A DNA stretch of 4,439 nt. Source: a virus. Lineage: Duplodnaviria > Heunggongvirae > Uroviricota > Caudoviricetes. Positions within the stretch are counted from its first letter, which is position 1. Each line of letters begins with the position of its first letter. This document shows, piece by piece, positions 1 to 4,439 of this stretch. Where the stretch lies: the IMG/VR virus record IMGVR_UViG_3300023290_000107. The stretch is one strand, 5' to 3'. Below the pieces are notes generated by a model. That model had not been told where the DNA came from. It ran no database searches and was given only the letters and a program-made list of their open reading frames with translations. The translations under genes were made by a program, and so were the position numbers.

Positions 1-1796
1 AGCTGCCGACGCTGCGCCAGCGCCTGTTCCGCTGCGTGAGTATCCGTGAGAACGATGACGGCACGTATGCCATCACCGCCGTGCAGCATGTACCGGAGAA
101 AGAAGCCATCGTGGATAACGGGGCGCACTTTGACGGTGACCAGAGCGGCACGGTGAATGGTGTCACGCCGCCAGCAGTGCAGCACCTGACCGCCGAAGTC
201 ACTGCAGACAGCGGGGAATATCAGGTGCTGGCGCGATGGGACACACCGAAGGTGGTGAAGGGCGTGAGCTTCCTGCTCCGTCTGACCGTAACAGCGGACG
301 ACGGCAGTGAGCGACTGGTCAGCACGGCCCGGACGACGGAAACCACATACCGCTTCACGCAACTGGCGCTGGGGAACTACAGGCTGACAGTCCGGGCGGT
401 AAATGCCCGGGGGCAGCAGGGCGATCCGGCGTCGGTATCGTTCCGGATTGCCGCACCGGCAGCGCCGTCGCGGATTGAGCTGACGCCGGGCTATTTTCAG
501 ATAACCGCCACGCCGCATCTTGCGGTTTATGATCCGACGGTACAGTTTGAGTTCTGGTTCTCGGAAAAGCGGATTGCGGATATCAGGCAGGTTGAAACCA
601 CAGCACGCTATCTTGGCACGGCGCTGTACTGGATAGCCGCCAGTATCAATATCAAACCGGGCCATGATTATTATTTTTACGTTCGCAGTGTGAACACCGT
701 TGGCAAATCGGCATTCGTGGAGGCTGTCGGTCGGGCGAGCGATGATGCGGAAGGTTACCTGGATTTTTTCAAAGGAGAAATCGGGAAAACACATCTGGCC
801 CAGGAGTTGTGGACGCAGATTGATAACGGTCAGCTTGCGCCGGACCTGGCTGAAATCAGGACGTCCATTACGAATGTCAGCAATGAAATCACGCAGACCG
901 TCAATAAAAAACTGGAAGACCAGAGTGCGGCAATCCAGCAGATACAGAAAGTTCAGGTTGATACAAATAATAACCTGAACAGCATGTGGGCCGTGAAACT
1001 GCAGCAGATGAAGGACGGACGCCTTTATATTGCGGGTATCGGAGCCGGTATTGAGAATACGCCAGCAGGTATGCAGAGTCAGGTGCTTCTGGCTGCTGAC
1101 CGGATTGCGATGATTAATCCTGCGAATGGCAACACAAAGCCGATGTTTGTTGGTCAGGGCGATCAGATATTCATGAACGACGTGTTCCTGAAACGCCTGA
1201 CGGCTCCGACCATTACCAGCGGCGGTAATCCTCCGGCATTTTCCCTGACACCGGACGGGCGGCTGACGGCGAAAAATGCCGATATCAGCGGTAACGTGAA
1301 TGCGAACTCCGGGACGCTCAACAACGTCACGATTAACGAGAACTGTCGGGTTCTGGGAAAATTGTCCGCCAACCAGATTGAAGGCGATCTCGTTAAAACA
1401 GTGGGCAAAGCTTTCCCCCGGGACTCCCGTGCACCGGAACGGTGGCCATCAGGGACCATCACCGTCAGGGTTTATGACGATCAGCCGTTTGACCGGCAGA
1501 TTGTTATTCCGGCGGTGGCATTCAGCGGCGCTAAACATGAGCGGGAGAATAACGATATTTATTCGTCATGCCGCCTGATAGTACGGAAAAACGGTGCTGA
1601 AATTTATAACCGTACCGCGCTGGATAATACGCTGATTTACAGTGGTGTTATTGATATGCCAGCTGGTCGCGGCCACATGACGCTGGAGTTTTCGGTGTCA
1701 GCATGGCTGGTGAATAACTGGTATCCCACAGCAAGTATCAGCGATTTGCTGGTTGTGGTGATGAAGAAAGCCACCGCAGGCATCAGTATCAGCTGA
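1..1796 (+). CDS. J: Tail-tip host specificity protein J, C-terminal ~597 codons (5'-partial; reading frame begins at nt 3 and is open to the window edge; stop TGA at 1794-1796)
   Basis: Frame 3 is open from nt 3 to 1796 with no stop. The translation ([45 protein letters not shown]...[30 protein letters not shown]...DMPAGRG...) matches, from memory, long stretches of the C-terminal half of phage lambda J (gpJ, central tail fibre), including the fibronectin-III-like region and the C-terminal receptor-binding region. The track ORF 36..1796 is the same frame from an internal GTG. Gene order J-lom-stf is as in lambda. Confidence 0.93.
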
Positions 1797-1812
1797 ATTT
1801 TATAACCCATAT

Positions 1813-1842
1813 ACGGGCGCCAGAAATGGCGCCTTTTTTATT
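1813..1842 (+). terminator. Putative rho-independent terminator downstream of J
   Basis: Perfect inverted repeat GGCGCC (1816-1821) / 6-nt loop AGAAAT / GGCGCC (1828-1833), immediately followed by TTTTTTATT (1834-1842). Located 20 nt after the J stop codon. Confidence 0.6.
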
Positions 1843-1852
1843 GCAGAAAAGC

Positions 1853-1858
1853 GAGAGG
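1853..1858 (+). promoter_or_regulatory. Shine-Dalgarno sequence for lom (GAGAGG, 5-nt spacer to ATG at 1864)
   Basis: Purine-rich GAGAGG motif at appropriate spacing upstream of the only in-frame start codon of the lom ORF. Confidence 0.6.
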
Positions 1859-1863
1859 TAATT

Positions 1864-1935
1864 ATGCGTAAAGTTTGTGCAGCCATTTTGTCCGCAGCCA
1901 TCTGTCTGGCCGTATCCGGTGCGCCTGCATGGGCG
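1864..1935 (+). other. Sec signal peptide of Lom (24 codons, predicted signal peptidase I cleavage after AWA)
   Basis: Positively charged n-region (RK), hydrophobic core [12 protein letters not shown], and an A-x-A (AWA) cleavage motif followed by SEQQ. Confidence 0.7.
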
Positions 1936-2463
1936 TCTGAGCAGCAGGCCACACTGAGCGCAGGGTATCTTCATGCCCGTACGAACGCTCCCGGCAGCGA
2001 TAATCTGAACGGGATTAACGTGAAATACCATTATGAGTTTACGGACACGCTGGGGCTGATTACGTCATTCAGTTATGCCAACGCTGAAGATGAGCAAAAA
2101 ACGCATTACAGCGATACCCGCTGGCATGAAGATTCCGTGCGTAACCGCTGGTTCAGCGTGATGGCGGGGCCGTCTGTGCGCGTGAATGAATGGTTCAGCG
2201 CGTATGCGATGGCGGGTGTGGCTTACAGCCGTGTGTCGACTTTCTCCGGGGATTATCTGCAGGTGACCGACAATACGGGGAAAACGCACGATGTGCTGAT
2301 CGGAAGTGATGACGGTCGCCACAGCAACACGTCTCTGGCGTGGGGGGCTGGCGTGCAGTTTAACCCGACCGAATCCGTGACCATTGACCTTGCTTATGAA
2401 GGTTCCGGTAGTGGCGACTGGCGAACGGATGCATTTATTGTTGGTATCGGATACCGTTTCTGA
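1864..2463 (+). CDS. lom: Outer membrane protein Lom (Ail/Lom/OmpX family 8-stranded beta-barrel), 199 aa, prophage-encoded moron
   Basis: Complete ORF ATG 1864 to TGA 2461-2463. N-terminal signal peptide [24 protein letters not shown] with AWA-S cleavage motif. Alternating aromatic/hydrophobic beta-strand pattern and a C-terminal aromatic residue (…IGYRF) typical of outer-membrane beta-barrels. Sequence recognised as lambda Lom; sits between J and stf as in lambda. Confidence 0.93.
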
Positions 2464-2566
2464 CAACAGACGCCGATTTATCTTCTGTAAATATTGTTAT
2501 GATACGCAGGTTCATCCACTTTATGGGGTGAACTGCGTTTGAGGAAACGTAAAGTTACACTGTCCT

Positions 2567-2601
2567 GAAGCCCGTGGCGTCACTGCTGCGGGCTTTTTTT
2601 A
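2567..2601 (+). terminator. Putative rho-independent terminator downstream of lom, immediately upstream of stf
   Basis: Stem AAGCCCG (2568-2574) pairs with CGGGCTT (2589-2595); inner pairs extend to 2577-2578/2585-2586, with a 6-nt loop GTCACT. Followed by a run of seven T (2594-2600). GC-rich stem plus U-tract is canonical intrinsic terminator architecture. Confidence 0.65.
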
Positions 2602-2603
2602 TT

Positions 2604-2609
2604 GGTGGA
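2604..2609 (+). promoter_or_regulatory. Shine-Dalgarno sequence for stf (GGTGGA, 5-nt spacer to ATG at 2615)
   Basis: Purine-rich motif at appropriate distance from the ATG that opens the long frame-2 ORF. Confidence 0.5.
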
Positions 2610-2614
2610 AAAGT

Positions 2615-4439
2615 ATGACAGTAAAAATTTCTGGCGTGCTTAAAGATGGCACAGGAAAACCAGTACAGAACTGCACCATTGTGCTGAAGGCCAGACGAAC
2701 CAGCAGCACGGTGGTGGTGAACACGGTGGCCTCTGAAAATCCGGATGAAGCCGGACGTTACAGCATGGATGTTGAGCATGGTCAGTACAGCGTCACCCTG
2801 CTGGTTGAAGGTTTTCCGCCTTCACATGCCGGGACCATTACCGTCTATGAAGGTTCCAGACCAGGTACGCTGAATGATTTTCTCGGTGCCATGACGGAGG
2901 ATGATGTCCGACCGGAGGCACTGCGCCGCTTTGAGCAGATGGTGGAAGAGGTGTCACGTAACGCCTCCGCGGTTGCACAGAATACGGCAGCCGCGAAAAA
3001 ATCAGCCAGCGATGCCAGTGCATCAGCCAGCGAGGCGGCAACTCATGCAACCGATGCTGCAGCCTCAGCACGTGCCGCCAGCACGTCAGCCGGACAGGCC
3101 GCGTCGTCGGCTCAGTCAGCGTCTTCCAGCGCAGGAACGGCATCGACAAAGGCCCGTGAAGCAGCAAAAAGTGCTGCTGCTGCAGAGTCATCAAAAAGCG
3201 CGGCAGCTACCAGCGCCAGTGCCGCGAAAACGTCAGAAACGAATGCCGCAGCGTCACAACAATCAGCAGCCACTTCTGCATCCACCGCGACCACGAAAGC
3301 GTCAGAAGCAGCCACTTCAGCACGGGATGCGTCGGCTTCAAAAGAGGCGGCAAAATCATCAGAAACGAACGCATCATCAAGCGCCAGTAGTGCCGCTTCC
3401 TCGGCAACGGCGGCAGGAAATTCCGCGAAGGCGGCAAAAACGTCCGAGACGAACGCCAGGTCTTCTGAAACGGCAGCGGGACAGAGCGCCTCGGCTGCGG
3501 CAGGCTCAAAAACAGCGGCTGCATCATCTGCCAGCGCCGCGTCAACAAGTGCCGGGCAGGCCTCAGCCAGTGCCACCGCTGCCGGAAAGTCGGCAGAAAG
3601 TGCCGCATCGTCTGCTTCAACAGCCACAACGAAGGCTGGCGAAGCCACTGAACAGGCCAGCGCAGCAGCGAGGTCTGCTTCCGCAGCGAAGACATCCGAA
3701 ACGAACGCGAAAGCGTCGGAAACCAGCGCAGAATCCTCAAAAACGGCTGCCGCATCGTCCGCCAGTTCGGCGGCGTCATCGGCATCATCTGCGTCTGCTT
3801 CAAAAGATGAGGCGACCAGACAGGCGTCAGCAGCAAAGGGCAGCGCCACGACGGCATCCACGAAGGCGACAGAGGCAGCTGGCAGTGCGACGGCGGCAGC
3901 TCAGAGCAAAAGTACGGCGGAATCCGCGGCAACGCGCGCTGAGACAGCGGCAAAACGGGCAGAGGATATTGCATCCGCCGTGGCGCTTGAGGATGCGAGC
4001 ACGACGAAAAAGGGGATAGTACAGCTCAGCAGTGCGACTAACAGCACTTCCGAGTCACTGGCGGCAACGCCAAAAGCCGTTAAGGCCGCGTATGAGCTGG
4101 CTAACGGGAAATACACCGCACAGGATGCAACGACAGCACAGAAAGGGATAGTTCAGCTTAGCAACGCGACCAACAGCACATCTGAAATGCTGGCGGCAAC
4201 GCCAAAGTCGGTAAAGGCAGCCTATGACCTTGCTAACGGGAAATATACTGCTCAGGACGCTACGACAGCACAAAAAGGAATTGTCCAGCTCAGTAGTGCA
4301 ACCAACAGCACATCTGAAATGCTGGCGGCAACGCCAAAGTCGGTAAAGGCAGCCTATGACCTTGCTAACGGGAAATATACTGCTCAGGACGCTACGACAG
4401 CACAAAAAGGAATTGTCCAGCTCAGTAGTGCAACCAACA
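2615..4439 (+). CDS. stf: Side tail fibre protein Stf, N-terminal 608 codons (3'-partial; ORF runs off the window end with no stop)
   Basis: ATG at 2615; the frame (codon starts = 2 mod 3) was translated by hand and is open to nt 4439. The N-terminus MTVKISGVLKDGTGKPVQNCTIVLKARRTSSTVVVNTVASENPDEAGRYSMDVEHGQYSVTLLVEGFPPSHAGTITVYE... closely resembles the lambda Stf (orf-401) N-terminus as I recall it. It is followed by an Ala/Ser-rich fibrous shaft and KGIVQLSSATNSTSE.LAATPKAVK tail-fibre repeat motifs. Absent from the supplied ORF track, evidently because no stop lies within the window. Confidence 0.92.
   Translation, partial: MTVKISGVLKDGTGKPVQNCTIVLKARRTSSTVVVNTVASENPDEAGRYSMDVEHGQYSVTLLVEGFPPSHAGTITVYEGSRPGTLNDFLGAMTEDDVRPEALRRFEQMVEEVSRNASAVAQNTAAAKKSASDASASASEAATHATDAAASARAASTSAGQAASSAQSASSSAGTASTKAREAAKSAAAAESSKSAAATSASAAKTSETNAAASQQSAATSASTATTKASEAATSARDASASKEAAKSSETNASSSASSAASSATAAGNSAKAAKTSETNARSSETAAGQSASAAAGSKTAAASSASAASTSAGQASASATAAGKSAESAASSASTATTKAGEATEQASAAARSASAAKTSETNAKASETSAESSKTAAASSASSAASSASSASASKDEATRQASAAKGSATTASTKATEAAGSATAAAQSKSTAESAATRAETAAKRAEDIASAVALEDASTTKKGIVQLSSATNSTSESLAATPKAVKAAYELANGKYTAQDATTAQKGIVQLSNATNSTSEMLAATPKSVKAAYDLANGKYTAQDATTAQKGIVQLSSATNSTSEMLAATPKSVKAAYDLANGKYTAQDATTAQKGIVQLSSATN
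2960..4000 (+). repeat. Degenerate 42-bp (14-codon) periodic repeat region encoding the Ala/Ser/Thr-rich shaft of Stf (~24 units)
   Basis: The protein segments cleanly into 14-mers, e.g. KTSETNAAASQQSA / ATSASTATTKASEA / ATSARDASASKEAA / KSSETNASSSASSA / ASSATAAGNSAKAA / KTSETNARSSETAA, with nearly every unit ending in A-A or E-A. The recurring K-[TS]-S-E-T-N-A motif starts at nt 3227, 3353, 3437 and 3689; the spacings 126, 84 and 252 bp are all exact multiples of 42. Confidence 0.8.
4001..4439 (+). repeat. 132-bp tandem direct repeats within stf (about 3.3 copies in window; unit encodes a 44-aa phage tail-fibre repeat)
   Basis: Units begin at the K codons at 4010, 4142, 4274 and 4406 (the last truncated by the window end). 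The encoded unit is KGIVQLS[S/N]ATNSTSE[S/M]LAATPK[A/S]VKAAY[E/D]LANGKYTAQDATTAQ. Nucleotides 4169-4307 are identical to 4301-4439, so the sequence is perfectly 132-periodic from 4169 to the end. Copy 1 (4010-4141) is the most diverged. Confidence 0.9.

What the first reader, a model, noticed from the sequence alone, without database searches (positions are those of the whole stretch)
700..1796. Lambda-like J with an apparently divergent receptor-binding end
The first ~250 residues in the window and several internal blocks ([37 protein letters not shown]) match lambda J as I recall it. The segment from ~nt 770-1020 and the last ~120 residues (…[82 protein letters not shown]) appear substantially different from lambda. 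In lambda the extreme C-terminus of J binds LamB, so a mosaic C-terminus would imply a different outer-membrane receptor and host range. The comparison rests on memory and is not verified.
Basis: partly seen in the sequence, partly recalled or inferred. Interest (0 to 1): 0.45.

Follow-up and report, generated by a model that had tools for sequence, protein, structure and literature searches.

The report
Common OmpC-type lambda J tail tip
This is the tail-tip (J) gene of a lambda-like E. coli prophage whose receptor-binding end differs from lambda's and very probably binds the porin OmpC instead of LamB, but this variant is already common in E. coli and has been tested in published work.

Summary
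The window encodes the last 597 residues of a lambda-type J protein (nt 3-1796).

| Window aa | Identity to lambda J |
|---|---|
| 1-258 | 97.7% |
| 259-340 | about 39% of aligned columns, plus a 28-residue insertion |
| 381-440 | 92% |
| 441-597 | 44.6% |

- Residues 431-597 correspond to the segment that Brödel et al. (Nature 2024) grafted onto lambda J after residue 964.
- They differ at 5 of 167 positions from that paper's "1A2" graft, which matches the phage VT1-Sakai J end.
- 1A2 switches lambda from LamB to OmpC, and it works on the EDL933 OmpC allele but not the K-12 allele.
- The receptor of this exact allele is inferred, not shown. Four of the five differences lie in two RBD loops, one of them modelled as an OmpC contact.

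It is not novel.
- The same receptor-binding DNA is at least 95% identical in about 2,100 of 5,426 complete E. coli genomes.
- It is 100% identical in the type strain ATCC 11775.
- The window's J differs by one residue from the intact UTI89 prophage gpJ.

The gene is ordinary lambdoid mosaicism: the Ig-like domains, helical shaft and receptor domain assort independently around a conserved fibre block.

The parts
3..1796 (+). 3' 1,794 nt of a lambda-type J (tip attachment / central tail fibre) gene. It has 597 codons plus a stop. The 5' part lies outside the window.
   Evidence: ORF and translation. It is 71% identical to lambda J aa 563-1132. It has one amino-acid difference from the intact 1,159-aa UTI89 gpJ, WP_000515773.1.
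144..770 (+). Two Ig-like/FNIII domains (aa 48-152 and 154-256), of the lambda allele.
   Evidence: Pfam Ig_J scores 145 bits and Ig_J_second 136 bits, both above their cut-offs. The enclosing segment aa 1-258 is 97.7% identical to lambda but only 69-79% to VT1-Sakai, phi330 and JLK-2012.
777..1022 (+). Divergent segment equivalent to lambda's alpha-helical shaft (AHS), in a 'long' allele. It carries 28 extra residues (about aa 275-304, nt 825-914).
   Evidence: Of the 54 columns that align to lambda, 38.9% are identical, and there are 28 gap columns. The segment is 97.6% identical to phage 21, VT1-Sakai, PhiR55_1 and 640R1. Domain names come from Ge & Wang 2024. A low-confidence single-sequence AF2 model predicts a helix at aa 281-333 with pLDDT 60-75.
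1104..1199 (+). Equivalent of lambda J 902-933, the published trigger peptide of the HepS abortive-infection nuclease. The Phe equivalent to F924 is kept (DQIFMND).
   Evidence: Alignment to lambda, coordinates, and trigger peptide definition from PMC13043305.
1143..1322 (+). Conserved central-straight-fibre block (aa 381-440). It is the shared sequence between variable modules and the likely site of recombination.
   Evidence: It is 80-97% identical across all ten panel J proteins. It lies within the Pfam Phage_Tail_Tip match at aa 310-438. [quoted passage not shown]
1293..1793 (+). Receptor-binding module (aa 431-597), equal to the segment grafted in the 1A2/A8 chimeras. It is of the 1A2/VT1-Sakai (OmpC) type.
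   Evidence: It differs from 1A2/VT1-Sakai at 5 of 167 residues. Pfam Ig_GpJ_C matches aa 467-597 at 133 bits. The RBD (aa 441-597) matches PDB 9wca (A8 gpJ) at E = 1e-55 and lambda 8xcj at E = 1.5e-34. The RBD (aa 441-597) is 44.6% identical to lambda.
1422..1445 (+). Loop DSRAPERW (aa 474-481). It is 4 residues longer than the equivalent phi330 loop T918-Y921.
   Evidence: Panel alignment and the phi330 AlphaFold3 loop description.
1536..1556 (+). Loop HERENND (aa 512-518). It is equivalent to the phi330 hairpin E953-S962, which is predicted to point into the OmpC barrel. It holds 3 of the 5 differences from 1A2 (R514K, N516H, N517T).
1653..1676 (+). Conserved DMPAGRGH loop (aa 551-558). R556 is His in 1A2/VT1-Sakai.
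1710..1727 (+). Loop VNNWYP (aa 570-575). It is equivalent to the phi330 hairpin A1015-P1020, which is predicted to contact the OmpC rim. It is polymorphic (N/D/G at aa 572) among close alleles.
1815..1844 (+). Terminator-like hairpin plus T-run immediately after J.
   Evidence: Consensus scan found 8 pairs, 6 of them G-C, followed by TTTTTT. This is a pattern match only.
1864..2463 (+). lom (Ail/Lom outer-membrane beta-barrel, 199 aa). It serves as the context gene that confirms the J-lom-stf order.
   Evidence: Pfam Ail_Lom at 410 bits over its full length. The gene order is the same as in lambda.
2615..4439 (+). 5' part of a side-tail-fibre (stf) gene that runs off the window. It provides context only.
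   Evidence: Pfam phage_tail_N matches aa 1-134 and there are three Phage_fiber_2 repeats. A 132-nt tandem repeat of 3.3 copies lies at nt 4008-4439.

Best explanation
The window carries the distal two-thirds of the central tail fibre of a lambda-like prophage. This is the type inserted in ompW in UTI89 and APEC O1.

**What the protein is**
- By homology with the solved lambda J structures, the protein forms a trimer. From the tail outward it has two Ig-like/FNIII domains, a helical shaft, a beta-prism fibre and an Ig-like receptor-binding domain whose bottom loops dock into a trimeric outer-membrane porin.
- Receptor binding is relayed up the fibre, loosens the helical shaft and opens the tail tip for DNA ejection.

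**How this gene is assembled**
- The FNIII domains are of the lambda allele.
- The helical shaft is a longer allele (+28 aa), shared with phage 21 and VT1-Sakai.
- The receptor-binding domain is of the 1A2/VT1-Sakai type, which uses OmpC rather than LamB and discriminates between OmpC alleles.
- The conserved fibre block (aa 381-440) is the homologous stretch where these modules are exchanged.

**Shown here**
- The sequence relationships, the module pattern and the prevalence.

**Taken from the literature**
- OmpC use by the 1A2 and A8/phi330 types, and the lambda opening mechanism.

**Inferred**
- That this exact allele, with its 5 substitutions, uses OmpC.
- That the insertion lengthens the helical shaft.
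For: - **Membership of lambda J.** Four J-specific Pfam domains score above their cut-offs. PDB matches are lambda J at E = 9e-270 and A8 gpJ at E = 5e-191. The gene order is J-lom-stf.
- **RBD type.** The window differs at 5 of 167 residues from the 1A2 graft. That graft equals VT1-Sakai J at all non-artefact positions.
- **1A2 function.** 1A2 was screened on a lamB-deletion recipient. It gave about 98% delivery to K-12 carrying EDL933 OmpC and about 5% or less to wild-type MG1655. A figure legend reports 1A2 vectors editing UTI89, which hosts the near-identical prophage.
- **Sister type.** The A8/phi330 type is OmpC-dependent by knockout and complementation.
- **Modules assort independently**.
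  - 2G7b combines the lambda FNIII, the lambda short shaft and this RBD (98/41/97% identity to the window).
  - Phage 21 combines the lambda-like FNIII, the long shaft and a different RBD (96/98/69%).
  - JLK-2012 combines a divergent FNIII, a divergent shaft and this RBD (70/60/99%).
- **DNA breakpoints.** Against lambda they lie at about nt 780 and 1321. Against VT1-Sakai the breakpoint is at about nt 480.
- **Intactness.** The UTI89 counterpart gpJ is a full 1,159 aa and differs by one residue within the window.
Against: - No experiment exists for this exact allele.
- Three of its five differences from 1A2 sit in the loop equivalent to the hairpin modelled inside the OmpC barrel. A fourth sits in the conserved DMPAGRGH loop.
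- Small changes in J can shift or add receptors. Lambda gains OmpF use with four or more mutations. Phage 21 gains OmpC use with one mutation, even though its RBD is already 81% identical to an OmpC user.
- The 1A2 sequence was read from a machine-read PDF. Five codons could not be read and six were corrupted.
- The source-data sheet for the EDL933-OmpC panel (Extended Data Fig. 2c) repeats the numbers of the MG1655-OmpC panel. The 1A2/EDL933 result therefore rests on Fig. 1b, Extended Data Fig. 8a and the text.
- The helical nature of the insertion rests on a poor model with mean pLDDT 39. No clean heptad register was found.
Confidence: 0.79

Rival explanations
1. The RBD still uses LamB, as lambda and phage 21 do, despite its sequence divergence from lambda.
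For: - Phage 21's RBD is only 47% identical to lambda's, yet its native receptor is LamB.
- Phage 21's RBD is also 81% identical to the OmpC-using phi330/A8 type. RBD similarity classes therefore do not map one-to-one onto receptors.
Against: - The window's RBD is 97% identical to 1A2 but only 65% to phage 21 and 44% to lambda.
- 1A2 was selected on a lamB-deletion recipient. It delivers poorly (about 5%) to wild-type MG1655, which has LamB, while wild-type lambda delivers well there.
Confidence: 0.06
2. The five substitutions relative to 1A2 (R514K, N516H, N517T, R556H, S595T) change specificity materially. The result could be a different set of OmpC alleles, or another porin such as OmpF.
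For: - Three substitutions lie in the loop equivalent to phi330 E953-S962, which is modelled as pointing into the OmpC barrel.
- The same positions, together with aa 572 in the rim-contact loop, account for 5 of the 8 RBD positions (aa 441-597) that vary among nine close alleles.
- 1A2 and A8 already differ in which OmpC alleles they accept.
- A few J mutations suffice for receptor shifts in lambda and phage 21.
Against: - The RBD scaffold and the other loops are identical.
- Intermediate natural alleles exist (HEREHTD in JLK-2012, 2G7b and PhiR55_1). This suggests a continuum within one receptor class.
- No data link these residues to a receptor switch.
Confidence: 0.12
3. The gene is a relic in a defective prophage and no longer mediates any adsorption. 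Its divergence would then be decay, not an alternative functional allele.
For: - Many E. coli lambdoid prophages are defective.
- VT1-Sakai's own J is annotated as truncated by a mutation.
- JLK-2012's J frame contains a stop.
Against: - The window frame is open for all 597 codons.
- The UTI89 counterpart is a full 1,159 aa and is flanked by intact tape-measure, L, K, I, lom, stf and tfa genes.
- The divergent parts are 97-100% identical to alleles in plaque-forming phages (PhiR55_1, 640R1, 2G7b) and in phage 204576.
- Differences from lambda are concentrated in discrete modules and are not scattered.
Confidence: 0.03

Closest known systems
gpJ of the ompW-inserted prophage of E. coli UTI89 (WP_000515773.1, 'phage attachment tail tip protein J'); the same allele occurs in APEC O1, NU14 and ATCC 11775
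   Same: - The whole window is 98.9% identical at DNA level to UTI89, APEC O1 and NU14.
- Within the window, the UTI89 J differs by 8 nt and 1 aa (A192T).
- The UTI89 helical shaft and RBD are identical to the window's.
- ATCC 11775 matched at 100% over the 504-nt RBD query only.
   Different: There are 49 nucleotide differences across the window, mostly in lom and in the Ala/Ser-rich part of stf. The window therefore comes from a related strain and not an identical one.
gpJ '1A2' chimera (Brödel et al., Nature 2024), which matches the natural J C-terminus of phage VT1-Sakai (AP000400)
   Same: - The RBD type is the same, with 162 of 167 residues identical over the grafted region and identical loop lengths.
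- 1A2 is the experimentally tested relative. It uses OmpC and is allele-selective, accepting EDL933 OmpC but not K-12 OmpC.
   Different: - Five substitutions separate them: R514K, N516H, N517T, R556H and S595T. Four of these lie in two RBD loops. The 512-518 loop matches a hairpin modelled as an OmpC contact. R556H lies in the conserved DMPAGRGH loop.
- VT1-Sakai's FNIII region is only about 79% identical to the window's, with a breakpoint near nt 480.
gpJ 'A8' chimera (PDB 9wca/9wcb) and phage phi330 J (PV189401)
   Same: - The domain architecture is the same, including a long helical-shaft form in phi330.
- It uses OmpC, shown by Keio knockout and complementation for phi330.
- It is the best solved-structure match for the window's RBD, at E = 1e-55.
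   Different: - The RBD is only 62-66% identical.
- The loop equivalent to HERENND is 5 residues longer, and the DSRAPERW loop is 4 residues shorter.
- A8 accepts K-12 OmpC while 1A2 does not.
Bacteriophage lambda J (NP_040600; PDB 8iyk, 8xcj/8xck with LamB)
   Same: - The FNIII domains are 97.7% identical and the conserved fibre block is 92% identical.
- The gene order is the same and all four Pfam J domains are shared.
- The opening mechanism is presumed to be the same.
   Different: - The helical shaft is 28 residues shorter in lambda, with about 39% identity over aligned columns.
- The RBD is 44.6% identical.
- Lambda's receptor is LamB.
Bacteriophage 21 J (OL657228)
   Same: The FNIII domains are lambda-like (95.7%) and it carries the same long helical-shaft allele (97.6%).
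   Different: - The RBD is 65-69% identical and is closer to the A8/phi330 type (81%).
- Its native receptor is LamB, and OmpC use is gained by one mutation.

Membership tests
Lambda-type tip attachment protein J (central tail fibre) | C-terminal domain series: two Ig-like/FNIII domains, tail-tip fibre domain, C-terminal Ig-like receptor-binding domain | tested here: met
   - Pfam Ig_J scores 145 bits, Ig_J_second 136 bits, Phage_Tail_Tip 108 bits and Ig_GpJ_C 133 bits, all above curated cut-offs.
- phmmer to lambda J structures gives E = 9e-270.
Lambda-type tip attachment protein J (central tail fibre) | N-terminal baseplate-hub domains in the same polypeptide | tested here: inconclusive
   The window starts at the equivalent of lambda aa 563, so the hub part is not visible. 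The UTI89 gene, which differs by 1 aa in the shared part, is a full-length 1,159-aa gpJ.
Lambda-type tip attachment protein J (central tail fibre) | Genomic position: last of the tail genes, followed by lom and the side-tail-fibre gene | tested here: met
   - J, Ail/Lom and the stf N-terminal domain lie in that order on the + strand, as in lambda.
- In UTI89 the upstream genes are the tape-measure gene and the L, K and I homologues.
OmpC-using gpJ RBD, 1A2 / VT1-Sakai type | Near-identity to the functionally tested graft (lambda-equivalent aa 965-end), with the same loop lengths | tested here: met
   162 of 167 residues are identical and there are no indels.
OmpC-using gpJ RBD, 1A2 / VT1-Sakai type | Identical residues in the predicted receptor-contact loops | tested here: not met
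   - The window has HERENND where 1A2 has HEKEHTD.
- The window has AGRGH where 1A2 has AGHGH.
- The VNNWYP and DSRAPERW loops are identical.
OmpC-using gpJ RBD, 1A2 / VT1-Sakai type | Adsorption or DNA delivery depends on OmpC and is independent of LamB | not testable with these tools
   This is known only for 1A2 and for A8/phi330, from the literature. It needs a wet-lab assay for this allele.
   Identity is 44.6% over 157 aligned residues.
OmpC-using gpJ RBD, A8 / phi330 type (PDB 9wca) | Same RBD allele class, with matching loop lengths | tested here: not met
   Identity is 62-66%, and two loops differ in length by 4 and 5 residues. The fold is the same family (E = 1e-55) but the allele class differs.

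The most novel reading that the evidence does not exclude
The HERENND / R556 / S595 sub-allele is found unchanged in UTI89-type prophages, in E. coli ATCC 11775 and in phage 204576. It may recognise a different subset of OmpC alleles than the tested 1A2 (HEKEHTD / H556 / T595), for example OmpC variants of phylogroup B2 ExPEC strains. The three substitutions in the barrel-inserting loop would then act as the specificity switch. If so, natural variation at these few loop positions would record an OmpC-J arms race and could be used to tune delivery vectors.
Probability: 0.3. Interest if true: 0.3.

Novelty: already known. Interest (0 to 1): 0.15.

Why it matters
The practical value is modest.
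- It lets one annotate this very common prophage J allele as 'probably OmpC-binding, 1A2/VT1-Sakai type' in place of a generic 'host specificity protein J'.
- That helps predict which strains such prophages can lysogenise, including several long-tailed Stx1 and Stx2 phages that carry the same RBD.
- It also helps choose RBDs for engineered lambda-based delivery particles.

It does not open a new question. The RBD type has already been identified, grafted and exploited, and modular exchange in lambdoid tail genes is textbook.

Tried and rejected
- **Single-sequence AlphaFold2 of aa 241-597.** Mean pLDDT was 39 and pTM 0.29. This is too poor for fold searching. Only the helix call for aa 281-333 was kept, as weak support.
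- **Heptad-register scan of the long shaft.** No clean register was found, and Gly276/Pro280 probably break the helix. 'Four extra heptads' is therefore not claimed.
- **Rfam scan of the whole window.** The only match was a sub-threshold isrG hit at 19.5 bits against a gathering score of 100, inside the Ala/Ser-rich stf region. I treated it as chance.
- **Literature search for a directly mapped receptor of any phage carrying exactly this RBD (PhiR collection, Stx1 or long-tailed Stx2 phages).**
  - None was found.
  - The PhiR paper reports ManYZ dependence, not outer-membrane receptors.
  - Among the PhiR phages listed, those with this RBD type have E. coli C or ECOR13 as recorded host, not K-12. 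This fits 1A2's failure on K-12 OmpC but is only circumstantial.
- **No paper describing PDB 9wca/9wcb was found**.
I used it for context only.
- **Source-data sheets of Brödel et al.** The Extended Data Fig. 2c sheet duplicates the 2b numbers. I relied on Fig. 1b, Extended Data Fig. 8a and the text instead.
Full report
**What is in the window**

Frame 3 of the + strand is open from the 5' edge (nt 3) to a TGA at 1794-1796, giving 597 codons. It is followed by these features:
- A terminator-like hairpin at nt 1815-1834 with a T-run.
- A 199-codon Ail/Lom gene at nt 1864-2463.
- An unusually long spacer with a second terminator-like hairpin at nt 2567-2596.
- The 5' part of a side-tail-fibre gene from nt 2615 to the window's end.

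This is the J-lom-stf arrangement of phage lambda. The 597-residue fragment hits four J-specific Pfam domains above their curated cut-offs:

| Pfam domain | Window aa |
|---|---|
| Ig_J | 48-152 |
| Ig_J_second | 154-256 |
| Phage_Tail_Tip | 310-438 |
| Ig_GpJ_C | 467-597 |

It also matches the solved lambda J chains at E = 9e-270.

**Checking the observation**

I fetched the real lambda J (NC_001416) and aligned it.

| Window aa | Identity to lambda J | Note |
|---|---|---|
| 1-258 | 97.7% | |
| 259-340 | 10-20% per 20-residue block | 28 extra residues (about aa 275-304); 38.9% identity over the 54 aligned columns |
| 341-380 | 57.5% | |
| 381-440 | 91.7% | contains the quoted [30 protein letters not shown] block |
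| 441-597 | 44.6% | DMPAGRG is conserved |

At DNA level, identity to lambda drops from 93-98% to 13-35% at about nt 780. It returns to 87-90% at nt 1141-1320 and falls to 40-68% from about nt 1321.

The only corrections are to the extents. The divergent end is about 157 residues, not about 120. The middle block extends past nt 1020 and includes an insertion.

**Which domains are affected**

Ge & Wang (Nat Commun 2024) divide the C-terminal part of lambda J into five parts. [quoted passage not shown] Four bottom loops of the RBD insert into LamB. Binding is relayed up the fibre, the AHS loosens, the FNIII strings dissociate and the tail tip opens.

On that map the window's first divergent block is the AHS and the second is the RBD. 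The conserved block between them is the CSF.

**What the divergent RBD is**

A tblastn search with the last 157 residues gave these results:
- More than 50 deposited phage records at 95% identity or above. They include VT1-Sakai, many long-tailed Stx1a and Stx2a phages, JLK-2012, PhiR5_1, PhiR55_1, 2G7b and P-EibA.
- One record, 'phage 204576', at 100%.
- Phage 21 and mEp460 at only 65%.

The literature supplied function.
- Brödel et al. (Nature 2024) replaced lambda J after residue 964 with C-termini of natural gpJ variants.
- They obtained two chimeras, A8 and 1A2, that deliver DNA through OmpC instead of LamB.
- A8 works with both K-12 and EDL933 OmpC. 1A2 works with the EDL933 allele only.
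- One or both chimeras work on 21 of 23 OmpC alleles.

The supplementary file gives the DNA of both chimeras. It is a machine-read PDF with dropped and added bases, and the 1A2 graft is codon-recoded. I therefore aligned it to protein with a frameshift-tolerant dynamic programme.
- The 1A2 graft is of the window's type.
- Across five panel proteins, the same six corrupted positions recur, including an in-frame stop. I treat these as reading artefacts.
- Beyond those, VT1-Sakai J matches 1A2 completely.
- The window differs at five positions: R514K, N516H, N517T, R556H and S595T. That is 162 of 167 identical residues with no indels.

A8 corresponds to the J of phage phi330. The receptor of phi330 was shown to be OmpC by Keio knockout and complementation. 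A8 is also the chain in PDB 9wca/9wcb, which is the best solved-structure match to the window's RBD (E = 1e-55, against 1.5e-34 for lambda).

**How strong is the OmpC inference**

It is strong but not proof. The phi330 paper's AlphaFold3 model makes two predictions:
- Hairpin E953-S962 sits inside the OmpC barrel.
- Hairpin A1015-P1020 sits on the barrel rim.

In my alignment these correspond to the window's HERENND loop (aa 512-518) and VNNWYP loop (aa 570-575).
- Three of the five differences from 1A2 lie in the first loop.
- A fourth (R556H) lies in the DMPAGRGH loop.
- Among nine close natural alleles, five of the eight variable RBD positions (aa 441-597) are 514, 516, 517, 556 and 572.

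The J family is also known to shift receptors with few changes.
- Lambda gains OmpF use with four or more J mutations.
- Phage 21's RBD is 81% identical to the OmpC-using phi330/A8 type by my calculation. Yet phage 21 natively uses LamB and gains OmpC use with one mutation.

I therefore put about 0.8 on OmpC being the receptor of this allele. About 0.12 goes on a materially different specificity, meaning other OmpC alleles or another porin. About 0.06 goes on LamB.

Two circumstantial points fit OmpC with 1A2-like allele selectivity:
- A figure legend in Brödel et al. reports a 1A2-bearing vector editing UTI89, the strain that hosts the near-identical prophage.
- Among the PhiR phages listed, those with this RBD type have E. 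coli C or ECOR13 as recorded host, not K-12.

**The mosaic structure**

I aligned ten J C-terminal regions and profiled DNA identity along the window. The table gives percent identity to the window by segment.

| Phage | aa 1-258 (FNIII) | aa 259-340 (AHS) | aa 441-597 (RBD) | Description |
|---|---|---|---|---|
| 2G7b | 98 | 41 | 97 | lambda FNIII, lambda short AHS, this RBD |
| Phage 21 | 96 | 98 | 69 | lambda-like FNIII, long AHS, different RBD |
| JLK-2012 and Stx2a_1447 | about 70 | 60 | 98-99 | divergent FNIII, divergent long AHS, this RBD |
| VT1-Sakai and phage 204576 | 79 | 98 | 97-100 | breakpoint near nt 480 |

- The CSF block (aa 381-440) is 80-97% identical in all ten proteins.
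- It is the obvious homologous stretch for exchange. It is also the site the engineers chose for their fusions.
- This is standard lambdoid modular exchange.

**The long AHS**
- The 28-residue insertion is shared, at 97.6% identity over aa 259-340, with phage 21, VT1-Sakai, 640R1 and PhiR55_1. A more divergent long form occurs in phi330, JLK-2012 and Stx2a_1447.
- PDB 9wca is named 'A8 gpJ 713', and the A8 chimera is lambda sequence up to residue 964. It therefore presumably has the short lambda shaft, and I found no solved structure of a long shaft.
- A single-sequence AlphaFold2 model was poor overall (mean pLDDT 39). It predicted a 53-residue helix at aa 281-333 with pLDDT 60-75.
- A heptad scan gave no clean register, and Gly276/Pro280 probably interrupt the helix.
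- That the insertion lengthens the shaft is plausible but not shown.

**Prevalence and source**
- The whole window is 98.9% identical to a prophage in UTI89, APEC O1, NU14 and others.
- In UTI89 the prophage lies in ompW, next to yciE and trpA. It has an intact 1,159-aa gpJ flanked by complete tail genes.
- The window differs from UTI89 at 49 positions. Eight are in J (one amino-acid change, A192T), 22 in lom and 19 in the Ala/Ser-rich part of stf.
- The 504-nt graft-equivalent DNA is present in 3,779 of 5,426 complete E. coli genomes. By each record's best match, 183 records are at 99% or above and 1,917 at 95-99%. It is 100% identical in the type strain ATCC 11775.

**Verdict**

The thing itself is ordinary and already characterised. 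It is a frequent, annotated J allele whose RBD type has been functionally tested, structurally bracketed and used in engineered vectors.

The only open points are minor:
- The exact OmpC-allele range of the HERENND sub-allele.
- The structure of the long helical shaft.

Noticed in passing
window 2464-2614: The lom-stf spacer is 151 nt here, against 64 nt in lambda, VT1-Sakai, 2G7b and the other panel phages. About nt 2461-2580 aligns to none of the nine panel phages. The spacer carries a strong terminator-like hairpin (nt 2567-2596, 13 pairs) with a T-run just upstream of the stf start. The spacer has no nucleotide differences from the UTI89 prophage.
   Followed up: partly
window 1104-1199 (J aa 368-399): This is the equivalent of lambda J 902-933, the published trigger peptide of the Gifsy-1 HepS abortive-infection nuclease. 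The Phe equivalent to F924 is retained (DQIFMND). By analogy, this J would be expected to trigger HepS, unlike the Gifsy J proteins, which carry Ile at that position.
   Followed up: partly
window 825-914 (J aa 275-304): There is a 28-residue insertion relative to lambda in the alpha-helical shaft, which relays receptor binding to tail-tip opening. It is shared with phage 21 and VT1-Sakai, and in a more divergent long form with phi330. No solved structure of this long form was found. A low-confidence model suggests a helix.
   Followed up: partly
window 2615-4439: The side-tail-fibre gene has an N-terminal phage_tail_N domain, then about 330 residues of Ala/Ser/Thr-rich low-complexity sequence. 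It ends in a 132-nt tandem repeat (3.3 copies, 88% matches, nt 4008-4439) that encodes Phage_fiber_2 repeats. All 19 stf differences from UTI89 fall within nt 3374-3700, in the low-complexity part.
   Followed up: no
window 1815-1844: A terminator-like hairpin (GGGCGCC-AGAAAT-GGCGCC plus T6) lies 19 nt after the J stop codon and before lom. Phage 21 has an annotated terminator at the equivalent place.
   Followed up: no
L011 (UTI89 NC_007946) 13944-14069 and 4317-7796: The near-identical UTI89 prophage is inserted in ompW, leaving a truncated OmpW fragment next to yciE, yciF and trpA. This is the same site as the 'PPompW' prophages of EHEC, whose J proteins are 89.8% identical to the window's.
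   Followed up: no
L003 (VT1-Sakai) 1-1874; L004 (JLK-2012) 1-1874: Two phages that carry this RBD type have disrupted J genes in their deposited records. VT1-Sakai J is annotated as truncated by a mutation, and the JLK-2012 J frame contains one stop and is annotated as two ORFs.
   Followed up: no
Supplementary source data of PMC11338833 (Extended Data Fig. 2, panels B and C): As held in the library, the panel C sheet (EDL933 OmpC) repeats the 1A2 and A8 numbers of panel B (MG1655 OmpC). [quoted passage not shown] 8a, so those sheets were not used as evidence.
   Followed up: no

What the first reader, a model, noticed from the sequence alone, without database searches (positions are those of the whole stretch)
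1797..2614. lom organised as a terminator-bracketed moron between J and stf
lom is a complete gene with its own RBS, a Sec signal peptide and an outer-membrane beta-barrel signature. A terminator hairpin lies upstream (1813-1842) and a stronger one downstream (2567-2601), making it an insulated accessory cassette inserted between two tail genes. Lom belongs to the Ail/Lom/OmpX family, members of which are linked to adhesion to host cells and serum resistance, and lambda lom is known to be expressed from the prophage. Its presence suggests the element can contribute lysogenic-conversion phenotypes to its host. The lom promoter is not identifiable with confidence from the 67-bp J-lom gap and may lie within the 3' end of J.
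Basis: partly seen in the sequence, partly recalled or inferred. Interest (0 to 1): 0.4.

Follow-up and report, generated by a model that had tools for sequence, protein, structure and literature searches.

The report
Lambda-type lom gene between two terminators
This is the well-known lom outer-membrane-protein gene of a lambda-like prophage, sitting between two transcription terminators as in phage lambda, so it is ordinary; the one unreported detail is an extra conserved non-coding block after lom that might encode a small RNA.

Summary
Window 1864-2463 encodes a complete 199-aa Ail/Lom outer-membrane beta-barrel protein (Pfam PF06316, E 1.6e-123) with an RBS and a signal peptide. It lies between the 3' end of J and the start of stf. 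Hairpin-plus-T-run terminators sit at 1815-1842 and 2567-2601. The upstream hairpin is kept across phages by compensatory base changes.

The layout is already known. Lambda has the same arrangement, GenBank records for phages Ayreon and mEp460 annotate both terminators, and reviews call lom a moron.

The "self-contained cassette" reading is only partly supported:
- Only 21 nt, holding the RBS, separate the upstream T-run from the ATG, so no promoter fits inside the bracket.
- GC content equals that of the neighbours.
- In EPEC E2348/69, which carries an orthologous lom (same Lom allele group; locus not aligned as a whole) followed by a spacer differing at one base, lom is nearly silent in the lysogen.
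- Published work shows lambda Lom rises late in infection and blocks lambda-vir, pointing to a late-operon, anti-readsorption role.

One new detail: the lom-stf spacer is 151 nt, against 64 nt in lambda. The extra, non-coding block carries a conserved extended -10-like motif and a hairpin ahead of the terminator. It is a candidate small RNA of about 92 nt, unproven and absent from EPEC Hfq RIL-seq data.

The parts
1..1796 (+). 3' part of the tail tip / host-specificity gene J. The ORF runs off the window start and its stop codon ends at 1796.
   Evidence: Pfam Ig_J, Ig_J_second, Phage_Tail_Tip and Ig_GpJ_C. RefSeq annotates the matching gene as gpJ in prophages 98.9% identical to the window.
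1815..1842 (+). Intrinsic-terminator-like hairpin (GGGCGCCA-GAAA-TGGCGCCT) followed by TTTTTTATT. It probably ends unmodified transcription coming out of J. It corresponds in position to the hairpin after J in lambda.
   Evidence: Found by the terminator scan. Folds at -15.7 kcal/mol with z -3.8. Three pairs show double compensatory changes and the helix is 96.7% paired across 15 spacer variants. Annotated as a terminator in the Ayreon and mEp460 records.
1853..1858 (+). lom ribosome-binding site GAGAGG, 5 nt before the ATG.
   Evidence: Read from the sequence. Invariant in all lom allele groups.
1864..2463 (+). lom: 199-aa precursor of an 8-stranded outer-membrane beta-barrel of the Ail/Lom/OmpX family. 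The signal peptide covers about residues 1-24.
   Evidence: PF06316 full length, E 1.6e-123. 41% identical to lambda Lom. Matches PDB chains for Lom (9wso_C, 4e-47) and for Ail and OmpX (about 1e-18 to 5e-19) over the whole mature part. 85-97% identical to Lom of many lambdoid and Stx phages.
2464..2550 (+). Extra non-coding block of about 87 nt that is absent from lambda-type lom-stf spacers. It always directly follows a lom allele ending in ...IVGIGYR(F/I).
   Evidence: Alignment with lambda and other phages. 157 copies were found, all directly after a lom stop codon. Present in 1650 of 5426 E. coli genomes at about one copy each. No ORF lies inside it, and the variants differ by 1-nt indels.
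2495..2503 (+). Extended -10-like motif TGtTATGAT, a candidate promoter for a small transcript.
   Evidence: It reads as a perfect TGnTATAAT in three diverged lineages (n = g, t, c) and is degraded in one. In the window alone it is not above chance: 1.6 matches expected.
2504..2538 (+). Inner hairpin (ACGCAG-G-TTCATCC ... GGGGTGAA-CTGCGT) with no T-run. It would be the 5' stem-loop of the candidate small RNA or a structure in the lom 3'UTR.
   Evidence: About -18 kcal/mol, z -2.9. Kept in all variants through one-sided changes only; there are no double compensatory changes.
2567..2601 (+). Intrinsic terminator (GAAGCCCGTGGC-GTCACT-GCTGCGGGCTTT followed by a T-run). It ends the lom transcript and, if it exists, the small RNA.
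   Evidence: -20.5 kcal/mol, z -3.25. It is homologous to the lambda-type terminator after lom. Identity to diverged lineages peaks here at 0.93-1.0.
2615..4439 (+). 5' part of the side tail fibre gene stf. It runs off the window end.
   Evidence: Pfam phage_tail_N and Phage_fiber_2. Matches PDB tail fibre chains 9e7m and 9mgh over residues 1-94.

Best explanation
The window is the J-lom-stf junction of a lambdoid prophage of E. coli. lom encodes a Sec-exported, BAM-inserted 8-stranded outer-membrane barrel of the Ail/Lom family.

lom is embedded in the late (tail) operon between two intrinsic terminators and has no promoter of its own inside that bracket.

Proposed mechanism:
- During lytic growth, Q-modified RNA polymerase from pR' reads through both terminators. 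Lom is then made in quantity late in infection, where it most likely reduces wasteful re-adsorption or superinfection by kin phage. This step is inferred from lambda data.
- In the repressed prophage, the upstream terminator stops stray transcription leaving J and the downstream one stops transcription entering stf. lom is therefore expressed at most weakly or conditionally, from an unidentified upstream or overlapping promoter.
- Adhesion-type lysogenic conversion is a possible secondary effect.

In this window and about 30% of E. coli genomes, the downstream spacer carries an extra conserved block of about 87 nt. It has an extended -10-like motif and a hairpin, and it shares the lom terminator. 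It is a candidate independent small RNA or a structured 3'UTR.
For: Gene identity and completeness.

Terminators: covariation, and depositor annotations in related phages.

Same layout in lambda.

No room for a promoter: the T-run ends at 1842, the RBS is at 1853-1858 and the ATG is at 1864. No + strand promoter-like site exists in the window.

Late expression and anti-lambda-vir activity of lambda Lom: PMC12366544.

Near-zero reads for the orthologous lom in the EPEC lysogen: with locus identity shown.

Modular exchange: Lom allele groups occur with several J receptor-domain groups and with two spacer types.

Extra block.
Against: - Older literature (Reeve & Shaw 1979; Barondess & Beckwith 1990, cited from memory and through PMC7067206) reports lambda lom expression in lysogens, so a promoter must exist for lambda at least.
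- The EPEC read counts may be depressed by multi-mapping among the strain's several lambdoid prophages, and they cover only two conditions.
- The anti-phage effect was shown for lambda's Lom, which is only 41% identical, and under over-expression.
- Terminator function and Q read-through were not measured for this element.
Confidence: 0.8

Rival explanations
1. Classical autonomous moron. lom would have its own constitutive promoter in or overlapping the 3' end of J. It would be expressed mainly from the repressed prophage and would serve the host through adhesion or serum resistance. The flanking terminators would simply insulate it.
For: Reviews describe lambda Lom as a prophage-expressed moron product that improves adhesion. 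The gene is bracketed by terminators. Lom alleles are exchanged independently of J and stf alleles. A TTATAACCC motif just after the J stop codon is conserved in the Lom1 and Lom2 groups and could be part of a weak -10.
Against: No sigma-70-like promoter was detected on the + strand. Any transcription start at or before about 1813 would include the full terminator hairpin. TATAAC lacks the critical final T. The 3' end of J differs between J groups that share the same lom. GC content equals that of the neighbours. The EPEC lysogen shows lom at 0.3-2 normalised reads. lom was undetected in lambda lysogen arrays. Serum resistance has not been shown for Lom.
Confidence: 0.2
2. The extra block at 2464-2601 is an independent small RNA gene. 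An extended -10 promoter at 2495-2503 would give a start near 2508-2511, a 5' hairpin, a conserved single-stranded stretch (2534-2566) and the shared terminator, producing an RNA of about 92 nt. It would be a second, RNA-type moron placed right behind lom, as PasB sits between tail genes I and J.
For: TG and TATAAT are kept while the intervening base varies in three diverged lineages; the window has TATGAT. The block is non-coding and tolerates indels. Identity to diverged lineages peaks at 0.97-1.0 over 2520-2600, while flanking coding DNA is 0.3-0.75. The layout of 5' stem-loop, unpaired region and terminator with a U-run is typical of an sRNA. There is a precedent: PasB is an Hfq-bound sRNA in an intergenic spacer of the same tail operon in the same EPEC prophage.
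Against: In E2348/69, which carries this spacer with one base different, the complete RIL-seq feature table lists no RNA from the lom-stf gap or from either gene's UTR. There is no Rfam match at E <= 1 and no RefSeq ncRNA annotation. The motif is at chance level in the window alone. The commonest version (139 of 157 copies) is the weaker TATGAT, and there is no usable -35. The fold shows no double compensatory changes. Conservation could instead reflect a recombination junction, the terminator, or the stf translation start; the short lambda-type spacer is equally conserved.
Confidence: 0.3
3. The extra block is only the structured 3'UTR of a particular lom 3'-end module (alleles ending ...IVGIGYRF). 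It would have been inherited from another Ail/Lom-family gene by recombination and kept because it stabilises lom mRNA or merely because it is linked. It would have no promoter activity.
For: The block always travels with the ...IVGIGYR(F/I) C-terminus, in both Lom1 and Lom2 backgrounds. Similarity to diverged lineages already rises inside the lom 3' end from about 2400. Many Stx phages lose similarity to the window at about 2423-2453. The last 65 nt or so are homologous to the lambda-type spacer. There is no expression evidence for a separate RNA.
Against: This does not explain why TG-n-TATAAT is kept or restored in three lineages while the surrounding bases vary. It also does not explain why the most conserved stretch is the unpaired 2534-2566 region and not the lom coding end.
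Confidence: 0.45

Closest known systems
Bacteriophage lambda lom locus (J - hairpin - lom - hairpin - stf/orf-401; NC_001416 18965-19585)
   Same: Same gene order and same strand. A hairpin plus T-run follows J and another follows lom. The RBS core GAGAGGT is conserved. The Lom fold family is the same and the C-terminal motif [10 protein letters not shown] is conserved.
   Different: Lom is only 41% identical (199 vs 206 aa), so it is a different allele group. The upstream hairpin sequence is unrelated. The lom-stf spacer is 151 nt against 64 nt, because of the extra block of about 87 nt.
Lom1-type loci of lambdoid and Stx phages (PhiR40_1, PhiR49_2, vB_EcoS-569R4, Ayreon, mEp460, Stx2a_F349) and the UTI89 / APEC O1 / E2348/69 PP6 prophages
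   Same: Lom is 85-97% identical and the J-lom spacer is the same. Ayreon and mEp460 annotate terminators on both sides. The window is 98.9% identical over its whole length to ExPEC prophages. The long spacer is 96.9-99.5% identical in PhiR40_1 and E2348/69 PP6.
   Different: Ayreon, mEp460 and most Stx phages carry the short 64-nt lambda-type spacer and a Lom C-terminus ...IVGVGYKF.
Morons of lambdoid phages (Juhala et al. 2000; Cumby, Davidson & Maxwell 2012, PMC3594210)
   Same: An accessory gene not needed for virion assembly, inserted between conserved tail genes, followed by a terminator, and exchanged as a module.
   Different: There is no recognisable promoter of its own inside the bracket, GC content does not deviate, and prophage-state expression is not evident for this allele.
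Ail (Yersinia), OmpX (E. coli), Rck/PagC (Salmonella)
   Same: Homologous 8-stranded barrels. PDB Ail 3qra scores 5e-19 and OmpX about 1e-18 over the mature protein. NCBIfam Rck and OmpX models are hit.
   Different: The NCBIfam scores are far below the equivalog cut-offs (109 vs 258 for Rck, 96 vs 176 for OmpX), so this is not an orthologue of either. The extracellular loops are longer. Serum-resistance and invasion functions cannot be transferred.
PasB sRNA (Pearl Mizrahi et al. 2021, PMC8550237; Zhu, Shabalina & Storz 2026 preprint)
   Same: PasB is a small Hfq-bound RNA encoded in an intergenic spacer of the tail operon of the same EPEC prophage (PP6) that carries this lom-stf spacer. It is a precedent for the candidate RNA here.
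   Different: PasB lies between genes I and J on the opposite strand, and its sequence is different. The lom-stf spacer produced no RIL-seq entry.

Membership tests
Ail/Lom family outer-membrane beta-barrel (Pfam PF06316) | Full-length match to the family model above the curated cut-off | tested here: met
   410.3 bits against a cut-off of 23, residues 1-199 on model 1-199.
Ail/Lom family outer-membrane beta-barrel (Pfam PF06316) | N-terminal Sec signal peptide with an A-x-A cleavage site | tested here: met
   [24 protein letters not shown]|SEQQ, read from the translation. Alignments to mature Ail and OmpX start at residues 26-29. No dedicated predictor was run.
Ail/Lom family outer-membrane beta-barrel (Pfam PF06316) | Eight-stranded barrel homologous to solved Lom, Ail and OmpX structures, ending in an aromatic residue | tested here: met
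   PDB sequence matches: 9wso_C Lom 3.9e-47, 3qra Ail 5.4e-19, OmpX about 1e-18, each covering the whole mature chain. The C-terminus is ...GYRF. No 3-D model was built.
OmpX or Rck orthologue (NCBIfam equivalogs NF006917, NF011777) | Score above the equivalog cut-off | tested here: not met
   95.8 bits against a cut-off of 176 (OmpX) and 109.1 against 258 (Rck).
Lambdoid moron (Juhala/Hendrix definition) | Extra gene between conserved, syntenic phage genes that is dispensable for the virion | tested here: met
   It lies between J and stf in more than 150 loci. lom is a frameshifted pseudogene in several prophages with the neighbouring genes retained. Dispensability itself rests on established knowledge of lambda.
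Lambdoid moron (Juhala/Hendrix definition) | Own promoter upstream of the gene | tested here: inconclusive
   No + strand sigma-70-like site exists in the window. Only 21 nt lie between the upstream T-run and the ATG. Weak, activator-dependent or alternative-sigma promoters cannot be excluded.
Lambdoid moron (Juhala/Hendrix definition) | Own factor-independent terminator downstream | tested here: met
   2567-2601: -20.5 kcal/mol with a T7 run. The terminator at the equivalent position, in the homologous short spacer, is annotated as such in Ayreon and mEp460.
Lambdoid moron (Juhala/Hendrix definition) | Base composition different from the flanking genes | tested here: not met
   GC is 0.55 for lom, 0.55 for J and 0.58 for stf. 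GC3 is 0.595, 0.625 and 0.515.
Lambdoid moron (Juhala/Hendrix definition) | Expression from the repressed prophage | tested here: inconclusive
Published EPEC RNA-seq for the orthologous locus gives a baseMean of 0.3-2. Lambda lom is reported as expressed in some studies and undetected in another.
Hfq-dependent trans-acting sRNA (for the candidate at about 2508-2601) | Own promoter, intrinsic terminator with a U-run, detectable transcript, Hfq association | tested here: inconclusive
   The promoter-like motif is conserved across lineages and a terminator is present. However, there is no transcript or Hfq evidence in the EPEC RIL-seq tables and no Rfam family match.

The most novel reading that the evidence does not exclude
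The 'lom terminator' region of this prophage type is a second, RNA-type moron. It would be an unannotated small RNA gene of about 92 nt with an extended -10 promoter at 2495-2503, a start near 2510 and an end at 2601. It sits directly behind lom in about 30% of E. coli genomes, including UTI89, APEC O1, EC958, O104:H4 and E2348/69, and would be expressed under conditions not yet sampled.
Probability: 0.25. Interest if true: 0.5.

Novelty: already known. Interest (0 to 1): 0.15.

Why it matters
The finding as stated matters little. The J-terminator-lom-terminator-stf layout is textbook lambda biology and is already annotated in related phage records.

Two points are of modest value.

1. The sequence shows that lom has no promoter space of its own inside the terminator bracket. 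Together with recent evidence that Lom blocks kin-phage infection and peaks late, this favours reading lom as a late-operon gene that benefits the phage, over reading it as a host-benefiting conversion gene. That matters when prophage 'virulence genes' are counted in genome surveys.

2. A conserved non-coding block behind lom in roughly a third of E. coli genomes has not been described. It could be a further prophage small RNA. If it is transcribed, it would add to the growing set of tail-operon sRNAs such as PasB.

Tried and rejected
- Rfam scan of the whole window at E <= 1. Nothing was found in 1797-2614. The only hits were two chance-level isrG matches inside stf.

- PasB as the identity of the candidate RNA. 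Rejected: PasB maps between genes I and J on the opposite strand.

- AgvB, AsxR or Esr41. These have Rfam families and none matched. Tree et al. 2014 mention nothing near lom.

- Full-text search for the spacer sequence. No paper contains it.

- Dispersed repeat or MITE as the origin of the extra block. Rejected: about one copy per genome, always directly after lom.

- Small peptide in the block. Rejected: no ORF, and the variants carry indels.

- Din-family invertase crossover site (gix/cix-like) in the conserved TTCTGTAAAT stretch. Considered by eye and rejected, because the second half-site is missing.

- Strict co-variation of Lom alleles with J receptor-binding-domain alleles, which would indicate a matched pair. 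Not supported: the association is only partial, and J2 and J4 each occur with two Lom groups. Sampling is redundant, so linkage alone can explain the association.

- J or Stf as Lom's partner in PDB 9wso. Neither protein's PDB hits include 9wso, so the partner remains unknown to me.

- Divergent Lom alleles in Shigella loci (46-69% identity). These turned out to be frameshifted pseudogenes.

- Promoter inside the bracket. Every hexamer between 1835 and 1863 was checked by eye in the three allele groups, and none has A at position 2 together with T at position 6.

- Liu et al. 2013 and Casjens & Hendrix 2015 could not be read because they are not held.
Full report
**What is in the window.** The 4439-base window holds three genes on the + strand:
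- the 3' part of a long ORF ending at 1796;
- a 199-codon ORF at 1864-2463;
- an ORF starting at 2615 that runs off the end.

Pfam identifies them as follows. The first is the C-terminal half of tail tip protein J (Ig_J, Ig_J_second, Phage_Tail_Tip, Ig_GpJ_C). The second is a full-length Ail/Lom protein (PF06316, 410 bits, E 1.6e-123, residues 1-199 on model 1-199). The third is a side tail fibre (phage_tail_N, Phage_fiber_2).

The whole window is 98.9% identical to prophages of ExPEC strains UTI89, APEC O1, NU14 and PMV-1. Related sequence is found in 5038 of 5426 complete E. coli genomes. This is therefore the J-lom-stf junction of a very common lambdoid prophage.

**Checking the observation.**

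The gene is complete:
- The RBS GAGAGG lies 5 nt before the ATG.
- The N-terminus [24 protein letters not shown]|SEQQ has the charged, hydrophobic and A-x-A parts of a Sec signal peptide.
- The protein ends in ...GYRF.
- Sequence searches of the PDB match lambda Lom (9wso_C, 4e-47), Yersinia Ail (3qra, 5e-19) and OmpX (about 1e-18) over the whole mature chain.

The two hairpins are real:
- 1815-1834 plus T6: 8 pairs, -15.7 kcal/mol, z -3.8.
- 2567-2596 plus T7: 12-13 pairs, -20.5 kcal/mol, z -3.25.
- The number of terminator-like sites in the whole window is not above chance (7 against 4.5 +/- 2.2). These two are the best sites, however, and they sit exactly in the two gaps.

The upstream helix has comparative support. 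I collected about 160 related loci and found 33 distinct J-lom spacers.
- The helix occurs as GGGCGCC/GGCGCC, GGGCACC/GGTGCC and GGGCGTC/GACGCC, with different loops in the Lom2 group, and as an unrelated hairpin in lambda.
- On 15 distinct sequences it is 96.7% paired, against 37-60% when the partner is slid.
- Three pairs have double compensatory changes, and 0 of 500 shuffles reach the observed covariation score.

**Is it new?** No.
- Lambda has the same order of J, hairpin, lom, hairpin and stf.
- The GenBank records of phages Ayreon and mEp460, whose Lom is 87-88% identical, annotate rho-independent terminators on both sides of lom.
- Reviews call Lom a moron product expressed from the prophage and linked to adhesion.
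- From memory, and not checked here, Luk and Szybalski described tandem terminators distal to J in lambda in the 1980s.

**Where the interpretation needs correcting.**

*1. No promoter fits inside the bracket.* The upstream T-run ends at 1842, the RBS is at 1853-1858 and the ATG is at 1864.
- No hexamer in 1835-1863 has the A at position 2 and T at position 6 of a -10 element, in any allele group.
- The consensus scan finds no + strand promoter-like site anywhere in the window.
- A promoter in the 3' end of J would put the complete terminator hairpin into the lom leader.
- That part of J is not conserved among J allele groups carrying the same lom.
- The only conserved upstream motif, TTATAACCC just after the J stop codon, lacks the essential final T of a -10.

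*2. lom is not compositionally distinct.* GC is 0.55, against 0.55 for J and 0.58 for stf.

*3. Expression data for the orthologous lom are negative.* EPEC E2348/69 prophage PP6 carries an orthologous lom, E2348C_1438 (same Lom allele group), followed by a spacer that differs from the window's at a single loop base.

| Gene | baseMean, activating | baseMean, non-activating |
|---|---|---|
| lom (E2348C_1438) | 2.0 | 0.34 |
| J | 15 | 6.7 |
| stf | 7 | 5.3 |
| pasB | 482 | 1082 |

- Morons further downstream (E2348C_1441 and 1442) reach 48-538.
- Loss of multi-mapping reads is a caveat.
- Osterhout et al. also failed to detect lom in lambda lysogens and state that little is known about its promoter.

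*4. Function.* A 2025 study reports that lambda Lom gives strong protection against lambda-vir but not T7. It also reports that Lom levels in a lysogen are too low to protect and that expression rises dramatically late in infection. The authors propose prevention of non-productive adsorption.

**Most likely mechanism.** lom is best read as a gene of the late operon.
- Q-modified polymerase reads through both terminators during lytic growth and makes Lom in quantity. This is inferred from lambda.
- In the prophage the two terminators confine stray transcription, and lom is at most weakly expressed.
- Lysogenic-conversion effects such as adhesion remain possible but secondary.
- Serum resistance is documented for Ail, Rck and lambda Bor, not for Lom. 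The window protein scores far below the NCBIfam equivalog cut-offs for Rck and OmpX.

**Modularity.** I clustered Lom, the last 130 aa of J, the spacers and the first 130 aa of the downstream protein over 165 loci. There are three main Lom groups:

| Lom group | Description | J receptor-domain groups it occurs with |
|---|---|---|
| Lom1 | window type, 199 aa | J1, J2, J3, J5, J6 |
| Lom2 | 207 aa | J2, J4, J7 |
| Lom3 | lambda, 206 aa | J4 |

- The modules are linked but do recombine. A strictly matched J-Lom pair is therefore not supported, although sampling is redundant.
- lom is a frameshifted pseudogene in several Shigella and E. coli prophages. This is consistent with dispensability.

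**The one unreported feature.**

The lom-stf spacer here is 151 nt. In lambda and most relatives it is 64 nt (58-65 nt in a few variants). The last 65 nt or so, including the terminator, are homologous to the short spacer. About 87 extra nucleotides (2464-2550) follow the lom stop codon directly.

Distribution:
- The block is in 1650 of 5426 E. coli genomes at about one copy each and in five phage records.
- All 157 copies I recovered lie immediately after a lom gene ending in ...IVGIGYR(F/I). It is therefore not a dispersed repeat.
- It contains no ORF, and its variants differ by single-base indels.

Features:
- It holds TGtTATGAT at 2495-2503.
- In three diverged lineages the same position reads TGgTATAAT, TGtTATAAT or TGcTATAAT, which are perfect extended -10 elements differing only at the free base. 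In one lineage it is degraded.
- A hairpin follows at 2504-2538, then a nearly invariant unpaired stretch at 2534-2566, then the terminator.
- Against two diverged lineages, identity peaks at 0.97-1.0 over 2520-2600. The flanking lom 3' third and stf are only 0.3-0.75 identical.

This is the anatomy of a small RNA gene of about 92 nt sharing the lom terminator. There is a precedent in the same EPEC prophage: PasB, an Hfq-bound sRNA between tail genes I and J. PasB is a different sequence on the other strand.

Evidence against the small-RNA reading:
- The complete RIL-seq feature table for E2348/69 has no entry from the lom-stf gap.
- Rfam has no match, and RefSeq annotates nothing there.
- The motif is at chance level within one window.
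- The commonest version is the weaker TATGAT (139 of 157 copies).
- There is no usable -35.
- The fold shows only one-sided changes.
- The short lambda-type spacer is equally conserved. Conservation may therefore simply mark a recombination junction plus the terminator and the stf start region.

I put the independent-sRNA reading at about 0.25-0.3. A structured 3'UTR travelling with a particular lom 3'-end module is somewhat more likely.

**Verdict.** The element is a member of a well-described kind, and the arrangement is already annotated in public records. The 'insulated accessory cassette for lysogenic conversion' reading is only partly supported. The sequence and recent literature favour a late-operon gene with an anti-readsorption role and weak or conditional prophage expression. 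Interest is low. The extra conserved block behind lom is a small, testable lead.

Noticed in passing
window 2464-2601: The lom-stf spacer carries about 87 extra nucleotides compared with lambda. They include an extended -10-like motif that is conserved across lineages, an inner hairpin and a near-invariant unpaired stretch before the terminator. This is a candidate unannotated small RNA, present in about 30% of E. coli genomes.
   Followed up: yes
window 3195-3608 (- strand): Two weak Rfam isrG matches (19.5 and 17.4 bits against a gathering score of 100) fall inside the Ala/Ser-rich part of stf and are almost certainly chance. A 2026 preprint reports IsrG 'structural hits' as common near PasB, which may be this same stf artefact.
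   Followed up: partly
window 4008-4439: A tandem array of a 132-nt unit, 3.3 copies at 88% match, lies in the stf coding sequence. It corresponds to the Phage_fiber_2 repeats and runs off the window end.
   Followed up: partly
L007, L008, L010, L012 (Shigella flexneri and E. coli chromosomes): lom is a frameshifted pseudogene in several prophages while the J-lom spacer and its hairpin stay 98-100% identical to the window.
   Followed up: partly
L030 and L059, J-lom spacer: In this variant of the upstream terminator the loop region is inverted (CAGAAATG becomes CATTTCTG) while the stem is unchanged.
   Followed up: no
phage record OM475427.1 18675-18794 (Escherichia phage D2; hit H85, not fetched as a locus): A 40-aa match to the Lom C-terminus (residues 160-199, 72% identity) lies under a CDS annotated as host specificity protein J. 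It may be a lom remnant fused to or overlapping J.
   Followed up: no
L060, downstream of lom: The mosaic break falls exactly after the terminator T-run. The long spacer is intact up to GGGCTTTTTT and unrelated sequence follows, so the terminator belongs to the lom-side module.
   Followed up: no
L182 2762-2844 (E2348/69 PP6, - strand): The published sRNA PasB maps to the spacer between tail genes I and J of the same prophage type, antisense to the tail operon. The window begins inside J and does not reach the I-J spacer, so whether this prophage carries PasB could not be checked.
   Followed up: partly
PDB 9wso chain C: A recently solved structure contains lambda Lom. Its partner chains are not J or Stf and could not be identified with the tools available.
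   Followed up: partly

What the first reader, a model, noticed from the sequence alone, without database searches (positions are those of the whole stretch)
4001..4439. Near-perfect 132-bp tandem repeats in stf, with a divergence gradient and unknown copy number
The sequence shows at least 3.3 in-frame copies of a 132-bp unit encoding a 44-residue motif (KGIVQLSSATNSTSEMLAATPKSVKAAYDLANGKYTAQDATTAQ). The last ~270 bp (4169-4439) are perfectly periodic, while copy 1 (4010-4141) differs from copy 2 at many positions, almost all synonymous or conservative. Such identity suggests recent duplication or ongoing concerted evolution, and the array continues beyond the window. From memory, lambda Stf carries fewer copies of this motif, so this fibre may have an expanded repeat array, which could change fibre length or geometry. 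Identical tandem copies are also a classic site for short-read assembly collapse or expansion, so the true copy number is uncertain.
Basis: partly seen in the sequence, partly recalled or inferred. Interest (0 to 1): 0.5.

Follow-up and report, generated by a model that had tools for sequence, protein, structure and literature searches.

The report
Copy-variable repeats in prophage tail fibre
This is an ordinary, already catalogued 44-amino-acid repeat in the side tail fibre gene of a lambda-like E. coli prophage; its near-identical copies come from one recent 132-base duplication, and closely related strains carry one to five copies.

Summary
Window 4008-4439 holds 3.3 in-frame copies of a 132-bp unit, with perfect period-132 identity from 4169 to the end. 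The gene is stf, the side tail fibre gene of a lambda-like prophage (J-lom-stf), and the unit is the Pfam repeat PF03406. The array is base-for-base identical to that of E. coli UTI89 and about 90-125 other complete genomes. In those genomes it ends about 17 nt past the window, giving 4 motifs in a 1035-aa fibre with a T4 gp37-like tip. The "divergence gradient" is really a step pattern. Unit 3 is an exact chimera of nt 1-36 of the terminal unit and nt 37-132 of unit 2. That is the signature of a single 132-bp tandem duplication at a 9-nt microhomology (ACCAACAGC). Strain SF-166 carries the same prophage with 3 motifs and differs from UTI89 by nothing else over 11 kb. One strain, ST95-32, has 5 motifs, and related fibres have 1-5. 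Lambda Stf and K-12 StfR each have one. The copy number in the window's own source remains unknown, because the window probably ends at a short-read contig break. This is a known repeat family with mildly interesting in-frame copy-number polymorphism. Its effect on the fibre is untested.

The parts
1..1796 (+). 3' part of gene J (central tail fibre / tail tip protein); context only
   Evidence: Aligns to the annotated gpJ CDS of UTI89, whose end (L001 5397) corresponds to window 1796. The ORF ending at 1796 is listed.
1864..2463 (+). lom (Ail/Lom outer-membrane beta-barrel protein); context only
   Evidence: A 199-aa ORF that coincides with the annotated Ail/Lom CDS L001 5465-6064.
2567..2596 (+). 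Terminator-like hairpin followed by a T-run, 18 nt upstream of the stf start codon
   Evidence: Consensus scan: 13-pair stem, 7 GC pairs, then TTTTATT. Sequence read. Function not tested.
2615..4439 (+). stf (side tail fibre), first 608 codons; the frame stays open to the window end
   Evidence: The start MTVKISG... matches the annotated start of WP_000216497.1. PF08400 covers aa 1-134 at E 5.8e-70. Residues 1-94 match the lambda Stf N-terminal chain 9e7m at E 3.8e-47. Identity to K-12 StfR is 90% and to lambda orf-401 82%.
3017..4009 (+). Ala/Ser-rich low-complexity shaft (proximal coiled-coil region) upstream of the array
   Evidence: Translation and alignment to lambda Stf. Residues 102-393 of lambda Stf are described as the proximal coiled coil in PMC12617516. 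The assignment here is by homology.
4010..4141 (+). Repeat unit 1 (PF03406 motif 1), the old diverged copy
   Evidence: Differs from unit 2 at 26 nt and 4 aa. Identical (0 nt differences) to unit 1 of the 3-motif alleles L004 and L005.
4142..4273 (+). Repeat unit 2 (PF03406 motif 2), donor of the tail of the duplicated unit
   Evidence: Identical (0 nt differences) to unit 2 of the 3-motif alleles. Differs from unit 3 at 8 nt, all in unit nt 6-27.
4274..4405 (+). Repeat unit 3, the recently created chimeric copy (nt 1-36 of the terminal unit plus nt 37-132 of unit 2)
   Evidence: Unit sequences and difference matrix. Deleting exactly this unit from UTI89 gives 0 mismatches to strain SF-166 over 11,083 nt.
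4406..4439 (+). First 34 nt of the terminal unit 4, cut by the window end
   Evidence: In UTI89 this unit continues as KGIVQLSSATNSASETLAATPKAVKAANNNANGRVPSARKVNGK and leaves the repeat. TRF ends the array at L001 8056, which is window 4455.
4169..4309 (+). First copy of the perfect 141-nt direct repeat; the second copy is 4301-4441 and overlaps the first by 9 nt
   Evidence: Longest perfect lag-132 run in UTI89 is 141 positions, window coordinates 4169-4309. Within the window the run is 139 positions.
4301..4309 (+). ACCAACAGC, the 9-nt microhomology at the duplication junction (also at 4169-4177 and 4433-4441)
   Evidence: 141 - 132 = 9. The block is bounded by unit-specific bases at unit nt 27 and nt 37.

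Best explanation
The region is the start of a four-module array of the phage tail fibre repeat (Pfam PF03406) in the side tail fibre gene stf of a lambda-like E. coli prophage. The array has two old, diverged modules (units 1 and 2) and a terminal module (unit 4). Unit 3 is one extra module made recently by a single in-frame 132-bp tandem duplication. Its junction lies in a 9-nt microhomology (ACCAACAGC) between unit 2 and the terminal unit. The cause was replication slippage or unequal exchange. The duplication left a perfect 141-nt direct repeat. Such a repeat is a substrate for further unequal recombination or slippage, and the same prophage is indeed found with 3, 4 or 5 modules. Shown here: the anatomy, the family, the chimeric unit, the allelic series and the position in the protein. 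Inferred: at the protein level each 44-residue module adds a fixed segment to the trimeric fibre between the Ala/Ser-rich proximal coiled coil and the distal receptor-binding half. In lambda Stf the single module directly abuts the hinge, so copy number would change the length or flexibility of the fibre near its knee without touching the T4 gp37-like tip.
For: Periodicity and frame. Family: PF03406 at 219 bits against a cut-off of 22, in 4 stretches, together with PF08400 and the Collar domain. The tip is T4 gp37-like (2xgf, E 1.6e-81) and the N-terminus matches lambda Stf (9e7m). The window is 100% identical to UTI89 from 3701 to 4439, where the array is 3.4 units, 4 motifs, in a 1035-aa protein. 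Single duplication: units 1, 2 and 4 are 0, 0 and 1 nt from the three units of the 3-motif alleles L004 and L005, and unit 3 is an exact head-of-4 plus tail-of-2 chimera. The perfect repeat is 141 nt, which is 132 + 9. Recency and instability: UTI89 minus unit 3 shows 0 mismatches to SF-166 over 11,083 nt spanning J to trpA. ST95-32 has 5 motifs, and its stf is otherwise identical to UTI89's after nt 100. It is the only one of 5,426 complete genomes with three or more perfect periods. Recurrence: related alleles show independent expansions to 3, 4 and 5 motifs with adjacent units 0-9 nt apart, always at 132-nt spacing. Position: the lambda motif starts at K361, and the paper places the end of the proximal domain at residue 393 and the hinge at 394-422 (PMC12617516).
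Against: Polarity is not proven. A 4-to-3 deletion across the 141-nt repeat would yield exactly the SF-166 allele. The order 3 then 4 rests on parsimony: the two copies are perfectly identical, and the 3-motif form is much more widely distributed (about 1000 records against about 100). The window's own source genome was not found, so its total copy number is inferred from relatives. No structure of a PF03406 array exists. My single-sequence AlphaFold2 model was unusable, with mean pLDDT 36. After the last motif this fibre differs from lambda, so the claim that the array sits next to the hinge is by homology only. The functional effect is untested.
Confidence: 0.85

Rival explanations
1. Assembly artefact: the identical copies were produced, or their number distorted, by short-read assembly of a tandem repeat.
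For: The window ends inside the perfect repeat. An independent contig (L017) has the same start and ends at the same position in the unit. Many homologues are 'partial' proteins at contig ends.
Against: The array as seen in the window, through unit nt 34 of unit 4, is base-identical to that of many complete genomes. Thirty-five or more were listed and 55 more. These include UTI89, APEC O1 and S88, which I know from memory to be older finished genomes. The alleles differ by clean 132-nt indels in otherwise identical DNA.
Confidence: 0.03
2. Ongoing concerted evolution: repeated gene conversion among units keeps them alike, rather than one discrete duplication.
For: In other alleles several adjacent units are 0-9 nt apart. 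Unit 2 of L008 is a patchwork of two unit types, which looks like conversion.
Against: Units 1 and 2 have stayed 26 nt apart and are unchanged (0 nt differences) between the 3- and 4-motif alleles. Unit 3 is an exact two-piece chimera with one junction. The only difference from the isogenic 3-motif prophage is the 132-bp unit.
Confidence: 0.08
3. Adaptive tuning locus: module number is selected to adjust fibre reach or hinge geometry to the host surface, such as K1 capsule or O-antigen thickness. The perfect repeat would then act like an in-frame contingency locus.
For: Copy number is polymorphic (3, 4, 5) within one nearly identical prophage. Expansions recur independently in other alleles. 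The module lies beside the hinge in lambda Stf. All changes are in frame.
Against: There are no phenotype data. Only 1 of 5,426 complete genomes has three or more perfect periods, which argues against a high switching rate. It is unknown whether the prophage is active. Neutral slippage explains the same data.
Confidence: 0.1

Closest known systems
E. coli UTI89 prophage side tail fibre WP_000216497.1 (also in ATCC 11775 and other complete genomes)
   Same: The window is 98.9% identical overall and 100% identical from 3701 to 4439. The four-motif array and the J-lom-stf-tfa order are the same.
   Different: There are 49 substitutions in three patches: J, lom and the Ala-rich shaft. The window stops 34 nt into unit 4.
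Bacteriophage lambda Stf (orf-401/orf-314 of NC_001416; Ur-lambda gpStf)
   Same: It shares the N-terminal collar domain, the Ala/Ser-rich coiled coil, the identical context AKRAEDIASAVALEDA..KGIVQLSSATNSTSETLAATPKAVK, a gp37-like tip and a downstream tfa.
   Different: It has one motif and no 132-bp tandem. Its coiled coil is shorter by one 105-aa block. The segment after the motif is different.
E. coli K-12 Rac prophage StfR (WP_000279097.1)
   Same: 90% identity over the part aligned to the window's Stf, including the first motif.
   Different: It has a single motif, no tandem repeat and a different distal part.
Pfam PF03406 (Phage_fiber_2) arrays in other E. coli prophage tail fibres (e.g. 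P0001-P0013)
   Same: The same 44-aa module with near-identical tandem copies.
   Different: These have up to 8 or more motifs per (often partial) protein, commonly with alternating 44- and 56-aa spacing and different flanking domains.
Phage Mu tail fibre gpS (PDB 5yvq, 8ju3, 9ki1)
   Same: It carries one recognisable copy of the motif, KKGLVQLTSATDSPSETLAATAKAVK, E 2.3e-8.
   Different: It is a single copy in a myovirus fibre. I could not establish whether the motif is ordered in those structures.
Length-variable modules of EHEC prophage tail fibres (collagen-like and PCoil domains; Ghosh et al. 2012, PMC3368898)
   Same: The same protein class (PfN ... Pf2 ... C-terminal domain). Length varies by whole repeat units, in threes and in sevens.
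   Different: There the variable parts are collagen triplets and heptads. Here it is the 44-aa Pf2 module itself.

Membership tests
Pfam PF03406 Phage_fiber_2 (phage tail fibre repeat) | Match to the family HMM above the curated gathering score | tested here: met
   The window segment 4010-4438 scores 211 bits and the full UTI89 protein 219 bits, against a cut-off of 22, with 4 stretches each.
Pfam PF03406 Phage_fiber_2 (phage tail fibre repeat) | Occurs inside a phage tail fibre protein | tested here: met
   PF08400 N-terminal domain, Collar domain, T4 gp37-like tip and J-lom-stf-tfa gene order.
Lambda-type side tail fibre (Stf) | N-terminal collar domain homologous to lambda gpStf residues 1-94 | tested here: met
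   E 3.8e-47 to chain 9e7m_Ta over residues 1-94. PF08400 at E 5.8e-70.
Lambda-type side tail fibre (Stf) | Gene position directly downstream of J and lom, followed by a tail fibre assembly gene | tested here: met
   J, lom and stf are in the window. tfa follows stf in UTI89, SF-166, ST95-32 and lambda. tfa itself lies outside the window.
Lambda-type side tail fibre (Stf) | C-terminal receptor-binding tip of the T4 gp37 type | tested here: met
   UTI89 residues 788-1035 match 2xgf at E 1.6e-81. This was shown only in the relative, because the window ends before the tip.
Lambda-type side tail fibre (Stf) | Assembles as a trimer on the virion and speeds adsorption | not testable with these tools
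   Known for Ur-lambda (PMC12617516). No data exist for this prophage.
Phase-variable contingency locus (repeat-mediated on/off switching) | A change in repeat number shifts the reading frame or promoter spacing | tested here: not met
   The unit is 132 nt, or 44 codons. The 3-, 4- and 5-motif alleles all keep the frame and full-length proteins of 991, 1035 and 1080 aa.
Recent tandem duplication at a microhomology | The new unit is an exact chimera of its neighbours with one junction, and an otherwise identical allele lacks it | tested here: met
   141 = 132 + 9 nt; 0 mismatches in 11,083 nt after removing the unit.

The most novel reading that the evidence does not exclude
The number of PF03406 modules next to the hinge of lambda-type side tail fibres acts as an evolvable in-frame 'ruler'. 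Slippage across perfect 132-bp repeats would generate fibres of graded length or flexibility within a single bacterial clone (3, 4 and 5 modules in one prophage of UTI89-like strains). Selection would then match fibre reach to capsule or O-antigen thickness.
Probability: 0.12. Interest if true: 0.5.

Novelty: already known. Interest (0 to 1): 0.18.

Why it matters
The practical value is limited. The result explains why contigs of E. coli prophages break in stf, and it warns that fibre lengths taken from short-read assemblies are unreliable. It also gives a clean natural series of the same fibre with 3, 4 or 5 identical modules (1-5 in relatives). That series could be used to test how module number near the hinge affects side-fibre reach and adsorption, and it is relevant to engineering chimeric lambda Stf fibres. 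It does not reveal a new kind of system.

Tried and rejected
1. Finding the window's own source in order to count units downstream. Exact window-specific 61- and 66-mers were scanned in genome contigs, viral contigs and metagenome contigs. The 54 loci retrieved were all at most about 96-98% identical to the window. The best complete E. coli genome is 98.9% identical. The source was not found.
2. An exact look-up of the UTI89 protein in the cluster collection, to read length variants, returned 'not in collection'.
3. A single-sequence AlphaFold2 model of window 3950-4438 had mean pLDDT 36 and pTM 0.23. I discarded it and ran no fold search on it.
4. Literature searches for PF03406, for a 132-bp tail fibre repeat, and for the Mu gpS structures found no description of this copy-number polymorphism and no statement on the fold of the module. 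A 2012 paper says little is known about Pf2.
5. The 'divergence gradient' reading was rejected.
6. The expectation that the array runs far beyond the window was rejected for all close relatives.
7. Searches failed for technical reasons (file layout, wrong frame) and were repeated correctly.

Full report
**Observation**

Tandem Repeats Finder reports one strong array in the window: period 132, positions 4008-4439, 3.3 copies, 88% matches, no indels, score 619. Identity at lag 132 is 88.3%. In 300 shuffles of the region the best lag gave a mean of 33.6% and never exceeded 37.6%.

The units are in frame with a long ORF that starts at 2615 and runs off the window. They begin at 4010, 4142, 4274 and 4406. 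Unit 1 differs from unit 2 at 26 nt in 22 codons, with only four amino-acid changes.

**What the gene is**

The window contains the end of J (to 1796), lom (1864-2463) and the first 608 codons of stf.

- Against complete E. coli genomes, the best matches are UTI89, APEC O1, S88, NU14, ATCC 11775 and similar strains, at 98.9% over the whole window. From memory these are ST95 ExPEC strains; I did not test that.
- The 49 differences from UTI89 fall in three patches: 464-617, 1883-2300 and 3374-3700. From 3701 to 4439 the window and UTI89 are identical.
- The UTI89 protein (WP_000216497.1, 1035 aa) has the PF08400 N-terminal domain and four PF03406 'phage tail fibre repeat' stretches (219 bits against a cut-off of 22). 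It also has a Collar domain.
- Its C-terminus matches the T4 gp37 tip (2xgf, E 1.6e-81), and its first 94 residues match the lambda Stf collar domain (9e7m).

**Where the array ends**

In UTI89 the array spans L001 7609-8056, or 3.4 units. It therefore ends about 17 nt past the window. The protein has four motifs. The fourth reads KGIVQLSSATNSASETLAATPKAVKAANNNANGRV... and leaves the repeat after about 27 residues.

I could not find the window's own source, so its copy number is inferred from relatives.

The window is probably a whole short-read contig. An independent 4220-nt IMG/VR contig (L017) starts at the same base of J and ends at the same point of the unit, '...KGIVQLSSATN'.

**Origin of the identical copies**

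The same fibre backbone occurs in other complete genomes with clean 132-nt length differences. I fetched examples with 1, 2 and 3 motifs.

- In the 3-motif alleles (L004, L005), the three units are 0, 0 and 1 nt from the window's units 1, 2 and 4.
- The window's unit 3 is an exact chimera: nt 1-36 of the terminal unit followed by nt 37-132 of unit 2.
- The perfect direct repeat is 141 nt (window 4169-4309 equals 4301-4441), which is 132 + 9. This places the junction in the 9-nt block ACCAACAGC.

This is the signature of one tandem duplication at a microhomology. It explains why the pattern is stepwise rather than a gradient.

**How recent and how unstable**

Strain SF-166 carries the same prophage at the same site, next to an ompW remnant, yciE and trpA, with 3 motifs. 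After removing unit 3 from UTI89, the two sequences show 0 mismatches over 11,083 nt.

- A synthetic 5-unit query found one genome, ST95-32, that matches it 100% in a single piece.
- That genome's stf has 5 motifs and is otherwise identical to UTI89's after nt 100.
- A query of three perfect periods found only that one record among 5,426 genomes, so alleles with 5 or more motifs are rare.

Polarity (3 to 4 rather than 4 to 3) rests on parsimony. The 3-motif form is far more widespread: roughly 15 of 60 evenly spaced rows, against 2 for the 4-motif form. The 4-motif allele was listed in at least 90 complete genomes.

**Is four copies unusual?**

No.

- In 48 related IMG/VR and metagenome loci I counted 1 motif in 17, 2 in 19, 3 in 8, 4 in 1 and 5 in 3, always at 132-nt spacing.
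- Another allele lineage shows independent expansions whose adjacent units differ by 0-9 nt.
- Other E. coli tail fibre proteins carry up to 8 or more motifs, often as 'partial' proteins on 1-2 kb contigs.
- Lambda Stf and K-12 StfR each have exactly one motif and no tandem repeat.

**How it probably works**

At the DNA level, a perfect 141-nt direct repeat in frame is a substrate for slippage or unequal exchange. Each event adds or removes 44 codons without breaking the frame. The 991-, 1035- and 1080-aa alleles show this.

At the protein level the following is inference. The array lies between the Ala/Ser-rich shaft and the distal half of the fibre.

- In Ur-lambda, the paper assigns residues 102-393 to the proximal coiled coil and 394-422 to a hinge (PMC12617516).
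- The single lambda motif starts at K361, so it directly abuts the hinge.
- Extra modules would therefore lengthen or loosen the fibre near its knee and leave the receptor-binding tip unchanged.
- I could not test this. My single-sequence AlphaFold2 model had pLDDT 36 and was discarded. A 2012 paper states that little is known about the module (PMC3368898).

**Verdict**

It is overstated on three points: the array running on, an unusual expansion, and a gradient.

The array is identical to sequences already present in many RefSeq genomes and belongs to a catalogued repeat family. The only mildly new element is the clean 3/4/5 allelic series in one otherwise identical prophage.

Noticed in passing
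window 1 and 4439; L017 1 and 4220: The window and an independent IMG/VR contig (IMGVR_UViG_3300023290_000086) start at the same base inside J and both end at '...KGIVQLSSATN' in the repeat. Both look like whole short-read contigs broken at sequences repeated within the array or between prophages. E. coli genomes have a median of 3 places matching this stf segment.
   Followed up: partly
window 464-617, 1883-2300, 3374-3700: All 49 differences from UTI89 fall in three patches (J, lom, Ala-rich stf shaft). The rest of the window is identical to UTI89. This is the pattern expected from mosaic recombination between prophages.
   Followed up: partly
window about 3536-3850 (Stf aa 308-412): The Ala/Ser-rich shaft of this fibre and of K-12 StfR contains one 105-aa block that lambda Stf lacks. 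105 is 15 x 7, which fits the reported tendency of these coiled-coil regions to vary in length by multiples of seven.
   Followed up: partly
window 2464-2614: The lom-stf spacer is 151 nt here and in UTI89, against 64 nt in lambda and many relatives, and its sequence is unrelated. It carries a terminator-like hairpin at 2567-2596 just upstream of the stf start.
   Followed up: partly
window 3112-3861 (-), 3207-3974 (-), 4055-4405 (-): Long antisense ORFs (249, 255 and 116 aa) lie over the Ala-rich shaft and the repeats. Lambda has an annotated counterpart, orf206b, in the same place. They are most likely a by-product of GCN-rich codons, not genes.
   Followed up: no
database homologues P0025, P0039, P0051, P0053 and others: Several partial tail fibre repeat proteins are named 'short-chain fatty acid transporter, partial' by their source. 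This is an evident annotation error that has spread among E. coli draft genomes.
   Followed up: no
L001 9962-11670 (UTI89, downstream of the window): After stf and tfa the prophage ends with a SAM-dependent methyltransferase on the opposite strand, remnants of a second tail fibre assembly gene, and a truncated ompW. This suggests integration into ompW.
   Followed up: no
L008 units 1-2; L046; L021, L040 and L050: A second allele lineage (motif '...SESQAATPKAVKAAYDLANGKYTAQDATTGQ') has expanded independently to 3, 4 and 5 motifs. Unit 2 of L008 is a patchwork of two unit types, which suggests gene conversion between units or between prophages.
   Followed up: partly

What the first reader, a model, noticed from the sequence alone, without database searches (positions are those of the whole stretch)
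2960..4000. Strict 14-residue (42-bp) periodicity in the Ala/Ser-rich Stf shaft
The ~1 kb low-complexity region is not random. It parses into ~24 consecutive 14-residue units with a conserved pattern: small residues throughout, a K/S/T near positions 10-11, E/A at 12-13 and A at 14. The K-T-S-E-T-N-A anchors at nt 3227, 3353, 3437 and 3689 sit at exact multiples of 42 bp from one another. This implies a repeating structural module built by successive 42-bp duplications, consistent with a trimeric fibrous shaft. The number of units would set shaft length, giving a modular length-variation mechanism.
Basis: seen in the sequence. Interest (0 to 1): 0.4.

Follow-up and report, generated by a model that had tools for sequence, protein, structure and literature searches.

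The report
Heptad coiled-coil shaft of Stf
The Ala/Ser-rich stretch of this prophage side tail fibre repeats every 7 residues, not 14, which marks it as the already described trimeric alpha-helical coiled-coil shaft ("PCoil"), whose length varies between phages in whole heptads.

Summary
The window is the J–lom–stf segment of a lambdoid E. coli prophage (98.9% identical to UTI89). But the fundamental period is 7 residues (21 bp), not 14 (42 bp). It forms 49 uninterrupted heptads, x-A-x-x-S-A-x. Fourier power sits at 7, 3.5 and 2.33 aa and at 21 and 10.5 bp, with none at 14 aa or 42 bp. A heptad-order shuffle finds no 14-aa super-period (p=0.26). Other motifs recur at odd heptad spacings. There are 24.5 "14-mers". 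No trace of DNA duplication remains: TRF finds nothing, and codon identity is the same in phase (0.254) and out of phase (0.251). In homologues the tract keeps one register and ranges from about 5 to 50 heptads. Length differences are multiples of 7, including the odd values 7 and 15. All of this is published. Ghosh et al. [quoted passage not shown] The 2025 Ur-lambda structure calls it the proximal coiled coil. Verdict: a real feature, parsed at the wrong period, already known, low interest.

The parts
2615..4439 (+). Side tail fibre (stf) ORF. 608 codons are held and it runs off the 3' end of the window. The full-length homologue in UTI89 is 1035 aa and is followed by a tail fibre assembly gene.
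   Evidence: Translation. Pfam PF08400 E = 2.5e-70 and PF03406 E = 3.1e-54. 601 of 608 residues are identical to the UTI89 prophage Stf.
2615..2947 (+). Stf N-terminal collar domain plus linker (aa 1-111). This is the part that attaches the fibre to the tail tip.
   Evidence: PF08400 covers aa 1-134. Residues 1-94 match PDB 9e7m/9mgh, 'Tail fiber protein', E = 1.3e-47. Ur-lambda paper: collar domain residues 1-91, linker 92-101.
2948..3997 (+). Uninterrupted heptad tract. There are 50 heptads from aa 112, of which 49 (aa 119-461, nt 2969-3997) are Ala/Ser-rich. Consensus x-A-x-x-S-A-x. Predicted trimeric alpha-helical coiled-coil shaft about 51 nm long (343 aa). This is the feature in the finding.
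   Evidence: Heptad stack. Column entropies: position 2 Ala 47/49, position 5 Ser 37/49, position 6 Ala 34/49. Autocorrelation and DFT. A 7-state Viterbi model gives one register over aa 111-457. 0 Pro, 10 Gly and 4 large hydrophobic residues in 343 aa. AF2 DSSP calls helix at 101-241, 258-361 and 396-462.
3221..3247 (+). Further copies start at 3347 (AAKSSET-NA), 3431 and 3683.
   Evidence: Regex positions. Direct-repeat family D1, 69-77% nt identity to this copy. The 33-heptad variant P0091 joins the copy at aa 245 to the copy at aa 357.
3998..4439 (+). Phage_fiber_2 repeats (44 aa, 132 bp). This is a true DNA-level tandem array and corresponds to the hinge region of lambda Stf.
   Evidence: TRF: period 132, 3.3 copies, 88% matches, nt 4008-4439. 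PF03406 matches 4 stretches starting at aa 462. Four copies in UTI89, at aa 466, 510, 554 and 598.
36..1796 (+). C-terminal part of tail tip protein J (context).
   Evidence: Pfam Ig_J, Phage_Tail_Tip and Ig_GpJ_C. Annotated gpJ in UTI89.
1864..2463 (+). lom (Ail/Lom outer-membrane beta-barrel protein; context).
   Evidence: PF06316 E = 1.6e-123.

Best explanation
Nt 2969-3997 encode the proximal shaft of a lambdoid side tail fibre. [quoted passage not shown]

The core is made of small residues. Heptad position 2 is almost always Ala (most likely the 'a' position). Position 5 is mostly Ser ('d'). Position 6 is mostly Ala, sometimes Glu ('e'). The remaining positions are polar or charged. Larger hydrophobic residues sit at positions 2, 5 and 6 only at the two ends of the tract, in the same register (RFEQMVE at the N end, RAEDIAS-AVALEDA at the C end).

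The N-terminal collar domains of three chains dock on the tail tip. The coiled coil then projects the Phage_fiber_2 hinge and the distal receptor-binding part about 50 nm away from the tail.

Any in-register join of two heptads gives a continuous coiled coil. Recombination or deletion inside the tract therefore yields functional fibres only when the change is a multiple of 7 residues. Shaft length is thus quantised in steps of one heptad (about 1 nm), and C-terminal modules can be exchanged across the tract.

Shown here: the period of 7, the single register, the residue pattern, the absence of a 14-aa super-period, the absence of DNA-level repeats, and the multiple-of-7 length classes. Taken from the literature: helicity, the trimeric state, and the role as proximal shaft. 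Inferred: the a/d assignment, the parallel in-register geometry for this particular protein, and selection as the filter on indels.
For: - Identity of the gene: PF08400 plus PF03406, downstream of J and lom. 98.9% nt identity to the UTI89 prophage, where the gene is followed by a tail fibre assembly gene.
- Heptad signature: lag-7 z = 9.7. Protein DFT peaks at 7, 3.5 and 2.33 aa, the fundamental and harmonics expected of alpha-fibrous proteins, and none at 14.
- 49 heptads in one register.
- No Pro in the tract, and none in about 10,700 tract residues pooled from 61 diverse homologues. In that pool, position 2 is Ala 91%, position 5 Ser 73% and position 6 Ala 66%. Charged residues are 0.00 at position 2 and 0.06 at position 5. 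Gly is confined to positions 3, 4 and 7.
- AF2 assigns helix to the tract.
- Experimental literature on the homologous region after PF08400: alpha-helical CD with a cooperative, reversible transition near 49-52 C, trimer by SEC-MALLS/AUC, a rod in rotary-shadowing EM, the pattern 'Ala-X-X-Ala/Ser-X-X-Ser', and lengths differing by multiples of seven (PMC3368898).
- Ur-lambda gpStf residues 102-393 are described as a trimeric proximal coiled coil fitted to cryo-ET density (PMC12617516).
- Length quantisation: 135 of 143 homologues with both flanking landmarks differ from the window by a multiple of 7. That is 8 of 14 distinct length classes (P = 2e-4), and the classes include the odd values 7 and 15 heptads.
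- Variant junctions are in phase.
- Weak PDB sequence similarity of the tract to the coiled-coil shafts of T7 gp17 and T5 pb1 (E about 0.02).
Against: - No experimental atomic structure covers this tract. PDB matches stop at residue 94.
- The AF2 monomer model has low confidence (mean pLDDT 54) and folds back on itself with two breaks.
- The core lacks the Leu/Ile/Val residues of canonical coiled coils. Stability and exact geometry are therefore inferred from a shorter, more Glu-rich homologue rather than from this sequence.
- A few homologues carry out-of-phase indels (-29 and -18 aa), so the multiple-of-7 rule is not absolute. These are single-member clusters and could equally be assembly errors or defective prophage genes.
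- The a/d assignment is not unique: a = position 6 with d = position 2 fits the spacing equally well.
Confidence: 0.88

Rival explanations
1. One reading: a 14-residue structural module, about 24 copies, generated by successive 42-bp tandem duplications, with the 14-mer as the unit of length variation.
For: The four (K)[TS]SETNA anchors are spaced by 6, 4 and 12 heptads, all even. Autocorrelation is high at lag 14 aa (z = 7.5) and at lag 42 bp (z = 4.6). The commonest length variant differs by 16 heptads, which is 8 x 14 aa.
Against: - Lag 7 and the odd multiples are as strong or stronger.
- There is no Fourier power at 14 aa or 42 bp.
- The heptad-order shuffle gives p = 0.26, and even vs odd lags give p = 0.79.
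- Other motifs recur at odd spacings.
- The tract has 49 heptads, which is 24.5 units.
- Variants differing by 1, 7 and 15 heptads exist, and the -15 class occurs in 7 independent 50%-identity clusters.
- TRF finds no array.
- Synonymous codons are uncorrelated between repeats.
Confidence: 0.03
2. An intrinsically disordered, low-complexity Ala/Ser spacer with no defined structure. The periodicity would be a by-product of its history.
For: Extreme composition: Ala 132, Ser 84 and Thr 39 of 343 residues. No Pfam model covers it. AF2 confidence is low.
Against: - One heptad register is kept over 343 residues, and across homologues whose synonymous sites are scrambled.
- Pro is excluded completely, and Gly and charged residues are excluded position by position.
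- Indels occur in multiples of 7.
- The homologous region is helical, cooperative in unfolding and trimeric by experiment, and is seen as a rod in EM and cryo-ET.
Confidence: 0.03
3. A helical but non-canonical assembly. Examples would be a fold-back antiparallel bundle, as in the AF2/AF3 monomer-like models, or a different strand number, with the Ala/Ser stripe packing Alacoil-style rather than as a parallel trimer.
For: AF2 folds the chain into three helices, with breaks at 242-257 and 362-395. [quoted passage not shown] Ala at every seventh residue is the hallmark of closely packed antiparallel 'Alacoil' pairs (own knowledge). The distal part of lambda Stf is described as six intertwined chains.
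Against: - The Ur-lambda authors state that the folded AF3 model is inconsistent with cryo-ET, which shows an extended proximal rod. Three linkers run from three collar domains into one bundle.
- The AF2 breaks have pLDDT below 50 and coincide with no change in the heptad pattern.
- The rod length measured for the homologue fits an extended coil.
Confidence: 0.05
4. The sequence is shaped by an overlapping gene in another frame. Candidates are the 372-aa ORF in the +1-offset frame and the 249- and 255-aa antisense ORFs. Lambda's record even annotates 'orf206b' antisense to stf.
For: Long ORFs at 2901..4019 (+), 3112..3861 (-) and 3207..3974 (-). One antisense frame has 1 stop against 8.7 expected under a synonymous shuffle, 0 of 2000 shuffles, and the same holds in lambda and Gifsy-1. 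orf206b is annotated in J02459.
Against: - The +1-offset frame and the orf206b frame are open by codon composition alone (shuffle means 0.26 and 1.0-1.8 stops).
- In the remaining frame, the only possible stop in an Ala/Ser/Thr tract is C-T|A. CTA is under-represented throughout the locus (J 4/22, lom 0/7.3, tract 1/10).
- The products are Leu/Pro/Arg/Trp-rich or Arg/Gln/Pro-rich with no family match sought or expected.
- The heptad pattern is explained fully by the sense-strand protein.
Confidence: 0.01

Closest known systems
PCoil domain of EHEC prophage collagen-like tail fibre proteins (EPclA/EPclB; Ghosh et al. 2012, PLoS One, PMC3368898)
   Same: Same position, immediately after the PF08400 N-terminal domain. 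Same Ala/Ser-rich low-complexity composition. Same seven-residue A-x-x-A/S-x-x-S pattern, which is positions 6-2-5 of my numbering. Length differences between proteins are multiples of seven. The Stx2a_WGPS4 fibre fetched here carries such a tract (about 18 heptads).
   Different: The window's tract is much longer: 49 heptads, against roughly 16 nm (about 110-145 residues) in EPclA. It is poorer in Glu and much more regular, whereas the paper calls the periodicity 'loose'. It is followed by Phage_fiber_2 repeats and a lambda-type distal domain rather than a collagen triple helix.
Proximal coiled-coil domain of Ur-lambda gpStf, residues 102-393 (Sci Adv 2025, PMC12617516; PDB 9e7m/9mgh for the collar)
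   Same: Orthologous gene. The N-domain is about 85% identical, and many heptads are identical to lambda's. The architecture is the same: collar, linker, coiled coil, Phage_fiber_2 hinge, distal part.
   Different: The window's tract is longer. Landmark-to-landmark, lambda has roughly 35 heptads and the window 49. The window also has 4 hinge repeats (3.3 copies lie within the window; 4 in the UTI89 homologue) where lambda has one. The paper models the coil with AF3 fitted to cryo-ET density and does not analyse heptads.
Trimeric coiled-coil shafts of other phage fibres: T7 gp17 proximal half-fibre, T5 pb1, T4 fibritin, P22 gp26 needle
   Same: They work the same way, as a three-stranded alpha-helical rod that spaces a receptor-binding tip from the virion. 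There is marginal sequence similarity to T7 gp17 residues 172-267 and T5 pb1 residues 33-158 (E about 0.02).
   Different: Homology is not established. As far as I know (own knowledge), fibritin and gp26 use conventional hydrophobic a/d residues and contain breaks or inserted loops. Here the core is Ala/Ser and the register is unbroken for 343 residues.
Alanine-core coiled coils: Lpp-56 alanine-zipper trimer, Ala-rich hymenopteran silk coiled coils, tropomyosin Ala clusters (own knowledge)
   Same: Small residues at core positions. Like tropomyosin, a long heptad run without discontinuities.
   Different: Unrelated proteins. None, to my knowledge, combines Ala at 'a' with Ser at 'd' over about 50 heptads.
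Beta-structured fibre repeats with longer periods, e.g. the adenovirus fibre shaft 15-residue repeat (own knowledge)
   Same: Trimeric viral fibre shafts whose length is set by the number of repeats.
   Different: Those repeats need Gly/Pro turns and alternating hydrophobic residues. The tract has no Pro, a dominant 3.5-residue Fourier line and no 14-15-residue line.

Membership tests
Lambdoid side tail fibre (Stf; PF08400-type prophage tail fibre) | N-terminal phage_tail_N (PF08400) collar domain | tested here: met
   E = 2.5e-70, aa 1-134, full model length. Residues 1-94 match the Ur-lambda collar chain 9e7m, E = 1.3e-47.
Lambdoid side tail fibre (Stf; PF08400-type prophage tail fibre) | Gene order J - lom - stf - tfa in a lambdoid tail module | tested here: met
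   J C-terminus and Ail/Lom lie upstream in the window. The tail fibre assembly gene follows the full-length gene in the 98.9%-identical UTI89 prophage. Lambda has the same order. The tfa gene itself lies outside the window.
Lambdoid side tail fibre (Stf; PF08400-type prophage tail fibre) | Phage_fiber_2 (PF03406) repeat(s) after the shaft | tested here: met
   4 matched stretches starting at aa 462, E = 3.1e-54. 132-bp tandem array.
PCoil / Stf proximal trimeric coiled coil | Low-complexity Ala/Ser-rich region directly after PF08400 with a seven-residue A-x-x-A/S-x-x-S pattern | tested here: met
   49 heptads x-A-x-x-S-A-x. Ala 47/49 at position 2, Ser 37/49 at position 5, Ala 34/49 at position 6. 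Lag-7 z = 9.7. Definition taken from PMC3368898.
PCoil / Stf proximal trimeric coiled coil | Length differences between family members are multiples of seven residues | tested here: met
   135 of 143 proteins and 8 of 14 length classes are 0 mod 7 (P = 2e-4). Variant junctions are in phase. Exceptions: single-member clusters with -29 and -18 aa.
PCoil / Stf proximal trimeric coiled coil | Alpha-helical secondary structure | tested here: inconclusive
   AF2 DSSP calls helix over 101-241, 258-361 and 396-462, but mean pLDDT is 54. There is no Pro in 343 aa. Experimental CD exists only for a homologue.
PCoil / Stf proximal trimeric coiled coil | Parallel three-stranded oligomer | not testable with these tools
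   Only monomer prediction is available here. Trimer evidence comes from SEC-MALLS/AUC on EPclA and from cryo-EM/ET of Ur-lambda.
Canonical heptad coiled coil | Fourier lines at 7, 7/2 and 7/3 residues with a continuous register | tested here: met
   Power 7.7, 14.0 and 9.5 against 99th-percentile null values of about 2. Single Viterbi segment over aa 111-457.
Canonical heptad coiled coil | Large hydrophobic residues (Leu/Ile/Val) at the a and d positions | tested here: not met
   Only 4 LIVMFWY residues in 343 aa. The core positions are Ala and Ser. It is therefore a small-residue-core variant. Hydrophobic residues appear at positions 2, 5 and 6 only at the tract ends.
   DFT at 14 aa gives 0.39 (null 0.79) and at 42 bp 0.21 (null 0.56). 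Heptad-order shuffle p = 0.26. Even vs odd lags p = 0.79. 24.5 units.
DNA tandem repeat array formed by recent duplication (VNTR-like) | Nucleotide-level similarity between units beyond what the protein pattern requires | tested here: not met
   No TRF array in 2960-4000 even at minimum score 30. Same-codon fraction 0.254 in phase vs 0.251 out of phase. Best direct repeats are 35 nt at 78% identity or less. The neighbouring 132-bp array does meet this feature.

The most novel reading that the evidence does not exclude
The Ala(a)/Ser(d)/Ala(e) tract may be a distinct structural class of coiled coil. It would be an unusually thin three-helix rod with a polar core, possibly hydrated, running about 50 heptads without a single discontinuity. 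Its mechanical properties and its tolerance of any in-register crossover would make it a universal splice adaptor for exchanging receptor-binding modules among lambdoid phages. No atomic structure of this tract exists (the PDB stops at residue 94), so a non-canonical geometry is not excluded.
Probability: 0.12. Interest if true: 0.45.

Novelty: already known. Interest (0 to 1): 0.12.

Why it matters
The result matters mainly as a correction. The repeat is the heptad of a coiled coil, so the sequence should be read as a helical rod and not as a chain of 14-residue modules or a product of 42-bp slippage.

There is some practical value. Lambda Stf chimeras are used to retarget phage-derived delivery particles (PMC11338833). 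The rule that natural variants join in register, in whole heptads of about 1 nm each, is a usable design constraint for choosing fusion points and tuning fibre length.

None of this is new in principle. The seven-residue pattern, the trimeric helical nature and the multiple-of-seven length rule were published in 2012, and the coiled-coil assignment for lambda itself in 2025.

Tried and rejected
- **Naive phase tracker.** It followed the most Ala-rich column in sliding windows and reported many false 'phase changes', because positions 2 and 6 are both Ala. I replaced it with a 7-state Viterbi model.
- **tblastn against phages.** It matched only aa 1-115, because BLAST's low-complexity filter masks the tract. 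It was useless for comparing tracts, so I used HMMER-based protein searches instead.
- **Higher-order repeats of 2-8 heptads, and heptad lags 1-30.** Nothing survives multiple testing. The best results are k = 8 with p = 0.033 uncorrected, and lag 11 with z = 2.46 against a family-wise limit of 3.16.
- **Hidden antisense gene.** Suggested by stop depletion in one antisense frame. Rejected after finding locus-wide CTA avoidance, which is the only route to a stop in that frame of an Ala/Ser/Thr tract.
- **The Nature 2024 Stf-chimera paper, searched for Stf fusion points inside the tract.** The main text gives the insertion point only for gpJ.
- **AF2 monomer model.** Confidence is too low, and the chain folds back on itself, so I did not use it for a fold search.
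- **PDB sequence search with the tract alone.** Only marginal hits, E about 0.02.
- **Landmark regexes.** They mis-place a few proteins. In P0071 the tract is fused directly into a Phage_fiber_2 repeat, and P0131 gives an early false match. I therefore do not take those non-multiple-of-7 classes at face value.
Full report
**What the window is.** ORF listing and translation show three forward genes. These are the C-terminal 586 codons of a J-type tail tip protein (nt 36-1796), an Ail/Lom gene (1864-2463), and an ORF that starts at nt 2615 and runs off the 3' end, with 608 codons held.
- Pfam assigns the third ORF phage_tail_N (PF08400, aa 1-134, E = 2.5e-70) and four Phage_fiber_2 repeats (PF03406, from aa 462). 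Nothing covers the stretch in between.
- The whole window is 98.9% identical to a prophage in E. coli UTI89, APEC O1 and other strains. Related sequence occurs in 5038 of 5426 complete E. coli genomes.
- In UTI89 the gene is 1035 codons long and is followed by a tail fibre assembly gene.
- So this is a lambdoid side tail fibre gene (stf), and the finding concerns its Ala/Ser-rich middle part.

**Checking the observation.** The region is periodic far beyond chance.
- Against 2000 residue shuffles, protein self-identity is z = 9.7 at lag 7, 7.5 at lag 14, 8.7 at lag 21, 8.8 at lag 28, 8.3 at lag 35, 7.5 at lag 42 and 9.4 at lag 49. Other lags sit at or below zero. The family-wise 95% limit is 3.2.
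- The fundamental period is therefore 7, and 14 is only one of its multiples.
- Stacked in sevens, aa 119-461 (nt 2969-3997) form 49 consecutive heptads with no phase break and consensus x-A-x-x-S-A-x. Position 2 is Ala in 47 of 49, position 5 is Ser in 37, and position 6 is Ala in 34.
- 343 residues is 24.5 fourteen-mers.

**Is there anything at 14 beyond 7?** Four tests say no.
1. Exact Fourier power in the protein is 7.7 at period 7, 14.0 at 3.5 and 9.5 at 2.33, but 0.39 at period 14 (shuffle mean 0.79). In the DNA it is 4.0 at 21 bp and 5.1 at 10.5 bp (0 of 500 codon shuffles reach these), but 0.21 at 42 bp (shuffle mean 0.56; 89% of shuffles are at least as high).
2. Permuting the order of heptads keeps period 7 and destroys any super-period. 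Against that null, the 14-column model explains no more than expected (p = 0.26). No super-period from 2 to 8 heptads survives correction.
3. Mean identity is 0.405 at even heptad lags and 0.412 at odd lags (p = 0.79). No lag from 1 to 30 heptads passes the family-wise threshold.
4. Other recurring motifs break a 14-register. TAxTKA recurs at gaps of 7, 16 and 11 heptads, and SA[AS]SSA at 13, 10 and 8. The even spacing of the three SETNA gaps has chance probability 1/8.

**Were the repeats made by 42-bp duplications?** The DNA shows no sign of it.
- Tandem Repeats Finder reports nothing in the tract even at minimum score 30. It does find the neighbouring 132-bp array at 4008-4439, with 3.3 copies at 88% matches.
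- The best direct repeats are 35 nt at 61-78% identity, with spacings of 21, 42, 84, 105, 126 and 147 bp. These are multiples of 21 of either parity.
- Among identical residues, the fraction using the same codon is 0.254 at in-phase lags and 0.251 at other lags.
- The near-invariant Ala uses all four codons (GCA 17, GCG 15, GCC 12, GCT 3). The conserved Ser uses both TCN (27) and AGY (10) codons.
- The periodicity is thus maintained at the protein level. If duplication built the tract, its trace at silent sites has been erased.

**What it is.** A spectrum with lines at 7, 3.5 and 2.33 residues, an unbroken register, no proline and almost no large side chains is what an alpha-helical coiled coil with a small-residue core looks like. 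The tract has 0 Pro, 10 Gly and 4 LIVMFWY residues in 343. The literature says the same.
- Ghosh et al. 2012 (PMC3368898) studied prophage tail fibre proteins with the same PF08400 N-domain. [quoted passage not shown] They obtained high PCoils, Marcoil and MultiCoil scores favouring a trimer.
- The same paper showed alpha-helical CD with a cooperative, largely reversible transition near 49-52 C, a trimer by SEC-MALLS/AUC, and a rod in rotary-shadowing EM. [quoted passage not shown]
- Their pattern is my positions 6-2-5.
- The 2025 Ur-lambda cryo-EM/ET study (PMC12617516) divides lambda gpStf into collar (1-91), linker (92-101), proximal coiled coil (102-393), hinge (394-422) and distal part, three chains per fibre. 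Only the collar has an atomic model, consistent with the PDB search here, where residues 1-94 match 9e7m/9mgh and nothing beyond.
- My AF2 monomer run gives helix over 101-241, 258-361 and 396-462. Confidence is low (mean pLDDT 54) and the chain folds back at two low-confidence breaks. The Ur-lambda authors report the same artefact for AF3.

**Register and core.** I pooled about 1530 heptads from 61 diverse homologues (one per 50%-identity cluster).
- Position 2 is Ala 91% (Val 5%), position 5 is Ser 73% and position 6 is Ala 66% (Glu 18%).
- Charged residues are absent from position 2 and rare at position 5.
- Gly is tolerated only at positions 3, 4 and 7, and Pro never occurs.
- At both ends of the window's tract, larger hydrophobic residues fall on the same positions. 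RFEQMVE has F at 2, M at 5 and V at 6. RAEDIAS has I at 5, and AVALEDA has V at 2.
- I infer a = position 2 and d = position 5, with position 6 as the flanking e. The alternative a = 6, d = 2 cannot be excluded without a structure.

**Length variation.**
- Among 120 close homologues and 150 representatives found with the N-domain alone, a 7-state Viterbi model shows that the tract always begins at about aa 111. It nearly always keeps a single register. It spans about 5, 8, 9, 12, 17, 18, 20, 23, 25, 28, 33-34 or 49-50 heptads.
- Measured between fixed landmarks, 135 of 143 proteins differ from the window by a multiple of 7. Eight of 14 distinct length classes are multiples of 7 (P = 2e-4): 0, 2, 4, 7, 15, 16, 30 and 32 heptads shorter.
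- The -15 class is represented by seven independent clusters, and -7 and -1 also occur. The quantum is therefore one heptad, not two. Parity shows no bias (5 even of 7, p = 0.23).
- Junctions are in phase. For example, P0091 joins AAKSSET (aa 245) to AAKTSET (aa 357).
- Two single-member clusters carry -29 and -18 aa, so the rule is strong but not absolute. These may be defective genes or assembly errors.
- At 0.1485 nm per residue, the window's tract would be about 51 nm long, and the common 33-34-heptad forms about 34-35 nm.

**How it most likely works.** Three collar domains bind the tail tip. Their linkers converge into the parallel three-helix rod encoded by nt 2948-3997. The rod holds the Phage_fiber_2 hinge and the distal receptor-binding region away from the tail. 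Every heptad is structurally equivalent, so any in-register crossover or deletion preserves a continuous rod. Shaft length and the attached distal modules can therefore change freely as long as the change is a multiple of 7 residues. The period, register, residue pattern and length classes are shown here. Helicity, trimer state and role come from the two papers. The a/d assignment and selection as the filter on indels are inferences.

**Comparison and novelty.** This is a member of the known Stf/PCoil family, and every defining feature I could test is met. It departs from textbook coiled coils in lacking Leu/Ile/Val at the core, as the 2012 paper already remarked. Compared with the published examples, it is longer and far more regular: 49 perfect heptads, against a periodicity described as 'loose'. 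Functionally it resembles the coiled-coil shafts of T7 gp17 and T5 pb1, to which the tract has only marginal similarity (E about 0.02), as well as T4 fibritin. It is not a beta-type repeat shaft. The finding is real but was parsed at twice the true period. Its structural meaning and the modular length rule are already in the literature.

**Side observations.**
- The tract is open in three other frames: ORFs 2901..4019 (+), 3112..3861 (-) and 3207..3974 (-).
- The middle one is the frame that lambda's 1982 record annotates as orf206b. It and the forward one are open by composition alone.
- The third has 1 stop against 8.7 expected under a synonymous shuffle, unlike the neighbouring genes. In lambda it has 0 against 4.6, and in Gifsy-1 0 against 3.4. 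In an Ala/Ser/Thr tract its only possible stop is C-T|A, and CTA is scarce throughout the locus (J 4/22, lom 0/7.3, tract 1/10). So this is a compositional by-product.

Noticed in passing
window 4008-4439 (+): A true DNA-level tandem array: period 132 bp (44 aa), 3.3 copies within the window, 88% matches. It encodes Phage_fiber_2 (PF03406) repeats. The UTI89 homologue has four copies (aa 466, 510, 554, 598), whereas lambda has one, in its 'hinge'. Copy number here, unlike the heptad tract, looks like recent duplication and may change hinge length or flexibility.
   Followed up: partly
window 2901-4019 (+), 3112-3861 (-), 3207-3974 (-), 2838-3194 (-): Long ORFs in three alternative frames across the heptad tract. 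3112..3861 (-) is the frame annotated as 'orf206b' in the lambda record J02459. The frame of 3207..3974 (-) has 1 stop against about 9 expected under synonymous shuffling (also 0 vs 4.6 in lambda and 0 vs 3.4 in Gifsy-1), while neighbouring genes show no depletion. This is explained by locus-wide CTA under-representation, because C-T|A is the only possible stop there. TpA overall is 5 observed against 32.5 expected in the tract.
   Followed up: yes
P0151 (486 aa), homologue: After about 28 heptads, the protein switches into the Arg/Gln/Pro-rich alternative frame ('...AAKNQKP TRKLARQ QQRAAKL...') and continues for about 180 residues. This is a frameshifted stf whose aberrant product is long only because the alternative frame lacks stops.
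   Followed up: no
P0077 and P0070: Two single-member clusters carry out-of-phase deletions in the tract: -29 aa (between two AAG motifs) and -18 aa (near the C-terminal end). They would introduce a coiled-coil discontinuity. It is unknown whether these fibres are functional, whether the genes are decaying prophage copies, or whether these are assembly errors.
   Followed up: partly
P0068, P0077, P0116: Source annotations of close Stf homologues include 'PPE-repeat protein' and 'short-chain fatty acid transporter'. These are evident mis-annotations, probably driven by the low-complexity Ala/Ser tract.
   Followed up: no
window 2927-2947 and 3956-3997 (aa 105-111 and 448-461): The only large hydrophobic residues near the tract sit at heptad positions 2, 5 and 6 at its two ends (RFEQMVE; RAEDIAS AVALEDA). 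They may act as register-setting caps or trigger sites for an otherwise Ala/Ser core.
   Followed up: partly
P0150 (774 aa): A diverged homologue whose tract is dominated by alternating AAK-x-SET / NAK-x-S[EQ]T heptads. It looks like a two-heptad unit to the eye, yet it shows no 14-aa Fourier power either (P14 = 0.2, measured on aa 176-260 of its tract). After 32 heptads it continues into an unrelated C-terminal domain with no Phage_fiber_2 hinge.
   Followed up: partly
window 2969-3997 vs PDB 7boz (T7 gp17 172-267) and 8hqz (T5 pb1 33-158): Marginal sequence similarity (E about 0.02) between the tract and the coiled-coil shaft segments of two unrelated phage fibres. It may reflect convergent small-residue coiled-coil composition rather than homology.
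   Followed up: no
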